Origin: an uncultured bacterium
Lineage (GTDB): Bacteria; Bdellovibrionota; JACOXK01; 2-02-FULL-40-11
Direction of reading: 5' to 3'
Length of the DNA stretch: 64,000 nucleotides
Assembly (NCBI GenBank): GCA_964392415.1
Contig: CAYMPL010000001.1
Span: 6,200 to 70,199 of the forward strand
In this document: positions 1 to 64,000 of the stretch, in pieces
Layout: every line of letters starts with the position of its first letter
Numbering within the stretch: the stretch's first letter is position 1
The notes under the pieces: generated by a model
Seen by the model: only the letters and a program-made list of their open reading frames with translations
Database searches by the model: none
Told to the model about the DNA's origin: nothing
Program-made: the position numbers and the translations under genes

Positions 1-299
1 CTTCTGCCCCCTTCATAATGGTTTGAAGATCTTTTATCCCGCTTGTAACGGCAGAAATGGCGATAAATTCGCTTCCGGTCTGTTTTGAGAAGAGATGCGC
101 CAATGTTGTCTTTCCAACCCCGGGAGGGCCCCAAAGAATCATCGAACAGGGATGTCCTCCTTCAAGAATATTTCTCATAACTTTGTCTTTTTCGGTAAGA
201 TGGTTTTGTCCAACAAAGTCATCCAGGGTTTTTGGGCGTATCCGTTCGGCAAGAGGAGCAAGTTGTTTTGCGCCACTTTTAAACAATTCCATCATCGCC
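1..299 (-). CDS. rarA: Replication-associated recombination protein A (RarA/MgsA), N-terminal fragment; the gene continues beyond the window start
   Basis: Reverse translation reads MMELFKSGAKQLAPLAERIRPKTLDDFVGQNHL...MILWGPPGVGKTTLAHL, which matches the RarA N-terminus and Walker A; the start codon is at 297-299 (complement). Confidence 0.75.
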
Positions 300-356
300 T
301 TCTAACAGAACTATCTTTTGTTGTAAATCAATTGGGGAAGTGGTATTTCCGATGCC

Positions 357-1280
357 ATGTCCACCGGTTCATTTAAAAAAATTGGTTTAATGGCAAAAGA
401 GGGGAATAAAAAGGCGGCTGAAACCGCAAAAAAAATTATCCCCTGGCTCCAGAGAAAAAAATGTGAAGTATTGCTTCCGAAGGAAATATTTTCAACCATA
501 GGATGGGAAAAAACACGTTTCGCAGGCTTTGGAAAACTTGTTCCCTTAGCTTCTTTATCGAAAGAGGTCGATTTGATCCTTTCTTTGGGGGGGGATGGGA
601 CTTTTTTAAAGTCCGTCAGACTTCTTCATGGGCGCAAATGCCCCGTTGTTGGAGTTAAGCTGGGAGGGGTGGGTTTTCTGACAGATATTTTACCCGCAGA
701 GGTTGAAAAAGGGCTTGAACTCATTTTTAATAAAAAGGCTGTGATAGAGGAACGTGTTAAGCTCAAAGCGAAAATTTTGCGATTGGAAAAGGGGGTGGAA
801 GAGGGTGCGAAAAAAGAGGTCGCTTCTTTTGAAGCATTAAATGATGCGGTATTACATACCTCTGGTATTGCAAGAATTTCGAGCTACCATATCTCTATTG
901 GGGCTGACCATTTCACAACACTTAATGCTGACGGAGTGCTTGTGGCAACCCCTACAGGCTCAACTGCCTATTCTTTTGCGGCCGGGGGGCCGGTCACACA
1001 TCCAGAGGCCAAAGTGCTCATTGTAACTCCGATCTGTCCCCAAAATCTGGCGAATCGCCCCCTGATTGTCGCTGACGAAACTAAAATTGCTATAGAGCTT
1101 GTCTCACACAACAGTGAGGTTTTGCTTACGATGGATGGTCAGGAGACATATATAATGAAGGAAGGAGATACCGTTTGGATATCCAAATCCGATCATTCTG
1201 CCTATTTTTTGGGACACTCTCAGAAAAAATACCTCGAGTCGCTCAGAAATAAACTTTTTTTGGAGCCAGACTTTTCTTGA
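357..1280 (+). CDS. nadK: NAD(+) kinase
   Basis: GGDGTFL motif and NADGVLVATPTGSTAYSFAAGGP motif; the alternative ATG at 390 may be the true start because the divergent rarA gene begins at 299. Confidence 0.9.
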   Translation: MSTGSFKKIGLMAKEGNKKAAETAKKIIPWLQRKKCEVLLPKEIFSTIGWEKTRFAGFGKLVPLASLSKEVDLILSLGGDGTFLKSVRLLHGRKCPVVGVKLGGVGFLTDILPAEVEKGLELIFNKKAVIEERVKLKAKILRLEKGVEEGAKKEVASFEALNDAVLHTSGIARISSYHISIGADHFTTLNADGVLVATPTGSTAYSFAAGGPVTHPEAKVLIVTPICPQNLANRPLIVADETKIAIELVSHNSEVLLTMDGQETYIMKEGDTVWISKSDHSAYFLGHSQKKYLESLRNKLFLEPDFS

Positions 1281-1349
1281 CACCGATTTTCATTTTATCC
1301 TATACTTTCTAATGTACGTGGCATTGCATTATATTGCCATATATCTCTT

Positions 1350-2057
1350 ATGAAGCTACGATCTTTCGCTCTTTCTGATATCGGACGTAAACGAGAAAGC
1401 AATCAGGATCGTTATATTTGTAACGATGGGTTCAAACTTTATGCAGTAACAGATGGCATGGGGGGGCATGTGGGGGGGGGAGTCGCATCTCAGATGGCTG
1501 CGGAGGCACTGGGCGAGATTTTTTCAAAACGCCAGTCGATGCAGTCGATGGATCCTGCCGCATACCTCACAAAGGCTTTTCAAGAGGTAAATCGGAAGAT
1601 TTTTAACACCTCTTCTCAGACAACTTCTTTAAAAGGGATGGGGACGACGCTTACAGCGCTCTTTTTTTCTGATGATACCGCCTATGTTGCTCATGTGGGT
1701 GACAGTCGTGTCTATTTCATGAAAGACGAAATGATCTGGCAACTCTCTATCGATCATTCACTGGTGTCACAGCAGATGGTTGCTGGGATGAGAACCCCGC
1801 TGAGAAACATCATTACACGCTCCATAGGGTTTGATCCGGAAGTGCAAGTGGATCTCTATACAAAGAAAGTTGCCGCGGGGGATAGCTACCTCCTCTGCTC
1901 AGATGGCCTGTACAATGCGATGGAAGACAGTGAAATCGTATCAATTATTTCAAGAAATTCTGTGGAAGATTCTGTTAAAGAGCTTGTTGGTTTTGCAAAT
2001 CAACGGGGGGGGGATGACAATATTACGGCTGTGGTTGTCAAAGTCGAGCGACTTTAA
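1350..2057 (+). CDS. PP2C-family Ser/Thr protein phosphatase
   Basis: DRY...TDGMGGH...GDSR...DGL...GGDDNIT motifs typical of the PPM/PP2C family. Confidence 0.85.
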   Translation: MKLRSFALSDIGRKRESNQDRYICNDGFKLYAVTDGMGGHVGGGVASQMAAEALGEIFSKRQSMQSMDPAAYLTKAFQEVNRKIFNTSSQTTSLKGMGTTLTALFFSDDTAYVAHVGDSRVYFMKDEMIWQLSIDHSLVSQQMVAGMRTPLRNIITRSIGFDPEVQVDLYTKKVAAGDSYLLCSDGLYNAMEDSEIVSIISRNSVEDSVKELVGFANQRGGDDNITAVVVKVERL

Positions 2058-2095
2058 ATTGACTGAAGCCTTTTATTTATGCTAAAGGGGGACAA

Positions 2096-2947
2096 ATGAG
2101 AGAGAAGATGAAGCATTTTTTTCAAATAATAAAATTTGAATATTTTGTCTGGATTCTCTCGATTGTGTCTGTCTTTGCTCTGGCATACGACAATATCCGT
2201 CTCCATCTGGAACTTCTCGAATTTAAAGAGTCGCATCGGGGCTCCATTCAGATGGCATCTGAAATAAGAGAGCTCAAGTCCTCGGTGGCTGAAATCGATT
2301 CGGTTCTCAACAGACTCAATAAATTTTCATCTAAACTCAAAGTGCTTTCGCATATCAAAGATCAGTTTGAGGAGAGAGAGGCGATCAGGCAGGCGGCAAA
2401 AAGTACGCGCCGATCGACACGCGAGGCGGATCTCGATCGTGAAGAAGAACGCGACCTTCAAAAAATCCGGTTGCGGCTTCCTGATTTGCGATCTGAGTCC
2501 GATTTTCATGACAGAGTGCTCTTGGAATTGGTCGATTTTTATTCTCAAAGGCCGAATCTCGTGGCCGCGATTCCGGCCTTATTGCCTGCCCCGGGGCGTA
2601 TTACCTCGCCATTCGGTTTCCGGAAATTGCCGGCAGGGGGATGGCAGATCCATGAGGGGATTGATATTGCAGCCAATTTTGGAACAGAGGTCGTAGCCCC
2701 CGCGGATGGAATCGTTGAGGAAAGTCATTATTCACCCGGCTACGGGCGGTATGTTATTCTCAACCATGGCTACGGGCTAAAAACCAGATTTGCCCATGCT
2801 TCAAAGGTTCTTGTTAAAGCGGGGGAATGGATCAAGCGGGGGACACAGATTGCGCTGGTCGGCGGCTCTGGCCGCACTCGCGGCGTGCATCTTCACTATG
2901 AAATCAGCCTAAACGGCGTGCCGGTAGATCCTAGGGATTATATGTAG
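2096..2947 (+). CDS. M23 family metallopeptidase with N-terminal TM and coiled-coil region
   Basis: C-terminal HxxxD and HLHYEI motifs of the M23/LytM fold; RBS AAGGGGGA lies upstream of the ATG. Confidence 0.85.
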
Positions 2948-2992
2948 TCGCAAGCCATTTTCCCCTTCTTCGAAATGGTTCGGCGACCTTAT

Positions 2993-3751
2993 TTATCTCC
3001 TCTTCCCAAAGATTCCTTCCCCGACTCTTACTTGCGTCGCCCCCTCTTCAATCGCAATTTTAAAATCATGTGTCATTCCCATTGAAAGCTCCCTCAGCGA
3101 AAGATTTGGGAATGCTTTCTGAGTTTCCAATAATAATTCCCTCATCTTCCTAAAATAAGGGCGTGATTTTTCGGGGTCTTTAAAATAGGGGGGGATGGCC
3201 ATGAGCCCCTGGATATCCAAATAGGTCATTCTGGGCGGAGATTGTTCGAGAATGTCATTCTGAGGCTGAGGCTTGAAAATGTCATTCTGAGGCTCGAAGA
3301 GCCGAAGAATCTCATTTAAAAATGGAATAAGATTTTTAGGAAAAAGCCCTGATTTTGTTGTTTCTTCGCCAATATTGATTTGAATCAGAACTGGCAGACG
3401 GCGATTTTTCTTTTGCAGCTCCTGTTGAAGCTTTGTGGATAACTTTAGGCTATCAAGCGTTTGAATTTCTGAAATGGTATCCGTCAAATATTTGACTTTG
3501 TTCGTCTGAAGGTGGCCAATAAAAATCCATTTTGCGGCATTTCCCAGAATTTCCCATTTTTTGAGGAATTCCTGGACATGGTTTTCACCGAGATAGCTGA
3601 TTCCCGCATCCATCGCCAATTTGATCTTTTCGATCGGTTGTAATTTGGAAACAGCAATCAGCCGGATATCTTGAGGATTTTTTCCGATTTTTTTCGCGGT
3701 TTCAGAGATAATTTGTCGGACAGAGGCGATATTTTCTTTTATATCATTCAC
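2993..3751 (-). CDS. yggS: YggS-family pyridoxal-phosphate homeostasis protein (alanine racemase-fold); carries an in-frame insertion of the dispersed repeat element
   Basis: N-terminus [10 protein letters not shown]...GENHVQE matches YggS/PLPHP; the internal [17 protein letters not shown] stretch is encoded by repeat copies at 3254-3314. Confidence 0.85.
3254..3314. repeat. Dispersed repeat family copy (double head + hairpin core + tail), in frame inside yggS
   Basis: GTCATTCTGAGGCTGAGGCTTGAAAATGTCATTCTGAGGCTCGAAGAGCCGAAGAATCTCA. Confidence 0.8.
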
Positions 3752-3855
3752 AAGCAGGTAACAAACTATATTGCATTACCATTTGAAATAGCACGCGAAA
3801 ACTGTTTGACATTTCCTTGCGTTTTCCTGTAGCAGGAAAACTTGGACGGGACAAT

Positions 3856-3928
3856 GCCCCGGTAGCTCAGTCGGTAGAGCAGCGCCCTGAAAAGGCGCGT
3901 GTCGGCAGTTCGATTCTGCCCTGGGGCA
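3856..3928 (+). tRNA. tRNA-Phe (anticodon GAA)
   Basis: Cloverleaf read by eye: acceptor GCCCCGG/CTGGGGC, D arm TAGCTCAGTCGGTAGAGCA, anticodon stem GCGCC / loop CTGAAAA / GGCGC, T arm GGCAGTTCGATTCTGCC, discriminator A; no encoded CCA. Confidence 0.9.
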
Positions 3929-3936
3929 TTCCACCA

Positions 3937-5175
3937 TTAAAATTGACAGCTGATATCATAATTCAAATTATCAAATGCTATTCCATCACCAGAAGAATTT
4001 GTAATTTCAATCTTGCGAACAGAATTTAGAGTGTTTTGAATATTTGTATTTTGTCCCGATCCATTCTGTGGGGCGATATTTATTTCTTCAAGTAAGCTAT
4101 TGTTTTTGTCGTAAAGACGCACAATGGCGTTGCTCTCTACATCGATGAGAGAAAACCTGACATTAGAAGCATCAGCTAAAAAATTTATAATTAAAGGGTC
4201 GTCTTGATTTATACCCTGATTATTTGCCCCAAGAGCAAATGGTTGAGAAACAGGTTTTGCATCGCCTGATTGGCCTGGCCATTGTTCATTGATTAGCAAA
4301 GGATCTCCACGAGGGGATGAAAAAACAACGCCCTGTTTTTCATACTTCATCGTAATTTTCTGCCCTAGGATATTTTCGGTATCATCAAAAAATATGTTTT
4401 GGCGACAGAGAGCGGACTGATATTCTTCTTCTGGTACCTCTGGTGCAGGAGGTAATGTACCAGCACGTTGCTGCTCCAAAAGAAGAACCACTCTTTCTAA
4501 TTTTGAGACGATTTTTTCAAGTTTATGAATGATTCGCTCTGATGCATTCTTTTCTGCTCTCCAGAGCCCCTTTTTCTTTCCCCTGGCCTCTTCTTGTAAA
4601 GCTAAAAATCGATCCCGATATTTTACATTGGGAGGAATTGTCATAATGGAGCCATACCCCTCTTCTAAAATTTTGGCGTTCACAAATGTGCCGTCTTCCA
4701 GGAAAACATATGCAAGCAATCTTCCATAGCGATCTCTTTGATCAACATCAAATTCAAGACGGACTCTTTTGCCTTCGAGAAGATTTTTTGTAAATTCATA
4801 TGCTTCTTGCCCCAGCTCTTGAATTATCCTGATATCTTGTCCAGTTCTTCTGGCATCTTCATATAATTTGGAACTCTGAGATATTTCAGGGGTATCAATA
4901 CCAATAAATCTTACCTTTTCTCCGTTGGAGAGAACTATGGTGTCACCATCAATGACTCTTTCAACCATAAAAAATCCTGTTTCTGAAGGCGAAAGAGATT
5001 GCGTTTCAGGAGATGGTGGCGTCTGAATTTGTGGTTTATGGCAATGTCTTTCGCCTGTTCGGCTATCCCTGTGACAGCCGTCTTTGTCCGTTCGGCCTGA
5101 ATGGCAAATGGCCTCATTATTCAGAAAAAAAATAAAAATAAAAGCTCCCATGATTTTCCCAATGATCGATTTCAT
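3937..5175 (-). CDS. Secreted protein with central thermonuclease (SNase/micrococcal-nuclease-like) domain, His/Cys-rich N-region and uncharacterized C-terminal domain
   Basis: Signal peptide MKSIIGKIMGAFIFIFFL; SNase motifs VIDGDTIVL...VRFIGIDTPE...YGRLLAYVF. Confidence 0.65.
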   Translation of the reverse strand: MKSIIGKIMGAFIFIFFLNNEAICHSGRTDKDGCHRDSRTGERHCHKPQIQTPPSPETQSLSPSETGFFMVERVIDGDTIVLSNGEKVRFIGIDTPEISQSSKLYEDARRTGQDIRIIQELGQEAYEFTKNLLEGKRVRLEFDVDQRDRYGRLLAYVFLEDGTFVNAKILEEGYGSIMTIPPNVKYRDRFLALQEEARGKKKGLWRAEKNASERIIHKLEKIVSKLERVVLLLEQQRAGTLPPAPEVPEEEYQSALCRQNIFFDDTENILGQKITMKYEKQGVVFSSPRGDPLLINEQWPGQSGDAKPVSQPFALGANNQGINQDDPLIINFLADASNVRFSLIDVESNAIVRLYDKNNSLLEEINIAPQNGSGQNTNIQNTLNSVRKIEITNSSGDGIAFDNLNYDISCQF

Positions 5176-5543
5176 CTTTTTTCCCTCACTTCATTTAAAA
5201 TTAAAAGTTTACTCTCGAGTTGCTCCAATCTTTCTTCAAGCGCTGACAATCTCTCTTCGATCGTAAGATTTTGATAGCCAGTATCTATATCCTCTTCGGT
5301 TGATATCGAAGTCCCAGCTTTTTCAAGCTTGAATATTTTTTCTTCGAAATTGGTCACAAGGGGTTCAAATTGAGATGTAATGATGCTCTCAAGTTCTGCC
5401 TCACTGGTCGCTGGAGTAGGCTGAAAACTTTCTGGCGCAGTCTTTGAGGGGGCATCCCCTCCACATGAGAGAATCATTAAAATGGCGAAGAGGCTCATAC
5501 CTATTTGCCATAATTGTTTATTTATATAAAAAAAGATGTTCAT
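5172..5543 (-). CDS. Hypothetical lipoprotein with C-terminal coiled coil
   Basis: Signal peptide with LSCGG lipobox-like sequence; heptad-rich tail LEERLEQLESKLL; 4-nt overlap with the downstream nuclease gene. Confidence 0.4.
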   Translation of the reverse strand: MNIFFYINKQLWQIGMSLFAILMILSCGGDAPSKTAPESFQPTPATSEAELESIITSQFEPLVTNFEEKIFKLEKAGTSISTEEDIDTGYQNLTIEERLSALEERLEQLESKLLILNEVREKR

Positions 5544-5710
5544 TCTCCACCAACGTTCAGCTGATCCAAATAATGTTAATTATATGTCGAATTTTAATTT
5601 AGGTCAAACACACATTTAGAGATTATTTTTCCATTTTCAAAATAAATATAAGTGAACCCAAAACGACTGTCTCACTCTAGATTGGCACAGAGGGGGCTAT
5701 CAAACGATAT

Positions 5711-6052
5711 TTATTTACTCAAATTTTTTAATAACTTTTTTTCTTCAGCGGTAGGGAGTCCATACGCATCAAAGATACAAAGAAGATGAAGAATTATCCC
5801 TGGAATAATAAACAAAAAATAACCACCAATTACAAAGAAGAACCACAAAACACACCGAATAAATTTTCCACAATAAAGATGGCCAAAGCCAGGGAAAAAC
5901 ACACTTATTAATGCAGCTATTCCACCACTAGGTTTTACAGTTGCAAGTATAGTTTTAGATTTTTCATCTTTCAGGGGATGGCCACATGAAGGACATGACG
6001 TTGCCTTATCAGAAATTTCCTTGTTACATTCAGGACACTTTATTAGAGGCAT
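5711..6052 (-). CDS. Zinc-ribbon domain membrane protein (hypothetical)
   Basis: CPECN...CPSCGH zinc ribbon followed by two hydrophobic helices. Confidence 0.45.
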   Translation of the reverse strand: MPLIKCPECNKEISDKATSCPSCGHPLKDEKSKTILATVKPSGGIAALISVFFPGFGHLYCGKFIRCVLWFFFVIGGYFLFIIPGIILHLLCIFDAYGLPTAEEKKLLKNLSK

Positions 6053-6070
6053 TTTTTTAAAAATCCTTTT

Positions 6071-6463
6071 TTATTCATAAACAATGGCTGAGCCCGTGAG
6101 TTTTGTATGCCAGGAATTTTTAGATTGGATTTGAATGTCAATCACTGCATCGGCACCAGCTTTTCTTCCTTCTTCTTTGAGAAGCGGTACAACATCTTCA
6201 TAATCAACAGTCAAAAAAGCCATAGGAACAAATAAAAGAGCCCAAGACCAAAGCCAATTTCCTCCATTATCTTTCTGAGCGGTAATAACGCCCAGTTCTT
6301 TATATTTTACCTCATGGGGTGCAGTTCTATAAATTTCTACTTCTTGTCCTGGATTTTTTCTGGGATGCGGTCTTCCTGATGGCATAAATTTCGAAGAAGT
6401 AGCGCAAGAGAAAAGAAATAGAAGTATAGCACCTAAAATAATAAGTTTTCTTGGTTTCATCAT
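6071..6463 (-). CDS. Hypothetical lipoprotein (start trimmed to the MMKPRKLIILGAILLFLFSC signal peptide)
   Basis: RBS AGGAGGCT immediately upstream of the ATGATG at 6458-6463 (complement); lipobox LFSC; the longer ORF call to 6643 overlaps the HTH gene. Confidence 0.5.
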   Translation of the reverse strand: MMKPRKLIILGAILLFLFSCATSSKFMPSGRPHPRKNPGQEVEIYRTAPHEVKYKELGVITAQKDNGGNWLWSWALLFVPMAFLTVDYEDVVPLLKEEGRKAGADAVIDIQIQSKNSWHTKLTGSAIVYE

Positions 6464-6556
6464 AGCCTCCTTTATTCTGTTATATGGCTTATCGGTAAGT
6501 AAACACGAATCTTTAGAGACGTTATATTTATAGATTCGTGTCTTTATAATTGCAGT

Positions 6557-6769
6557 ATGGCTTTCGATATCTACCTTCGAAAGGTTGCAAATAATATACA
6601 AAGGGCAAGAAAAAAAGCAGGATTCACTCAAGAAAAGATGCAAGATTTTGGTTTTAATTATCGCTATTATCAGAAAATCGAAGGTGGCCAGGTAAATCTT
6701 ACATTGAAAACACTTTGGTTAATCGCCAAGGCTTTAAAATCATCTATAACCAATCTGACTCGTATTTAA
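6557..6769 (+). CDS. XRE-family helix-turn-helix transcriptional regulator
   Basis: 70 aa; QEKMQDFGFNYRYYQKIEGG matches the Cro/C1-type HTH pattern. Confidence 0.6.
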   Translation: MAFDIYLRKVANNIQRARKKAGFTQEKMQDFGFNYRYYQKIEGGQVNLTLKTLWLIAKALKSSITNLTRI

Positions 6770-6786
6770 TTTTGTGCTTGTTCGAT

Positions 6787-6830
6787 CTGAAAAGGCGCGT
6801 GTCGGCAGTTCGATTCTGCCCTGGGGCATT
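6787..6830 (+). repeat. Partial duplicate of the tRNA-Phe 3' half (attR-like direct repeat)
   Basis: Exact 44-nt match to 3887-3930. Confidence 0.85.
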
Positions 6831-6881
6831 CTGATTTCAGGCACTTAGCCGCAGACAAGAGCTAAAAACCATTTTCTCATC

Positions 6882-7139
6882 TTATCTGTACACCTCCCTC
6901 CTATGGCCTATTTTCACAATCAGAACGAGCAGAATCTTGTCAAGTATCTGGTAGATGACACGGTAATCTCCTATGCGAACGCGATAGAGATTTTCTTCCC
7001 CGGAAAGTTTCTCAACGCCATGGGGCCGTGGATTTTGGGCCAGATCGTCTATCTTCCTCTCGATTCTGTTTTGGACAGGGATCGGAAGACTATTAAGTTG
7101 TTTCCGGGCTTTTTTATCGATCTTTATTGTGTAAATCAT
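6882..7139 (-). CDS. RelE/ParE-family toxin
   Basis: 85 aa, ...LYRVRIGDYRVIY...HRREVYR RelE/ParE signature; lies immediately downstream of the antitoxin gene. Confidence 0.85.
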   Translation of the reverse strand: MIYTIKIDKKARKQLNSLPIPVQNRIERKIDDLAQNPRPHGVEKLSGEENLYRVRIGDYRVIYQILDKILLVLIVKIGHRREVYR

Positions 7140-7148
7140 CGGATCCGA

Positions 7149-7394
7149 TCACCTGCGCCTCTCTTTTTTGACAGTCTCCCAGGGAATGAATTCGTTCCTT
7201 TTCAAGGCTTCTCTGGCATCCTCAAGGTCTATTCTGTTCTCGATCTCCTCCAGAAGCTCCAGGTCCTCTATGGGGACAATAGCCACGACATTTTTCCCCT
7301 TTCTGGTGATAACGATCCTCTCCTTGGCGTAGACTGTCCTATTGACGATCTCCGCGAATTCCTTTCTTGCCTCCACAGATGTATATTTAGCCAT
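7149..7394 (-). CDS. Phd/YefM-family antitoxin
   Basis: 81 aa, EARKEFAEIVNRTVYAKERIVITRKGKNVVAIVPIEDLE matches the Phd/YefM fold; 9-nt spacing to the toxin gene. Confidence 0.85.
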   Translation of the reverse strand: MAKYTSVEARKEFAEIVNRTVYAKERIVITRKGKNVVAIVPIEDLELLEEIENRIDLEDAREALKRNEFIPWETVKKERRR

Positions 7395-7501
7395 ATATTT
7401 ACCTCCTATATATAATATACATAATAGTCATTATTATGTCAATAGACATAAATATGCGATGAAGCATGTTAATGCGCTATTTCGAAGAAATGGCGCGTCG
7501 C

Positions 7502-8947
7502 CTAATGCCTGACCACACTCTCATACCGGTTTAATTTATTATAAAGGGTTTTAATGGTGATACCAAGGGCGGTGGCGGTTTTGGTTTTGTTTCCTTCGTA
7601 AAAAAAAAGGGTTCTTAGAATATGCGTTTTTTCTATTTCTTCCAAAGCGAGAATTGGCCCATGCGTCTCAGTTTCCATTTTTGTCGGCGATGTAAATTTA
7701 ATATGGTTTCTGATATCTTCAGTTGTTATCTCATCTCCTTCAGAGAGAATTTTTAACCGTTCCACGGTATTTTGTAATTCACGGATATTTCCAGGCCAGT
7801 CATATTGTTTGAGAAGTTCAATGGCATCCGGATGAATCTTTTTACCTTTGATCCTGCTCCAGGGATCAGGCTCCAGGAAATAATGAAGCAGTGGCTCAAT
7901 GTCTTCGATGCGTTTCCGAAGAGGGGGGACACGGAGCGTGATGGTATTGAGTCTGAAAAAAAGATCTTCCCGAAATTGTCCTTCTTTGACCTCTTTTTCC
8001 AGATCCTTGTTGGTTGCTGATATAATTCTCACATCGACTTTAAGAGGGGTTTTTCCACCCACGCGGTAAAATTCCCCATCCTGCAAAAAACGTAAGAGTT
8101 TTGCCTGAATCCCCTTTCCGGTCTCAGCAATTTCATCCATAAAAAGGGTTCCCCCATGTGCCGTTTCAACCAATCCTTTTTTGAGCATGTGTGCCCCCGT
8201 GAACGCCCCTTTTTCATGTCCGAAAAGCTCACTTTTTAAAAGATGTTCATTCAGTGTTCCACAGTTAATAGCAACGTAAGGCCCCTTTGCCCTTGAACTT
8301 TTTTCATGCAGACGCCTGGCAATAAGTTCTTTTCCGGTTCCACTTTCCCCTTGAATGAGAATGGTGACATGGGTCGGCGCGATTCGATCAATCATATTAA
8401 GCAATTGTTTGAGGGATTTGCTTTGCCCGATGATTTTGGTGGAGGGGATTTTTTTTCCGATGAGCGATTTTAGATTTTTATTCTCTTCTTCGAGATAGAC
8501 ATGCCGGTGTGTCAAAATGGCGATAGCGCACATATCGGCAATGGTTTCGAGAACCATTCGATCACCTTCGTCAAACGCAGCGGGACGGTCGCTTTCAACA
8601 TGGATAACGCCCAAAATCTTCCCCTGACACGCAATTTGCGCGGAGAGCTGTGATTGGGGTTCCGAGGGGGCTTTACCGACCTTTGCTTTTAAGATAGCCT
8701 CTTTTCTATCGTCATCGCGGATCCAGAGGGAGAGATGATAAAAATTGAATTCTTTCTGAACGAGGTTAATAATTTCATGATAGAGTTCATCGATGTTGGG
8801 CGCGGATAAAATTTTGCGGCTGACTTCATTCACCATTGAGAGATGCGAGGCAAAAAGATTTTTTTGGCTCAATCGCTTATCCTTGGTTCGTTTGAGATTC
8901 AGCAGGGGATTATCGAAGTGAAAAACAAATTGCAAGAAATTTTTCAT
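7502..8947 (-). CDS. Sigma-54-dependent transcriptional activator (GAF sensor + AAA+ sigma-54 interaction + Fis-type HTH)
   Basis: GESGTGKE Walker A, GAFTGA sigma-54 contact motif, C-terminal HTH; N-terminal GAF-like domain. Confidence 0.9.
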   Translation of the reverse strand: MKNFLQFVFHFDNPLLNLKRTKDKRLSQKNLFASHLSMVNEVSRKILSAPNIDELYHEIINLVQKEFNFYHLSLWIRDDDRKEAILKAKVGKAPSEPQSQLSAQIACQGKILGVIHVESDRPAAFDEGDRMVLETIADMCAIAILTHRHVYLEEENKNLKSLIGKKIPSTKIIGQSKSLKQLLNMIDRIAPTHVTILIQGESGTGKELIARRLHEKSSRAKGPYVAINCGTLNEHLLKSELFGHEKGAFTGAHMLKKGLVETAHGGTLFMDEIAETGKGIQAKLLRFLQDGEFYRVGGKTPLKVDVRIISATNKDLEKEVKEGQFREDLFFRLNTITLRVPPLRKRIEDIEPLLHYFLEPDPWSRIKGKKIHPDAIELLKQYDWPGNIRELQNTVERLKILSEGDEITTEDIRNHIKFTSPTKMETETHGPILALEEIEKTHILRTLFFYEGNKTKTATALGITIKTLYNKLNRYESVVRH

Positions 8948-9583
8948 TGGATTTTTATCGCGCTGATTCCGCCGTTGTTGTTTGGGATCTTATATCTCTA
9001 TCGATCGACGTGGCGGCTGACGGTTTTGGATGAGAATTTAAAACCTATGAGACGGAATCGATTTAAAAATGTTCTCTACGCGCATTGGCATGAAGATATT
9101 CCTGTTTTAAGCCTTAAATACGGGAGTTATGCAAACGTCTGTACGATGGCAAGCCAAAGTCGGGATGGGGAGGTGATCGCCCGCGTCTTAAAGTGGTTTG
9201 GGTATGAAGTTTCCAGAGGTTCCTCTCATCGCGGGGGGGGGGCGGCCCTTCTTCAGATGCAGAAGGCGTATCAGCGCGGCAAAAACCTTGCGCTGGCTGT
9301 CGATGGGCCCCGGGGGCCGCGCCATGAAGTGAAAGCGGGTATTGTGGCTCTTGTTGAAAAAGGGGGGATGCCAGTTGTCATTGGGGTTGCCAATTCAAAA
9401 TATAAATTTGTTTTCCGAAAAAGCTGGGATCGAATGTGGTTTCCATTCCCCTTTTCACCTGTGGTTGCGATTTTTTCGGATCCGATTCGGTTTGAAACCG
9501 ATCCTTCATTTGAAGAGCGGTGTTTGCGCATTGAGCGGCGCCTGCGCGATCTTAAAGAGAAGACTATAACTTACTATTCTTAA
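8930..9583 (+). CDS. DUF374-like / lysophospholipid-acyltransferase-like membrane protein (start uncertain; the track ORF begins at 8843, TTG at 8930 proposed)
   Basis: TM helix IFIALIPPLLFGILYLY then a conserved block; contains a (G)10 tract at 9233-9242; the longer call would overlap the divergent activator gene by about 100 nt. Confidence 0.45.
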   Translation: MQEIFHWIFIALIPPLLFGILYLYRSTWRLTVLDENLKPMRRNRFKNVLYAHWHEDIPVLSLKYGSYANVCTMASQSRDGEVIARVLKWFGYEVSRGSSHRGGGAALLQMQKAYQRGKNLALAVDGPRGPRHEVKAGIVALVEKGGMPVVIGVANSKYKFVFRKSWDRMWFPFPFSPVVAIFSDPIRFETDPSFEERCLRIERRLRDLKEKTITYYS

Positions 9584-9627
9584 ATAAGCCGATTAAAGAT
9601 TTCCCACAAACTTTCGAAAAGAGAGAT

Positions 9628-11409
9628 GTGGGGAGAGTCACTCAAATCAAAGCGGCGATTCATTTAGCTATTTTTTCACTTCTGGGGGGATCCTTCGTCG
9701 CTTCGCTCCTCTGGATGACACCCTTGCTCCTCTGGATGACACCATTTGATGCGGCGGCTGACCCAAAATTTCCTTTTTTTCAACAGGCTTCTTTTTCACT
9801 CACCAGAGTCGAGCGGGACAAAACTGAAAACAGACTTTCGCGTATGACGCCTGAAGAAAAAATCGGTCAGCTTCTTATGGTAGGGATCAGAGGGAAGCGA
9901 CTCACCCCTGGAACCGAGCGGCTTATTAAAAAATTAAAACTGGGGGGTGTTATTTTTTACGCTCATAATATTGATGATCCGGTTCAGCTTCGCCAGTTTA
10001 CTTCCGCGATTCAGCATGTGGCATCCTTGGATCACAGGATTCCACTTTTTATATCGGTCGACCAGGAAGGGGGATCGGTTGCGCGGATTCGGAAAGGGGT
10101 TTACTCTTTTCCTCCGCCAATGGCGATTGGAGCCACAGGTTCGCTCCAGCTTTCGTATATGGTCGGCAAAATGATGGCGCTCGACCTCTCTGCGATGGGG
10201 ATTAACATGAATTTGGCCCCTGTTCTCGACGTCAATACGGAACAAGAAAATCAGCTGATCGGAATCCGGTCATTCGGGGGGGATCCTGAACTCGTGGCTC
10301 AAATGGGAATGTGGTACATTGAAGGACTTCAATCGCGGGGAGTTGTTGCAACTGCGAAACACTTTCCGGGGCATGGAAATACCGCGGTCGATTCTCATTA
10401 TGCGATTCCCGCTATTCAGACCGGGCTTTCTGATCTTGAAAAATTTCACCTTCTCCCTTTTAAAAAAGCGATGGAAAATGGTCTCGATGCCCTTATGACA
10501 GCCCATCTTTCGGTGCCAGCGATCGACCCTTCAGGTTTGCCAGCAACATTTTCCTACAATCTTCTGACCGAAGTGGTTCGTAAAAAAATGAACTATCAGG
10601 GGCTCATCGTGACAGATGATCTCGAGATGAAGTCGATTCGTAACAGATATGGAGTGGGGGAAGCGGCGCTCAAAGCCATTTTGGCAGGATCAGATGTCGT
10701 GATGGTTAGTTGGACGGATGAGAAAAAAACAGAGGTTTTTAACGCACTTCTAACTGCCTATCGGGAAGGGAAGCTGACAGAAGAGAGGCTGAACGAATCG
10801 GTTCGACGGATTCTTAAATTGAAATATCAGCGGGGTTTTTTTGATGCTGTTCGGGAGCCTGCATCCCTAAATCCAAAATGGCTGACCCATTCCGCGCACC
10901 AAAAGCTTCTTAGCCAAATTGCTGCGAAGGCGATAACGATGGTTTTCAACAAAGGGGTGCTCCCGTTAAAGGAAGAGGATCCTCGAAAGGTGCTTTTGGC
11001 GACCCCATTCAATCTTTTTTACGAGGAGCTTAAATTTTATCATGAGGATCTGAGTTCTTTAAAAATTCCAAATCGTCCTACCATTTCAGAAATTGAGACA
11101 ATTGTTTCAAACATTACTGAACTGAAAAATGAAATCGATCTGCTCATGATAGGCCTGACACACAGGTCACAACTTCCACTGGTTCAAAGGCTTTCCCAAA
11201 ATATAAAAAAACCGATTGTAGTTATTTCTTTTGAGTCCCCCTACCTCATTCATGAGATAAAGAAAATTTCAGAGATTTCTGCCTTCCTCTGCAGCTATGG
11301 CACCCAGCCGGAGCTTGTCCGCGCAACTGCTGAGTCCCTGGTCGGAATCATTCATCCCACAGGGAAAAGTCCCGTCTTGAGCATGGAAACGGCATCGATT
11401 AACAAATAA
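9628..11409 (+). CDS. nagZ: Beta-N-acetylhexosaminidase, glycoside hydrolase family 3 (NagZ-like) with signal peptide
   Basis: KIGQLLMVGI, ISVDQEGG, KHFPGHG, LIVTDDLEM GH3 motifs. Confidence 0.85.
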   Translation: MGRVTQIKAAIHLAIFSLLGGSFVASLLWMTPLLLWMTPFDAAADPKFPFFQQASFSLTRVERDKTENRLSRMTPEEKIGQLLMVGIRGKRLTPGTERLIKKLKLGGVIFYAHNIDDPVQLRQFTSAIQHVASLDHRIPLFISVDQEGGSVARIRKGVYSFPPPMAIGATGSLQLSYMVGKMMALDLSAMGINMNLAPVLDVNTEQENQLIGIRSFGGDPELVAQMGMWYIEGLQSRGVVATAKHFPGHGNTAVDSHYAIPAIQTGLSDLEKFHLLPFKKAMENGLDALMTAHLSVPAIDPSGLPATFSYNLLTEVVRKKMNYQGLIVTDDLEMKSIRNRYGVGEAALKAILAGSDVVMVSWTDEKKTEVFNALLTAYREGKLTEERLNESVRRILKLKYQRGFFDAVREPASLNPKWLTHSAHQKLLSQIAAKAITMVFNKGVLPLKEEDPRKVLLATPFNLFYEELKFYHEDLSSLKIPNRPTISEIETIVSNITELKNEIDLLMIGLTHRSQLPLVQRLSQNIKKPIVVISFESPYLIHEIKKISEISAFLCSYGTQPELVRATAESLVGIIHPTGKSPVLSMETASINK

Positions 11410-11511
11410 ACAATTTTATCAGGTCAATGTTTAATATAAGTATTTGAAATTACTTATTTTTTATATAAATGCCTGTTGGCAGTTAATTTGCATGGATCTG
11501 CCAAAAGTCTT

Positions 11512-12201
11512 ATGAAAAAAAGGGGCATCATTATAATAGCCATCATTTCTCTGTTCGTTTCTATCTCCAAGGCGGCTCCTCAAGAGACTCAGGAAGAATT
11601 AACACAGGCCCATCTCGGTGAAACCGCCTTTTTACTGCGGAAAAAAGAACTTCTTTTAGGGCTTAGGCAAACAGCGTACGGAATTTTTGACTGGTTTTCA
11701 CTGGAGACGATTCCGCTTTATGATCTATTTGGATCGTGGAATATTTTTGGAAAATTAAAATTAGTTGCGATCGACCCTGTCAGTTTAGCGGCCCGTGCCG
11801 GTATTTTTTATCTGACGCTGGAAGAGCTTCCTGAAGCTCAGCCATCTTCAATGTACCGCGTCTATTTTGGCGGCACTTTATCAGCAAAAGTGGATGATTT
11901 CATCCATTATCATTTGAATATCAATAACACGAGCTTACATGGCAATATCATTTTTGGAAATGACATGATACACATTAAAAAACTTCTTAATATTGAAAAC
12001 GACCTTGAATATAAATTTAATGACCGGCGTTCCGTAGTGGGCGCCGCTGGTTATAATGTTTCAACCAAAAAGGTTTCATTAGGGGGGAGTCATGTGTGGA
12101 GATGGTCAACTTTTCATCTAAAGCTTGGACTCACCTTTAGAACAGGGATTTCCCGGGGGCTTACAATGCTCCCCTTCTTCGATCTTGGTATTCGGTTTTA
12201 A
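11512..12201 (+). CDS. Hypothetical secreted protein (possible outer-membrane beta-barrel)
   Basis: Signal peptide MKKRGIIIIAIISLFVSISKA; start trimmed from 11476 because a sigma-54-like motif occupies 11477-11492. Confidence 0.4.
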   Translation: MKKRGIIIIAIISLFVSISKAAPQETQEELTQAHLGETAFLLRKKELLLGLRQTAYGIFDWFSLETIPLYDLFGSWNIFGKLKLVAIDPVSLAARAGIFYLTLEELPEAQPSSMYRVYFGGTLSAKVDDFIHYHLNINNTSLHGNIIFGNDMIHIKKLLNIENDLEYKFNDRRSVVGAAGYNVSTKKVSLGGSHVWRWSTFHLKLGLTFRTGISRGLTMLPFFDLGIRF

Positions 12202-12202
12202 T

Positions 12203-13129
12203 GTGAAACCCTGCAGCTTCACAGGCGTAGGCTCTCTCCCCCATCGTTCTCCAAAAAGCGCCGTTTCCCACGTTTTTAAGCATTATGAAATCCCATTCCT
12301 CCCACAGCTGCCAAATGGGGGAATGGAGAAAGGGATGAGATATGCCGATTTTTCATGCCATGGAAAAAAGACTAATCTGGATCTTCAAAGAAAGGTGGAT
12401 GATTTTTTTTCTTACGCATCCTTGGATGATTTTCTAAATGAATATGATCGACAAAAGGTATTGAAAATTCAGATGATAGGCCCTTATACGGTGGGAAGGT
12501 TACTTCTTTGTAGAGACAGATTGACCGTCATTGACCACAAGGACATCCATCCACATTTTCTTCAAATTTATATTAAAAAAGCGGTGGAATTTCTGAGCTT
12601 GTTCGAAGCTAAGAATAAAATGTGGATTATTTTTGATGAACCGTTTTTGAATGAGCTTTCGGCGGGGGAGATTTTTTCTGGTTTGGATCGCATCATTCTC
12701 AAAATTGAGAAAAAAGTCGATGGTTCAAAATTTCTTTTTGGTCTTCATTCCTGCAATCGATGGACTCCGTCGCTTTTTTCTCAATTTTACGACACAAGGC
12801 TGCGGCTGATGAGCTTCGATGTGGAACTCGGCGGGAATGCGATTTTTGAGAATCGCCAAAAACTTTTCGAATATCTTAAAAAAGGATTTTTGCTGTGGGG
12901 GATTGTTCCGACGCAGAAGATTTACCGGACAATGAAAGGTGATTATTTTTTGCGCTATTTGCAAACGAAAAATTTGCAAAAGAAAGAGGTTCTGAATATA
13001 CTGAGTCGTTCTCATTTTACGCCCGCCTGTGGAACAGCCACGCTGCGGCTTAAAGATGAACAAACGATAGCTCGACGGCTACGGGAAATTTCGGTTGAAA
13101 CGAGACGCTATTACGAAAGGGGATCTTAA
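12203..13129 (+). CDS. Divergent MetE/UroD-superfamily paralog (resembles the MetE C-terminal catalytic domain); GTG start proposed
   Basis: VGSLP, IGPYTVG, IFDEPF, GLHSCNRW and FTPACGT blocks parallel GSFP, TGPYT, VDEPA, HxCY and DPDCG of the downstream core-MetE. Confidence 0.45.
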   Translation: MKPCSFTGVGSLPHRSPKSAVSHVFKHYEIPFLPQLPNGGMEKGMRYADFSCHGKKTNLDLQRKVDDFFSYASLDDFLNEYDRQKVLKIQMIGPYTVGRLLLCRDRLTVIDHKDIHPHFLQIYIKKAVEFLSLFEAKNKMWIIFDEPFLNELSAGEIFSGLDRIILKIEKKVDGSKFLFGLHSCNRWTPSLFSQFYDTRLRLMSFDVELGGNAIFENRQKLFEYLKKGFLLWGIVPTQKIYRTMKGDYFLRYLQTKNLQKKEVLNILSRSHFTPACGTATLRLKDEQTIARRLREISVETRRYYERGS

Positions 13130-13131
13130 AA

Positions 13132-14136
13132 ATGGATGTCGTTATTTCAAATCATAGTCATTATCCGCGAGTTGGGGATCTGAAAGATCAACTCAAATTA
13201 AGGAAGGCATATCATCAATACGATCATAAAAAGATCGATCTCGAAAAATTAAAAAAGGTCGAAGAAGAGACGATTCGGGATATCATTAAAGAGCAGCAAA
13301 CCGCAAAGCTCGATATTGTGACCGATGGTCTTATCAGATGGAATGACCCTGTTTCTTATTTCATGAAGCGCCTTGAGGGGGTTGAAATTGGGGGGCTTCT
13401 CAGATTCTTTGATACCAATTTTTATTTTAGACAGCCGCAAATTATGGGAAAGCTCTCTCTTAAAGAGCCTTGTTTTAAAAAAGATCTTCTCTTTTTGAGA
13501 GCTGGGACAGATGCCGATATAAAGCTTGTGCTGACAGGGCCCTATACGCTGGCGCTCCTCTCAAACATAGCCACGCCGCATTATCAATCGGTTGAGGAAG
13601 TTTCCGAAGCGCTGACAGAGCTGCTCGTCGAAGAGTTCAAATCGATTAAAGAGATGGGGATCCCCTATATTCAAATTGAGGAGCCCGGCTATCTTTTAAC
13701 TCCGCCAGACTGGAAGTGGGCATCCTCGTTGATTAAGAAGTTGGCGGCCCATCAGGGGAATTCAAAGCTGATCCTTGCCACTTATTTTGGTGACGCCGCT
13801 CCTTATTATTCAAAGCTTGAGAATCTTCCCGTCGATATTTTGGGATTCGATACAACCTATTCGCCGGGACTTCTAGAAAGTCTTCGAAAGGAAGGGAGCC
13901 GAAAGGAAATTCAACTTGGGCTTCTGGATGGCCGGAATACGAAACTTGAAAGTCCGGATGAAGTTGTCGGAGTCCTTCATTCTCTTGAAAAAACTTGGAG
14001 GCGGCTGATTCTTACCACCTCTTGCGGGCTTGAGTATCTTTCGAGAGACAGGGCTTTTGACAAGCTCAATCTCTTACAGGAAATTAAATATGCGTACCAG
14101 GGTAAAAACCAAACATCTAAAATCAAAAAGGGATAG
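13132..14136 (+). CDS. Stand-alone homolog of the N-terminal domain of cobalamin-independent methionine synthase MetE
   Basis: Aligns by eye with E. coli MetE residues 1-340: HYPRVG/FPRVG, FDTNFYF/FNTNYHY, LTGPYT/LGPVT, IQIEEP/VQIDEP, LATYFGD/LTTYFEG, TTSCGL/ASSCSL. Confidence 0.75.
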   Translation: MDVVISNHSHYPRVGDLKDQLKLRKAYHQYDHKKIDLEKLKKVEEETIRDIIKEQQTAKLDIVTDGLIRWNDPVSYFMKRLEGVEIGGLLRFFDTNFYFRQPQIMGKLSLKEPCFKKDLLFLRAGTDADIKLVLTGPYTLALLSNIATPHYQSVEEVSEALTELLVEEFKSIKEMGIPYIQIEEPGYLLTPPDWKWASSLIKKLAAHQGNSKLILATYFGDAAPYYSKLENLPVDILGFDTTYSPGLLESLRKEGSRKEIQLGLLDGRNTKLESPDEVVGVLHSLEKTWRRLILTTSCGLEYLSRDRAFDKLNLLQEIKYAYQGKNQTSKIKKG

Positions 14137-14140
14137 AGGT

Positions 14141-15148
14141 ATGAGAACAGAAGAAAACAAATTAAAAAATTTAGGGATTCAATTACCCATTTTTCCATTG
14201 ACTTCGGTCGGGAGTTTCCCAAAATTCGACTATATCAAGAAAGGACGGAGCTGCTTTGAAAAAGGGGAGATTGGCGCAAATGATCTCCTGACTCTTGAAA
14301 AAAAGGCGACAGAGGAGTGGATTCAATTTCAGGAAGAAATTGGAATCGATATTCTGGTCGATGGTGAAATGTATCGGGGGGATATGGTTGCCTATTTTGC
14401 TGAAAAACTCCCAGGCTTTAAAGAAGGGGGTTTTGTTCGATCGTATGGAAATCGATTTTACAAAAAGCCGGTCATTTCAGAGGCTGTCGGATGGGAGAAG
14501 CCGCTCACAGTAGATTGGTGGAAATTTGCGCAATCTTTGACTCGCAAACCGGTAAAGGGGATGCTCACCGGTCCCTATACCATTATGGATTGGTCCTTTA
14601 ATGAACATTATAAGGACCGTGAAGCAGCAGCGCTTGCATTGGCTAAGGTGATCCGAAAGGAAGTGGAGGCATTGATTGATGCCGGGGCAAAGATTATTCA
14701 GGTCGATGAGCCTGCCTGTTCTGTGCGCCCCAAAGAACTTCCGTTGGTCGTGAGGACGATGGATATTGTGACAAGAGATCTCCCGGCCTATTTTGTAACA
14801 CACATCTGTTATGGCGATTTTGAGAAAATATATCCGGAGATGAATGAAATTCCAGTCGACAACTATGATCTTGAAATGTCGAACAGTGAAAACGATCTGC
14901 TTAATTGTTTCAGAAAGGTTCATATGCCAAAGGATCTCTCGGCAGGGATTGTAGATGTTCACACGCATCAAATTGAAGAGCATGCTCTTTTAATGAAGCG
15001 TTTGCGTGATATCTTGGAAGTGGTTTCCCCCTCTCAGCTCTGGGTCGATCCCGATTGTGGGCTTAAGACGCGGACGGTCGACGAGGCGAAAGAGAAATTG
15101 AAAGCAGTGGTAAAAGCAGTGAAGGCGTTGAGGGCCCAGTCATCCTGA
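14141..15148 (+). CDS. metE: Core methionine synthase (MetE C-terminal catalytic domain only, with zinc/homocysteine-binding motifs)
   Basis: VGSFPK, KPVKGMLTGPYTI (identical block to E. coli MetE), IQVDEPA, THICYGDF (His/Cys ligands), VDPDCGLKTR; RBS GAGGT before the ATG at 14141. Confidence 0.85.
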   Translation: MRTEENKLKNLGIQLPIFPLTSVGSFPKFDYIKKGRSCFEKGEIGANDLLTLEKKATEEWIQFQEEIGIDILVDGEMYRGDMVAYFAEKLPGFKEGGFVRSYGNRFYKKPVISEAVGWEKPLTVDWWKFAQSLTRKPVKGMLTGPYTIMDWSFNEHYKDREAAALALAKVIRKEVEALIDAGAKIIQVDEPACSVRPKELPLVVRTMDIVTRDLPAYFVTHICYGDFEKIYPEMNEIPVDNYDLEMSNSENDLLNCFRKVHMPKDLSAGIVDVHTHQIEEHALLMKRLRDILEVVSPSQLWVDPDCGLKTRTVDEAKEKLKAVVKAVKALRAQSS

Positions 15149-15170
15149 GGGCGAAGCCCGAAGGATCCCA
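15139..15170. repeat. Dispersed repeat family copy; its TGA is the stop codon of core-metE
   Basis: GTCATCCTGAGGGCGAAGCCCGAAGGATCCCA. Confidence 0.85.
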
Positions 15171-15217
15171 TCATACATTGACTTTTCCCATCAGATTTCC
15201 TATTCTTGAGTAAAGTT

Positions 15218-16606
15218 ATGTCCCCCTCTCTCAAGCGGCGTAGAGTCTACCTTATATTGTTCGCTGTCATTTTTATCTCCGTTGGATTCATATTGGGAAA
15301 TTTGTTTGTTGGCAGGGTTTCAGCATCTAAAACGGGGACTCAGTATGAAAAGATCGGGATTCTTCTCAAAGTCTTAAATTATGTTGAAAATAATTATGTC
15401 GAAGAGGTAAAAATTCAGGATCTTACCTACGGCGCTATCAACGGCATGCTTGCAACGCTCGATCCCCATACAAACTTTTTAACGCCTGAGTTGTTCAAGG
15501 AGATGAAAATTGATACGACAGGGCAGTTTGGCGGGATTGGAATTGAAATTACGGTCAAAGACGATATTCTGACCATCATCGCGCCGATCGAAGATACGCC
15601 GGCCTTTCAGGCAGGGCTCAAACCCAACGATAAAATTGTTAAAATTGAGGAAGATTTTACGGATAAAATGACGCTCATTGAGGCGGTCAGCAAAATGCGC
15701 GGAAAAAAAGGGGTGCCGGTCAACATCTATATCATGAGGGAGGGATTTAAGGAGCCTCAGAAATTCACCATTGTTCGCGATATTATCAAAGTCCGGTCTA
15801 TCAAGTCACAGCTTCTCGATTCAGACTATGGGTATATTAAGATCGTCAATTTTCAGGAGCGGACAGCGGATGATCTGAGGGGCGCCTTTAACAGACTGGA
15901 CGCGGACGCGAGAAAAAAGCAGGTGAAAGGAAAAAAAGAGGGGCTTAAAGGGCTTATTCTTGATTTAAGAAACAATCCGGGGGGGCTTTTGGATCAGGCG
16001 GTTCGTGTGTCGGATCTTTTTTTGGAAAAAGGGGTGATTGTATCTACGGCCGGACGTCACAAAGAGAATAAAGACATTCAATATGCCCATCAGGCGGGGA
16101 CGTTGAAAAATATGCCGATGATCGCTTTGGTGAATGGGAGTTCTGCCTCTGCGTCGGAAATTGTTGCGGGGGCGCTTCAGGATCATAGACGGGCTGTTGT
16201 GGTCGGGACAAAATCATTTGGGAAGGGATCGGTCCAGCAGGTCATTGAGTTGAATGATCAATCGGGTTTGAAATTAACCGTTGCCAAGTATTACACGCCG
16301 CAGGGTCGTTCGATTCAGGGATCTGGCATTGAACCGGATGTGGTCGTTGAGCAGATTGAGCCAGATGTTCTCAAGGCTGAGGAGAAAAAAAGAACCGATA
16401 AAAAACCATTCTGGCGGGAACAGGATTTGCCGAGGCATTTAAAAGAAGAAAAAGAAAAAGATGAAAAAGGCATTGAAGAATTTAAAGAGGCGCTAAAAGA
16501 TGAAGGTTTGAGATACGATTACCAGCTTCAGCAGGCCTATGGATATTTAAAATCGTACACCATTCTTGAGAATATCTACTCCGGGAAGAAAAAAGGGGCG
16601 CTTTGA
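15218..16606 (+). CDS. ctpA: Carboxyl-terminal processing protease, S41 family (CtpA/Prc-like) with PDZ domain
   Basis: GGIGIEI PDZ region, GLILDLRNNPGG, SASASEIVAGAL catalytic Ser block; TM/signal anchor at the N-terminus. Confidence 0.85.
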   Translation: MSPSLKRRRVYLILFAVIFISVGFILGNLFVGRVSASKTGTQYEKIGILLKVLNYVENNYVEEVKIQDLTYGAINGMLATLDPHTNFLTPELFKEMKIDTTGQFGGIGIEITVKDDILTIIAPIEDTPAFQAGLKPNDKIVKIEEDFTDKMTLIEAVSKMRGKKGVPVNIYIMREGFKEPQKFTIVRDIIKVRSIKSQLLDSDYGYIKIVNFQERTADDLRGAFNRLDADARKKQVKGKKEGLKGLILDLRNNPGGLLDQAVRVSDLFLEKGVIVSTAGRHKENKDIQYAHQAGTLKNMPMIALVNGSSASASEIVAGALQDHRRAVVVGTKSFGKGSVQQVIELNDQSGLKLTVAKYYTPQGRSIQGSGIEPDVVVEQIEPDVLKAEEKKRTDKKPFWREQDLPRHLKEEKEKDEKGIEEFKEALKDEGLRYDYQLQQAYGYLKSYTILENIYSGKKKGAL

Positions 16607-16607
16607 T

Positions 16608-16692
16608 GTCATCCTGAGGGCGAATGCCCGAAGGATCTCATTCGTAAGTGACGAGATTCTTCGCTCAGAATGACCGCTGCTCAGAATGACAA
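16608..16692. repeat. Dispersed repeat copy followed by inverted partial copies (composite palindrome) after ctpA
   Basis: GTCATCCTGAGGGCGAATGCCCGAAGGATCTCA ... GAGATTCTTCGCTCAGAATGAC ... GCTCAGAATGAC. Confidence 0.8.
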
Positions 16693-16693
16693 T

Positions 16694-17434
16694 TCATTCT
16701 TTTTTCAGGAAATGTTGATAGTACAGCAACGATGCCCCGACGACACCGCCGGGCAAAACAGAGAGATTGAGAATCGGTATTGCGAGCATGAGAGAGATCC
16801 CTGCTCCAAATCCCAGGCACGCGAATGGATGAGAGAGCATCACCTTCTTGAGTTCTTCAAAGCGGAGGTGTTCGACACCAAACGGGAAGTCTAGAAACTG
16901 GAATGAGAGTAAAAAAAGTGTGAGACATCCGCTAATAACAACTCCAATGACTGGAATAAGAAGAAAGAGAAGCGCAATCGCTTCAAGAAAAAGGATCAAG
17001 GCTATTTTTTTGAGCTGTGTTGAAAGAATTCTTTTGGCTTCGGAAACAACCTGACTGAATGAAAAGGGTTCTCTTTCAGACGCTCCGTAAAGGAGCTTTT
17101 TTGTTTTTTCTGCCATCCATTCATGAAAGGGGGCGGCAAGGAGGTTTCCCACGAGACAGACAAAAAAGGTGGTAAGAATGAGCATAACAATCAGGAACAA
17201 AGTTGCAAAAAGATAGTAGGGGATCAGCCAATACCAGGCATCCGGTTTAATAATCATAAGCGCCAAAAGATCATCAAAAGTGTAATAGAGCGTTGTCAGC
17301 GCTGAGATGAAAAGAACGATATTGATCATCCAGGGGACCAAAGCGAGGCGAAGAAGAGAGGCATGCATAAAAAGAAAGCGCAGACCGTAAAAGGGATACG
17401 AAAAGCCGGCTTGGAAATCACGAATCATTTTCAC
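16694..17434 (-). CDS. Polytopic membrane protein, EI24/CysZ-like (DUF540-like)
   Basis: Four to six predicted TM helices; loose resemblance to CysZ/EI24 only. Confidence 0.35.
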   Translation of the reverse strand: MKMIRDFQAGFSYPFYGLRFLFMHASLLRLALVPWMINIVLFISALTTLYYTFDDLLALMIIKPDAWYWLIPYYLFATLFLIVMLILTTFFVCLVGNLLAAPFHEWMAEKTKKLLYGASEREPFSFSQVVSEAKRILSTQLKKIALILFLEAIALLFLLIPVIGVVISGCLTLFLLSFQFLDFPFGVEHLRFEELKKVMLSHPFACLGFGAGISLMLAIPILNLSVLPGGVVGASLLYYQHFLKKE

Positions 17435-17462
17435 AAGTGACTACCAAAATGGAGAGTTGCGT

Positions 17463-18581
17463 TCATTGAAAAAGGTGTTGGTTAATAGTATCTAGCCCCT
17501 TTATATCGTAGATGTCTTGGGCAAAAAAAGGGATTTCGTAAACTGGTACACCTGCGGTGGGCGCTGCTGTGGAGAGAGATTTTTTAAATTGTTCTGTTTC
17601 CATTCTTTCTCTTTTGGCAAGCTCTTCCCACTGCTCGAAGATTTCAAGTTTCACCCGCTCGTTCTTTGACATTTTTGGTTTCATGTTTTCCAGCGTTTTT
17701 CTTTGGGACGAATAGGCATCCGCTGTCAAGGGAATGTCAGCTAAAATCCGGTTGATGATGATCCCTCCAAACGGAAGTTTCATTCCAGTAAGCCTTTCAT
17801 AAAAACGAAAGGCTTCTTCAAGCATTCTCCTTTCAGGGACAGTTGCAAGTAAAAAAGCGGTTTCATGACTCCCCAAAATTTCTCTGGCTTTTAGTGTTCG
17901 TTCCCGAAAACCGGTATAGAGCGTTTGTAAATTGATAAAAAATTCTGACAATTCATAAAAGAGCTGAAGGCCTGTGAATCGCTCGATGATTTTAAAAACA
18001 AAATAAGAGCCTGCCGACAAAAACTGAATGCTCAATTTTCCTGCTAGAAAATAGGGTTTGAGAAACCATTTTAGAATATTTTCATCGAGAAAATTGGAAA
18101 GTCTTTCCGGGGCTTCCAGAAAATTGAGCGCGTGTTTTGCTGGAGGGGTGTCGATGACGATGAAGTCATAATGGTTTTCCTTCCAAAGCTCGTAGAGTTT
18201 TTCAAGGGCCATATAGTCCCGTGTTCCCGCAAGCATCGTTGAGAGATACTGATAGATCCGGTTTCCCAGAATTTTATCAATAATTTCCTGGGACGGCGCG
18301 TACTGGCGTATCAGTTGATCCAGTGTCTCTTTGGTATCGAGCATCATCGCCCAAAGTTTCACATCCTTACTGAGAGGAATTGCCTTTGGGCGATGGTCGA
18401 ACTGATCAAACCCGAGGGTTTGCGCGAGCCTTTTTGCTGGATCGATCGTCAAGACGAGTGTTTTTTTCCCGGACTTTGCCGCATGTACGGCAATAGCGGC
18501 GGAAAGGGTCGTTTTTCCCACCCCTCCGCTCCCCGAAACGATAACCACTTTTTTGGTTTTTAGAATATCAGCTAAGCCCAT
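17463..18581 (-). CDS. ArsA/GET3-family P-loop ATPase (second of a tandem pair)
   Basis: SGSGGVGKTT deviant Walker A, DTPP switch region. Confidence 0.8.
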   Translation of the reverse strand: MGLADILKTKKVVIVSGSGGVGKTTLSAAIAVHAAKSGKKTLVLTIDPAKRLAQTLGFDQFDHRPKAIPLSKDVKLWAMMLDTKETLDQLIRQYAPSQEIIDKILGNRIYQYLSTMLAGTRDYMALEKLYELWKENHYDFIVIDTPPAKHALNFLEAPERLSNFLDENILKWFLKPYFLAGKLSIQFLSAGSYFVFKIIERFTGLQLFYELSEFFINLQTLYTGFRERTLKAREILGSHETAFLLATVPERRMLEEAFRFYERLTGMKLPFGGIIINRILADIPLTADAYSSQRKTLENMKPKMSKNERVKLEIFEQWEELAKRERMETEQFKKSLSTAAPTAGVPVYEIPFFAQDIYDIKGLDTINQHLFQ

Positions 18582-19501
18582 TGTTTTTCGATTTCCTTGC
18601 CGAGTTTTTTAAGAGCGGAGAGATCAGGCGCTTCCTTTAAAATCCAGGGGATCTTAAAGCTTTTTTTTGACAACTCTTTCTCAAGGCGGTCTTCATACGA
18701 TTGCTGGATCTTTTGTCTTGTTTGATAATGAAGGAGGGTCTGTTCTATCTTTTTAAGGAGTGAGCCCATGTCATTCTGAGAGCCCCAAAGTCCAATAGTT
18801 CGAAGAATCCCATTATTTTCAAAAGCCTCCAGTTTTTTATTTAAAAACAGTTCTCCCATCGGAAGTCTTAGTTTTTTGATTTCATTAAAAAGCTCGAGGG
18901 TTTCCTGAACAGGGAGTTCTTCAGGAATAGTAACCAGATGAATCGCTGTCTCTTTTTTTTCGGTGAGCATCGAATAGATTTTTTGGGATTGCTCCGCCAG
19001 GGGGCCTTTTTGAGTCAAATCGATAAAGACCTTTGGAATTTTAAAAAGATAAAGAGCGTGGCCTGTTGCGGGGGCGTCAACAATCAAAATATCCCAGCGG
19101 GGTTTCTTTCCGGAACGCTCATCGCTCAGGTAATACATTTTTCCGATCAACGCCATTTCTTCCACCCCTGGGGCCGCTTTCACAAAAAAATGGAAAATCT
19201 TATTTTCAAAGATGAGATCATATATTTTTTCGATCTTTATCTGACGGATAATAAATTCTCTAAGAGAGGACAAAGGATCGATCAAAACCCCATCAATGTT
19301 TGGGGCAAGCGGTTTGGGGGTCATCGTCCCTTTTTCAGTGTTAAAAAGGCACGATACTGGGCTTTCAGGATCGAGATCGATCAGAAGTACTTTTTTCCCC
19401 CGGCTTGCTGCGATGAGAGCGAAAAGAGACGCAATCGTGGTTTTCCCGACCCCCCCCTTTCCGGTGAAAAAATGAAGTCTCTGCTGAAATAGCGATGTCA
19501 T
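18572..19501 (-). CDS. ArsA/GET3-family P-loop ATPase (first of a tandem pair)
   Basis: TGKGGVGKTT, DAPATGHAL; 10-nt overlap with the downstream paralog. Confidence 0.8.
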   Translation of the reverse strand: MTSLFQQRLHFFTGKGGVGKTTIASLFALIAASRGKKVLLIDLDPESPVSCLFNTEKGTMTPKPLAPNIDGVLIDPLSSLREFIIRQIKIEKIYDLIFENKIFHFFVKAAPGVEEMALIGKMYYLSDERSGKKPRWDILIVDAPATGHALYLFKIPKVFIDLTQKGPLAEQSQKIYSMLTEKKETAIHLVTIPEELPVQETLELFNEIKKLRLPMGELFLNKKLEAFENNGILRTIGLWGSQNDMGSLLKKIEQTLLHYQTRQKIQQSYEDRLEKELSKKSFKIPWILKEAPDLSALKKLGKEIEKQWA

Positions 19502-20334
19502 GAAGCGTCGGATCTCAAAGTGAGGCGTGCTATGAGTGATCTTGATGTCCTGGGCTTTTGTCCATGTTCGATGAGTATGGGATATCTTCGCCCGTCATCC
19601 AGGATCGTTGCGATTTTGTAGAAGACCTCTTTTGAAAAAAGGAGCCCGGCATGCCCGGCAAAGGGTACCTCGATGTTTTGAATATGGGAATCTGTTTTGC
19701 TGTCGTCTTTGATTTGAGCGTATCTTGAGGGCCAGACCATCATGTCAAAGGGGGACCAGAAGGAGATAAAAGAGACCGATTTGGGGAGGGGTTTGGAATT
19801 TAGTTTTTTAATCACCCCTGATGTTGGCCGGAGCTCTTTGATACTTTTTCCAATACCCATCTTCGAAATGAACGTTCCCTGATGGGGGGTTCCAAGGGTA
19901 ATGCAATGTTTGACCTTTTGATGCCCCGTTAACATCTGAATGGTGTAGCGTGCGATGATTCCACCGAGGCTATGGGCAATGATGTCGACTTTATCCGCCT
20001 TTGTCTGCTCAAGAATCGCGTCGATCTTTTTTTCCGTTAAAATAGCCAGATCTTCAATTCCTTGGCTGTAAGTGGAGAGATTTATTGTATAAATTTTATC
20101 CCATCCATGACGCAGGAGCTCGCGTTTTATTTTAAAAAAGGCTGAATGGTTATGAAAAATTCCGTGAATGAGGAGAATAGGTCTTTTATGGTTTTGATAG
20201 GACAAGAGAGAGGGATCGTTCTCTTTTTTAAGTCCAAAGGGGTAGAGATTGCAGACCATGAGCATCGAGAAGAATTCAAACGCCATTCCCCCCATCCCAT
20301 TAACGAGCCGAACAATGCTCAGTTTTTTGTTCAT
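19498..20334 (-). CDS. Alpha/beta-hydrolase, lipase/esterase-like
   Basis: AHSLGG nucleophile elbow, Asp/His downstream; translationally coupled (4-nt overlap) to the ArsA pair. Confidence 0.7.
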   Translation of the reverse strand: MNKKLSIVRLVNGMGGMAFEFFSMLMVCNLYPFGLKKENDPSLLSYQNHKRPILLIHGIFHNHSAFFKIKRELLRHGWDKIYTINLSTYSQGIEDLAILTEKKIDAILEQTKADKVDIIAHSLGGIIARYTIQMLTGHQKVKHCITLGTPHQGTFISKMGIGKSIKELRPTSGVIKKLNSKPLPKSVSFISFWSPFDMMVWPSRYAQIKDDSKTDSHIQNIEVPFAGHAGLLFSKEVFYKIATILDDGRRYPILIEHGQKPRTSRSLIARLTLRSDAS

Positions 20335-20336
20335 AT

Positions 20337-20388
20337 GTCACCCTGAAGCCCACTATGTCATCCTGAAGCCCGCAGGGCTGAAGGATCT
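20337..20388. repeat. Dispersed repeat copy (partial head + full unit) abutting the hydrolase gene start, in the divergent intergenic region
   Basis: GTCACCCTGAAGCCCACTAT GTCATCCTGAAGCCCGCAGGGCTGAAGGATCT. Confidence 0.8.
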
Positions 20389-20462
20389 AATTATCAATAA
20401 TCTAGCTGCTTGGGTCAATAAAATATTGCATCCGTGGGAAGCAGTTTGCTACTATTATAAGC

Positions 20463-21395
20463 ATGAGGGATATCAAACTCCTTTCAGGAAGCAGTCATCC
20501 CGCCCTTGCCAAAGAAATTGCGCAGAAAATGAAGCTGAAGCTGACGCCGGTCTCCCTGATGCGTTTCCCGAATGACAATCTTTTTTGCAGGATCGAAGAA
20601 TCGATACGTGAAGATGATGTCTTCATCATTCAATCATCCGCCCCCCCTGTAAATGATTCGCTTGTCGAGCTTTTAATTATGATCGATGCGGCCAAATATG
20701 CGTCAGCTGGACGGATTACAGCGGTTCTCCCCTATTTCCCTTACTCACGTTCGGATAAAAAAGACCAGCCGCGGGTTCCGGTGACAGCCCGTCTTGTGGC
20801 CGATATGCTTTTGACCGCGGGGGCCAACCGTGTGATGACGCTCGATCTCCATGCGTTGCAGATTTTGAGCTTTTTTCATATGCCTGCGGACCAGCTCTTA
20901 AGCATTCCTGTGCTTGTCGATTATCTGAAAAAGAAGGATCTCAGCGACGCTGTCATTGTAGCCCCCGATGTCGGCGGCGTTCAACGTGCCCGCTTTTATG
21001 CAAAGAAACTCCATCTCCCGCTTGCGATCATGGATAAAAAGCGGGATGTCCGAAATCAAAAGGTTTCCATGGGAGTTATTATCGGCCATGTCAAAGGGAA
21101 AAAGGCTTTCATTGTTGATGACGAAATTGTGACGGCGGTGACACTTCTCGAAACAGTCGCAGCTTTAAAAAGGCATGGGGCAAAAGAGATTTATGCGGTA
21201 GCGGTACATCCGATTTTTTCTGAGGGAGCTGAAAAAAGAATTAACTCATCGGTTCTTAAAGAGGTTATTGTAACGAACACCTTCCCTTTTAAACCTCGGA
21301 TTAAAAAGATCAAGGTTTTATCGATTGCCTCTATCCTTGCGCAGGGGATCGAATGTGTTCATAAAGGAAAATCTGTAAGCAGGCTTTTTATCTAA
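20463..21395 (+). CDS. prs: Ribose-phosphate pyrophosphokinase (PRPP synthetase)
   Basis: Typical Prs N-terminus (IKLLSGSSHPALAKEIA) and PRPP-binding loop DDEIVTAVTLLE. Confidence 0.9.
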   Translation: MRDIKLLSGSSHPALAKEIAQKMKLKLTPVSLMRFPNDNLFCRIEESIREDDVFIIQSSAPPVNDSLVELLIMIDAAKYASAGRITAVLPYFPYSRSDKKDQPRVPVTARLVADMLLTAGANRVMTLDLHALQILSFFHMPADQLLSIPVLVDYLKKKDLSDAVIVAPDVGGVQRARFYAKKLHLPLAIMDKKRDVRNQKVSMGVIIGHVKGKKAFIVDDEIVTAVTLLETVAALKRHGAKEIYAVAVHPIFSEGAEKRINSSVLKEVIVTNTFPFKPRIKKIKVLSIASILAQGIECVHKGKSVSRLFI

Positions 21396-21485
21396 TCCCT
21401 GCGTAGTTACATTAAGTTTAATTTTTCGTCCGCATATCCGATAAGCCAATTGAAAAGGCGGATAGTCGCTTTTTAAGGTGGTTTT

Positions 21486-22823
21486 ATGATGAAACGGTAC
21501 GTTTGCGGACTCTTCATCCCTTTATTTTTTTGTTCCCCTCCACTCTTTTCTCAGATGGTTGAGGGTACCGATGTTTCAATTTCTGAGATGCTTTCGGCTC
21601 CCTATGTGGAGGGTGAGCTTCTCATTCGATATCTGAGTGATTTTAAAGCAGACGATCGTGAGATGGTTCACTCCATGACGGGGGTGATGACTCTGGAGAC
21701 CGATTTTATAGTCCCCAATTTGGAATTGATACGCTTGCCTTATGGCGCTCAAATGGCGCAGGCGATCGATTATTTTCAAAAATTGCCGGGGGTTCTTTAC
21801 GTGACGCCCAATTATATTGTTGAAATACAGGCAGGGATTTTTTGGAAACGCCCCCCTTCGCCGAAGCCCGACCCCCAGTTTGGCGCTCCTTATTTTTATC
21901 TCAGCTATGGGGTGGATAAAGTTCAGGCGCCGAAAGTTTGGGAAAAATTTACGGTCGGAAGTTTAGATGTTGTTGTGGGTGTTATTGATACCGGGATAGA
22001 TTACAGACACGAAGATTTGGCTGGGAATGTGTGGAAAAATCCAAAGGAAATTCCAAACAATGGATTGGATGATGATCAGAATGGCTATATTGATGATATC
22101 CATGGGTGGAATTTTTATAACAATACGAATGATCCCTTTGATGATAATCAGCATGGGACGCATATTTCAGGCATCATTGGCGCTATGGCGGGAAACCGCA
22201 TTGGAACGATCGGCATGAGTCCCAAAGTATCTTTGATGGCCTGCAAATTTTTGGGGAGTGATGGCCGCGGCACAACCTCCACTGCTATTCGTGCGATCGA
22301 ATATGCGCTCAAGAACGGAGCAAAAATCTTAAATAATAGCTGGGGGGGACCCAGATTTTCTCAGCCGCTTCTCGATACGATCAAATCGGCTGAACGAATG
22401 GGGGTTCTTTTTGTCGCAGCTGCCGGCAATTACGATCGGGATAGTGATGAAGAGCCCCTTTATCCTGCAAGCTATGATGCCGGAAATATTATTTCTGTCG
22501 CCTCGTCAGATTCGAGAGACCACAAGTCAGAGTTTTCAAACTACGGAAGAATATCGGTAGATCTTGCCGCCCCGGGATCCGCAATTTACAGCACGCTGCC
22601 AAACGGCAGTTATGGGAATCTCGATGGAACATCCATGGCGACTCCCCATGTATCGGGCGCTGCCGCCCTTATCTGGGCATACCGTCAGGATTTAAGTCTT
22701 TATGATTTGAAAGATCTGATTTTAAAGAGTGTCGATCCGATCGATTCGATGAAAGAGTTTACCGTTACGGGTGGACGGCTCAATGTGTATAATGCGCTGG
22801 CGCTTGCATTATTAATGTTCTGA
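21486..22823 (+). CDS. Secreted subtilisin-like serine peptidase (S8 family)
   Basis: Catalytic triad blocks VIDTGID, HGTHISGIIGA and GTSMATPHVSGAAAL. Confidence 0.9.
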   Translation: MMKRYVCGLFIPLFFCSPPLFSQMVEGTDVSISEMLSAPYVEGELLIRYLSDFKADDREMVHSMTGVMTLETDFIVPNLELIRLPYGAQMAQAIDYFQKLPGVLYVTPNYIVEIQAGIFWKRPPSPKPDPQFGAPYFYLSYGVDKVQAPKVWEKFTVGSLDVVVGVIDTGIDYRHEDLAGNVWKNPKEIPNNGLDDDQNGYIDDIHGWNFYNNTNDPFDDNQHGTHISGIIGAMAGNRIGTIGMSPKVSLMACKFLGSDGRGTTSTAIRAIEYALKNGAKILNNSWGGPRFSQPLLDTIKSAERMGVLFVAAAGNYDRDSDEEPLYPASYDAGNIISVASSDSRDHKSEFSNYGRISVDLAAPGSAIYSTLPNGSYGNLDGTSMATPHVSGAAALIWAYRQDLSLYDLKDLILKSVDPIDSMKEFTVTGGRLNVYNALALALLMF

Positions 22824-22899
22824 TTTTCCGATGACACTTTCAAATCGCTTCTGTTCAAGCAATCTGGAAAACCTGCCGATACAGAATTGAAGAAAGAAA

Positions 22900-22999
22900 T
22901 GGCGGAAGTGTATGGGAATCGAACCCACCACAGACATAGAGACTATGTCTGTCACTGGATTTGAAGTCCAGGAAGTACACCAGAAACTTAAACACTTCC
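22900..22999 (-). tRNA. selC: tRNA-Sec (selenocysteine tRNA, anticodon UCA), 100 nt including encoded CCA
   Basis: Reverse complement reads GGAAGTGT (8-bp acceptor stem pairing with ACACTTCC), anticodon stem-loop CTGGA-CTTCAAA-TCCAG (UCA), long variable arm TGACAGACATAGTCTCTATGTCTG, T arm GGGTTCGATTCCC, discriminator G, CCA. Confidence 0.85.
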
Positions 23000-23025
23000 A
23001 CCGCACTCTTTAAGGGATCTCAAAA

Positions 23026-24882
23026 TTGTTGTCAAATCGATGCATACAATTCATTCGGAGACATAAGGCCAAATTCGGGTTTCTTCTCACCCTGTTTTTT
23101 GTCTACGGCGCGCTCGTCCATTACGAACTGGTTTTGAAAATAGGACCTCCTTCGTTTGCCACCCAAAAACCGTTGCCTGCCCTGAATGACGAGGGGACTT
23201 TGATTGTGAAGCCCCGCGCGAAATTCGGTCCGCCAAAAGAAGATGTCAATGATGCGAAGGCGCTCTATCATTTCTCTCTGGGAACGATTGCAAGTTATGA
23301 AAATCAGTATCATGAAGCTATTTCACAGTTTAAAAAGGCGCTCGAGTATGATCCCAAATCCGCCTATATTCATCTGCGCGTCGCCGAGGAATATTTAAAG
23401 CTTTCTGAATTTGAATCGGCAAAATCTCATGTGAATACCGCGCTCAAGCTCGACCCTAAATTTGCGGATGCGCATCTCCTGAAGGGGGGATTGGATGCCG
23501 CTGAAAAAAAATATGAAGAAGCAGCCGCCCATTATCAGAAAGTTATTGAGCTCGACCCATCGCGGGAACAGGCTTATATCTTTCTTGCTACCATTTATGC
23601 CGAACAGGGGAAATACATGGAAGGGATTAAACTTCTCAATAAACTTCTCCATATTGAACCTCAGTCTTATTGGGCTTATTACTATTTGGGACGAATTTAT
23701 ATTGAGCAGGGGAAACCGAATGAAGCCGTTCGCGCTTACAAACAATCGCTCAAAATAAATCCTTCCTTTCATCTGGCGGCCCTTGCCCTGGGCATTCATT
23801 ATGAACTGAGGGATCAGGTGGAGAGGGCCATCCATGTCTATTTGGAGGCGATTGACCGCGGCGATACGAGCCCAAGGCTGCTTAAGCGGACCGTCCAGCT
23901 CCTATTGGCAAAACAGGATTATGTGCGGGTTCTCAAGCTTCTCGAAGAACTTAAATCCCAGGATCCGGGGGATTTAAACAATCGTGTCCGGATCGGCCTT
24001 ATTTATTATGAAATGAAAGATTATGAGCGGGCGCAGCATGAATTTAAAGATCTCATTAAAGAGTATCCGGAATCAGACAGGCTTCAATATTATCTTTCGT
24101 CTGTATACGAAAAATTGGGCAAATATGACGAAGCTATTCAGATTTTTGGAAAAATAAAATATGGGTCCGAATTTTATATTGATGCGCTCAATCGACATGC
24201 GTTTCTTCTCGTCGAAAGAAATCAGTTCGAAAAAGCAATTTCTCTTGTTGAAAAAGCGATTGAACAAAAACCGGGGAGCGGCCAGCTTTATGAAGTGCTC
24301 GCCTCCATTTATGAAAAGAAAGAAAAATTTGATGAAGCTCTTAACGTTTTGAATAAAGCAAAAGAAAAATTTCCCCCGCTGAAAAAAGATGAACGCCTCA
24401 TCTACTATACAGGGACGATTTACGACAAGATGGGCAATTTCGAAAAATCGATTGCAGTGATGCAGGAGATTTTAAAGCTCAACCCAAACCATGCGGATGC
24501 CTTGAATTTTGTCGGCTACAGCTATTCGATTAAAGGGATACGTCTCGATGAGGCGGAGGCGATGATTAAGAAAGCGCTCTCTTTAAAACCAGGCGAAGGG
24601 TATATCGAAGATAGTCTGGGGTGGATCTATTTCATCAAAGGGGATTATAAACGGGCAAAAAAATATCTTGAAAAAGCAGTTATTCTAAAAGCGGATGAGC
24701 CTGTCATTTTGGACCATCTTGCCGACCTTTATATAAAATTGGATGATATTAAAAAAGCGCAAAGCCTCTACCAAAAAGCTTTGGAACTCAAACCTGACAA
24801 AAAAACAACCGAGCAGATCCAAAGAAAACTGAACGTCATCAACGAAAAAGAAAAAAGCAAACGCCTTCCTGCCGCCCATTAA
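23026..24882 (+). CDS. Tetratricopeptide-repeat protein
   Basis: More than 12 TPR units (AxxYxxxGxxY...A pattern) along the whole protein. Confidence 0.8.
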   Translation: MLSNRCIQFIRRHKAKFGFLLTLFFVYGALVHYELVLKIGPPSFATQKPLPALNDEGTLIVKPRAKFGPPKEDVNDAKALYHFSLGTIASYENQYHEAISQFKKALEYDPKSAYIHLRVAEEYLKLSEFESAKSHVNTALKLDPKFADAHLLKGGLDAAEKKYEEAAAHYQKVIELDPSREQAYIFLATIYAEQGKYMEGIKLLNKLLHIEPQSYWAYYYLGRIYIEQGKPNEAVRAYKQSLKINPSFHLAALALGIHYELRDQVERAIHVYLEAIDRGDTSPRLLKRTVQLLLAKQDYVRVLKLLEELKSQDPGDLNNRVRIGLIYYEMKDYERAQHEFKDLIKEYPESDRLQYYLSSVYEKLGKYDEAIQIFGKIKYGSEFYIDALNRHAFLLVERNQFEKAISLVEKAIEQKPGSGQLYEVLASIYEKKEKFDEALNVLNKAKEKFPPLKKDERLIYYTGTIYDKMGNFEKSIAVMQEILKLNPNHADALNFVGYSYSIKGIRLDEAEAMIKKALSLKPGEGYIEDSLGWIYFIKGDYKRAKKYLEKAVILKADEPVILDHLADLYIKLDDIKKAQSLYQKALELKPDKKTTEQIQRKLNVINEKEKSKRLPAAH

Positions 24883-24885
24883 TGA

Positions 24886-26067
24886 TCATTTCTTCTTCAA
24901 AAAGGCTTCAATATTTTCTTGGGTGACGATCACAGGTGGAAGCGCCTTGGGAAAGACTTCTTTAAATTCTTCATATGCCTGAAAATGCCTTTGTTGTGGA
25001 GCATTCCAGCTTACTTGATAAGGGACAATCTGGTTATCTTTTAAGACAATGAAATCGATTTCTCCTTTTCCGCGCCAGTAATAAACGTGTCGATATTCTT
25101 TTCTGAGATGATGAAAAACGACTGTCTCCAATTCTTTTCCTTTGTCTTTCCCCGTTTTGGTGATAATCGCCTTTCTCAATCCCAAATCGATGGGGTAATA
25201 TTTTTTATTTCTAGCAGCGCTTTGCTTTTCAGAAAATGTAAAATAGGGACATGGCAGGAGAAGATAAGCGGCAATCGCAGCATCGAGATATGATTTCACC
25301 GTATCAGGTGTAACATCGATAATTTTAGCTAAACTTCTTTGGCTGACCTCCGACCCTGTTGCCTCAAAAACAGCTTTGATAAGCTGAGTGAGCGTCAAAG
25401 TTGATCTGACCGATATGTGCCGTCTGACATCTTTTTCAATAATATCGGTAAAATATTCCCTCAATAGTTCTTGCGGTTTTTCAAACACTAAGGGCCTGGG
25501 AAAACCGCCTTCATCGAGATAAGATTCAAAAGAAGTTTCTCCTTTAAGCGACTTAAATTCGTGATAGTCAAATGGGAACAATTCAAGCGTGATATGGCGC
25601 CCTGTGAGCGCTGTTGATAATTCACCCGAAAGAAGCGAAGCGTTAGAGCCAGTGATCACATAGATTTCATTGGATGGGCGTTCCACCTTTCTGTGAAGCC
25701 ATTTTTCCCACCCTTTCACATTTTGAATTTCGTCCAGAAAAAAATAATAGACATCATGTTCTGATATTTTTTTGGATAGAGAAACGATTTGATCGACCAG
25801 GTCGGGATTGAGATCCGCACTCAGTCTCGGATCTTCAAAATTTACAAAGGTACAGGAAGGCCGGGGAAGTTTTTTGTGGGCCATGATTTGAGCCAAAAGA
25901 GTCGACTTTCCGCATCTTCGAACCCCTTGAATAACGAGGACAATGTCGGGATTGAGCGGAATGTCGCCTGACAAAATTTTACGTGGAATGGATGGAGGTG
26001 GCTCTTTGTCCCAATAACTCCACTCTCTAATGATCTGTTTGAGTTTAGAATTATCAAGCATAATCAA
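24886..26067 (-). CDS. AAA+ ATPase of the AAA_14/DUF4143 family
   Basis: VIQGVRRCGKSTLL Walker A, DEIQ Walker B, C-terminal DUF4143-like region. Confidence 0.8.
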   Translation of the reverse strand: MIMLDNSKLKQIIREWSYWDKEPPPSIPRKILSGDIPLNPDIVLVIQGVRRCGKSTLLAQIMAHKKLPRPSCTFVNFEDPRLSADLNPDLVDQIVSLSKKISEHDVYYFFLDEIQNVKGWEKWLHRKVERPSNEIYVITGSNASLLSGELSTALTGRHITLELFPFDYHEFKSLKGETSFESYLDEGGFPRPLVFEKPQELLREYFTDIIEKDVRRHISVRSTLTLTQLIKAVFEATGSEVSQRSLAKIIDVTPDTVKSYLDAAIAAYLLLPCPYFTFSEKQSAARNKKYYPIDLGLRKAIITKTGKDKGKELETVVFHHLRKEYRHVYYWRGKGEIDFIVLKDNQIVPYQVSWNAPQQRHFQAYEEFKEVFPKALPPVIVTQENIEAFLKKK

Positions 26068-26197
26068 GATGTTACCAGATTACATATAAAGTGTCGAGTT
26101 TTATCGACACTTTTAAAGCCCTGCACAGAGGGGGTACCCTTGACAATTTTCGTCATTTCAAAGTAAAGAACCAAAGCAATTAACATGGACAGAAGGA

Positions 26198-27253
26198 ATG
26201 TTAAGCAATATGAAATATAAACCTTTGATTTTTTTGACACTATTTTTATCTCTGAGCATGAATGAGACTTGGGCGGATGACCGCTATTTGAGTCCAGACA
26301 AGAAGATGGAGCTGATTCATGGGGGGATAGTTTATCTCGCAAAAAACCAAAAAATGGATGGAAGGTGGGAGCATCCGCAATATCCTACGGCTGTGACAGC
26401 ACTCTCTGCACTATCGATTTTGGGGATGGGGCACACACCGCACCGCGGGCCTTATCAAGAGACACTGACAAAGGCCGTAGATCTTTTACTTTCCGCTCAA
26501 AGAGAAAAGGATGGTTTGATTGCGATTCCGGGAGAGCAACGGTCGATGTATGGACATGGGTTTTCAACCCTCTTTTTAAGCCAGGTCTTTGGAATGAGTG
26601 GGGGGATGACGCCAAATTCTCGAATTAAAAATGCGCTCCAAAATGCTGTCGATCTTATTGTAAAGAGTCAGAATGATAAAGGGGGCTGGTATTACGAGCC
26701 CTTTTCATTCGACGATGAAGGGACGATCACGATTGTTCAAATTCAGGCGCTTCGGGGGTGCAGAGATGTGGGCATAGTTGTTCCCAAAGAGACGATTGAA
26801 AAGGCTTTGGATTATGTCAAAAAATCTCAATATGAGAACGGCGGAATCGCTTATGGCGTGGGACCGTCAGGAAATGCTACGCCGGCGTTGACCTCAGCAG
26901 GGATGGCGGTTTTATTTAATGCGGGGGAATATGATGTTACGGAGGTTCATGCCAAAGGTTTCCGGTATTTAGATGAGCAATTTAAAGAATTCTTAACAGG
27001 GTCAGAAAAAAAAGAGGTGGGAGGTGGTCACTTTCTTTACACTCATTTTTACGCGTCACAAGTTTATAAATTGCGCGGGGGATTTTATAGGGAAGATTAT
27101 TTTCGGGTTATTGAGAAGGTCTTAGAAGAACAAATGAAAGGCACAGGTGGAGAGAGATTTTGGGATATTGAAGAAGGCCCCTTTTATTCAACCGCAATGG
27201 CGCTTTTAATTTTGGAGATGGAACTTGAATACCTTCCGATATTTACGGATTAA
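26198..27253 (+). CDS. Secreted prenyltransferase/squalene-oxidase-repeat (PFTB, terpenoid-cyclase fold) protein
   Basis: Signal peptide; four QxxxGGW-type repeats (QKMDGRWEH, QREKDGL, QNDKGGWYY, QYENGGIAY). Confidence 0.7.
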   Translation: MLSNMKYKPLIFLTLFLSLSMNETWADDRYLSPDKKMELIHGGIVYLAKNQKMDGRWEHPQYPTAVTALSALSILGMGHTPHRGPYQETLTKAVDLLLSAQREKDGLIAIPGEQRSMYGHGFSTLFLSQVFGMSGGMTPNSRIKNALQNAVDLIVKSQNDKGGWYYEPFSFDDEGTITIVQIQALRGCRDVGIVVPKETIEKALDYVKKSQYENGGIAYGVGPSGNATPALTSAGMAVLFNAGEYDVTEVHAKGFRYLDEQFKEFLTGSEKKEVGGGHFLYTHFYASQVYKLRGGFYREDYFRVIEKVLEEQMKGTGGERFWDIEEGPFYSTAMALLILEMELEYLPIFTD

Positions 27254-27255
27254 CC

Positions 27256-27342
27256 GTCATTCCGAGGGACAAAGTCCCGAGGAATCTCTGTCATTGCGAG
27301 CGGGGCGTGTGTCATTCCGAGCACGGAGTGCGAGGAATCTCA
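27256..27342. repeat. Three tandem repeat-family units between the PFTB protein gene and the FGE-domain gene
   Basis: GTCATTCCGAGGGACAAAGTCCCGAGGAATCTC / TGTCATTGCGAGCGGGGCGTGT / GTCATTCCGAGCACGGAGTGCGAGGAATCTCA. Confidence 0.85.
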
Positions 27343-29102
27343 TTTCCCTGATCTCAATTTTTCTTTTTTCATCTTCTGTAGTGTCACACGCAGAAGATAA
27401 AGTGATTTACCAAAATGATCACCGTGCTGTAAGAAAAGCGAAGGGAAAAGATATTTCCATTTACGTCGATGCGCAGTTTAAGAGGGCGAGAGAAGCAAAG
27501 ACATATAATGAGGCGTGGGATACGTATGTTGTCATTCAAAAAGAGATCCCGGAAGAACTCATTTTAATAGAGGGGACAGATGTCATTCCGAGCGCGAAGC
27601 ACGAGGAATCTGCTCGCCTGATGTCATGGAAAGAGATGAGAGCGCTCTTACTCGAAGCAAAGCAAAATGAAAGCTCGAAAGCAGCGTCTCAATTTTTAGA
27701 CTCTCCATTAGGAGCGGAACCTTCTGAAGAGCCGTTTCAAAAAGCTTGGAATGAGGCCACAGAAGATCTTGATTTTAGCCCCCACGATGGATTTCAATTC
27801 GCATGGCTTTTAGCGCCTTATCTTCCCACACAAACAGGAGGTCTCTGGGCTGAAAAGATGGGAGATGCGTATGTTGAAGAGGGGAATTACCTTCGGGCGT
27901 ATGCTCAATATAAGGCAATTAAAGATCATTCAATCGCTCATAATGAACGAATCGAGAAAAAATTAAATTACGTTATAAATGGTTTGGGAAAACGCCTCCA
28001 TAGAATTAAAAAAGCAAGCGCACTTAAGGGATTAAAGCTCAGCGATGGGACGGTCTATCGGCTGGTGGTAGAAGAATTGGGGATGCACAAGGAAAAGACC
28101 CTCTTTTTGGAGATTGCGTATCAAAAAGGAAAAGTCATTCAAAAGAGAATAGATGATGCTGAGTTGACACATCTCAATTCAAAAAAATATGGTCATTTTC
28201 TTATAAGGGATGGGGACAAGATTTTGCTCATGCCACCGCCCTGGAACAGATATCTCATATTTGACTTAAATGGGATGCTTTTAGAAAAAGTTTTCACCAA
28301 AGAAGAGATAGCTTCCCGATACGGAATTAAAAACATAAATGAACTTTTGTTTTCAAGGCATGGTTTTAGACTTATTTCCAGAGGAATCTTTAACATGGGG
28401 AGCCCACCTGATGAAGAGGGAAGAGGTGGTGATGAAACCTTACATTCTGTTACAATTACGAAAGATTTTTATCTGCAAAAGACGGAAGTGACCCAGCTTC
28501 AGTGGTATCTTGTTATGGGTGAAACGCCTTCGTGTTTTCGAGGAGAATGGTATTGCAAAGAAGAGTGGGATGAAGAGTTAAAGATTTGTCCAAATCATCC
28601 TGTGGAGCAAGTATCGTGGGATAATATTCAGATCTTTATTCAAAAGCTAAACGAGATGCAGAGTAAATATGTTTATAGACTTCCGACAGAAGCGGAGTGG
28701 GAGTATGCGGCACGCGGGGGGACGACAACACCATTTTATTTTGGAGAGACGATATTTTCTGACCAAGCCAATTACAATGGAGATGGCACTTATAAAGACG
28801 GTCATAAAGGAATTTATAGAGTGAAAACGATTCCGGTTTGCAGTCTAGGTCAGCCGAACGCATGGGGCTTATTTGATATGCATGGAAATGTGTGGGAGTG
28901 GGTTTCTGATTGGTATGGAGGATATCCCGCTGGAAGCGTGGTTGATCCGGAGGGGCCTCCCTCAGGCTCGCTCCGCGTTTTCCGCGGGGGCAGTTGGCGC
29001 AACTACCCGCATTATTACTTGCGGTCCGCGAGTCGTTACTCCAATTCGCCGGACTACAGCTACGATGGCGTCGGTTTCCGACTCGCGAGGACAAAGAAGT
29101 AA
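27309..29102 (+). CDS. Secreted protein with C-terminal formylglycine-generating-enzyme (FGE-sulfatase/SUMF1) domain; GTG start inside a repeat element proposed
   Basis: C-terminus has EQVSWDNIQ, RLPTEAEWEYAARGG, HGNVWEWVSDWY, RGGSW, GFRLAR FGE-sulfatase motifs; the signal peptide RARSARNLISLISIFLFSSSVVSHA begins within repeat copy 27311-27342. Confidence 0.75.
   Translation: MSFRARSARNLISLISIFLFSSSVVSHAEDKVIYQNDHRAVRKAKGKDISIYVDAQFKRAREAKTYNEAWDTYVVIQKEIPEELILIEGTDVIPSAKHEESARLMSWKEMRALLLEAKQNESSKAASQFLDSPLGAEPSEEPFQKAWNEATEDLDFSPHDGFQFAWLLAPYLPTQTGGLWAEKMGDAYVEEGNYLRAYAQYKAIKDHSIAHNERIEKKLNYVINGLGKRLHRIKKASALKGLKLSDGTVYRLVVEELGMHKEKTLFLEIAYQKGKVIQKRIDDAELTHLNSKKYGHFLIRDGDKILLMPPPWNRYLIFDLNGMLLEKVFTKEEIASRYGIKNINELLFSRHGFRLISRGIFNMGSPPDEEGRGGDETLHSVTITKDFYLQKTEVTQLQWYLVMGETPSCFRGEWYCKEEWDEELKICPNHPVEQVSWDNIQIFIQKLNEMQSKYVYRLPTEAEWEYAARGGTTTPFYFGETIFSDQANYNGDGTYKDGHKGIYRVKTIPVCSLGQPNAWGLFDMHGNVWEWVSDWYGGYPAGSVVDPEGPPSGSLRVFRGGSWRNYPHYYLRSASRYSNSPDYSYDGVGFRLARTKK
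27582..27612. repeat. Repeat-family unit in frame inside the FGE-domain protein gene
   Basis: GTCATTCCGAGCGCGAAGCACGAGGAATCTG, encoding VIPSAKHEES. Confidence 0.75.
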
Positions 29103-29203
29103 TTCTCGGCACTTTTACGATTTTATACTTGGTGCGCCTTAGCAGATAGCGCCAATAAACCATCCTTGTTTTATCGATTTGGGATGCGTTATAGTGAAGC
29201 ATT

Positions 29204-29887
29204 ATGCGGGTTTTTTTATTGTTTTTTTTGATTTTTTTGCCCCATTGCGCTCCCGCGCTTCATAATATCATTTCCAATGCTGAAGTTTTAGCCAAGCTCA
29301 ATCACAATGGTGAAAAGATTTCATCTTTCCGCGGCATGGGGCGTGTTTCTTTTAGGCTCAGTCAAAAAGAGGGGGCCGTTGAAGTCCTCATTGTTGCAGA
29401 TAAAAAGGGGAACCTAAGGCTTGAAACCGGAAATTTTTTTGGGGTGCCTTTGTCAGCAATGACGATCCAAAATCAGAAGCTTGCCTACTATGTCATCTCA
29501 GAAGAAAAGTTTTACATTGGGGAACCATCTGAGAAAATTGTTTCTTCTGTGCTCCCTCTTCAAATTGAAGAGAGGGATTTGCGAGGGCTTATCTTTTTTT
29601 CGAAAGAGACAGTGGAGGGATTTAAAAAGAAAAAATCTTTTAAGTTGGATATTTTTAAGTGCCGCTATGAGGAAAAACAGAATCTTTTTTATCCGATCGG
29701 TTTTCGATTGACGGATGAAAAAACGGGGGAATATCTGCAAATAAACTGGGAAGAATATGATTTAAATCCGTCCCCCTTTCCGGCTAAGATCTTTCGGTTG
29801 GAAAGACCCCCGCAGGCGAGGTTGATGGTGTGGGGGACGACTGAAAAGCATTCGCCGCTTCTCAAAGGGTATGATGAAATTGAGTAA
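29204..29887 (+). CDS. Hypothetical secreted protein or lipoprotein (LolA/LolB-like size and profile)
   Basis: N-terminal signal peptide with Cys at position 15; no clear motif. Confidence 0.35.
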   Translation: MRVFLLFFLIFLPHCAPALHNIISNAEVLAKLNHNGEKISSFRGMGRVSFRLSQKEGAVEVLIVADKKGNLRLETGNFFGVPLSAMTIQNQKLAYYVISEEKFYIGEPSEKIVSSVLPLQIEERDLRGLIFFSKETVEGFKKKKSFKLDIFKCRYEEKQNLFYPIGFRLTDEKTGEYLQINWEEYDLNPSPFPAKIFRLERPPQARLMVWGTTEKHSPLLKGYDEIE

Positions 29888-29950
29888 GCCTTTTTAAACA
29901 ACCTACCAAAATCCCTTGCGTTTAAAGAAGGGGTTCGGTATTCGGTCAAT

Positions 29951-30937
29951 ATGAGTGAGTCTCTTGAGATTAAGAATCTGAAAACCTCTTTTTTCCTTGA
30001 ACAAGGGGAACTGAAAGCGGTTAACAATGTCAGTTTCAAACTCTCGAAAGGGGAGACACTCGGGATTGTTGGCGAAAGCGGCTGCGGCAAAAGTGTCACG
30101 GCGCTTTCTGTGATGCGGCTTATCCAGGAACCGCCTGGAAAAATTGTCGGGGGGGAAATTTTCTATCAGGGGAAAGATCTTCTAAAGCTTCCGATTGCCG
30201 AGATGCGCCACATTCGCGGGAATAAGGTTTCGATGATTTTTCAGGAACCGATGACGTCGCTTAATCCTGTTTTTACGATTGGCAATCAGATTGAAGAGGC
30301 GATAGAGCTTCATCAGGATTTATCGGCGAAAGAGGTAAAGAATAAAGCGGTTGAAATGCTCAAACTGGTTGGAATTTCCTCGCCGGAAAGGAGAATCAAA
30401 GATTATCCGCATCAGTTAAGCGGCGGGATGCGACAGCGTGTCATGATTGCGATGGCCCTTTCCTGTGAACCTGAGATCTTAATTGCCGATGAGCCGACGA
30501 CAGCTCTCGATGTGACGATTCAGGCGCAGATTTTGGATCTTTTAAGAAAACTTCAGGATGAATTTGGAATGGCCATTATGCTGATTACCCATGATCTCGG
30601 TATTGTCGCTGAAATTGCGGATCGTGTCATTGTCATGTATACGGGAAAGATCGTTGAAGAGGCGGGTGTCGAAGAAATTTTTGAATTGCCCTTGCATCCC
30701 TATACCATCGGTCTTTTAAAATCGATCCCCTCTCTTCAAATGGCGCACCGCGGCAGAGAGGAGCGCCTGCAAACAATCCCCGGTATGGTTCCCAATATTT
30801 TGGAGATTGGAAAAGGGTGTCCTTTTGAAGATCGCTGTTTTTTACGTGTGCCGCATTGTAAAGAGGAAGAGCCGGAACTTCGCGAAATTAAGCCCGGGCA
30901 TTGGGTGAGCTGCTTTGAGGCAAAATTACCATCATGA
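29951..30937 (+). CDS. ABC transporter ATP-binding protein, OppD/DppD family
   Basis: GESGCGKS Walker A, LSGGMRQR signature, C-terminal oligopeptide-ABC extension with Cys motif. Confidence 0.85.
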
Positions 30938-31908
30938 ACGAACGGCTGATAGAAATTCGGGATCTCGTGAAACACTTTCCGCTGAAAAAGGGATTCCTTT
31001 CGACCAAAACCGAAGCGGTTAAGGCGGTCAATGGGGTTCATCTCGATATTTACAAAGGGGAAACGTTAGGACTTGTCGGTGAGAGCGGTTGTGGAAAATC
31101 GACGCTGGGGCGCCTGATTTTAAGATTGATTGAACCAACAAAAGGGGAGGTCAGGTTTAGCGGGGTGAATATTTATTCACTGAGTTCGAAGGAACTTCGC
31201 AAACAGCGACGTCAGATGCAGATTATTTTTCAGGATCCGTATGCGTCTTTGAATCCCCGAATGACGATCGGGGGGATCGTTGGAGAGCCGCTTGCGATTC
31301 ATCATCTTGTCAAAACCAAAAAAGAAAAAATGGAAAGGGTGGTTGATCTCCTGAAAGAGGTGGGGCTCCGTCCGGATATGGTGAATCGATATCCACATGA
31401 ATTTAGCGGGGGGCAGCGCCAAAGGATTGGCATTGCGAGGGCCGTTGCGTTAAAGCCTGAGTTTATTGTGTGTGACGAACCTGTTTCAGCCCTTGATGTT
31501 TCGATTCAGGCGCAGATTATTAATCTTCTTTCTGATTTACAGAAAAAATTTCGACTTACCTATCTTTTTATTGCGCATGATTTAAAAGTGGTTGAATACA
31601 TCAGCGACCGGGTGGCGGTCATGTATCTTGGGGAGATTGTTGAACTTGCAAAAAGTGAAGATATTTACCGCGATCCCAAGCACCCTTATACGCAGGCGCT
31701 TCTTTCGGCAATCCCTGTGCCGAATCCCAAAGCAAAGAGTTCCAGAATTATCTTAAAGGGGGATGTCCCAAGCTCGATTTCTCCACCGCCTGGCTGTCCA
31801 TTTCATACGAGATGTCATTATCAGATTGTCGGGGAGTGCAAGACCGTTCATCCCGAGCTCCGCGAGCTGGCCCCCGGCCATTGGGTGTCGTGTCATTTGG
31901 CGAAATAA
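30934..31908 (+). CDS. ABC transporter ATP-binding protein, OppF/DppF family
   Basis: GESGCGKST Walker A, FSGGQRQR signature; 4-nt overlap with the upstream ATPase gene. Confidence 0.85.
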
Positions 31909-31910
31909 GG

Positions 31911-31960
31911 GTCATCCTGAGCCAAGGCGAGAGTCATCCTGAGCGAAGCGAAGGATCTCA
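31911..31960. repeat. Repeat-family copy (double head) between the convergent oppF-like and response-regulator genes
   Basis: GTCATCCTGAGCCAAGGCGAGAGTCATCCTGAGCGAAGCGAAGGATCTCA. Confidence 0.85.
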
Positions 31961-32467
31961 CCGTATCTGCAAATGCATAATCGTCCGAACGGTCTCTGTG
32001 ATTTCATGGATATTGAAAGGCTTCGTAATGTAGTCGTGGGCGCCGAGCTGGAAGGCAAGTTTTTTATCCATTTCGCTTTTTCGGCCTGAAATAAAGACGA
32101 CCGGCACATTTTTGAGATCGTCATGCTCTTTGAGAAGTTTACAGAGTTCAAAACCGTCGACCCAGGGGAGGTTAATATCAAGAAGAATCAATTCAATTGA
32201 TTGAGATTCAAGGAGTTGAACGAGATCTGTGGCATCTTGCGCGAGATATACCTCGTAGCCCTCTTTTTCAAAGAGTCTCTTTAAGACACTGCGCGTTGAG
32301 GGGTCATCATCTACGACCAAAAGGTGCTGCGGGGCGCTTTTTCGTTTGATACTTCGATATTCATCCAGGGAAACAACCTTTTCCCCGACGATTTTTCTCT
32401 TTTTAATCCGCTCGATTTCTGAAGCAAGTTTTTTTGTGGAGACCGCTTTTGGGTCAAGTTTTGACAT
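31958..32467 (-). CDS. Single-domain response regulator (CheY-like receiver) with short N-terminal extension
   Basis: LLVVDDD...LLDINLPWVDG...VVFISG...K receiver motifs. Confidence 0.8.
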   Translation of the reverse strand: MSKLDPKAVSTKKLASEIERIKKRKIVGEKVVSLDEYRSIKRKSAPQHLLVVDDDPSTRSVLKRLFEKEGYEVYLAQDATDLVQLLESQSIELILLDINLPWVDGFELCKLLKEHDDLKNVPVVFISGRKSEMDKKLAFQLGAHDYITKPFNIHEITETVRTIMHLQIR

Positions 32468-32608
32468 CCCTAACCCCCTTTGCTTTCATTTTGTGGAAAA
32501 TACTGAATATGAAATGCTTAAATACCGCTTTTAGTATAAGACAAAATTGATCTCCCTATCAATAGGAAAAGTCGCTTGTGTTGACATCGCTTCGTGACAT
32601 AGCCGATA

Positions 32609-33415
32609 ATGTCTCCTATGTACCCGATTCTTCTTAAAATTCCACTCGGTCCTGTTACGATTCCGATTCCCGGCTATGGGGTGATGCTGGCGATTGCCTT
32701 TAGCGTTGGGCTCTATTTGACGATCCGACGGGCGAAAGTCGAGCGGCTTGATCCTGAAAATTTTTTGAATGTGTCAACGTATGTCATTTTGGCAGCCCTC
32801 ATCGGTTCCCGTTTCTTTCATGTGTTGATTGAGCACCCCTCCTACTATTTTTCCAATCCTCTTGAAATTCCGAAGATCTGGAAAGGGGGGTATACTTTTT
32901 ACGGCGGGATGATCCCGGCAGCGCTTGTCTTCTGGTGGTATGTAAAGAAGCATCGCATGCCGGTTTTACAGTCGATGGATATCTCTGCAACGTATCTCAT
33001 CCTTGGGATGGCCATTGGGAGACTCGGCTGTTTTCTTGCCGGTTGCTGCCATGGAAAAGTCTGCAGTTTTCTTTTTTTTCCGATTAGTTATGTGACAACA
33101 CATCCGGATAGCTTTTCAAGACCTTTGGGAATTCCGCTTTACGCGACACAGATCTGGGAAGCAGCTGGGAATTTTGTCCTCTTTTTGTTCATTTTGTGGC
33201 TTAGAAAAAGAAAGAACTTTCATGGACAACTGGTAGCGGCGCTTTTTATTGGCTATCCCATTGTCCGGATTTTTGTCGAGATTTTCCGTGGAGACGATAT
33301 TCGCGGATTTTTGATTCCCGATCTTGTTTCGACCTCTCAGTTTATTGGTCTGATCATGATGATCATCGGTTTCATCGTCTGGCATTGGGCACGTAAGCAT
33401 CCTATTCCCAGATAA
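32609..33415 (+). CDS. lgt: Prolipoprotein diacylglyceryl transferase
   Basis: GYGVMLAIAF, ...GGYTFYGG, GRLGCFLAGCCHG Lgt signature blocks. Confidence 0.85.
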   Translation: MSPMYPILLKIPLGPVTIPIPGYGVMLAIAFSVGLYLTIRRAKVERLDPENFLNVSTYVILAALIGSRFFHVLIEHPSYYFSNPLEIPKIWKGGYTFYGGMIPAALVFWWYVKKHRMPVLQSMDISATYLILGMAIGRLGCFLAGCCHGKVCSFLFFPISYVTTHPDSFSRPLGIPLYATQIWEAAGNFVLFLFILWLRKRKNFHGQLVAALFIGYPIVRIFVEIFRGDDIRGFLIPDLVSTSQFIGLIMMIIGFIVWHWARKHPIPR

Positions 33416-33448
33416 TAAAGTTAATCGGACCGATTTCCGACCCCCGTC

Positions 33449-33486
33449 CGCACGTTTTTAAGCTTACCTAAGCTTAAAAACGTGCG
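33449..33486. promoter_or_regulatory. Perfect 17-bp inverted repeat (CGCACGTTTTTAAGCTT-ACCT-AAGCTTAAAAACGTGCG) between lgt and the ComM-like gene
   Basis: Read directly from the sequence; no trailing T-run, so it is a terminator or a protein-binding palindrome. Confidence 0.5.
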
Positions 33487-33527
33487 AATTTCTTGGCATT
33501 TATTTTGCACTGCTGGAGAAGGGGCAT

Positions 33528-35042
33528 ATGTACGCAATCCTTCAAAGTGGCTGTCTGAACGGTTTAGAGATTTCGCTGGTGCAGGTGGAAGTCGATCTGC
33601 AGAGGGGATTGCCATTATTTTGTATCGTCGGTCTTCCCGATCCAGCTGTGCGTGAAAGCAGAGATCGCGTGAGATCGGCCCTTAAAAACGCGCCGTTTGA
33701 GTTTCCGATGAAGCGAATTACGGTAAATCTTGCGCCAGCCCATCTTAAAAAAGAGGGGTCATCCTTTGAACTGGCAATAGCGCTTGGATTGATCATGGCG
33801 GAACAAGAGTGGGAGTCGGCCCCATTTAAACATTTTCTTTTTTTGGGGGAACTTTCCCTCAAGGGAGAATTGCAGCCGGTCAAGGGGGTTTTGCCTCTCG
33901 TTCTAGAAGCCAAGAGGAGAGGATTTACGACAGTTTGTCTCCCTTCTCAGAATGCTTTGGAAGCATCGGCTGTTTCTGGCATGACGGTTTATGCCATTCG
34001 CTCTCTTTCTGAAATCGTTCAATTTTTAAAAAAGGAGATCGATTTAAAGCCGACCCTTTTTGAAATGAAAGAGGAGAAGTCAGAGCATGAGCTTTTGGAT
34101 TTTTCTGATGTGAGAGGACAGAAGTGGGCTAAAAAGGCATTTGAGATTGCGGCGGCAGGGGGGCATCATATTTTAACGGTCGGTCCTCCTGGCTGCGGTA
34201 AATCGATGCTTGCGAAAAGGCTGCCTACGATCCTTCCCTCTCTCGGCTTTGAAGAGTCGCTTGAGATTACAAGAATCTACTCCGTGGCAGGTCATCTAAA
34301 AAATGGGGGACTTATTCGACAACGCCCCTTTCGGAGTCCGCATCATACGATTTCTTACAGCGCGATGGCGGGAGGGGGGCATCGGATGCTGGTTCCGGGG
34401 GAAGTCAGCCTGTCACACCACGGAATTCTTTTTTTAGATGAGCTTGGGGAATTTCGTAAAGAGGTGCTTGAAGTGCTTCGCGAGCCGCTCGAAGAGAGAA
34501 AAATTTCAATTTCCCGGGTGACCGGCAGAACTATTTATCCTGCGAATTTTCTTTTGGTCGCGGCGATGAATCCCTGTCCCTGCGGCTACTATAAAGATTT
34601 GAAAAAAGAGTGTCACTGCTCAGAGGTAGATATCAGACGATACCGTTTTAAAATTTCAGGCCCTCTTTTGGATAGGATTGATATCCATGTTTCGCTCTCT
34701 CAGCTTTTGGTGAAGGATCTTTCGGCGGCAAAAGACGAAGAGACATCCACAGAGATTTTAGAGAGGGTCGTGACAGCGAGAAAAATAGAGAAAGAAAGAT
34801 ATCAAAATACCCCCTTTCAAATGAACTCAGATCTCTCTTTAAAAGCGATTGAAGCATTTTGCCATCTCCGTCCGGAGGCGGAAAAGATTTTAAATCAGGC
34901 AATGGAACGATTTGGCTTAAGCCTTCGGTCTCGTCATCGGATTTTAAAAATTTCAAGAACGATTGCTGACTTGTCTGGGGAAAAAGAGATCTGCTCATCC
35001 GACATCGCCCAGGCGTTGCAGTTAAGGTTTTTGGACAGGTAG
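33528..35042 (+). CDS. YifB/ComM-family Mg-chelatase-like AAA+ ATPase
   Basis: N-terminal Lon-like domain, GPPGCGKS Walker A, zinc-finger CPCGYY block. Confidence 0.85.
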   Translation: MYAILQSGCLNGLEISLVQVEVDLQRGLPLFCIVGLPDPAVRESRDRVRSALKNAPFEFPMKRITVNLAPAHLKKEGSSFELAIALGLIMAEQEWESAPFKHFLFLGELSLKGELQPVKGVLPLVLEAKRRGFTTVCLPSQNALEASAVSGMTVYAIRSLSEIVQFLKKEIDLKPTLFEMKEEKSEHELLDFSDVRGQKWAKKAFEIAAAGGHHILTVGPPGCGKSMLAKRLPTILPSLGFEESLEITRIYSVAGHLKNGGLIRQRPFRSPHHTISYSAMAGGGHRMLVPGEVSLSHHGILFLDELGEFRKEVLEVLREPLEERKISISRVTGRTIYPANFLLVAAMNPCPCGYYKDLKKECHCSEVDIRRYRFKISGPLLDRIDIHVSLSQLLVKDLSAAKDEETSTEILERVVTARKIEKERYQNTPFQMNSDLSLKAIEAFCHLRPEAEKILNQAMERFGLSLRSRHRILKISRTIADLSGEKEICSSDIAQALQLRFLDR

Positions 35043-35063
35043 CCTCAATTAAAAATCGGGCGG

Positions 35064-36191
35064 CTATCGCTCAGCGATCGGAATATACGATAAATTCTTT
35101 GGCCCGGTATAGTCGCAATCGGGGCGAATAATGCGGTTGTCTACCATCTGCTCAATCACATGGGCGCACCAGCCGGCGATCCGGGAGATCGCAAAGACCG
35201 GCGTAAAGAGAATTTCAGGGATTTCCATTAATTTATAGAGAGCGCCTGAAAAGAAATCGACATTGGGCCAGAGGTATTTCCCCTTTTTTGTGATTTCACG
35301 CTGAACGATCTCTTCGATTTTTTTAAGAAGTTCATAATATTTAGTATTATTTTTCTTTTTTGAGAGGGTGGCGAGCATCTCTTCAAGCACATAAGATCTG
35401 GGGTCTTTCACCTGATAAACCCGGTGCCCCATTCCCATAATTTTTTCTTTCCGGGAGAGTTTTTCCTGGATCCACGGTTCCACCTGATCCGGGCTTTTGA
35501 TTTCAGATATCATTTTTAAAACTTTTTCATTGGCCCCTCCATGCAGCGGACCATACAGGGCGCCAACGGCTGCCGATATAGATGCGTGAAGCGATGGCAG
35601 AGACGACGCAACAACGCGGGCTGTGAAGGTAGAGACGTTAAAACTGTGTTCCGCGTGAAGCACGAGACAGGTATCAAACATCTGTGCCTCCAGAGGATCC
35701 GGGACATTCCCCGTGATCATGTATAAGAAGTTTGCGCTGTGATCGAGCTTCGGATGCGGGGAGATAATTTTTTGTTTCTGCTTTGAACGCCAGCAGGCTG
35801 CGACAATCGTTGGGAATTGCGCAATAAGTTCGATGGAGCGCTCTTCAATTTTTTCAATCTTTTTGGGATCCATCGTTTCATGCGTTCCCATGGCGGACGT
35901 AATTGTCTGAAGCAGCTCCATCGGATGGGCAGCCGTTGGTAAAATGCGGATGATTTTTAAAATCTCACGCGGAAGCTTTCTCTTTTTTTTTACGGTATCG
36001 GCGAATGTTTTAAGCTCTTGCCGGTTTGGAAGCGATCCAAAGAGGAGAAGATGCGATGTTTCCAGATAGTTTGAATTTTTTGCAAGGACATCAATCGGGT
36101 ATCCCCGGTACATGAGAACCCCATTGGTACCATCTACAAAGCCGATTTTTGACTCGCCAGCGACGACTCCCTGCAGGCCCTGATTTACCAT
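35064..36191 (-). CDS. gltA: Citrate synthase (short type)
   Basis: LQGVVAGESKIGFVDG...GVLMYRGY N-terminus and GHRVY catalytic-His block; start trimmed to the Met that has a GGTGA RBS (the track ORF extends to 36275). Confidence 0.85.
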   Translation of the reverse strand: MVNQGLQGVVAGESKIGFVDGTNGVLMYRGYPIDVLAKNSNYLETSHLLLFGSLPNRQELKTFADTVKKKRKLPREILKIIRILPTAAHPMELLQTITSAMGTHETMDPKKIEKIEERSIELIAQFPTIVAACWRSKQKQKIISPHPKLDHSANFLYMITGNVPDPLEAQMFDTCLVLHAEHSFNVSTFTARVVASSLPSLHASISAAVGALYGPLHGGANEKVLKMISEIKSPDQVEPWIQEKLSRKEKIMGMGHRVYQVKDPRSYVLEEMLATLSKKKNNTKYYELLKKIEEIVQREITKKGKYLWPNVDFFSGALYKLMEIPEILFTPVFAISRIAGWCAHVIEQMVDNRIIRPDCDYTGPKNLSYIPIAER

Positions 36192-36318
36192 AGATTCACC
36201 ATAGCGCCTCAAACCGTACCACAGGCCGATGTCAAATTTCAACATATTCTGGCTCATATTATTCTGGCTAAACAATATATTTGCTAAAATCGCCGTCTGA
36301 TATAAATTGGGAAATTCG

Positions 36319-37224
36319 ATGGAAAACTACAGGATTCCATATCTCAGGGAGCTCGAGTCCGAGAGTATTTATATTATTCGCGAGGCTCAAGCTGAATTTA
36401 AGAATCCGGTCATGCTCTATTCGATCGGCAAAGATTCGTCTGTGATGCTTCATCTGGCAAGAAAGGCCTTTGCGCCTGGCAAGATTCCTTTTCCTCTCCT
36501 GCATATCGATACGGGTTACAAATTCAGAGAGATGATTGAGTTTCGGGATTATTATACGAAAAAAATAGGGATTCGGCTGCTCGTTGAACGAAATGAAGAA
36601 ATGATCGCCAAGGGGATGCACCCTTCTCTCTATGGAACCGATCGATGCTGTGGTTTTTTAAAAACAAAGGCGCTGCTTTCCGCCCTTTCAAAACACAGAT
36701 TTGATGCAGCCTTTGGGGGGGCCAGGCGTGAAGAAGAAAAATCGAGGGCGAAAGAGAGAATATTTTCCGTTCGAAATGAATTTGGCGTCTGGGATCCCAA
36801 AAATCAGAGGCCGGAGCTTTGGCATCTCTACAACTGCAAGTTAAGGGGGGAAGAGACGATGCGTGTTTTCCCCCTCTCAAACTGGACGGAGGGGGATGTC
36901 TGGGACTACATCAAATTGGAAAATATCGAAGTGGTCCCTTTGTATTTCGCCAAAGAGCGTCCAATCGTCAGGCGAAGGGGGATGGTTATTCCGGTAGATG
37001 AGTCAACGCATTTAAAAACAGATGAAAAAATAGAGAAAAAAATGATTCGTTTCCGGTCGCTTGGCTGTTCCCCCTGCACAGGGGCGATCGAATCAAAAGC
37101 GGCAACGATTGATGAGATTTTGATGGAAGTGCTGGAAACGAAAAAATCGGAGAGAGAAAATCGGGTGATCGATTTTGGATCTGATAGTTCAATGGAAGAG
37201 AAAAAGAGAGAGGGATATTTTTAA
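36319..37224 (+). CDS. cysD: Sulfate adenylyltransferase subunit 2
   Basis: [28 protein letters not shown]-reductase-fold motifs; the alternative upstream ATG at 36307 is possible. Confidence 0.85.
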
Positions 37225-37226
37225 GG

Positions 37227-38518
37227 ATGGGATTTCCAATATCGGATCGGGAATTATTAAGGCTTACCACCGCGGGGAGCGTCGATGATGGAAAATCGAC
37301 CCTGATGGGGCGGCTCCTTCATGACTGCAGCAAAGTTTATGAAGATCAGCTGGAGGCGGCCCGTCAGACAAGCCTGCGAAAAGGGAATTCGGAGGTCGAT
37401 CTTTCGCTTCTGATGGATGGGCTCTCTTCCGAGCGTGAGCAGGGGATTACCATAGATGTTGCCTATCGTTATTTTACGACGCCGAAACGGAGATTCATTA
37501 TTGCCGATGTCCCTGGACACGAACAATATACAAGGAATATGGTGACCGGCGCTTCGAACGCCCATCTTGCGGTCATTCTTATCGATATAACGAAAGGGTT
37601 TCTCTTTCAGGCCAAACGGCATCTGGTCATTGCAACGCTTCTTCAGACGCCGCATCTTCTGATTGCGATGAATAAAATGGATCTCATCGGCTATGACGAA
37701 GGTGTTTATGAAAAAATAAAAGGCGAGATTTCGCAGTTTGTTTCGAAATTGGGCGTGAGGGATCTTCAGTTTATTCCCATGTCTTCTCTTAAGGGGGACA
37801 TGGTTGTGAAACGGCACGATCAGATGGATTGGTATGGGGGGTATACGCTGCTTCATTATTTGGAGAACCTTCACATATCGAGTGACCGGAATCTCATCGA
37901 TTTCAGATTTCCTGTTCAGCTTGTCATCCGCCCGGATGCTTCTTTTAGAGGTTATGCGGGGAGAATCGAAGGGGGGGTGATTCATCTGGGGGATGACATT
38001 GTCTCTCTCCCTTCCGGGAAAAAATCGAAAATCAGATCTATTTTAACCCCTGAAGGGGAAAAAACATACGCTTTTACCCCCCAGTCTGTGACACTTGTGT
38101 TGGAAGATGAAATTGATGCGAGTCGCGGGGATATGTTTGTGAGGCCAGAGAATATTCCGGATATTTCTCATGAATTTCAGGCGGCTGTTTTTTGGATGTC
38201 TGAGAGTCCTTTTGTCGAAAAAAAGAGCTATCTCATCAAACAGGGGACAAAAATAACCCGCGGTTATGCCAGTGAGCTGAGGTACCGGATTGACATCGGC
38301 GATCTCCATCGAAAAGAAGCAAAAGAACTGGCCTGTAACGAGGTGGGAAGGACGTTTATAAAAACCCATGAGCCGCTGATGTTTGATCCCTATGCGAAAA
38401 ACAGAAACACGGGCTGCTTTATTTTTATCGATGAACTGACTTATGAGACCGCAGGCGTCGGCATCATCTGGCACCGCTTTGCAAAATCGGATCACCTACA
38501 GTATCAGGAATTTAAGTC

Positions 38519-38522
<4 letters not shown>
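37227..38522 (+). CDS. cysN: Sulfate adenylyltransferase subunit 1 (GTPase)
   Basis: GSVDDGKST G1 motif, DVPGHEQY, NKMD. Confidence 0.85.
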
Positions 38523-40528
<2,006 letters not shown>

Positions 40529-40532
40529 TTCA

Positions 40533-42254
40533 ATGGGAAGGACATGGTGGGTTAAGGTTGCTTTTGTTCTTTTGCTGATTGTTCTGAGTGTTGTCTATGT
40601 CGTTCCCTCTTTCTGGCCTTCAGCGGTAACAGATCAAAAAATTCCGTCCTGGGGCCGTTTTTTCATTCCAAAAAATCGTGTTCATATGGGCCTCGATCTT
40701 CAAGGGGGGCTTCATATTGTGATGGGGATCGATCCCAAAAAAGTCCTTACAGAATATGCTGATTTTAGCCTTGAGGAGATGAAAGAGGATCTCAGCAAAA
40801 GCATTTCTCCCGCAATCGATGTTTCCCGCGAACCGAACAGCACGAATATTCTAGTGAAATACAGTCCTTCCGACGATGTGAAAAAGATCCGGAAAGAGGT
40901 TCGGAAGTACGCTTTTTTCGAAATTATCGACCAGGGGGAGAATCAATTGACTCTCGGTTTTTCAAGACAAGAGGCAAATTTTCTGCTCAAACGGGCTGTC
41001 GACCAGTCGATTGAGGCGATCCGGAATCGCATTGACGAATTTGGGGTATCAGAGCCATCTATTCAATCTGAAGGGACCGACCGGCTCATCGTACAGCTCC
41101 CCGGTGTGCAGGATCCTGAGCGCGCCAAAGAACTCATTGGGCGGACGGCGAAATTGGAATTCAAAGTGGTTGACGATTCCAAAAGTCCGCTTGAGGTTTC
41201 TTCCATCGTTGCCAAAGTCGAAGACCAGAAAAAGATCAAGTTTATCTCCGGGAAAGGAAAGTTTTCAGATTATACTTTGGCCATCAATCAGGGGGCTTTG
41301 GGGCAGATTCCCGTCGATTCGGAGATCGCGTTTGAAAAAAAGGTTGAACCTCAAACACAAAATGTCTCCTGGTTCCCTTATCTTTTAAAGAAAAAAGTCG
41401 ATGTGACGGGCGATTTTGTGCGCGATGCGCGTGTAAATCAGGATCCGCAGACCAATGAATATATTGTGGAGCTTACCTTTAGCGCGCAGGGGGGGAGGCG
41501 CTTTGCGGAGCTGACCGAGAAAAATGTGAAAAAACAACTTGCGATTGTTCTTGATGGCATTGTCCATTCCGCCCCTGTCATTAATGAAAAGATTCCCTCT
41601 GGAAGAGCGCGTATTACCTTTGGCCGCTCAGATGATCCGGCCGCACTTTTGAAAGAAGCGCAAGATACAGCTCTTGTTCTTCGCGCCGGGGCGCTCCCGA
41701 CAACGATTGAACTTCTTGAAGAAAGAACGGTGGGGCCGTCGCTCGGCGCTGATTCGATTGCAAAAGGGAAAAAGGCGAGCGTCATCGGCCTCATTTTGGT
41801 TATTGTGTTTATGGTTGCTTATTATCGCCTTTCAGGTGTTGTCGCCAATACGGCGCTTCTTTTAAACATCTTATTTATGATGGCGGTTCTTGCCATTTTC
41901 GATGCGACACTGACCCTTCCTGGAATTGCGGGAATTGCTCTGACGATCGGGATGGCGGTCGATGCGAATGTCTTGATCTTTGAGAGGATCCGGGAAGAGT
42001 TGCGGCTCAATAAATCGTCGCGAGCTGCTATTGAAGCCGGCTTTTCAAAGGCATGGGGGACGATCTTTGACTCGAATCTCACAACACTGATAGCTGCCTT
42101 GGCGCTTCTTTCGGAAGGGACGGGCCCTGTGAAAGGTTTTGCGGTAACGCTTTCTATTGGGATCTGTTGCAGTATGTTTACCGCTGTTTTTGTGGCGCGC
42201 ATCATTTTTGAATTTCTATTGGCAAAAGTAAATCCGGCAAGGGTGAGTATTTGA
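40533..42254 (+). CDS. secD: Protein translocase subunit SecD
   Basis: Periplasmic domain plus C-terminal six-TM block with the typical SecD/RND signature. Confidence 0.9.
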   Translation: MGRTWWVKVAFVLLLIVLSVVYVVPSFWPSAVTDQKIPSWGRFFIPKNRVHMGLDLQGGLHIVMGIDPKKVLTEYADFSLEEMKEDLSKSISPAIDVSREPNSTNILVKYSPSDDVKKIRKEVRKYAFFEIIDQGENQLTLGFSRQEANFLLKRAVDQSIEAIRNRIDEFGVSEPSIQSEGTDRLIVQLPGVQDPERAKELIGRTAKLEFKVVDDSKSPLEVSSIVAKVEDQKKIKFISGKGKFSDYTLAINQGALGQIPVDSEIAFEKKVEPQTQNVSWFPYLLKKKVDVTGDFVRDARVNQDPQTNEYIVELTFSAQGGRRFAELTEKNVKKQLAIVLDGIVHSAPVINEKIPSGRARITFGRSDDPAALLKEAQDTALVLRAGALPTTIELLEERTVGPSLGADSIAKGKKASVIGLILVIVFMVAYYRLSGVVANTALLLNILFMMAVLAIFDATLTLPGIAGIALTIGMAVDANVLIFERIREELRLNKSSRAAIEAGFSKAWGTIFDSNLTTLIAALALLSEGTGPVKGFAVTLSIGICCSMFTAVFVARIIFEFLLAKVNPARVSI

Positions 42255-42255
42255 T

Positions 42256-43164
42256 ATGGAGTTTTTAAAGAAAGAAACGCACTTTGATTTTATGGGAAAA
42301 AGGAATCTTTTTATTGGAATTTCTCTTGCCTTCATTGTTTTTAGCGCTCTTGTTTTTGTTACCAGAGGGCTTAAATTCGGGATCGATTTTGCGGGAGGCA
42401 CAGAGATTCAGGTGAAATTTTTAAAGCCGCTTGATTCTCTTCAAATCCGAAAATTGCTGACGGAGGCGGGATATCTCGATTCATCGGTGCAGCATTTCGG
42501 CAAAGAAGAATCCGGAGAATATCTGGTTCGTTTGGAGGAGAGCGGCAGTGGTTTTCAGTCAGTGGCGCAAAAACTTCTCCCTCTTTTTACGAGGGTGGTA
42601 GGAGAAGGGAACGCACAGATTGAAAAAGTTGAGATTGTGGGACCCCGGGTGGGTGGGGATTTAAAGAAACGAGGAGCTTGGGCGCTCTTCTATTCTCTTC
42701 TTGGAATTCTCATCTATGTGGCGATTCGGTTTGATTATCGTTTTTCACCGGGGGGCGTTGTCGCCTTGATTCATGATGTGATTATTTCTCTGGGTGTCTT
42801 TGCCTTTTTTGGCAAGCGTTTCGATCTTACGATTTTGGCCGCGGTTCTTACGATTATCGGATATTCTATTAATGATACGATTGTTATTTTCGACAGGATT
42901 CGGGAAAATATCAAAAAACACCAGGGGCTCGATATTGCCGCGATTGTCAATCGAAGCGTGAACGAGACATTGAGCCGGACGATTTTAACAGGTCTTACGA
43001 CGTTTTTTATGCTTCTCGCCCTTTTCTTCTTCGGAGGGGAAGTGATTCACGATTTTGCATTCATCATGCTTGTGGGGATGGTGGTCGGCACCTATTCCTC
43101 CATATTTATTGCAAGCCCTGTTTTCCTTTATCTCCATCGAAGAACTGAAAAAAAGCTGTCGTGA
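42256..43164 (+). CDS. secF: Protein translocase subunit SecF
   Basis: GIDFAGGT, six TM helices, SINDTIVIFDRIRE. Confidence 0.9.
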   Translation: MEFLKKETHFDFMGKRNLFIGISLAFIVFSALVFVTRGLKFGIDFAGGTEIQVKFLKPLDSLQIRKLLTEAGYLDSSVQHFGKEESGEYLVRLEESGSGFQSVAQKLLPLFTRVVGEGNAQIEKVEIVGPRVGGDLKKRGAWALFYSLLGILIYVAIRFDYRFSPGGVVALIHDVIISLGVFAFFGKRFDLTILAAVLTIIGYSINDTIVIFDRIRENIKKHQGLDIAAIVNRSVNETLSRTILTGLTTFFMLLALFFFGGEVIHDFAFIMLVGMVVGTYSSIFIASPVFLYLHRRTEKKLS

Positions 43165-44864
43165 AAAAAAAGTGGGTCGTTCTTGAACCAAACCCAGATC
43201 TTGTTGATCATCTTTCAAAAGAACTCAATCTTTCCCCTGTGGTAAGCCAACTCCTTGTCAACCGTGGTATAGATGACATTTCAGAGGCTCGCCTTTTTTT
43301 GAATGGTGAACTGAAGGATCTCCCTTCCCCTTATCTCCTTAAAGATATGAAAAAAGCGGTATTGCGATTGGTTCGCGCCATTCAAAACCGCGAATCGATC
43401 TATGTCTACGGCGATTATGACGTCGATGGTGTAACGGCAACCGCAAGCCTCCTCAATTTTTTTGAAGAGATCGGCGTTCGGGCAAATTTTCACATCCCCC
43501 ATCGTGTAAAAGAGGGGTATGGTCTGCATCGAAAAGCGCTCGAAGAAATCAGGGAAAAAGGGGGAAATGTTGTCATTACCGCCGATTGTGGCATTTCAAA
43601 TGTGGAAGAAGCCTATGCTGCCTCACAGCTTGGAATCGATCTTATTATTACCGATCATCATATTATTCCACCGAAGCTCCCCGAAGCGCATGCTGTTTTA
43701 AATCCGCTTCGATCTGACAGTGATTATCCCGATACCCGGCTTTCAGGGGTGGGGGTTGTGTTTCAACTTTTGGTTGCGCTTCGGGCTGAATTGCGAAGCA
43801 TCGGTTATTTTCAGGGAAGAAGAGAGCCCCTCCTTAAAAATTATCTCGATCTGGTCGCATTGGGGACCATCGCTGATCTCGTGCCGCTTACCGGGGTCAA
43901 TCACATTCTGGTCCGTGAAGGTTTAAAAGTACTTTCATCCAGGAAGCGCGCGGGAATTAAATCTCTGGCGGAGGTGTCAGGAATTACCAAAGAGTCGATA
44001 GGAACGTATGAAGTTGGATTTCAGCTCGCGCCCAGACTCAATGCGGGGGGGAGGCTTGCTTCTGCGGAGCTGGGTGTGCGATTACTGACCAGTCACGACA
44101 CTTCAAAGACCCAATCTTTGGCGCGTGATCTCGATTCTGAAAACAGCAAACGCCGTTTTATTCAGGAAGAAATTCTCTACCAGGCAGTCTCTCAAGTCGA
44201 AAAATCGAGGATGATGCATCAAAAAACAATTGTTCTTTCTTCTCCTTCCTGGCATCCGGGGGTGATTGGCATTGTCGCTTCAAAACTGGTTGAAAAATAT
44301 TATCGGCCGACATTTCTTATTGCAGAAGGTGAAGAGATAGGGAAAGGGTCTGGACGAAGCATTGAGGCGCTCCATCTTCTGGATGCGATGAGAAAGATCT
44401 CAGATCTTTTTCAAACATTTGGGGGGCATAAAGCGGCTGCCGGTTTTTCGATTCAGGTCGGAAAAATTGAGGAACTGAAAAATCGATTTGAAGAGGTGGT
44501 CTCAGGGCTTTTGTCTGATGAGGATTTAATGCCCAAAGTCAGAATCGATGCAAAGATCGGTCTCAGTGAGGTGACGAAAGATCTCATCGAAGAGATTGAA
44601 AAACTGGGTCCTTTTGGAATGGGGAATCGGGAACCTGTTTTTTTAAATGATTCCTTCAGAATCGCCCGCTCTTCTCTCATCAGCCAAAAACATTTGAAAC
44701 TTTTCATTGGAGAGAAGAGCGAACGGCTTGAAGCCATTGGATTTAATATGCCTGAATATTACCAGGATTCTTCAAAAATCCGCGCCATTCTTTTTACCCC
44801 GACCATTCATCAATGGAATAATGAGGTATCGGTTCAATTAAAGTTAAAGGGAGTCGATTTTTAG
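43161..44864 (+). CDS. recJ: Single-stranded-DNA-specific exonuclease RecJ
   Basis: DHH motifs (GDYDVDG, ITDHH) and DHHA1 GGH block. Confidence 0.85.
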   Translation: MKKKWVVLEPNPDLVDHLSKELNLSPVVSQLLVNRGIDDISEARLFLNGELKDLPSPYLLKDMKKAVLRLVRAIQNRESIYVYGDYDVDGVTATASLLNFFEEIGVRANFHIPHRVKEGYGLHRKALEEIREKGGNVVITADCGISNVEEAYAASQLGIDLIITDHHIIPPKLPEAHAVLNPLRSDSDYPDTRLSGVGVVFQLLVALRAELRSIGYFQGRREPLLKNYLDLVALGTIADLVPLTGVNHILVREGLKVLSSRKRAGIKSLAEVSGITKESIGTYEVGFQLAPRLNAGGRLASAELGVRLLTSHDTSKTQSLARDLDSENSKRRFIQEEILYQAVSQVEKSRMMHQKTIVLSSPSWHPGVIGIVASKLVEKYYRPTFLIAEGEEIGKGSGRSIEALHLLDAMRKISDLFQTFGGHKAAAGFSIQVGKIEELKNRFEEVVSGLLSDEDLMPKVRIDAKIGLSEVTKDLIEEIEKLGPFGMGNREPVFLNDSFRIARSSLISQKHLKLFIGEKSERLEAIGFNMPEYYQDSSKIRAILFTPTIHQWNNEVSVQLKLKGVDF

Positions 44865-44968
44865 TCGATACTGCGCGCTTGCTACTTAGAGCTTGACTTT
44901 ATGACGCGCCGTGTCTAGGTTTTGGTGATCTGTTTAATTGTGAACAGATGAAAAAAGGAGTAACAAAC

Positions 44969-45307
44969 ATGTCCAGGTTGGAAGTGGATGTAAAATCGAT
45001 TCAAAAAATTATTCGTGACCGCGCGTTGAGGGCCCAAAAGATACTTTCGAATTTTGAGGCTCAAGCTGAAAAGACGCTGAAGAACCTCAAAAAGATGCCT
45101 TTGTATCAAACAGCTTTTAAGGCCGCTCTTCATACCAAAGATGAACTCGAAAAACGGGCTTCAGAGGCGAAGGTTCGGGTCTTGGATCTGCTGAATGTTC
45201 CGACAAAAGAGGATCTTAAGCGACTCAACAAAAAGGTAGATGTGCTTGTAAAAAAACTAAAGACCGAGAGCCAGAAAGTGCGTCGGGTGGCTGATACAAC
45301 TGATTGA
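44969..45307 (+). CDS. Phasin-like small coiled-coil protein (putative PHA-granule-associated)
   Basis: RBS AAAAAGGAG before the ATG at 44969; all-helical, Lys/Glu-rich, about 112 aa. Confidence 0.4.
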   Translation: MSRLEVDVKSIQKIIRDRALRAQKILSNFEAQAEKTLKNLKKMPLYQTAFKAALHTKDELEKRASEAKVRVLDLLNVPTKEDLKRLNKKVDVLVKKLKTESQKVRRVADTTD

Positions 45308-45340
45308 AAAAACAATCTCTCAATGTTATAAGCGCTCCTT

Positions 45341-45709
45341 ATGTACGAAATCATTGTAAAGGAGCATTTTTCAGCGGCCCACCAACTGCGTGATATTTCC
45401 GGAATGTGTGAAAATTTACACGGGCATAATTGGCGCGTGGATATTTCCGTTTCTTCTGAGATATTAAATGACATAGGAATTGTGGTTGATTTTAAGGTGG
45501 TCGAAGATACTTCTAAGGAAATCATAGATCGTCTGGATCATCAGATTTTAAACGAGCTTCCGATTTTTCAGGATCTCAATCCCTCCGCGGAAAATATTGC
45601 GCGTTACATTTGTGAAGAATTGAAACGAAAACTGAACTCTGATTCGTTTCGTGTTCGTAAGGTCACCGTTTGGGAAACCGATACTTACGGGGCAAGCTAT
45701 TCATGTTAA
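45341..45709 (+). CDS. queD: 6-carboxy-5,6,7,8-tetrahydropterin synthase
   Basis: CENLHGHNW zinc/catalytic motif of the PTPS/QueD family, about 120 aa. Confidence 0.8.
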   Translation: MYEIIVKEHFSAAHQLRDISGMCENLHGHNWRVDISVSSEILNDIGIVVDFKVVEDTSKEIIDRLDHQILNELPIFQDLNPSAENIARYICEELKRKLNSDSFRVRKVTVWETDTYGASYSC

Positions 45710-46485
45710 ATGATGTTCAAAATAGCCCAGACCACCGGGGAGTCCCTCTCCAGCAGGTAGGGGTCAAAGGGGTGCGCTATCCCATTAAAGTGAAAGATCG
45801 TCTGAATGGCTCTCAATTAACGATTGGGACATTTAATATGTATGTCGATTTGACTGACAAATATAAGGGGACTCACATGAGCCGGTTTATTGAGATCCTC
45901 AATCGCTATCATGACGCGATTGATGTTGAAAATTTCAATCCCATTTTAAAAGAGATGAGAAACCGGCTCGAGGCGGATATTTCCGTGCTCGAAGTTTCTT
46001 TCCCCTATTTTATCAAGAAAGCGGCGCCGGTCTCTCGGGCGGAGAGCCTCATGGAGTATTCGTGCCGTCTCTGGGGGAGGCAAGATTCGGAAAAGACTGA
46101 TTTTCTGATATCAGCTGAGGTTCCTGTGACAACCTTGTGCCCCTGTTCAAAAGAAATCAGTGAAAGAGGGGCGCATAATCAGCGGTCACATGTCATCTTG
46201 TCTATTCGTTCGAATGCCTTTGTCTGGCTTGAGGATTTAATTCGCGTTGCTGAAGACAGCGCAAGCGCAGAACTCTATCCGCTTTTAAAGCGCGTCGATG
46301 AGAAGGCGGTAACGGAAAGGGCTTATGATCATCCACGATTTGCTGAAGATGTGGTTCGTGAAGTTACACTCAGGCTCGACGATTGGTCTCAAATTCAGTG
46401 GTATTCGGTCGAGTGCGAGAATTTTGAATCGATCCATGGTCACAACGCGTACGCTTTTTTGAAAAAGGATAAATCATGTCATTAA
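45703..46485 (+). CDS. folE2: GTP cyclohydrolase FolE2-like (T-fold, DUF198)
   Basis: LPDVQN...VGVKGVRYPI N-terminal signature; ATGTTAA overlap with the queD stop. Confidence 0.65.
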   Translation: MLNDVQNSPDHRGVPLQQVGVKGVRYPIKVKDRLNGSQLTIGTFNMYVDLTDKYKGTHMSRFIEILNRYHDAIDVENFNPILKEMRNRLEADISVLEVSFPYFIKKAAPVSRAESLMEYSCRLWGRQDSEKTDFLISAEVPVTTLCPCSKEISERGAHNQRSHVILSIRSNAFVWLEDLIRVAEDSASAELYPLLKRVDEKAVTERAYDHPRFAEDVVREVTLRLDDWSQIQWYSVECENFESIHGHNAYAFLKKDKSCH

Positions 46486-47156
46486 GAAGCGTTGTTCTTC
46501 TTTCTTCTGGGCTCGACTCAACGGTTAATTTTTGCAAGGCGTTGAGGGAGACAGAGGTTGTTCTTTCACTGACATTTGATTATGGACAAAGGTCAGCCGT
46601 TTCAGAAATCTCTGCCGCGGCAAAAATTTCTGAAAAATATGGAATAAATCATCGTATCATTCGATTGGATTGGCTGAAGGAGATGACGCTGACATCCCTT
46701 GTGAATCGCTCTTTGGATATTCCTAAACTTTCTCCAGCTCATCTGGATAATCGTGAAATAACTTTAAAAAGCGCGGCCGAAGTTTGGGTTCCAAATCGAA
46801 ACGGCGTGTTTATTCATATCGCCGCAGCCATCGCGGAAGTGATGAGGGTAGAGTTCATTGTTGTCGGTTTTAATGCGGAAGAGGCAAAAACATTTCCAGA
46901 CAATAGTCAGGAATTTATCGACCGGGTTAACCAGAGCCTCGAGTTTTCAACGCTCACAAAACCGAAAGTGATCTGCTACACAGCTTCTTTTAACAAAAAA
47001 GAGATTGTTCAGCTCGGCCGCGAACTCAACGCCCCCTTTGAACTGATGTGGAGCTGTTATGAGGCGGGGGAGAAAATGTGCGGAAAATGTGAATCGTGTT
47101 TAAGATTTATGAGGGCGATTTCCGATGAAAATCGTGCAAACAAAATTTATAAATAA
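46476..47156 (+). CDS. queC: 7-cyano-7-deazaguanine synthase
   Basis: VVLLSSGLDSTV PP-loop, C-terminal CGKCESCLRFMRA zinc motif. Confidence 0.85.
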   Translation: MSLRSVVLLSSGLDSTVNFCKALRETEVVLSLTFDYGQRSAVSEISAAAKISEKYGINHRIIRLDWLKEMTLTSLVNRSLDIPKLSPAHLDNREITLKSAAEVWVPNRNGVFIHIAAAIAEVMRVEFIVVGFNAEEAKTFPDNSQEFIDRVNQSLEFSTLTKPKVICYTASFNKKEIVQLGRELNAPFELMWSCYEAGEKMCGKCESCLRFMRAISDENRANKIYK

Positions 47157-47685
47157 ACGAATTATCTATGATGGTACCCAGCTTGCCCCTCATTGGATCT
47201 ATAAAAACTTCGATATCTTAGGCGATGCCATCGTCGGCTTTATAGGACCTGCGGATGTCCCGCTCAAAAATATGGTCGATCTCGAGGATGTAAAATCCCA
47301 AAGCCCGATCTATTCCGAACTGATGCTTCATTTTATCGCTGAGTTTTTTGACACCGATCTCGAAAAAGCGATTTATCGCCAGCGGCTTCTCATGGTAATT
47401 ATGAAAGAATGTTTAGAAAAAAGGATTGGAAAAAGTCTTCAAAGACGAGGCGACGATCTTTTTGATGGAAAGAGAAAGCTCACCGTATCGATCGCAACAG
47501 CGTCGCCGGTTTCAGCGCTGATCCATGCGGGGATCAATATTAAGTCAAAAAACACCCCTGTCTTAACAGCGGGTTTGATTGATTATCAGCTTTCGGCAAA
47601 GTCTTTAGCTCTTGAAATTGTCTCTCTTTTCAAAAGAGAATGTGATTCGATTTGGAAAGCAAGATGCAAGGTTCAGGCAAGATAG
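47125..47685 (+). CDS. Conserved hypothetical protein embedded in the queuosine gene cluster
   Basis: 186 aa, overlaps the queC end; no recognisable radical-SAM (QueE) or QueF motif. Confidence 0.4.
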   Translation: MKIVQTKFINKRIIYDGTQLAPHWIYKNFDILGDAIVGFIGPADVPLKNMVDLEDVKSQSPIYSELMLHFIAEFFDTDLEKAIYRQRLLMVIMKECLEKRIGKSLQRRGDDLFDGKRKLTVSIATASPVSALIHAGINIKSKNTPVLTAGLIDYQLSAKSLALEIVSLFKRECDSIWKARCKVQAR

Positions 47686-47690
47686 CCATT

Positions 47691-47721
47691 GTCATCCTGA
47701 GGGCGAAGCCCGAAGGATCTC
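47691..47721. repeat. Repeat-family copy between the convergent queuosine-cluster gene and the lipoprotein gene
   Basis: GTCATCCTGAGGGCGAAGCCCGAAGGATCTC. Confidence 0.85.
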
Positions 47722-47738
47722 TGAGGAAGATTTTAAAA

Positions 47739-48689
47739 TCACAAATCTTCCTCGATCTCATAATACTGGGTCACAAAGCTTGTCAGAAGATCTACGATCA
47801 ACTCCCGTATGACCGCCCTTTTTAAAGTCTTTTTGACTTTAAAATTCCCCTTTCCCTTTTCATTTTTTTCTATCTCTATATTTACGAGGTCATTTAGAAG
47901 CGGTTCATAATCGACTGGTATAATGGTATTGTCAACATTAACTCTAAAGATTGCCTTATCAAAACCACTCTCTTTCGGTTGGAGAATGGTCTTCCCATTT
48001 TCCTTAACCTCTTCCCAAACGCTCTTTAAGTGATAATGTTTTCCAAAAAAATGATAAAAATTTACGTAAATATCATCCAGAAGTTCTTTTATACCTGAAA
48101 CATCTTTTTCTTTGACCAGGAGATCGGCGGCATGATGAAAATCCTTCAATTTTTGAGCGTCGAGAATCGGTTCTGAAGTAAAGTAGCGAATCGTTTCCAT
48201 GAGAAGATCTTCATTTTGAATGATTTCAATCAAGGCATTTCTGGCTTCATGCCTGTTGTATTTAAGTGTTAAAATCTCAAGTAATTTCCCAATGGTATCT
48301 TCTTTTCCTCCTTTCAAATACGACTTTGTTTCTTTAGAATCTGTTTTCCAATCGTAGGCCATGCGGAGCGCGGTTGCGAATGAAGAAAGAGTCATGGTGC
48401 GATCATTTGCCAGGTTCGAGAATTTCAAGTGATCAATAATTCGGGTTAATCCGTATTTATTAAGACCTAATTTGGCAAGAGAAAAATCCTCTGCCAGGGG
48501 AGAGAAGTTTGCGACGTTATTCAAATCAGATTTAACTTTAGGATTATTTGGAGGATTATTTGAATGATTATCCCCCGCCTGATTGTTTAGATTGTTTGAT
48601 TGGAGGGGGGGCTCAGATGGAGAACAGCCTAACATCAAAAGACATAAAAATATAATATAATTTTTCCCCATTGTTAGTTTCACCATCAT
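47739..48689 (-). CDS. Hypothetical lipoprotein (partner of the Met-zincin)
   Basis: Lipobox LLMLGCS; ATGA overlap with the upstream metalloprotease gene. Confidence 0.4.
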   Translation of the reverse strand: MMVKLTMGKNYIIFLCLLMLGCSPSEPPLQSNNLNNQAGDNHSNNPPNNPKVKSDLNNVANFSPLAEDFSLAKLGLNKYGLTRIIDHLKFSNLANDRTMTLSSFATALRMAYDWKTDSKETKSYLKGGKEDTIGKLLEILTLKYNRHEARNALIEIIQNEDLLMETIRYFTSEPILDAQKLKDFHHAADLLVKEKDVSGIKELLDDIYVNFYHFFGKHYHLKSVWEEVKENGKTILQPKESGFDKAIFRVNVDNTIIPVDYEPLLNDLVNIEIEKNEKGKGNFKVKKTLKRAVIRELIVDLLTSFVTQYYEIEEDL

Positions 48690-51600
48690 TAGTCCAATGA
48701 AATAGATTTGTTATTATAAAGATAATGTATCATCTCAATCCTCTGCCGATAGGCGTTCAAAGATCTTTTTACAATATTTAATCTTGAAATAATATTGCTC
48801 TCTGGATTTTCTGGATCCAATTCCTTTTCTTTCTCTTTCAGCTTCTCCATGAGTTTTTCTTTATTATCGTAAAGAGAAATTCCAGGCAATACTGTATTTA
48901 ATTCATTGAGATATTCTCTAAGACTGCTGAGTATACCTTTGGCAGGGAGTTCTTTATTTGCTTTTTCGATGATTGAATTAAGTTTTGCTATCATATTAGC
49001 TTTTTCATCTTCATCAAGCAGGAGAATTACCCGTGTAGGGCTGCTTTCTTTTGTAATCATGATCACCGCAGGATGAATAAGGGGGTTTAGCGCCATAATA
49101 TGCTCCTCCGTGATATTGGATAAATCTTCTGCCAGATTCTGGATCAGGGAAATAGCTTTCTTAACCTCTTTTAAAGAGAGGGAGGTCAATTTCTGAAAAA
49201 TTTTATTATATGCCTCGATGAGCGTATAGGTCGGTGTTGTCGGATATGCCAAAACCGCCTCTTTTTTAGCTGAAAAAATTTTTCCTTTTTCATGGTCTAT
49301 GAGAAATGTGTGTGGTTCATCTGCATTTAAAAGTGAAAGTCTTTGCAACTCTTCATCATTCAGCTCCAATTCATTGATGTTAAAGAATTCCGCTGCGTCT
49401 TCGGAAGGGCTTGCAAAGGCTGTTACCACTGAATCGCCTGAAGGGACCTTATTCATAAATCTTTGAATAGCCGTAAAGACAATGTCATTGGGAGTGGAGA
49501 TATCGGTAGCAACCGTGTAAAAGAATTCAAATAGTTTATCTTGGTAAAGAGGGAAGTCAAAATAGGTTGTCCTTAAGGCCGACCAGGGGTCGACGCCTAA
49601 ATTGCGAGTGCTAAGCGCATCTGCCGCAAGCAGTTTATCAATCCATGTTCCCCGGGCGAGAAGTTCATCTTCGCCTAGGAATTTGGGATGAATGATATCT
49701 TTATAGACCCGATCTTTATCGAGAATGATTTGGGTAAAGAAGTCAAAGCCGATGGCAGCCGCTTTTTCCAGGTCTTCCAGGAGTATTTTCCATTCATCTT
49801 CTTTGAGCGGTTCGTCTGTTAATGTTGTGCTCTTTGTTCCAACATGAATCTGGTAGTCTAAGAATTCTCTTAAAGGGAGGAAATAATAGTTGATCAGATT
49901 TTTACTATATTCTCTTTCAGCTTCCGGAGTATTTTTAAAATGGATTTTTTTATTTCTAAAGTTTCTGTGCGCATATCCATCATGATATTTTTTTACAAGA
50001 TATTCTGCGATTTTTTCAGCGCTCTCTCCGCGGTCCCAGTGATTGCAAAGAGGATCTATAGGGACGCTCTGATCGGAACAGAAGAGATAGTTTTCATGGA
50101 AGTCAAAATCGCCGCTAAATGCGTAGGCCAATGCCGCTTTGTCGTAAGGGCCTGGCGTTCCTTCCTCGCTGTCTTCGATTGCAAGGTAGTCCATTGCGGA
50201 TGATGTTTGAATCTTTTCAGAGATGTAATGTTTTTTATCGAGCGAGCCTTTGAAATTGTGAGCCAGACCCAAATTATGCCCCATTTCATGAACCAGTGTG
50301 TTGAGAATGATTTCCTGAAAGAGTTCTTCTTCTGTTTTTTTAAGAAACCACGGCTCCGCAGGAGCGCCCCCCGCAGGGGTTTCTTCCAGGGCAGGATAGT
50401 AACAGCGGTCAGAAAGGTTTTTATAATGATACAGGGCGCTCTCCAGCGTCTCGGGTTTTTTTATCTCTTCAAATATTTTTTTAAAGGAGGGGGCATACGA
50501 GCCCTCATGAATTAATTCAGAAATCGATTTTGTTGTATCAGGATTATTTGCATCAGGCTTCATTTGGGATTGCATGAAGTTCATCCTCTCTCTTTTTTCC
50601 AGGATATGAAGAACGGTCTGTTTGATATTTCCGGCGAATATATAGGTATCAGCATTTATAATTTCCCCGGTCAGTCCGTCGGCATAACTTGGGCCTAGTC
50701 CCAGAGGGCCCTTAAAAATCGGGTCTTCAATCCAGACGATAAAATTATGTTTAAGATCGCCCAGTTCTTCACCCGAGATTCCAGGGTGGTTTTCCTGGAG
50801 TTCAATCAGGGGGTTCCCTGCGATTTTCATATCTTTTAAAACCTCATTCCACCGGGCAATCACTTTTTTCACGAGAAATTTATATTTCTTAGGGAAATTC
50901 CGGGATAAAGTATATTTAATTTTTTTATTCGGATCCCAATGCAGCGCATATCTCTTTTCTTCCGCTTCATTGTATTTGTCGTACGATTTTATTTTTGTTG
51001 AAAAGATACCCACATGTTCTCTTAATCGTTCTGTATACAAGGTGGATTTAAAATTTTTATTTTCTTTTCTCTTTAAGAAGCTTGCTTTCAATTTTAAAGT
51101 GAATGTTTTCCCCGTTGATTCTTCACTGTCTGGCGCCTCTTTCCTGAATGTTTTTTGAACGACAAGATTTAAGGATTCTTCATCCTGATTTAAATCAAGT
51201 AGATCTGAACTTACTTCGGTAATATGGTTGAGATTTTCGTAAATTTTAAATTGAATAAAATCGACGGGGATTAATTTCAAGCGTGCAAAATTAATTTTTG
51301 CGTATTTTCTTTCATTCCAGGGGCGTTCCCTTTCTGTTTCAATTTCCTTGTGGGTTATTTCGTCATCGCCATTTTTTTCTCTTTCGACATCGACATGTTT
51401 TTCCAATGGAAAAACAAGGACCGGTTCCGCAAGGGAATGATCGTCTTTGTATCGGGGATCGATGGCATAAAGAGTCAGGTTATTTTCGCTGAATTCAAAT
51501 TTTGCGGATGCCGATGTTCCTGATGAATCCCCGAGATGGGTAATTCCGGTATCTGCCGAGGCTCCAACGACGGTTACTTTATAATAAAATTCTCCGTCTG

Positions 51601-51751
51601 TAAAAAAATTTTTTTCAAGTCTCTGAACTTCAGGCAGAATCTCTTTGACCGGCCGCTTTTTGGCGCATGATGGACCGACGAGAAAAATAAAACCAAGGCC
51701 AACAATTTGAAGAATGTGAGAATATTTTTTTATTTTCATATTAAAATCCAT
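48689..51751 (-). CDS. Large secreted zinc metalloprotease of the Met-zincin type (DUF4953-like), 1020 aa
   Basis: Signal peptide; TLVHEMGHNLGLAHNF HExxHxxGxxH zinc-binding motif. Confidence 0.7.
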   Translation of the reverse strand: MDFNMKIKKYSHILQIVGLGFIFLVGPSCAKKRPVKEILPEVQRLEKNFFTDGEFYYKVTVVGASADTGITHLGDSSGTSASAKFEFSENNLTLYAIDPRYKDDHSLAEPVLVFPLEKHVDVEREKNGDDEITHKEIETERERPWNERKYAKINFARLKLIPVDFIQFKIYENLNHITEVSSDLLDLNQDEESLNLVVQKTFRKEAPDSEESTGKTFTLKLKASFLKRKENKNFKSTLYTERLREHVGIFSTKIKSYDKYNEAEEKRYALHWDPNKKIKYTLSRNFPKKYKFLVKKVIARWNEVLKDMKIAGNPLIELQENHPGISGEELGDLKHNFIVWIEDPIFKGPLGLGPSYADGLTGEIINADTYIFAGNIKQTVLHILEKRERMNFMQSQMKPDANNPDTTKSISELIHEGSYAPSFKKIFEEIKKPETLESALYHYKNLSDRCYYPALEETPAGGAPAEPWFLKKTEEELFQEIILNTLVHEMGHNLGLAHNFKGSLDKKHYISEKIQTSSAMDYLAIEDSEEGTPGPYDKAALAYAFSGDFDFHENYLFCSDQSVPIDPLCNHWDRGESAEKIAEYLVKKYHDGYAHRNFRNKKIHFKNTPEAEREYSKNLINYYFLPLREFLDYQIHVGTKSTTLTDEPLKEDEWKILLEDLEKAAAIGFDFFTQIILDKDRVYKDIIHPKFLGEDELLARGTWIDKLLAADALSTRNLGVDPWSALRTTYFDFPLYQDKLFEFFYTVATDISTPNDIVFTAIQRFMNKVPSGDSVVTAFASPSEDAAEFFNINELELNDEELQRLSLLNADEPHTFLIDHEKGKIFSAKKEAVLAYPTTPTYTLIEAYNKIFQKLTSLSLKEVKKAISLIQNLAEDLSNITEEHIMALNPLIHPAVIMITKESSPTRVILLLDEDEKANMIAKLNSIIEKANKELPAKGILSSLREYLNELNTVLPGISLYDNKEKLMEKLKEKEKELDPENPESNIISRLNIVKRSLNAYRQRIEMIHYLYNNKSISLD

Positions 51752-52529
51752 AGTTCAATCCGAGGAAGAGTTCGCTTCCTTCCACATCAAAAAGTTCAAT
51801 GTTTAATTCCTGACCATTGTTTTTATATTGCCGCCCCCCTGCGGAATGTCCGAGAGAAAGACCGAGGGCATCGGTTGCCTGATAATCCAATGATTGAACA
51901 AATGAGTAAGTTGCTTTTGGCGATTTATTATAAGTTGCGAAATTGAGGAGACTCCAGGCTGTGTTTAGCGCGAGTATGTCCGTAAAAGCGAAACCGATAA
52001 GCAGGGTATTTGTCATTCCATAATGTTTGTTAGATGTCCCATTTTTGGCTGTTCGGAAACGATTGGCAAAGTAGGTTCCCGAAAGATCGTACCCAAAATG
52101 AAATTGTGAAAGATCTTTCGAAAGCCCCAGCCCTGTTGTCAAAGCAAAGATTTGGCTTCGTTTCTGGCTCTCTTGAGAAAGAGGCAAAAAGAGTTTTCCG
52201 TAGCCATTAAGCGTAATCTCTGTCTCCGGATGGGTATAAATATCTGAAACAGAGGTTCCAACGACAGCATCTTTTAAGAAAGCTTTTTTCTCCTGGGTGA
52301 ACGATTTTACAAAACCGAGATCGAGTGTGCTTCGAATATGTTCAGCCCACTCGTATATGCCAATGACTGAAAAGTCATTATAGACATTTTTATGATTACG
52401 ATTGATGCCAGTCACAAGAGAGTTGGAAATGTTTGCAGAGAGCATACCGCTCTCATCTTGAGCCTTCACCGGTTGCCCAAACAGACACAACAACCCTATA
52501 AGACCCAATAGCCCAACGAATACCTTCAT
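51741..52529 (-). CDS. Outer-membrane beta-barrel protein (putative)
   Basis: Signal peptide with VKA-QDE cleavage, alternating amphipathic strands, C-terminal aromatic (LNYGF). Confidence 0.5.
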   Translation of the reverse strand: MKVFVGLLGLIGLLCLFGQPVKAQDESGMLSANISNSLVTGINRNHKNVYNDFSVIGIYEWAEHIRSTLDLGFVKSFTQEKKAFLKDAVVGTSVSDIYTHPETEITLNGYGKLFLPLSQESQKRSQIFALTTGLGLSKDLSQFHFGYDLSGTYFANRFRTAKNGTSNKHYGMTNTLLIGFAFTDILALNTAWSLLNFATYNKSPKATYSFVQSLDYQATDALGLSLGHSAGGRQYKNNGQELNIELFDVEGSELFLGLNYGF

Positions 52530-52835
52530 ACCCCTATAAATTGCAAGGGGTATGCCAAGGGATCAGGTGACAAAAATGGTCAGTTTTAAGCTTGAAGAGC
52601 CGACAAATCTACAGAGTTGTCCGAAGGAATCGACCTTGAGGGACGAAAATTGTCACCGGCTTTTGGCACTTTCTATGACAAAGAATATTTAGATATTTCA
52701 ATAGGTTATAAAAAAACTGAAACATAGCATGAATAATTTTTACGCATCTAATCGAGGACACTTTCCAATGAGCTTTAGAAGGCTAAAAAACGTAACCTAT
52801 GAAAATGACAGATTAAATTGAGTTTGTCTTTTCTT

Positions 52836-52851
52836 TGGTACATCGGTTGCA
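52836..52851 (+). promoter_or_regulatory. Sigma-54 (-24/-12) promoter candidate TGGTAC-N5-TTGCA upstream of the lipoprotein gene at 52919
   Basis: TGGTACATCGGTTGCA lies 68 nt upstream of the ATG, followed by RBS AAGGAGG at 52905-52911. Confidence 0.45.
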
Positions 52852-52918
52852 CACCATCCCCTTAGCTTCAGACAATCATGTTTGAAGCAACATAAGTACG
52901 TTTAAGGAGGTAACTACT

Positions 52919-53992
52919 ATGAAACGCACATTAACGATATTGGCTATCGCTGCGGCTATGATTACTTTTGTAGCTTGCGGTAAGAGAAGCCATGATGATC
53001 AAGGTGCATCACCTGAATCTACAGTTGTTCTTCCTACCGGGGATTATTCCGGTAAGCAAGAGATCGGTATTTTTAAGGTGGCTGCGACAACCGACGAACA
53101 CAAAAAGATCCTTTCTGATCTGAAAAAAGAGAGGATGGATCTTGAAGTGAGCATGAACAAGTGGTTCGACGATAATGAGGTCGATCCGGTCCTTCTTTAT
53201 CAAGGAAAGACAGTAACAATGCTCGATAAAGCGGTTACGGCTCGTCTTGAGGCGAACCAGTCAGCGATCTCTCGTCTGGATACTACCATTGCTGAAATCG
53301 AAAAAGAGTTGATCGATTTTAAGATCAATTTTATCGATTTCAAAGTTTCCAAAACGTTGGATGGAAACTATAAAGTATCGGGACTGAAGATCTTTACTGA
53401 CAAAGATAATCCCGCTTATGCCCGTGATGAAAATGGAAACATCATTCATTACAAGGGCAAGCCGATTATCTACGGTGAAGACTATCCCGGACATGGGAAA
53501 CATCAATTCATCCCCAAAGGATTTGTTTTTGGGTTGTCTGAATTGATGAATGAGGGCTCGATGAACTACCATGCTAAAAGCGGTTCACTTTCGTTTTCAG
53601 TTCTCAATAAAGGGGTGACATATGCCTTTATAGGAGAAGTGAAGACGGATGAAAAAGGCGAATCGGTCATTTCTGGAAATATGGTAGTGAGCGAAGAATC
53701 GGGAAAAGAGCTCCAGAGCGAACCTTGGAAAGTATCGCTTGTTTCTCTCCCAAAACCGCTCGGCGCCAAAGAGGATTTGGTGGTAACAGAACCTAAATCC
53801 GAAGGTATGGCTGCAGATGCAGGGGTTGCTAAGGTTGAGACATCTGGGTCTAAACCGCTCAGCGCCAAAGAGGATTTGGTGATAAAACAATCACAACCTC
53901 AATCCGAAGGCATCGCTGCAGATGCAAAGGCTTCTGATGAGCCTAAGGCATCTGGAAAAATGTCTATTAGGGAAGAAGAAAAGACAGAATAA
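52919..53992 (+). CDS. Lipoprotein with C-terminal tandem repeat (hypothetical)
   Basis: Lipobox ITFVACG; two roughly 33-aa repeats KPL(G/S)AKEDLV...SEG(M/I)AADA. Confidence 0.5.
   Translation: MKRTLTILAIAAAMITFVACGKRSHDDQGASPESTVVLPTGDYSGKQEIGIFKVAATTDEHKKILSDLKKERMDLEVSMNKWFDDNEVDPVLLYQGKTVTMLDKAVTARLEANQSAISRLDTTIAEIEKELIDFKINFIDFKVSKTLDGNYKVSGLKIFTDKDNPAYARDENGNIIHYKGKPIIYGEDYPGHGKHQFIPKGFVFGLSELMNEGSMNYHAKSGSLSFSVLNKGVTYAFIGEVKTDEKGESVISGNMVVSEESGKELQSEPWKVSLVSLPKPLGAKEDLVVTEPKSEGMAADAGVAKVETSGSKPLSAKEDLVIKQSQPQSEGIAADAKASDEPKASGKMSIREEEKTE
53753..53945 (+). repeat. Tandem roughly 99-nt coding repeat (2 units) in the lipoprotein gene
   Basis: AAACCGCTC(G/A)GCGCCAAAGAGGATTTGGTG... is repeated at 53753 and 53852. 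Confidence 0.7.
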
Positions 53993-54034
53993 AGAAAATT
54001 AACCTTTATTAATTTTCTTTTCTAAATTCTTCTT

Positions 54035-54090
54035 GCATGAATGATAGAGCCAGGTTCTTAACAAAAGAGCTTGGCTCTATTTTTTTTTGT
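54035..54090 (+). terminator. Rho-independent terminator after the lipoprotein gene
   Basis: GATAGAGCCAG...CTTGGCTCTAT stem followed by T9. Confidence 0.6.
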
Positions 54091-54112
54091 ATGTTATAGT
54101 CAAAAAAGCTTT

Positions 54113-55465
54113 GTGAAAAAGATCTTTGTTCTCGATACAAATGTCTTGCTTTTCGACGCACAAGCCCTCTTTAAATTTCAGGATAACGATGTTGTCATTT
54201 GCATCACTGTTCTTGAAGAAATCGATAAATTCAAACGCGAGATGACAGAGACGGGGCGAAATGCCCGTCAATTTTCCCGTTATTTGGATGATCTCCGGAA
54301 AAAAGGGAGGCTTGCGCAAGGGGTTTCTCTAGGTAAGAATTTTGGGAATTTAAGGATTGATCTCGCCGAAGAGGAGCGAAGTCGAGGGGCTCGTTCTCCA
54401 ATGATTGTTGGCAATGTGACGGATCATATTCTTTTGGAAATGGCGCTTCGTCTTTCGCGAAAAAGCAAATATCCGGTTGTCTTTGTTTCAAAAGATACCA
54501 ATCTGCGGGTTCGCGCAGACACATTGGGTCTTCATACCGAAGATTATGAGACGACGCCGGTTGATATTGAGGAGCTCTATTCCGGTGTATCTGATATCCA
54601 AGTCTCCCGGAAATTTATTGATAAATTTTTCCAGGATCGAAAAATAGAGGTTAACGGGCGTTTTAAATTAAATCCAAATCAGTTTGTGATTTTAAAAGAT
54701 GAAACGAATGAGTCTCATACGGCTCTCGCCCGTTATGATGTCAGTCAGCAGTCGCTCTTTCCCATTCGAAAACGACAAGAGGGGGTATGGGGGATTTTTC
54801 CCAAAAATGTTGAACAGAGTTTTGCGTTCGATTTGCTGCTGGATGATAGAGTGAAGCTGGTCACCCTTGTCGGAAAAGCGGGAACAGGTAAAACGCTTCT
54901 GGCGCTTGCAGCAGGTCTTTATAAGACGATTGATGAGGGATACTATCACCGGCTTCTCGTTTCCCGCCCCATTTTTCCGATGGGGAAAGATATTGGATAT
55001 CTTCCTGGCGATATTGAAGAAAAATTGAACCCCTGGATGCAGCCTGTTTTTGACAACGTTGAGTTTTTGCTTGGAAATCCATCAATCAGCGCAAAAGAAC
55101 GGGATCTTCAGCCAAGTCGAAAGGCAACGAATCGCTGCGCGGAACTGATGAATCAGGGAATGTTAAATATCGAACCGCTGACTTACATTCGGGGTCGTTC
55201 GATTCCAAATCAATATATGATTGTAGATGAAGCGCAAAACTTAACGCCCCATGAAATCAAAACCATTATTACGCGTGTCGGAGAGAATACGAAGGTTATC
55301 CTAACGGGCGATTGTTATCAGATAGACAATCCATTTATCGACGGTTCAAACAATGGACTTACCTATGTGATTGAACGTTTTAAACATGAATCGATAGCCG
55401 GGCATGTGACGCTTACCAAAGGCGAGCGATCAGAACTTGCCGAGCTGGCTACGAATCTATTATGA
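54113..55465 (+). CDS. PhoH-like ATPase with N-terminal PIN domain (PhoH2/YlaK-type)
   Basis: PIN block IFVLDTNVLL...D; GKAGTGKT Walker A, MIVDEAQN Walker B; GTG start at 54113 proposed because the longer ORF runs into the upstream terminator. Confidence 0.8.
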   Translation: MKKIFVLDTNVLLFDAQALFKFQDNDVVICITVLEEIDKFKREMTETGRNARQFSRYLDDLRKKGRLAQGVSLGKNFGNLRIDLAEEERSRGARSPMIVGNVTDHILLEMALRLSRKSKYPVVFVSKDTNLRVRADTLGLHTEDYETTPVDIEELYSGVSDIQVSRKFIDKFFQDRKIEVNGRFKLNPNQFVILKDETNESHTALARYDVSQQSLFPIRKRQEGVWGIFPKNVEQSFAFDLLLDDRVKLVTLVGKAGTGKTLLALAAGLYKTIDEGYYHRLLVSRPIFPMGKDIGYLPGDIEEKLNPWMQPVFDNVEFLLGNPSISAKERDLQPSRKATNRCAELMNQGMLNIEPLTYIRGRSIPNQYMIVDEAQNLTPHEIKTIITRVGENTKVILTGDCYQIDNPFIDGSNNGLTYVIERFKHESIAGHVTLTKGERSELAELATNLL

Positions 55466-55750
55466 TGACTTTTCTATTTTGAAAACAGCCAGAGGCCCTT
55501 CTTCCTGATGGCGTTCCGCAAGCTCGGTCAATTCCCGAGTGAGCGCGCGCATCGAGATGACATCCATGAGATCCTCACCCCAAAGCGCAATTTCAATTGA
55601 AAAGGGATCTTTTTTTACAGCTTCGTAATAGTCAATGAGCTGTGAAAGAAGATCTGTTTTTGAAAGATAAAACAGTTTTTCCTTCGGCATCATTATATTC
55701 TTATGTATTTTGTACTCTTTTAACGAAATGACATTATTTTTTTCGTCCAT
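55460..55750 (-). CDS. Hypothetical protein
   Basis: 96-aa ORF only, no motif. Confidence 0.3.
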   Translation of the reverse strand: MDEKNNVISLKEYKIHKNIMMPKEKLFYLSKTDLLSQLIDYYEAVKKDPFSIEIALWGEDLMDVISMRALTRELTELAERHQEEGPLAVFKIEKSS

Positions 55751-56083
55751 ATCCCCCAGTGTCCCCCTTGCTGTCTATTGGGAGGTGTGCAGATGGATAT
55801 TTGCAGCAACTTCTGTGCCATGAGGGAATCAGGGTGTTTCATTATGTAACTGATTGATATAATTAAAAATTTAATATGATGGTTTTTGTCATGCTTTGTA
55901 AAAAGTTGCTAAAGCCTCTGGCAGTGTAAGGTTCTTAAACAAAAAACTATTGAAATGGAAATTAGCGCATGTTACTGTCCAAACTAGATTTGTTTTGTCT
56001 TCAAGAAGTGGGATTGCGGAAGTATAAATCGGCAGTATTCGTAAAAGGAGACTGCGCTGATTACGCAAATCAGTACGAATGTA

Positions 56084-56413
56084 TTGAAGTATACGCAAAA
56101 CCCAAAAGACGCAAAGGAGGTTGTTCTCTCCGCTGCGTTTAATGATTTTGATGAATTCCTCATGTCCTATTCGACGGACATACAGGGTGGAGGTCTGTTT
56201 ATTGAAGCAGATAAATTGCTCCCCTTAGGGAGTAAAGTTCGTCTCTACTTTACATTAGCATCGAGTCGGATTCCGATTCTCGAAGGATATGGTGAGGTAG
56301 TTTCAATTCAACGGGAAGACCAGGAAAATGTAGGAGGAATGGCGATTAAATTTTTTGATCTGAGTGAAAAGAGCAGACAACTTCTTTCCCGTCTGGTAAA
56401 GAATTTTCTTTGA
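56084..56413 (+). CDS. PilZ-domain-like small protein (possible c-di-GMP receptor)
   Basis: Roughly 100 aa with DIQGGGLFI (DxSxGG-like) block; the RxxxR motif is not obvious. Confidence 0.45.
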   Translation: MKYTQNPKDAKEVVLSAAFNDFDEFLMSYSTDIQGGGLFIEADKLLPLGSKVRLYFTLASSRIPILEGYGEVVSIQREDQENVGGMAIKFFDLSEKSRQLLSRLVKNFL

Positions 56414-56528
56414 AATGGCAACCATTTTTCTTGAAAATGTCCTTTCATTTCGATAAGCTCCTTCCAATTTGTCAGTAGAGCTTTTTAAACAGGTCTTGCT
56501 TTGTGTTTATTTCTTGGGAGGTTAAGTT

Positions 56529-59320
<2,792 letters not shown>

Positions 59321-59334
59321 AGGTGTAAAAAAAT

Positions 59335-59401
59335 GTCATCCTGAGCCCGAAGGGCGAAGGATCTCCATCGGAGATTCCTCACGCTTTGCGTTCGGAATGA
59401 C
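59335..59401. repeat. Inverted pair of repeat-family units forming a long palindrome just after the eno stop codon
   Basis: GTCATCCTGAGCCCGAAGGGCGAAGGATCTCC atcg GAGATTCCTCACGCTTTGCGTTCGGAATGAC. Confidence 0.85.
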
Positions 59402-59644
59402 ATTTTTTTACCCCATTCCTGACAACTGCTTAGACATGACTAGAAACTCTTTTGACAAAGTAAAATTTATGAATTATTTCATGCATTTATACCATTTCAC
59501 CCCGAATGTGCTTAGAAATATACTGCCACCAGAAGGTCAGAGCAGCCATTGCTTAAAGTGTAATCAGTTTCTATGTTATATATAACCTATTGAAATAACT
59601 TATAAAATTATTAAACCCGTGCAATTCTCCCCCTTTTTTATCTT

Positions 59645-59659
59645 TGGCATGAAGATTGC
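59645..59659 (+). promoter_or_regulatory. Sigma-54 promoter candidate TGGCAT-N5-TTGC upstream of the OMP gene at 59710
   Basis: TGGCATGAAGATTGC lies 50 nt upstream of the ATG; RBS AAGGAGG at 59697-59703. Confidence 0.4.
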
Positions 59660-59709
59660 CATGAAGCCCCCAGTACCTTAAAATTCATTTTAATCAAGGA
59701 GGAAAAAGT

Positions 59710-60576
59710 ATGAAAAAACTAGGTATAGTAACTCTGTTGGTTGTTTCTGCTGCTTTTATAGGGCATTCTTATGCCGAGCACCCAACAACTGAACAGCAAA
59801 CGGTTGTCACTGCACCCGAGGTCAAAAGTCCATGGTCTGTGAAAGGTTTTTTGAGAACCACTAGAACGGCGACTGGCAAACTTCAGGATGGCATTTCGAA
59901 CGAAATGTTTTTGGACGTTCGAAGAAGCGTTCTAGAAGGGGTCGTGAGTGGTCTTAGAGCCGGTGTCCGTGTGGCTGGTTCGAATAGGTTCAGAACAGAT
60001 CTTACAAGATCTGGCTGGGAAAAATATTACACCGTATTCGATCCTGCAGTGATCGTTGGTAAACCGCTTTTTGACATTGCGGGATTTGGTGGGGTAGGTG
60101 AGCTCAGATATTATGTTCCTGTGTCACCTGATAACCGTTTGTCTGATCGTAATCCGAGCAACGGTTCTGTGAGAACCATCGTTGCTGTCGAGAAAAATAT
60201 CGGAAAATGGACAGTAGGAACCTATAACTTTGTTCAACGTTATGCGTTCAAAAGCGAAGACAATGCCTTGAAAGAGTCATCTAACGCGAAATATCGACTC
60301 GCCAATGAATTGTCTCTTGCTTATCATGTTACCGATAAAGTTGCTTTGGTAACAGGCGCGGGTGTTGAGAAGTTCTGGATGCATAAGCCAAGCGATAATG
60401 CTGGTGAACTTGAATGGAGCACGGGCGTTGAACTGCAACCGGTTTCTGGTCTTACGGCTGGAGCGAGCGTTTTTCTCTCTGCACCGAACCAAGCGATTGC
60501 GAAATATCTTGAAACTAAAGAATCGAGACTTCAAAATACGGGGGCTCGATTGGATTTAGCTTATAGTTTTTTATAA
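59710..60576 (+). CDS. Outer-membrane porin-like beta-barrel protein (putative)
   Basis: Signal peptide with AFIGHSYA-EH cleavage, alternating beta-strand pattern, C-terminal AYSFL. Confidence 0.5.
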   Translation: MKKLGIVTLLVVSAAFIGHSYAEHPTTEQQTVVTAPEVKSPWSVKGFLRTTRTATGKLQDGISNEMFLDVRRSVLEGVVSGLRAGVRVAGSNRFRTDLTRSGWEKYYTVFDPAVIVGKPLFDIAGFGGVGELRYYVPVSPDNRLSDRNPSNGSVRTIVAVEKNIGKWTVGTYNFVQRYAFKSEDNALKESSNAKYRLANELSLAYHVTDKVALVTGAGVEKFWMHKPSDNAGELEWSTGVELQPVSGLTAGASVFLSAPNQAIAKYLETKESRLQNTGARLDLAYSFL

Positions 60577-60592
60577 GACGCACTAAATAAAG

Positions 60593-60648
60593 AAAAAAAA
60601 GCCGTGCCTGATTCATTTTGAATCATGTACGGCTTTTTTATTGCCTAA
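60593..60648. terminator. Bidirectional rho-independent terminator
   Basis: A8-GCCGTGC...GTACGGC-T6 hairpin flanked by an A-run and a T-run. Confidence 0.6.
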
Positions 60649-60676
60649 AGAGTTTCATTTTAGCTAAAGTAATTTC

Positions 60677-61090
60677 ATGTTTATTCTTGAAAAGATCGAT
60701 CACATAGGCATCGCCGTTAGAAATCTAGCTGAATCCATCAAAACATACTCATTGATGGGCTTAAAGATCGGCAAAATCGAAGAGGTTCCTGCAATGGGAG
60801 TCAAAGTGGCATTTATTCCTGTCGGTGAGACCCGCCTCGAGCTTTTAGAGCCAACCTCCAAAGAATCTGTTGTTCAGAAATTTATTGAAAAACGGGGTGA
60901 GGGGATTCATCACATTTGTTTTTTAGTCAAAGATATTCATGCGGTTATAAAATGTTTAAAAGAGAATAATTTCCGGCTAATCTTCGATCAGCCGAAGCCC
61001 GGTTCCGAAAACTCACTTGTAACCTTTGTTCATCCACAATCAACCCACGGCATATTATTGGAATTTAAACAAAAAGCTATTGTTGGCTAA
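60677..61090 (+). CDS. VOC-family enzyme, methylmalonyl-CoA epimerase-like
   Basis: IDHIGIAV...H...E...GIHHICF...H...E metal-ligand pattern of methylmalonyl-CoA epimerase. Confidence 0.7.
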   Translation: MFILEKIDHIGIAVRNLAESIKTYSLMGLKIGKIEEVPAMGVKVAFIPVGETRLELLEPTSKESVVQKFIEKRGEGIHHICFLVKDIHAVIKCLKENNFRLIFDQPKPGSENSLVTFVHPQSTHGILLEFKQKAIVG

Positions 61091-61424
61091 TATATTTTGA
61101 AATTAATTTTCTATCTTGCGCGGATAAAGCTATAAATTTAACGCCAGAACCTGAAGGGCGAGACTCAGTTGAAATATGTGTAAAGGCAACTACTCCGTTT
61201 ACCGTAATTAATCGTGAGGATTTGGGGAGGGTGAATTTAAGAACAGAGCAGGTTTTGTCATTTGGCTTTGCGATTTTACGTTCAAGAAAAACCCCGCCTT
61301 CACTGATATCTCCCGCTTTGTAAAGAAAATAGTAGTCCCCATACTCTTCCCTTACCCACATATTAACTGAAGTCCTTCGATATGCGCGCCGTTCAGGCTG
61401 TTTCGAATTTTTTTTCTTCAGCAC
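61077..61424 (-). CDS. PilZ-domain protein (c-di-GMP binding)
   Basis: RRAYRRTSV (RxxxR) and DISEGGVFL (DxSxGG) motifs. Confidence 0.65.
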   Translation of the reverse strand: MLKKKNSKQPERRAYRRTSVNMWVREEYGDYYFLYKAGDISEGGVFLERKIAKPNDKTCSVLKFTLPKSSRLITVNGVVAFTHISTESRPSGSGVKFIALSAQDRKLISKYISQQ

Positions 61425-61583
61425 GATTCAACATCCTAACAATATCAACCTTATAGAAAAATACTCTAAGAAAACCGCATTTTTTTGTCAAGCATTTATC
61501 CAGGAGACGAAGTTTGAAGGATCATTTTCATTTCTTACACACTTGTAAAACTCTTAAACTCATGTAAATATTTTCATGCATGT

Positions 61584-62264
61584 ATGTATCGGAATAATAT
61601 TCAATGGACGCTCTCAGGGCGCATGACCCCGTTGGTCAAAGCGCTGATCTTGCTCAATAGTTTTGTTTTTATCATCCAGATGATCTTTCATAAGTGGATT
61701 GGCATTGATCTAACGACGATGTTTGGCCTGTCGCCTCTCGACATTCTTTCCAAAGGCTATCTTTGGCAATGTGTGACTTATCTTTTTCTGCATGGGCATT
61801 TGATGCACCTTGTTTTCAATATGTTGGTTCTATGGATGCTGGGGGGAGAAATTGAAGAGCGTGTTTTTAAAGCTGTGGGATTTTTAAAATATTATTTCAT
61901 TTGCGGCATTGGGGCTGCCGTATTTAATGTGATCATTTCTTATCAGTCAGATATTCCGATTATTGGATCGTCGGGAGCGATATATGGAATTTTAGCCGCG
62001 TATGCGATTTTTTTTGGAAACAGACGGCTGATTTTATTTCCATTCCCTGTTCTGATCCCTGCGAAATATTTGATAATAATGATTGGCATCATTGAACTTG
62101 TGAGCTCTATTTTTTACACGAAAGATGGGATCGCGCATGTAGCTCATTTGGGAGGAATGGTGGCAGGTTTTTTGTATATTCGTTATAAAATCAAGGGACC
62201 ACCCGCTTGGTTTCGCCGTAAGAAAAAATTTGTCGTGATTCAGAGCAAAGATTATTTTACTTGA
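61584..62264 (+). CDS. Rhomboid-family intramembrane serine protease
   Basis: HLxxNM, GSSGAIYG catalytic Ser block, AHxxG His in the last TM. Confidence 0.85.
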   Translation: MYRNNIQWTLSGRMTPLVKALILLNSFVFIIQMIFHKWIGIDLTTMFGLSPLDILSKGYLWQCVTYLFLHGHLMHLVFNMLVLWMLGGEIEERVFKAVGFLKYYFICGIGAAVFNVIISYQSDIPIIGSSGAIYGILAAYAIFFGNRRLILFPFPVLIPAKYLIIMIGIIELVSSIFYTKDGIAHVAHLGGMVAGFLYIRYKIKGPPAWFRRKKKFVVIQSKDYFT

Positions 62265-62524
62265 TTTTTAAAATGTCGGCCCGGCCTGAACTTTGGCAGC
62301 TTTTTCTTGGGAATGGTGATTTCTTTTCCTGTCTGAGGATTAACCCCTCGCCTTTCCCGCCGCTTTCCAACACAAAATGTTCCAAAATCTATAAGACGAA
62401 CTGTCTGCCCCTTTTTAACCGTATTTACAATGGTATCCAAAATTCTATTCAAAATGCCTTCTGTCATCATTCTGGTGTGCTTTGTTTCCCGGGCCACTCG
62501 ATCTATGAGTTCCGCTTTATTCAT
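62252..62524 (-). CDS. hup: DNA-binding protein HU/IHF family
   Basis: 90 aa, MNKAELIDRVA...RNPQTGKEI...FKPG signature. Confidence 0.9.
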   Translation of the reverse strand: MNKAELIDRVARETKHTRMMTEGILNRILDTIVNTVKKGQTVRLIDFGTFCVGKRRERRGVNPQTGKEITIPKKKLPKFRPGRHFKNQVK

Positions 62525-62723
62525 TGGATTCTTACTCCTTTCTGTGGATTAAACTTAAGAGACCTCACAACATCAACGATGTTGTGATCGTAAAATCTGC
62601 GTATGGATAAGTCAAGAAAAAAACATTTTTTACGTCGGGAGTTGGAAAAAAAAGTATTTGCGAAAAACAGAGATTCCGTGTTATTAGAAGAAAAACTGCT
62701 TTTGGAAGACGGGGGTTTAAATA

Positions 62724-62903
62724 ATGATTAAACAGGATGCCCGGCTTGTGGATAAACGGGTTATCAAAAGACATATCGCACATAATCTTCTTACAGAGAA
62801 GGAATTCAAGTCTTATCTTGCTTCGCTGAAGGATTCTTCTTCCTCAGCCGAAGAGATTGATATTAACGAAGATGATGCACGTAAGATTTTAGATAAATCT
62901 TAG
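62724..62903 (+). CDS. Small hypothetical protein (59 aa), not in the ORF track because it is under 60 aa
   Basis: RBS GGGGG 7 nt before the ATG; MIKQDARLVDKRVIKRH...; overlaps the selD 3' end by 15 nt. Confidence 0.25.
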   Translation: MIKQDARLVDKRVIKRHIAHNLLTEKEFKSYLASLKDSSSSAEEIDINEDDARKILDKS

Positions 62904-63935
62904 AATAGCCCGATCACTTCTAAAGACCGAACCAATCCGTCGGGATTCCTTTAAACCGGCCGCGTGAAATTTTTTAAGGATCGGGAGGGCTTCCTCCTCC
63001 GGCAAGCTGATGAAAAGCCCCCCTGATGTCTGGGGATCAAAGAAGAGCGTCTCCCATTCTTTTGAAAACGTTCTTTCAAACCAGATGGCATCCTTCACAT
63101 AGAGTCTATTCGTCCGGTCCGCGCGTGTAAGCACCCCTTTTTTTGCAAAATAGAGCGCTTCTTCATAGTACGGCAGGCAATCACTTTCGATCAAGAGCCC
63201 TTTGCTGCTTGCCTGAGCCAACTGAAAGGCATGTCCTGTCAGACCAAAACCGGTGATGTCGGTACAGGCATGGATGGTAAATCCCGCCATGATTTCGGCT
63301 GCTATTTTATTCAATTGGGTCATCCAATGGCAGACATATTCGATCGATTCTTTTGACGCCTTTTTCTTTTTGATCGCTGTGGTAAGAATTCCTGTTCCGA
63401 GCGGTTTTGTGAGAATCAGCGCGTCTCCCTCCTGGGCTCCTTTATTCGTATAAATTTTTTTTGGATGAATCAGCCCTGTCACAGCCATCCCATATTTGAG
63501 CTCAGGATCGGAAACGGTGTGTCCCCCCAGTACCACGACGCCTGCTTCCCAGGCTTTATCCTGCCCCCCAGAGAGAATTTTCTGAAATACTTCGATGGGG
63601 AGGCTGGAAGGAAAGGCGGCAACATTGAGCGCGGTTAAAGGATGTCCCCCCATCGCGTAGACATCGCTCAGCGCATTTGCCGCGGCAATTTGTCCATAAA
63701 TGTAGGGATCATCCACAATGGGCGTAAAAAAATCGACCGTCTGCACGAGGGCTATTTCATCCGAAATTTTATAAACGCCGGCATCGTCGGCCGTCTCCGC
63801 CCCAACCAGAAGGTTTGGATCCGAAGGTGTTTTTAGATGAGCAATAATCTGCCGCAACTCCGTTGGGCTGAATTTAGAGGCTCAACCGGCGCATTTCACT
63901 TTTTCAGTGAGGCGCCAAATATCTTCTTTCGTCAT
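62889..63935 (-). CDS. selD: Selenide, water dikinase (selenophosphate synthetase) with an in-frame UGA selenocysteine codon at complement(63882..63884); N-terminus extended relative to the ORF track
   Basis: Reverse translation MTKEDIWRLTEKVKCAG-[TGA]-ASKFSPTELRQIIAHL...DPNLLVG aligns with E. coli SelD SIRLTQYSHGAGC(17)GCKISPKVLETIL...DPNLLVG, placing TGA at the catalytic Cys17 position. Confidence 0.85.
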
Positions 63936-64000
63936 ATATGAATTTACGCTGCCGCCGGCTGCCGGCTGATTTCGAGTTTTCGCAGATCTCCCTTAATTTC

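Follow-up and report, generated by a model that had tools for sequence, protein, structure and literature searches.

The window analysed here is a stretch of 64,000 nt from a free-living uncultured bacterium. At the locus of interest, a gene for a secreted protein resembling SQHop cyclases/prenyltransferases is followed by a gene for a protein with an FGE-sulfatase domain, and a cluster of short hairpin repeats lies at the junction of the two. Five lineages carry the N-terminal domain of this FGE protein, namely that of the window and those represented by P0002 (L001), P0004 (L002), P0003 (L003) and P0007 (L004), and the orthologous proteins share 55-65% identity. Profile searches of 5.8 billion proteins and 1.84 billion representatives returned the same five lineages, a small sample for comparison, the other matches being FGE-domain-only. 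The features of the locus are as follows.

26198-27253, plus strand: upstream gene, secreted SQHop-cyclase/prenyltransferase-like protein (Pfam PF13243), syntenic with L001, L002 and L003
27256-27288, plus strand: unit 1, a full hairpin, GTCATTCCGAGGGACAAAGTCCCGAGGAATCTC, with the tag CGTC, the stem ATTCC/GGAAT, a GA/GA internal loop, GGGAC-AAA-GTCCC and the tail CTC
27279-27283, plus strand: SD-like GAGGA in the tail of unit 1, within the 3' arm of its hairpin and 10 nt 5' of TTG 27294
27290-27310, plus strand: unit 2, a head-only partial, GTCATTGCGAGCGGGGCGTGT, made up of GTCATTGCGAG and 10 further nt, 21 nt before unit 3
27294-27296, plus strand: TTG candidate start inside unit 2, with the product MRAGRVSFRARSARN followed by the hydrophobic core
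27309-27311, plus strand: GTG candidate start, whose third base is the first base of unit 3, with the product MSFRARSARN followed by the hydrophobic core
27311-27341, plus strand: unit 3, a full hairpin, GTCATTCCGAGCACGGAGTGCGAGGAATCTC, with the frame S-F-R-A-R-S-A-R-N-L, a positively charged n-region
27309-29102, plus strand: FGE-sulfatase-domain gene (Pfam PF03781, E = 3.8e-49), drawn from GTG 27309, although initiation may in fact be at 27294 or 27225
27339-27392, plus strand: signal-peptide hydrophobic core and cleavage region, LISLISIFLFSSSVV-SHA and then EDK; a hydrophobic core and a small-x-small site are conserved in all five orthologs
27582-27611, plus strand: internal full unit, GTCATTCCGAGCGCGAAGCACGAGGAATCT, in frame as VIPSAKHEES, a net seven-codon insertion relative to the unit-free L004

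The cluster at 27256-27341 is a tandem of three units, full, head-only and full, of a hairpin repeat with the consensus (Y)GTC-ATTCY-GA-[stem/loop]-GA-RGAAT-CTC. The tag is CGTC in the unit at 27256 and TGTC in those at 27290, 27311 and 27582. Full units fold into a 5-bp stem (ATTCC/GGAAT), a GA/GA internal loop and an upper stem of varying length, and the predicted folds of units 1 and 3 have energies of -14.5 and -12.6 kcal/mol, respectively, the latter with z = -2.8. The head motif is strongly over-represented, with 13 copies in the 64-kb window compared with 1.87 expected, a number reached in 0 of 100 shuffles. The repeat units reported in an earlier note on this DNA are thus real; the analysis places three at 27256-27341 and one at 27582-27611. 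A scan for promoters and terminators found none in the junction, and an Rfam scan of the whole window and of 27100-27750 found no family matching the units. The upstream gene ends with TAA at 27251-27253, and its product has an N-terminus (MLSNMKYKPLIFLTLFLSLSMNETWA) that, by inspection of the translation, resembles a signal peptide.

The frame of the FGE gene is intact over 597 codons, and the FGE domain comprises residues 355-594. In frame after GTG 27309 the sequence reads SFRARSARN-LISLISIFLFSSSVVSHA, as the earlier note had translated it. A Kyte-Doolittle mean of 2.28 was obtained for the core, LISIFLFSSSVV, and S-H-A precedes E at the cleavage site; the net charge before the core is +3 from GTG 27309 and +5 from TTG 27294. 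The window therefore contains the features of a Sec-type signal peptide: a positive n-region, a hydrophobic core and small residues at -3 and -1. Across the five orthologs, the 12-residue Kyte-Doolittle mean of the core is 2.3-2.9, and a small-x-small site (SHA|ED, SHS|EE, SFA|EE, LYA|ND and SLA|EE) lies directly before a conserved (V/I)IY.DDH mature start. These features, together with the secreted nature of the conserved upstream partner, indicate that the signal peptide of the FGE protein is real. As this applies to all five orthologs, translation would have to start upstream of the core.

The canonical in-frame starts are TTG 27225, TTG 27294, GTG 27309, GTG 27381 and GTG 27402. Only the first three lie 5' of the core; GTG 27381 is inside its C-terminal end and GTG 27402 is 3' of it. 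This listing bears out the earlier observation that no ATG precedes the hydrophobic core. The accompanying claim that GTG 27309 is the sole in-frame start does not hold, as TTG 27294 and TTG 27225 are also in frame upstream of the core and GTG 27381 and GTG 27402 are in frame downstream. Initiation at either of these downstream codons would leave the repeats extragenic, the protein cytoplasmic and the apparent signal peptide an untranslated leader. Two automated public annotations of the identical protein follow this course, P0123 (573 aa) beginning at 27381 and P0001 (PGAP) at 27402, and both omit the signal peptide. Di Nocera et al. (PMC3733652) have moreover warned that REPs in N-terminal coding regions are frequently annotation artefacts, the elements themselves often being extragenic. 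However, the core and the cleavage motif are open and in frame in five orthologs despite sequence divergence, and L004 has no start between the core and the conserved mature region. Furthermore, 27381, within the C-terminal end of the core, and 27402 lack an SD-like sequence, with anti-SD duplex energies of 0 and -1.8 kcal/mol, respectively. A downstream start with extragenic repeats is thus decidedly unlikely. Given that the five orthologs conserve the core and that the sequence from unit 3 to the core contains no canonical start, translation of unit 3 as the n-region SFRARSARN is almost certain, and we infer that this peptide works as the n-region of the signal peptide. The proposal that repeat units donate both the start codon and the n-region was therefore sound for the translation of unit 3, but GTG 27309 is one of two plausible starts.

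These two starts, TTG 27294 and GTG 27309, appear about equally likely from the sequence. Their anti-SD duplex energies are -5.9 and -7.0 kcal/mol, respectively, where the reference medians are -5.65 kcal/mol for long ATG-started ORFs of the window and -3.0 kcal/mol for random positions. The case for TTG 27294 is at least as good as that for GTG 27309, since the former has the SD-like GAGGA 10 nt upstream, whereas in the predicted fold the latter takes part in the pairing at the foot of the hairpin of unit 3 (-12.6 kcal/mol). According to these folds, the hairpins at GTG 27309 and at the GAGGA serving TTG 27294 should impede initiation unless melted. The hairpin of unit 1 begins at 27259, so that its base would be within reach of a ribosome ending at 27251-27253, which could thereby free the GAGGA for re-initiation. 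As for the origin of the GTG, attributed earlier to the junction of two repeat units, unit 3 does indeed begin with its last base, but it is not a product of mere chance, as T precedes GTCATTC in 99 of 156 units among the matches listed from the wider family described below. At the position of GTG 27309, the corresponding unit has ATG or TTG in L001 and L002.

TTG 27225 lies 29 nt within the upstream gene, and a start there would mean that all three units are translated and that 41 residues precede the core. GGAG is found 7 nt upstream of it (-7.1 kcal/mol), and the TTG and the open frame occur at all four syntenic loci. That conservation, however, is due to the coding constraint of the upstream gene itself (ELEYLPIFTD), the n-region would be unusually long with four acidic residues, and a more suitably placed ATG with AAGGA follows the stop codon in L001 and L002. 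Initiation at TTG 27225 thus seems very improbable, and its dismissal in the earlier note as a spurious start is plausible.

The junction has a history that can be followed in three of the other lineages. In L001, L002 and L003, the SQHop-like gene is also the neighbour of the FGE gene, and a partial head followed by a full unit occupies the same junction in the same frame (S-F-R...R-N-L), the composites reading SFRTRSHSWRSVRNL, SFRARSHSWRSARNL and SFRAQRARNL, respectively. The full junction unit is 31 nt long at the loci of the window and L003; L001 and L002 have 46-nt versions, and this difference of 15 nt, being a multiple of three, preserves the frame. The partial unit of L001 reads TCA TTC TGG, where the consensus of the T-variant, TCA TTC TGA, would give a stop. 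For L001, initiation is likely at the ATG forming the leading part of the partial unit, which AAGGA precedes by 5 nt; L002 has an ATG with the same AAGGA before the composite, as well as two further ATGs at unit heads. In L004, the FGE gene has other neighbours and no units, its signal peptide starts conventionally with ATG (MARTANMSEYRA...), and the candidate starts before the conserved mature region are all upstream of or within the core. A protein search of genome contigs for further orthologous junctions returned the contig of L001 alone, and among metagenome contigs neither a protein profile nor a degenerate pattern for the end of the upstream gene revealed an orthologous junction. An exact-protein look-up of the SQHop-like gene product and of P0123 found no match.

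The only canonical start near the core of L003 is an ATG two codons past the unit, with GAGGAA 11 nt upstream (-5.9 kcal/mol), and the signal peptide read from this ATG has no charged n-region. The charge may therefore be dispensable and the unit may be untranslated in L003. By analogy, the units of the window could act merely as the donor of a ribosome-binding site for a non-canonical start after unit 3, ATT 27342 or CTG 27348, yielding a signal peptide that likewise lacks a charged n-region. ATT 27342 is 5 nt past the GAGGA of unit 3, CTG 27348 aligns with the ATG of L003, and GAGGAATCTC-ATT is present in both the window and L001; the GAGGAA of L003, before its sole nearby canonical start, comes from the unit itself. 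Nevertheless, bacteria very rarely use ATT or CTG as start codons, the GAGGA is paired within the predicted hairpin, and neither the conservation of the frame, nor the 15-nt (3n) difference in unit length, nor the change of TGA to TGG in L001 would be explained. A start beyond unit 3 is for these reasons highly improbable in the window, and translation through unit 3 from TTG 27294 or GTG 27309 is preferred.

Unit 1 is confined to the lineage of the window and sits where L001 and L002 have AAGGA and ATG. The junction reads TAA-CC-(unit 1)-TGTCATTG in the window and TAA-AGGATTAGTC-ATGTCATTC in L001. Where L001 has ATG before the partial head, the window has CTG, the place of AAGGA is taken by unit 1, and from this codon to the head of the full unit there are 23 nt in both. 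The position of unit 1 in the ancestral AAGGA and ATG spot indicates that this start was lost in the window. The earlier note had held that a conventional upstream ATG lost here would imply a disrupted gene, and the first part of this is borne out, since the ATG after AAGGA in L001 and L002 is absent from the window; the frame and the core, however, are intact. That unit 1 destroyed the ancestral start and left a pseudogene only recently disabled at its 5' end is extremely improbable, because nothing is missing from the 597-codon frame, the FGE domain or the signal-peptide core, the same arrangement is present in two more assemblies of the population (L006, 100% identical; L007, ~98%), and in-frame TTG and GTG codons with SD-like sequences are at hand. 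The intactness of frame, domain and core makes the change look like start-codon turnover rather than gene death. L007 does not differ across the repeats and its differences cluster at a scaffold gap, so the polymorphism is uninformative.

The orthologous FGE genes share ~70% nucleotide identity and ~57% at third codon positions, and at the four loci the junction unit hardly varies in its head and tail. In L001, bases 9-11 of the head are GAA rather than GAG, and this change is offset by a compensating change in the tail. Between L001 and L002, 43 of the 46 positions of the long unit agree (93%), and one of the differences is a compensatory change of G-C to A-T in the stem. Units are also more alike in type within one genome than among positional counterparts between genomes. 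The constraint on the junction unit suggests that the hairpin is under selection or, alternatively, that conversion among family members has led to concerted evolution. One could go further and regard the unit as a selected, portable cassette for initiation and export, in which the tail GAGGAAT would serve as the SD sequence, the NTG before the next head as the start and S-F-R..R-N-L as the n-region. The hairpin would then hide the SD sequence until a ribosome finishing translation of the upstream gene, 3-6 nt away, opened it, and this opening would couple the synthesis of two secreted partners. If true, such a cassette would account for the preservation of the junction hairpin by compensatory changes and for a unit identity of 93% between L001 and L002, against 70% for the genes. 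We regard a selected cassette as unlikely, and an insertion that was simply tolerated is the more economical explanation. The suggestion that these elements are exapted as coding sequence is accordingly divided: units do lie in frame in the FGE gene and in other genes of the window, but selection for a role is a less economical assumption than tolerance.

The unit inside the FGE gene, which the earlier note had seen in frame as VIPSAKHEES, is an in-frame insertion that the window shares with L002 and L003 but not with L001 and L004. In the window the site reads GGG ACA GAT (GTC ATT CCG AGC GCG AAG CAC GAG) GAA TCT GCT CGC, and L004 reads GGG ATC GAC CAA GAA TCT GCT CGC; in L002 and L003 the site holds a partial and a full unit as a composite, and in L001 and L004 it holds none. 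On a star-like tree, this pattern demands at least two events, whether gains or losses. No target-site duplication is evident at the site, where the unit-free L004 already has GAATCT at the point at which the tail of the unit ends. The AlphaFold model, built from a six-row alignment, had a mean pLDDT of 36.8, too low for any placement of the internal unit, in a loop or elsewhere.

The FGE gene is not the only gene of the window that contains the repeat. There are ~12 unit loci in the window, 5-6 of them intergenic at gene 3' ends and 6-7 overlapping coding sequence; those outside the FGE gene and its junction include the following.

3254-3313, plus strand: partial and full unit, antisense in the YggS (PLP homeostasis) gene (2993-3751, minus strand), encoding 20 residues
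9687-9741, plus strand: full and partial unit, reversed, in the N-terminal region of a GH3 glycosidase ORF, GSFVASLLWMTPLLLWMTP; its coding status depends on the start
15139-15169, minus strand: unit within which a MetE-like gene (14030-15148, plus strand) ends, so that its final three codons and its stop are covered
16608-16690, minus strand: intergenic tail-to-tail doublet between convergent genes, consisting of a partial and a full unit, a spacer and an inverted unit
18770-18812, plus strand: unit antisense in an ArsA/Get3-like ATPase ORF (18572-19501, minus strand), residues 230-244, a putative insertion
31911-31959, minus strand: full and partial unit between convergent genes, touching the stop of a response-regulator gene (31958-32467, minus strand)
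38538-38576, plus strand: unit in the 5' coding part of the APS kinase (CysC) gene, 13 residues (7-19)
47691-47721, minus strand: single unit between convergent genes
59335-59401, minus strand: intergenic tail-to-tail doublet just past the enolase gene (58037-59320, plus strand)

The copies in CysC and YggS are, from their sequences, unambiguously in frame. In CysC, ATG 38519, which overlaps the upstream stop as ATGA, is the sole start before the P-loop, so the unit would be translated as residues 7-19. In YggS, the region comprises 35 residues as compared with 11 in E. coli YggS (1w8g), and the surplus of ~24 residues is the repeat. The composite in the GH3 ORF comes directly after a hydrophobic N-terminal stretch.

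The repeat family is much more widespread than the window. The pattern GTCATTCYGAG-N(5-35)-YGARGAATCTC, searched for in IMG/VR, matches in at least 120 contigs of very different compositions. The units measure 27-57 nt and consist of 5 bp, the GA/GA internal loop, 2-10 more pairs and a loop of 3-5 nt. The paired bases of the hairpin covary: among the matches listed, the closing pair of the stem in 134 distinct units is T-A in 78, C-G in 52 and mismatched in 4, and the pair past the GA/GA loop in the same 134 units is G-C in 104, A-T in 18 and C-G in 5. The base before GTC in 156 units among the matches listed is T in 99 (63%) and C in 54 (35%). ATG precedes the head in 5 of 11 window copies but is not part of the consensus, as AT stands before the head in 20 of 156 units among the matches listed.

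Reading frames differ between two variants of the unit. In the C-variant (ATTCC...GGAAT) stops are rare, being present in 3-6 of 55 units per sense frame, whereas every T-variant unit carries TGA in the S-F frame. All units of the FGE genes are of the C-variant or mutated away from the stop. The idea that five of the six frames are always open was discarded owing to this TGA of the T-variant, and openness of all three sense frames is limited to the C-variant. By a crude estimate among the matches listed, 44% of IMG/VR units lie deep in open frames of at least 150 codons, compared with 80% of random positions.

The family seems undescribed so far: a full-text search of the literature with the head and tail strings returned primers only and no published description of the consensus. 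Blastn of the units against plasmid and phage records gave no match, and tblastn with the Y1 transposase of L002 found nothing in the 64-kb window; the IS200-like Y1 gene of L002 is itself not flanked by units.

Taken together, the evidence makes it probable that a REP-like element was inserted in frame at the 5' coding end of the FGE gene, was tolerated there and now supplies the start codon and the Arg-rich n-region. The cluster occupies the 55-nt gap from the stop codon of the SQHop-like gene to the signal-peptide core, and FGE translation would begin within it, at TTG 27294 or GTG 27309, with unit 3, read as S-F-R-A-R-S-A-R-N-L, forming the charged n-region of its Sec-type signal peptide. 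The composite of a head-only and a full unit was probably present at the junction in the common ancestor of the four lineages and has stayed in frame ever since. In the lineage of the window, unit 1 would subsequently have landed on the ancestral AAGGA and ATG, and initiation would have moved a few codons downstream into the repeats; which codon is now used we infer from the candidate starts compared above. The unit at 27582-27611 is a second, internal in-frame insertion, and it and the cluster both appear to be instances of a genome-wide habit. Because the C-variant is nearly stop-free in the three sense frames, in-frame copies at permissive sites such as N-termini and loops would survive selection, as with the RPEs of Rickettsia and intragenic REPs.

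If so, a free-living uncultured lineage joins the few bacteria that routinely carry palindromic repeats inside proteins. The repeat here would moreover be more than a loop passenger, as it would supply a start and an n-region and has been kept at the same site over ~35-45% protein divergence. There may also be a practical consequence, since two public annotations drop the signal peptide, and gene callers that mis-start genes in this way would bias localisation predictions for repeat-rich MAGs. As the family is abundant in environmental contigs, it could be useful as a marker, and it could serve in studies of the spread of REP-like elements for which no transposase is obvious.

Among known systems, the CGTC-tagged REP superfamily (Di Nocera, De Gregorio and Rocco 2013, PMC3733652), with Neisseria dRS3 and R. 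conorii RPE-4 and RPE-6 among its members and TGTC and CCTC as variants of the tag, offers close parallels: intragenic members exist and there is no dedicated transposase (PMC3733652). The units of the window are likewise short palindromes with an unpaired 5' tag, CGTC or TGTC, and a stem that opens with A-T pairs (ATTC...GAAT), ATTCY pairing with RGAAT in every unit; they have a 3-nt tail, lie just past ORFs or between convergent genes with some intragenic, and show no evident dedicated transposase. However, CGTC-tagged families have an 8-9 bp stem, a 4-5 nt loop and a CCA tail and occur mostly as head-to-head dimers (PMC3733652), whereas the stem here is broken by a conserved 2x2 GA/GA loop, the upper part is variable so that units range over 27-57 nt, the tail is CTC, and the doublets at 16608-16690, at 59335-59401 and in a further contig (L026) are tail-to-tail. 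Head-only and full composites ~21 nt apart, frequent here, are a further difference. The tie between the present units and RPE-4 or RPE-6 comes from this literature on CGTC REPs (PMC3733652) and not from sequence comparison.

In-frame REP and RPE copies are already known, and what is new is the family, the host, the role in a start and signal peptide, and the retention in four lineages. RPEs are described, in the account of Ogata et al. 2000 given in PMC10969869, as palindromes in frame within unrelated housekeeping genes, kept in orthologs and apparently tolerated where the site is permissive. As far as that account goes, the present units resemble RPEs in lying in frame in unrelated genes (FGE, YggS and CysC) with the host frame kept, and differ from them in size (27-46 nt, as opposed to ~100-150 bp with a conserved peptide), in a host that is a free-living uncultured bacterium and in one copy that forms an N-terminus and the start of a signal peptide. 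The hairpins, inverted doublets and intergenic sites at gene 3' ends are also reminiscent of RAYT-mobilised REP/REPIN elements, but the head is (C/T)GTC rather than GTAG/GTGG and the window has no RAYT gene. Finally, Coxiella QMITEs are small repeats that extend into the ends of genes, to which they contribute terminal residues and stop codons (PMC5896051). They are larger MITEs with terminal inverted repeats, and their reported effects are C-terminal and do not concern starts or signal peptides (PMC5896051); comparable to them is the unit at 15139-15169, which overlaps the stop of the MetE-like gene.

Units of the repeat lie within genes and ORFs other than the FGE-sulfatase-domain (FGE) gene, at the following positions in the window:

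2993-3751, minus strand, YggS/PLP-homeostasis gene, with a repeat at 3254-3313
9628-11409, plus strand, GH3 glycosidase ORF, with units at 9687-9741
18572-19501, minus strand, ArsA/Get3-like ATPase ORF, with a unit at 18770-18812 (residues 230-244)
38519-39109, plus strand, APS kinase (CysC) gene, with a unit at 38538-38576

The repeat in the YggS gene comprises a partial and a full unit, both antisense, and forms an in-frame insertion of ~24 residues relative to E. coli YggS. Residues 7-19 of the APS kinase are the translated unit; the ATG of this gene, which overlaps the stop codon of the upstream gene (ATGA), is the sole start ahead of the P-loop. At the other end of a gene, a unit (15139-15169) supplies the stop and the last three codons of a MetE-like gene.

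The identical FGE protein has been publicly annotated twice with differing GTG starts, at 27381 and 27402 of the window (entries P0123, 573 aa, and P0001, PGAP, partial), and the signal peptide is lost in both annotations. The start of the GH3 ORF is ambiguous too, because the unit tails (GGATGAC) contain two in-frame ATGs; here the units form a full-plus-partial composite in reverse orientation, reading GSFVASLLWMTPLLLWMTP, directly after a hydrophobic N-terminal stretch.

Such composites of a head-only and a full unit are recurrent, and the distance from head to head is exactly 21 nt at the following sites (15-27 nt at a few others):

window, 27290 to 27311 and 9709 to 9730
L001 (locus with an FGE ortholog), 10003 to 10024
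L002 (likewise), 2840 to 2861
L003 (likewise), 1033 to 1054 and 1313 to 1334

This recurrence suggests that the spreading entity may be the composite rather than the single hairpin, or that a stereotyped duplication may be part of the spread. A second arrangement, the tail-to-tail doublet, is found at 16608-16690 and 59335-59401 of the window and at 11939-12015 of the unit-carrying contig L026. The inverted second unit of these doublets has the stem ATCCT/AGGAT, not ATTCY/RGAAT, and the two halves could pair into one longer hairpin, in the manner of a REPIN.

The unit-free ortholog of the FGE gene (L004 2118-2196, compared with window 27534-27633) has GAATCT precisely where the tail of the internal unit ends in the window. 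This motif may reflect microhomology at the site of insertion or, alternatively, be a remnant left by loss of the unit.

One unit with identical flanks (agacatacgcccGTCATTCTGAGGAGCGCCATTTACACGAAGAATCTCggtagtttc...) was found in eight IMG/VR viral contigs from different samples (L014, L015, L019, L020, L037, L040, L044 and L056), and looks like part of a conserved phage locus. The FGE ortholog in L002 is preceded, 1.6 kb upstream, by a gene for an IS200-like Y1 transposase (444-890, minus strand); this transposase gene is not flanked by units, and it has no homolog in the window.

The window has the following gene beside those for a subtilase and a TPR protein:

22904-22999, minus strand, tRNA-Sec gene (Rfam RF01852, 71.5 bits)

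From the presence of this gene, the organism is predicted to use selenocysteine.

Follow-up and report, generated by a model that had tools for sequence, protein, structure and literature searches.

The stretch of DNA analysed here, a window of 64 kb, carries what sequence evidence indicates are six enhancer-dependent sigma-54 promoters of the -24/-12 type, P1 to P6, a reading to which we assign a probability of about 0.85. As such they are unremarkable examples of a promoter class that is well known, and the products of their target genes comprise three outer-membrane-type proteins, two lipoproteins, a Met-zincin, ComM/YifB and a small cytoplasmic protein. The candidate promoters, with their scores against a sigma-54 matrix, are as follows.

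11477-11492, plus strand: candidate promoter P1, TGGCAG-ttaat-TTGCA, 14.0 bits, 19 nt before ATG 11512
33494-33509, plus strand: candidate promoter P2, TGGCAT-ttatt-TTGCA, 15.8 bits, 18 nt before the comM/yifB ATG
52542-52557, minus strand: putative promoter P3, TGGCAT-acccc-TTGCA, 16.7 bits, 12 nt before ATG 52529
52836-52851, plus strand: putative promoter P4, TGGTAC-atcgg-TTGCA, 16.2 bits, 67 nt before ATG 52919
55805-55820, minus strand: putative promoter P5, perfect consensus, TGGCAC-agaag-TTGCT, 17.4 bits, the best in the window
59645-59660, plus strand: putative promoter P6, TGGCAT-gaaga-TTGCC, 15.8 bits, 49 nt before ATG 59710

The motif TGGYAY-N5-TTGC has six exact matches on the two strands, whereas 100 dinucleotide-preserving shuffles of the window gave 0.47 on average and never as many as six, and this bears out an earlier note on the same DNA, which had estimated that fewer than one would arise by chance. 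The matrix, which is approximate in that its frequencies follow a published compilation without being the exact values, gave eight matches of at least 13 bits, where the shuffles gave a mean of 1.9 and a maximum of 5. Although long open reading frames cover 90.6% of the window, the top six matrix matches (14.0-17.4 bits) all fall between genes, and all six are oriented toward a start codon 12-67 nt downstream. GG and GC are spaced by exactly 10 nt within TGGCAC-N5-TTGCW at every site; P5 fits this consensus completely, four sites depart from it by one pyrimidine change each, and P1 reads TGGCAG. The density is six sites in 64 kb, four of these within 7 kb, and AAGGAGG is present upstream of the P4 and P6 genes. 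All four motifs that the earlier note had named were recovered where it placed them (52836, 59645, 52542(-) and 11477), and two others that it overlooked were added, P5 (TGGCACAGAAGTTGCT, 55805-55820, minus strand) and P2 (TGGCATTTATTTTGCA, 33494-33509, plus strand). The exact match at 47172(+) was dismissed as chance: it falls within the DUF366 coding sequence, some 16 codons in, its TTGC is lost in locus L001 and it is absent in L002.

Five of the six promoters recur at matching places in relatives, and they are therefore very probably real. A P3 motif precedes the barrel gene in all five other loci, L001, L004, L013, L002 and L003, where the protein is respectively 83%, 75%, 56%, 50% and 48% identical to that of the window. 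The P4 motif precedes the lipoprotein gene in L002, L003, L013 and L001 (cut by the contig end in L001), L002 having two lipoprotein genes with one sigma-54 motif each; the P5 motif precedes the small open reading frame in L002 and L003; and the P6 motif is retained in L007 and L008 (67% and 72% identity). Across the conserved promoters, P1 and P3 to P6, the proteins of relatives are only about 50-70% identical, and both spacers and flanks have diverged. The five-locus P3 alignment has 44 invariant positions among 194 in the window, with TGGCAT and CTTGCA invariant throughout. L002 and L003 also keep the gene order, histidine kinase, PilZ, small open reading frame, PhoH/PIN, lipoprotein(s) and the divergent barrel and zincin genes. 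Conservation in L001, L004 and L008 weighs little, these being close relatives, and a scan of genome contigs yielded one close relative only. No RpoN box was found within the 64-kb window; the genome presumably encodes rpoN, to judge from a GAFTGA activator in the window and from Bdellovibrio bacteriovorus, which encodes an RpoN-like sigma factor (PMC3464611).

P3 and P4 point away from each other across 280 bp and have the following features.

47739-52529, minus strand: P3 operon of three genes with overlapping stops and starts
51741-52529, minus strand: P3 gene 1, 262-aa 12-strand outer-membrane barrel (AF2 model)
48689-51751, minus strand: P3 gene 2, 1020-aa DUF4953 Met-zincin
47739-48689, minus strand: P3 gene 3, 316-aa lipoprotein
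52919-53992, plus strand: P4 target, 357-aa lipoprotein with a C-terminal repeat, monocistronic
54043-54081: terminator of the P4 transcript, a 17-bp stem followed by a T run
52640-52656, minus strand: dyad GTGACAATTTTCGTCCC (consensus GTGACAATTTACGTCAC), candidate enhancer (UAS) between P3 and P4
52567-52583, minus strand: weaker second dyad copy CTGACCATTTTTGTCAC, 9 nt upstream of the P3 TGG
52696-52708, minus strand: IHF-like site TAACCTATTGAAA, within a 16-mer identical to that of P6

The synteny of the P3 operon is kept in L001 and L002. Modelled with 11 homologues, the barrel comprises a signal helix and 12 long strands (pLDDT 68.6, pTM 0.67), and its best structural matches are FapF (TM 0.60-0.64) and porins. 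In the five-locus P3 alignment the dyad is the only conserved island besides the -24/-12 elements and the start codon, at about 75-110 nt upstream of the P3 TGG; the window version is GTGACAATTTTCGTCCC and that of L003 GTGACAATTTACGTCAC, and L002 has one more copy, about 105 nt upstream of its second lipoprotein promoter. The weaker copy, CTGACCATTTTTGTCAC, is kept in L001 and L004 and lost in L002 and L003. GTGAC-N7-GTCAC with at most one mismatch has three matches in the window against 0.49 expected, the third of which, at 22939, lies inside tRNA-Sec and was set aside as chance. A hairpin, ACCCCT...AGGGGT, around the P3 -12 element was likewise dropped, not being conserved in L001.

Measured from the TGG, conserved dyads stand 80-110 nt upstream both at P3/P4 and at P5, and that of P5 (TGTTTAA...TTAAACAA) is unlike that of P3/P4 (GTGACAATTTNCGTCAC); no dyad was recognised at P1, P2 or P6.

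55460-55750, minus strand: P5 target, small conserved cytoplasmic protein, ORF of 96 aa
55847-55859, minus strand: IHF-consensus site TATCAATCAGTTA, agreeing in full with WATCAANNNNTTR, 26 nt before the TGG of P5
55905-55942, minus strand: P5 upstream element TTGTTTAA-N8-ACACTGC-N-TTAGCAAC, candidate enhancer

In L002 this element is the inverted repeat TGTTTAA/TTAAACA, and the IHF-type site appears in L002 and L003 as GTCAA-N4-TTA at the same place. The P5 protein, which probably starts at Met21, is 65-77% identical to its counterparts in L002 and L003; Pfam, NCBIfam and PDB sequence searches gave it no family or structural match, and its single-sequence AF2 model has a pLDDT of 44.8.

The E. 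coli IHF consensus is WATCAANNNNTTR, and sites resembling it lie upstream of P1, P3/P4, P5 and P6; those at P3/P4 and P5 are given above, and the two others follow here together with a gene for a protein that might bind them.

11437-11449, plus strand: IHF-like site TAAGTATTTGAAA, 27 nt before the TGG of P1, with this spacing retained in L005 and L011
59583-59595, plus strand: IHF-like site TAACCTATTGAAA, 49 nt upstream of the P6 TGG
62252-62524, minus strand: gene for an HU/IHF-family DNA-bending protein (Pfam Bac_DNA_binding; HU-beta 76.9 bits, IHF-beta 69 bits)

The region before P6 and the one between P3 and P4 share an identical 16-mer, ATAACCTATTGAAATA, whose core is TAA-N4-TTGAAA. The complement of this core, TTTCAA-N4-TTA, agrees with eight of the nine specified positions of the IHF consensus at P1, P3/P4 and P6, and the match is full at P5 and in L013; the P6 site is kept in L008 and has one change in L007. 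TAA-N4-TTGAAA occurs 12 times in the 121 kb of window and relatives, and eight of these copies lie no more than 200 nt upstream of sigma-54 sites, a zone that accounts for 2.4% of all this sequence and for 26% of its intergenic part. The orientation is the same in seven of the eight, and the sites stand 18-50 nt from the TGG, or about 138 nt in the case of P3 in the window. Since the pattern was set after inspection of the data and the orthologous sites are non-independent, we take this as supportive and not as proof. The HU/IHF-family protein, which scores below both equivalog cutoffs (HU-beta and IHF-beta), is a possible partner of these sites. Overall, several lines of evidence support the sigma-54 promoter reading first advanced in the earlier note: the enrichment of the motif, its position and orientation, its recurrence in relatives, the IHF-like sites and the dyads upstream.

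P1 lies near the window's only bacterial enhancer-binding protein (bEBP).

7502-8947, minus strand: enhancer-binding protein with GAF, AAA+ (GAFTGA) and HTH_8 domains (maximal ORF)
11512-12201, plus strand: P1 target, 229-aa secreted protein with a signal peptide and C-terminal GIRF, outer-membrane-protein-like

The description of the first of these as a GAF-type sigma-54 activator proved right as to its class, in that it is a genuine GAFTGA protein (Pfam Sigma54_activat 1.7e-69, AAA_lid_14, HTH_8), with a GAF_2 match that is weak at 29.9 bits against a cutoff of 28.6. It is alignable to PDB 4l4u over residues 62-475 and also to a NifA chain, and shares the architecture of GAF, AAA+ and Fis-type HTH with NifA and the Aquifex aeolicus NtrC-family activators (PDB 4l4u). 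It missed every NCBIfam equivalog cutoff, that for NifA included (353 bits against 529), and is therefore not the orthologue of any named activator. The maximal ORF has 481 aa, a form with no exact entry in the collection searched, and database versions have 444-456 aa, starting at 8836 or 8872. Its closest database relatives belong to metagenome-assembled genomes labelled Deltaproteobacteria, Oligoflexia or Bdellovibrionota; the activators of L005 and L011 have 59% and 57% identity to it. All three lineages share the gene order activator, (DUF374), GH3 hydrolase and P1 gene, which is absent in L012, and by this association P1 is the likeliest target of the GAF-type bEBP, which is most plausibly the activator of its neighbour P1. 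The type of domain would suggest a small-molecule signal. Orthologues of the P1 target are present in L005 and L011, and Pfam and NCBIfam searches with it gave no match. The promoter is off consensus, with TGGCAG in the window and TGGCCW in relatives (TGGCCT-N5-TTGCA in L005, TGGCCA-N5-TTGCA in L011), and its GG-N10-GC spacing and TTGCA are kept.

In proposing how these promoters would work we draw on established knowledge of the promoter class. Sigma-54 RNA polymerase would sit on each TGGCAY-N5-TTGCW as a closed complex, and firing would require an AAA+ bEBP at a site some 100-135 bp upstream of the predicted transcription start site (TSS), a DNA bend at the IHF-like site bringing the bEBP to the polymerase. 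The divergent P3/P4 pair would use one common dyad enhancer, GTGACAATTTNCGTCAC, with P3 serving the barrel, Met-zincin and lipoprotein operon and P4 the monocistronic lipoprotein gene. P5, with its different dyad, would express the small conserved cytoplasmic protein, and P6 and P1 two more outer-membrane-type proteins. Several different activators are probably involved. The analysis itself shows that the motifs are present, enriched, suitably placed and conserved, together with their accompanying sites and the nature of the products; sigma-54 dependence, TSSs, the pairing of proteins with sites, and signals are inferred.

The earlier note had considered plausible an envelope regulon under the GAF activator (7502-8947), responding to a small molecule. 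We consider a single regulon of this kind unlikely, given that the upstream dyads differ among promoters and that P1 alone is linked to the activator, by synteny; the order bEBP, GH3 and P1 gene in the window, L005 and L011 speaks for the proposal. The window does lack any other bEBP, but the activator lies 45 kb from the main promoter cluster, and the 17-kb cluster of L002 is without a nearby bEBP. TAA-N4-TTGAAA at P1, P3/P4 and P6 could be a common activator site, P5 having a different IHF-type site, but this shared motif is non-palindromic and fits the IHF consensus rather than the site of a bEBP dimer; GTGAC-N7-GTCAC occurs only at P3/P4 and TGTTTAA...TTAAACA only at P5, and neither is found at P1, P2 or P6. 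Most targets are indeed envelope proteins, and the idea of envelope-gene targets holds for four of the six transcription units; it fails for ComM/YifB and the 96-aa protein of P5, which are cytoplasmic. Nor can a ligand be inferred from a GAF match as marginal as 29.9 against 28.6 bits. The three outer-membrane-type targets have no detectable kinship to one another. A set of sigma-54 promoters, probably under several activators, remains our preferred reading.

P1, P2 and P3 lie 19, 18 and 12 nt from the start codon and would yield leaders of 2-9 nt without a Shine-Dalgarno sequence, which is unusual for sigma-54; the TSS is predicted at 12 nt downstream of the -12 C. Transcripts would accordingly begin near 11503(+) at P1, 33520(+) at P2, 52531(-) at P3, 52862(+) at P4, 55794(-) at P5 and 59671(+) at P6. 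For P1 and P2 the predicted leaders are about 8-9 nt, that of P1, about 9 nt, having no Shine-Dalgarno. At P3 the window has a spacing of 12 nt from TTGCA to ATG, L001-L004 have 13 nt and L013 has 14 nt. Since the signal peptide of the barrel (MKVF...) requires ATG 52529, a canonical start at P3 would leave a leader of 2-4 nt, and 2 nt in the window, so that in six lineages the predicted mRNA would qualify as leaderless, a term that allows no more than 5 nt between TSS and start codon (definition cited in PMC12754779). ATGAAGGT is invariant in the six P3 loci and the 15-mer ATGAAGGTATTCGTT in five of them, and no usable Shine-Dalgarno precedes the P3 ATG. A non-exhaustive literature search turned up no earlier description of a leaderless mRNA made from a sigma-54 promoter. 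That P3 gives rise to a leaderless mRNA from an enhancer-dependent promoter and, more broadly, that sigma-54 is possibly a main driver of surface-protein genes in this lineage, is a tentative proposal whose chances we put somewhat below even.

This same proximity, with the ATG only 12-19 nt away, could mean that some sites, P3, P1 and P2 especially, bind sigma-54 holoenzyme without promoting the downstream gene, the bound enzyme causing occlusion or a roadblock or being silent. Sigma-54 binding without productive transcription is documented at many non-canonical E. coli sites (PMC4591121), and the weak AAGG/GGGG before the P3 ATG might be the poor Shine-Dalgarno of a longer transcript. L003, however, is without any Shine-Dalgarno-like string before the ATG, and a scan for sigma-70-like sites found none upstream of P1, upstream of P2 or in the P3/P4 region. 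Conservation extends to the spacing of 12-14 nt itself, for which a site of binding alone would have no need, and at P3 the dyad and IHF-like site stand at activator distances in six lineages. We consider non-productive binding improbable, slightly more so than the single regulon.

The lipoprotein transcript from P4 is predicted to carry a hairpin close to its 5' end.

52865-52888, plus strand: 10-bp hairpin in the P4 5' UTR, 3 nt after the predicted TSS 52862, z = -3.9

The window, L002, L003 and L013 each have a hairpin of 10-15 bp that starts 1-3 nt past the predicted TSS; the stems are unlike in sequence, and the z-scores of the lipoprotein UTR folds are -3.9, -4.4, -2.5 and -1.6, respectively. 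Each hairpin was analysed singly, MAFFT/RNAalifold having misaligned them. Such a constant distance from the -12 element is consistent with transcription starting at these promoters. A 5'-terminal stem-loop can stabilise an mRNA, as in the E. coli ompA 5' UTR, and the P4 hairpin resembles such a stabiliser: like the ompA leader, the envelope-protein mRNA would carry a hairpin of 10-15 bp at 1-3 nt from its predicted 5' end and, unlike it, the role is suggested by position and by conservation of structure in four lineages. An Rfam scan of the window at gathering thresholds returned two tRNAs only, with no known cis-regulatory RNA.

P2 is the weakest of the six candidates, with about an even chance of being a promoter.

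33528-35042, plus strand: P2 target, YifB/ComM Mg-chelatase-like AAA ATPase, cytoplasmic (TIGR00368, 579.6 bits)

P2 may drive comM. It is directly preceded by a terminator-like hairpin of lgt (33449-33486), and a metagenome search for ComM found a sole relative, on a contig without upstream DNA. A sequence common to the upstream regions of P2 and P3, AAGCTTAAAAC, was rejected as not enriched (five matches against 2.0 expected), its copy at P2 being part of the lgt terminator hairpin, and GGTGACAA by itself was not enriched either.

P6 is the site at which a sigma-70 promoter has to be weighed.

59710-60576, plus strand: P6 target, 288-aa secreted protein ending LAYSFL, outer-membrane-protein-like

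The scan placed a sigma-70-like TTGCCA-17-TAAAAT over P6; in relatives this -10 becomes TCATTT or TCAAAT, with A2 lost, and GG-N10-GC stays, P6 itself reading TGGCAC-aggta-TTGCT in L007 and TGGCAT-ataga-TTGCT in L008, so that three different spacers are represented. That the motifs are chance matches or pieces of sigma-70 promoters, as this overlap and the evidently chance intragenic match at 47172 might suggest, is very improbable and already largely refuted by the enrichment (6 against 0.47), by the intergenic position and correct orientation of all the top matrix matches, by conservation of the motifs at about 50% protein identity and by the loss of the key A of the P6 -10 in L007 and L008 while GG-N10-GC persists.

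Divergent sigma-54 promoters that share one enhancer are known from zraP/zraSR of E. coli. The orp1/orp2 genes of Desulfovibrio vulgaris, with OrpR and IHF (PMC8359166), are likewise a divergent pair with one enhancer, from which P3/P4 differs in that no activator gene adjoins it. The window promoters have much in common with nifH, glnHp2 and Pu (PMC7057263, PMC2709558): GG and GC are 10 nt apart within TGGCAY-N5-TTGCW, at P3/P4 and P5 a dyad, the candidate enhancer, lies about 100-135 bp upstream of the predicted TSS with a putative IHF-type site between, and the genome has a gene for a GAFTGA AAA+ activator. Unlike in those systems, the IHF-like core is mostly TTGAAA and not TTGATW, and three promoters stand 12-19 nt from the start codon.

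Sigma-54 has been described as a controller of the bacterial exterior, lipoproteins included (Francke et al. 2011, PMC3162934), as exemplified by the sigma-54/CtcC regulon of membrane proteins in Chlamydia trachomatis (PMC7482065) and Rrp2-RpoN control of lipoproteins in Borrelia (cited in PMC3162934). The targets in the window are similarly for the most part outer-membrane-type proteins, lipoproteins and a secreted protease; in contrast to those regulons they belong to an uncultured Bdellovibrionota-like groundwater lineage, the target proteins match no described family, and ComM and a small cytoplasmic protein are included. The known sigma-54 mechanism is unchanged by these results. What they offer is a well-supported promoter set, with candidate enhancers and IHF-type sites, for a lineage without genetics, and an extension of the theme that sigma-54 controls the cell exterior to uncultured Bdellovibrionota-like bacteria. 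The FapF-like barrel, the DUF4953 zincin and the fast-evolving lipoproteins are marked out as probable conditionally expressed surface proteins. The near-zero leader of P3, which is possibly a new twist on the known sigma-54 theme, and the 5' hairpins amount to predictions on the translation and stabilisation of enhancer-dependent transcripts. As regards habitat, an identical 8-kb contig is present in an assembly from Hainich groundwater.

The start of the barrel gene, the first gene of the operon behind the probable minus-strand sigma-54 promoter P3, is conserved at the nucleotide level when the window is compared with the related loci L001, L002, L003, L004 and L013.

52515-52531, minus: nucleotide-conserved first codons of the barrel gene
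47739-52529, minus: operon for a 12-strand barrel resembling FapF, a DUF4953 Met-zincin (1020 aa) and a lipoprotein

Here ATGAAGGT is identical in all six loci and ATGAAGGTATTCGTT in five, synonymous positions are also invariant, and the invariant stretch lies exactly where transcripts from P3 are predicted to begin. Stop and start codons overlap between the genes of the operon; that the barrel might be an export channel for the Met-zincin protease is pure speculation.

The sequence GTAGAACGTTAAT.G.ACGT.AAAGGAGG is conserved immediately 5' of the lipoprotein start codons in four loci, where it lies 3' of the predicted hairpin that begins these mRNAs.

Window 52890-52918, plus: conserved pre-start sequence of the lipoprotein gene
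L002 5427-5460, minus: the same
L003 5682-5715, minus: the same
L013 441-475, minus: the same

A small ACGT/ACGT stem could form in these leaders, adjoining the ribosome-binding site.

55460-55750, minus: small-protein gene downstream of the perfect promoter P5

The product of this gene has 65-77% identity between loci, as against about 50% for neighbouring proteins. It has no match in Pfam, NCBIfam or PDB, and its single-sequence AF2 model (pLDDT 44.8) is unusable.

56084-58043 (plus) and 61077-61424 (minus): two genes for stand-alone PilZ-domain proteins, with an orphan histidine kinase gene

These genes flank the promoter cluster, hinting at a connection of the cluster with c-di-GMP; the PilZ, kinase and small-ORF arrangement is retained in L002 and L003.

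Further sigma-54 motifs, and a hairpin before P2 (the candidate promoter preceding comM/yifB), were as follows.

47172-47187, plus: exact TGGTAC-N5-TTGC match within the DUF366 coding sequence
L011 2300-2315, minus: strong site TGGCATGAGCTTTGCT in a relative (17.5 bits)
33449-33486, plus: perfect hairpin with a 17-bp stem, 3' of lgt

The DUF366-internal match is not conserved, reading TCGC in L001 and being absent in L002. The L011 site has an IHF-consensus-like AACCTATTGATTT 17 nt upstream and precedes a gene whose secreted product is 659 aa long; the orthologue of the gene behind candidate promoter P1 is 2 kb away. Only 7 nt separate the end of the lgt hairpin from the -24 element of P2, such that terminator abuts promoter.

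22900-22999, minus: tRNA-Sec gene (Rfam 71.5 bits; ARAGORN anticodon TCA)

Neither selA nor selB adjoins this gene in the window; its neighbours on either side encode a subtilase and a TPR protein.

Follow-up and report, generated by a model that had tools for sequence, protein, structure and literature searches.

The selD locus and its surroundings

The window, i.e. the whole 64-kb stretch of DNA that was analyzed, carries a selD gene on its minus strand (Table 1). In the ORF list, this gene is given as a 322-aa protein starting from the TTG at 63857. Read further upstream, the same frame runs through a TGA up to an ATG and yields the translation MTKEDIWRLTEKVKCAG*ASKFSPTELRQII (minus strand, the asterisk standing for the TGA). 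The original prediction had proposed precisely this longer gene, and the coordinates that it gave for the gene, the ATG, the TGA and the start of the ORF call all proved to be correct when read on the minus strand.

Table 1. Coordinates of selD, its predicted recoding elements and selC in the window
Feature	Position	Strand	Basis
selD, full coding sequence (348 codons including Sec18, then TAA)	62889..63935	minus	translation and TIGR00476
ATG, predicted true start codon of selD	63933..63935	minus	first start codon past the in-frame stop 63995..63993
UGA, predicted Sec codon (Sec18), equivalent of E. coli SelD Cys17	63882..63884	minus	homolog alignment
TTG, start in the mechanical ORF call (Leu26, within the 3' strand of the hairpin)	63855..63857	minus	ORF list
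TAA, stop codon of selD	62891..62889	minus	translation
SECIS-like hairpin, GCCCAAC-GGA-GUUG(C)GGC	63851..63868	minus	fold and comparative evidence
Hairpin, 5' strand	63868..63862	minus
Hairpin, loop	63861..63859	minus
Hairpin, 3' strand	63858..63851	minus
Hairpin, bulged C	63854	minus
selC, tRNA-Sec with anticodon UCA	22900..22999	minus	ARAGORN tRNA-SeC(tca); Rfam RF01852

For the profile searches and the structure comparison, selD was translated with a Cys substituted at the TGA. The product passes the NCBIfam SelD profile TIGR00476 (382.4 bits for a cutoff of 125) as well as NF002098 (321.9 for a cutoff of 299). It also matches end to end the structures of SelD from Aquifex aeolicus (PDB 2YYE/2ZOD, E = 2e-66) and from Escherichia coli (3U0O, E = 4e-60), with which it shares the N-terminal Gly-rich loop and the invariant Asp/Asn residues. 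The AIRS and AIRS_C domains (PF00586 and PF02769) are on record for its 97%-identical relative P0001. In an alignment of 14 sequences, residues D50, D51, D68, N87, D91 and D226 are invariant, and since all of them are kept in the window the gene looks intact.

Around selD, the lineage shows a conserved gene order. The nadA gene lies upstream in four relatives (L081, L083, L166 and L168). Downstream come a small ORF, a gene of the HU family and a rhomboid protease gene, the last two being also found in L081, L084 and L171, and the rhomboid protease in L083. No sel gene was linked to selD in the neighbourhoods of the relatives that were examined. A 59-aa ORF on the plus strand (62724..62903) converges on selD and covers the last 15 nt of that gene. 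This ORF is without NCBIfam match, but it is also called at the same place in L081 (6955..7137) and, at 1079..1258, in the independent assembly L171, and may be a real small protein.

Several other regions of the window can be described. The queuosine-pathway genes tgt, folE2 and queC lie close together on the plus strand (39102..40220 and 45670..47156). On the minus strand, three successive ORFs of 316, 1020 and 262 aa (47739..52529) display the lowest GC content of the window, 0.39, and gave no NCBIfam match at a strict threshold of E <= 1e-40. Two adjacent genes of the same strand (17463..19501) match the models of the mycobacterial ATPases BagB/BagA below their cutoffs (302 vs 521 and 141 vs 400 bits), and probably make up a distant pair of ArsA/GET3-like ATPases. 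Finally, at about 6900..7415 (minus strand), a TGA (7149..7151) separates two short frames, one of 92 aa and the other of 88 aa. The 88-aa frame begins ...MIYTIKIDKKARKQLNSLP, which we take to resemble the N-terminus of RelE/ParE-type toxins, and the two frames may be an unannotated toxin-antitoxin pair. They overlap a 170-aa ORF of the plus strand (6903..7415), so that one of the two readings must be spurious.

The in-frame TGA and the segment upstream of it

In E. coli SelD, residues Cys17 and Lys20 are essential for catalysis. In the window protein, U18 and K21 align with these two residues in 3U0O, and with the SGCAAK loop of 2YYE. In the nearest full-length homolog, P0013, the sequence is VKCAGCASKFSPT, against VKCAG*ASKFSPT in the window, and the motif xAG[C/U]xxK is present across SelD homologs, including the one from the window. 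The alignments with full-length homologs and with 3U0O thus agree with the original proposal that the TGA takes the place of the catalytic Cys17. E. coli SelD has a second Cys at +2 from the catalytic one (C17-G-C19), whereas in the window protein Sec is preceded by a Cys at -3 (C-A-G-U). The C-A-G-U motif was considered as a possible peculiarity of this gene and the idea was rejected, CAGUASK being the commonest variant among the distinct Sec-type sequences collected (29/115).

The codon present at the Sec18 site was determined in 171 SelD loci. This survey, anchored on the conserved core of the SelD protein, took in nine close Sec-type relatives, the nearest Cys-type relative, 80 species genomes and 80 metagenome contigs. 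The genome and metagenome scans yielded sequences of at most 55% identity. The codon is TGA in 148 loci, TGT in 13 and TGC in 10, and no other codon was observed; among the close relatives (97-59% identity), TGA is found in nine out of nine. The comparison with SelD orthologs, which had been suggested as a check, therefore came out in favor of the prediction, and an independent assembly agrees with it.

One would wonder whether the TGA could be a TGC or TGT that was misread in sequencing or assembly, in an ordinary Cys-type selD, since one base change would be enough and a Cys-type SelD does exist in a fairly close relative (L084/P0013). However, a separate 8.1-kb contig from ENA (ERZ1292639, sample 'Hain_H51_02um') does not differ from the window along 202 nt that include the ATG, the TGA and the hairpin, and in a further dataset, SRR22387804 (97% identity at the protein level), the TGA has been kept despite six substitutions nearby. 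The same TGA in these two independent sources excludes for practical purposes an error that the original prediction had itself raised as an objection. The nine close relatives with TGA also come from different samples, and downstream of the codon lies a hairpin that is specific to the Sec type. We thus regard an error as extremely improbable.

Another explanation would be that translation starts downstream of the TGA, at the TTG 63857 or later. The gene would then encode a shorter SelD, or be a decaying pseudogene, and the upstream frame would be an untranslated leader. Gene callers indeed pick such starts, in the window and in the majority of its relatives. Lengths of 322-327 aa prevail among the closest database homologs, so that most of these have been truncated likewise. 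Moreover, no strong Shine-Dalgarno sequence directly precedes the ATG 63935.

On the other hand, the 16 codons located before the TGA vary mostly synonymously. The numbers of synonymous and nonsynonymous codon changes are 4/0 in L082, 5/1 in L165, 6/3 in L083 and 8/3 in L168, and the synonymous ones prevail in every relative down to 66% identity, L166 excepted. Because the differences lie mainly at third positions, we read this segment as translated and, on the basis of these comparisons, as being under purifying selection. An N-terminus M-T-K-(E/K/Q)-D-I-W is common to L081, L083, L165, L167 and L168. In addition, the match to TIGR00476 begins at residue 8, within the segment discarded by the ORF call. 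Given this profile match and the alignment of the TGA with Cys in the homologs, the upstream extension is not a chance open frame. The truncation of the ORF call that had been predicted is thus in line with both the selection on the upstream peptide and the start of the profile match.

A shorter product would also be deprived of the Sec (or Cys) and of the Lys equivalent to E. coli C17 and K20. As the call, in the deposited record as in the mechanical list, omits 26 N-terminal residues with the catalytic Sec and Lys, the annotated 322-aa protein would be inactive on paper. A functional downstream start, the other objection that had been foreseen, would delete these very residues. A decaying pseudogene fits poorly with the rest of the gene, which keeps all the residues invariant across the 14 homologs, and the TTG itself sits within the conserved hairpin. 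Altogether, a downstream start seems to us very unlikely.

A third explanation is a genome-wide reassignment of UGA to Gly or Trp, as is the case in some uncultivated lineages and in mollicutes. The organism does belong to an uncultivated lineage, known from metagenome assemblies only. Nevertheless, TGA is the stop codon of 23 of the 60 long non-overlapping ORFs of the window, among which are the confidently identified enolase, CysN, SecD and rhomboid protease, and the window holds no further convincing in-frame TGA. A scan of its unassigned DNA for other UGA-split genes returned 134 raw junctions, none of them credible, since all could be ascribed to off-frame noise or to ordinary stops. The original prediction that other UGA-containing genes are mis-split elsewhere in the genome thus stands as an expectation. 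A reassignment is thus vanishingly improbable. Because TGA acts as an ordinary stop in these 23 ORFs, a recoding must be specific to the selD site.

A candidate SECIS hairpin downstream of the UGA

The original prediction expected a bacterial SECIS within 10-50 nt 3' of the UGA, and a hairpin is found in this interval. It is made of 7 bp and a GGA loop, begins 13 nt past the UGA, with its loop starting from nt +21, and spans nucleotides 17-34 when the U of UGA is numbered 1. Folding of the region downstream of the UGA, which had been proposed as a check, located this hairpin but gave no support in terms of stability: the fold of the 76 nt that follow the UGA does not surpass those of dinucleotide shuffles (z = 0.10). 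Compared with synonymous recodings of its own peptide, the window hairpin has a z of -1.2 (p = 0.12). Since single-sequence stability is not significant, we relied on comparative evidence.

Two pairs of short complementary segments had been pointed out in this region. CCAAC does belong to the true 5' strand of the hairpin, but its partner is the GUUG at 63858..63855 and not a distant GUUGG. UGAGC does pair with GCUCA in the window, giving an outer stem in the MFE fold. Relatives do not conserve this outer stem, which is missing from L082, L083, L165 and others, and we rejected it.

All the close Sec-type relatives have kept the seven pairs out of seven. The sole change of the hairpin in L167 concerns the bulged base. 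In L170, replacement of Arg (CGG) by Gly (GGC) removes the bulge and the pairing is still 7/7, while in L168 the replacements of Ser by Asn (AGC to AAC) and of Arg by Gly (CGG to GGU) turn a G-C pair into an A-U pair. The changes in these two relatives are thus compensatory. In contrast, the nearest Cys-type relative, L084, encodes nearly the same peptide (SKFSPTQL) and yet retains only 0-1 of the seven pairs, with a fold of -3.9 kcal/mol. This locus (L084:2517-3581, P0013, 58% identity) has TGT at the site, has lost the hairpin and displays the same HU/rhomboid neighbourhood. This sister lineage seems to have undergone a conversion from Sec to Cys.

The same contrast is observed at the level of the family. 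A stem of 5 bp or more, located 12-37 nt past the codon and having a G within the first two positions of its loop, is present in 117 of 135 distinct Sec-type sequences vs 7 of 20 Cys-type ones (Fisher p = 2e-6). Fold energies are -13.6 kcal/mol for the Sec-type and -9.9 kcal/mol for the Cys-type sequences (p = 0.0017), and the mean z against their own synonymous recodings is -1.13 and -0.18, respectively. The loops of Sec-type selD genes (L001-L170, nt +1 to +60) fall into two positional groups. In the first one, to which the window belongs, they start about 17-21 nt past the UGA, and in the second one about 34 nt past it (e.g. GUU, GUC and GUG).

In the register of the window, the two strands of the stem show complementary variants in different lineages, for example GCCUAAC/GUUAGGU, GUCCAAA/UUUGGAC, AUCCAGC/GCUGGAU, CUCCAGA/UCUGGAG and GGCCAGG/CCUGGCC. 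Covariation of the helix 17-23/27-33 was tested on 124 distinct Sec-type 48-mers, aligned without gaps and without any selection, and on 500 shuffles. Paired cells amount to 62.3% vs 56.7 +/- 1.0% in the shuffles (0/500) and cells altered on both sides to 94 vs 48.8 +/- 5.7 (0/500), and the covariation score is 0.261 vs 0.171 (0/500; the shuffles ignore phylogeny). In a slide control, the signal peaks at register 0, and shifting the 3' partner either way lowers all three measures. As the hairpin overlaps conserved codons (S/G-P-x-x-L), part of the covariation signal could be derived from the protein, and the difference between the Sec-type genes and the Cys-type ones argues more cleanly for the hairpin.

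Like the bacterial SECIS elements of the bSECISearch type, whose numerical criteria are reportedly to be found in Zhang and Gladyshev (2005), the hairpin is a stem-loop placed just past the UGA in the coding sequence, with a G opening a small loop about 20 nt off. It differs from them by its short 7-bp stem with one bulged C, its unremarkable stability and the lack of an Rfam match, no Rfam family being found over 63780..63940 at E <= 10. This last result does not count against a SECIS, since the elements of bacteria have been described as heterogeneous and difficult to capture in a model (PMC12013277). General features of these elements have been described (PMC12013277, PMC1794560, PMC1976440). 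Lying in the predicted interval, covarying and missing from the nearest Cys-type relative, the segment 63868..63851 is supported by these comparisons as the candidate SECIS of selD.

Decoding machinery and significance of a Sec-type SelD

As the original prediction had mentioned, the window also contains selC. The encoded tRNA-Sec scores 71.5 bits with RF01852 for a gathering score of 47. In its fold (z = -3.6), the acceptor stem counts 8 bp, the T stem 5 bp and the variable arm 10 bp, and the molecule ends in G+CCA. An NCBIfam sweep found none of selA, selB and ybbB among the genes of the 64-kb window. In L081, a relative with 97% identity, neither selA nor selB is present in the 6 kb that follow the end of the window; this region encodes NadA, a HAMP-domain protein, a weak BamE match, a tryptophanase and LolC/E.

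Several candidates for the missing genes were considered and rejected. The two ORFs flanking selC (445 and 618 aa) could be selA and selB by their size, but they are actually an S8 protease and a TPR protein. The 461-aa 'Beta_elim_lyase' gene located upstream of selD in L081 is not selA but a tryptophanase. As for CysN (37227..38522), it matches the selB model weakly (97 bits for a cutoff of 242) because both proteins are translational GTPases. It belongs to a sulfate-activation cluster of the plus strand (36307..39109), composed of cysD (36307..37224), cysN and the APS kinase gene cysC (38519..39109). Sulfate-activation enzymes can also act on selenate, and this cluster might feed selenium metabolism.

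The UGA could also be read through without Sec, either by near-cognate insertion of Trp or Cys or with the help of a structure, as proposed for the hymenopteran SPS1-UGA, the hairpin being then a general stimulator. UGA-adjacent stem-loops have been proposed to promote such a non-Sec read-through in some SPS genes (PMC4561486), and selA and selB are not seen in the window. Such a reading must nevertheless contend with a dedicated and well-formed tRNA-Sec encoded in the same window, with a site that alternates with Cys codons only, which is the signature of Sec/Cys exchange, and with a loop that has the G described as conserved in the apical loops of bacterial SECIS (PMC1794560, PMC1976440). 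We give it very little chance of being correct.

In our opinion, it is highly probable that selD encodes here a Sec-type selenophosphate synthetase whose UGA is decoded as Sec. Translation would begin at the ATG 63935 and, on reaching the UGA (63884..63882), the ribosome would insert Sec rather than terminate. SelB, the Sec-specific elongation factor, would bind the mRNA hairpin 63868..63851, with its G-rich GGA loop, and would deliver Sec-tRNA(Sec), the product of selC (22900..22999). This scheme presumes that selA and selB are present elsewhere in the genome. The product would be a 347-residue enzyme (348 codons counting Met1) with an N-terminal loop bearing Sec18 and Lys21.

Sec-containing SelD proteins occur in Haemophilus influenzae, in A. 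aeolicus and in many Deltaproteobacteria and Clostridia. The window gene resembles the bacterial Sec-type selD genes by its TIGR00476 family, its UGA at the Cys17 equivalent with a Lys three residues on, and its hairpin inside the coding sequence right after the UGA. Its truncation by gene callers is likewise routine, and nothing of substance is different. The association of a Sec-type selD with a hairpin is indeed already known, very common and a matter of textbooks (PMC1794560, PMC4561486). SelD counts among the two selenoproteins that are most widely distributed in bacteria (PMC1794560). Sec is encoded by about 19% of the SelD genes of prokaryotes, invariably at one position and with a bSECIS, and the recoded UGA causes selenoprotein genes to be usually misannotated (PMC4561486). 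The lineage of the window gene is thinly sampled ('Deltaproteobacteria bacterium' MAGs), its nearest database relatives being 97%, 80% and then at most 68% identical, and the gene is not clustered with selA, selB or selC.

A more speculative hypothesis would be that this thinly sampled groundwater lineage has kept Sec decoding mainly or only for SelD. It is drawn from the isolation of selD and selC from other sel genes, together with the Cys conversion and the hairpin loss in L084, and we consider it rather unlikely. If true, SelD would need its own product, the selenium donor, for its own synthesis, in a self-referential loop, and a natural system would have been caught close to losing the Sec trait.

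The main value of this finding is for annotation, with a corrected gene model, complement(62889..63935), and Sec at 63882..63884, and it leaves the understanding of selenocysteine biology unchanged. Recognizing the UGA as Sec would mark the organism as a selenium user: the uncultivated bacterium from which this DNA comes probably uses selenocysteine.
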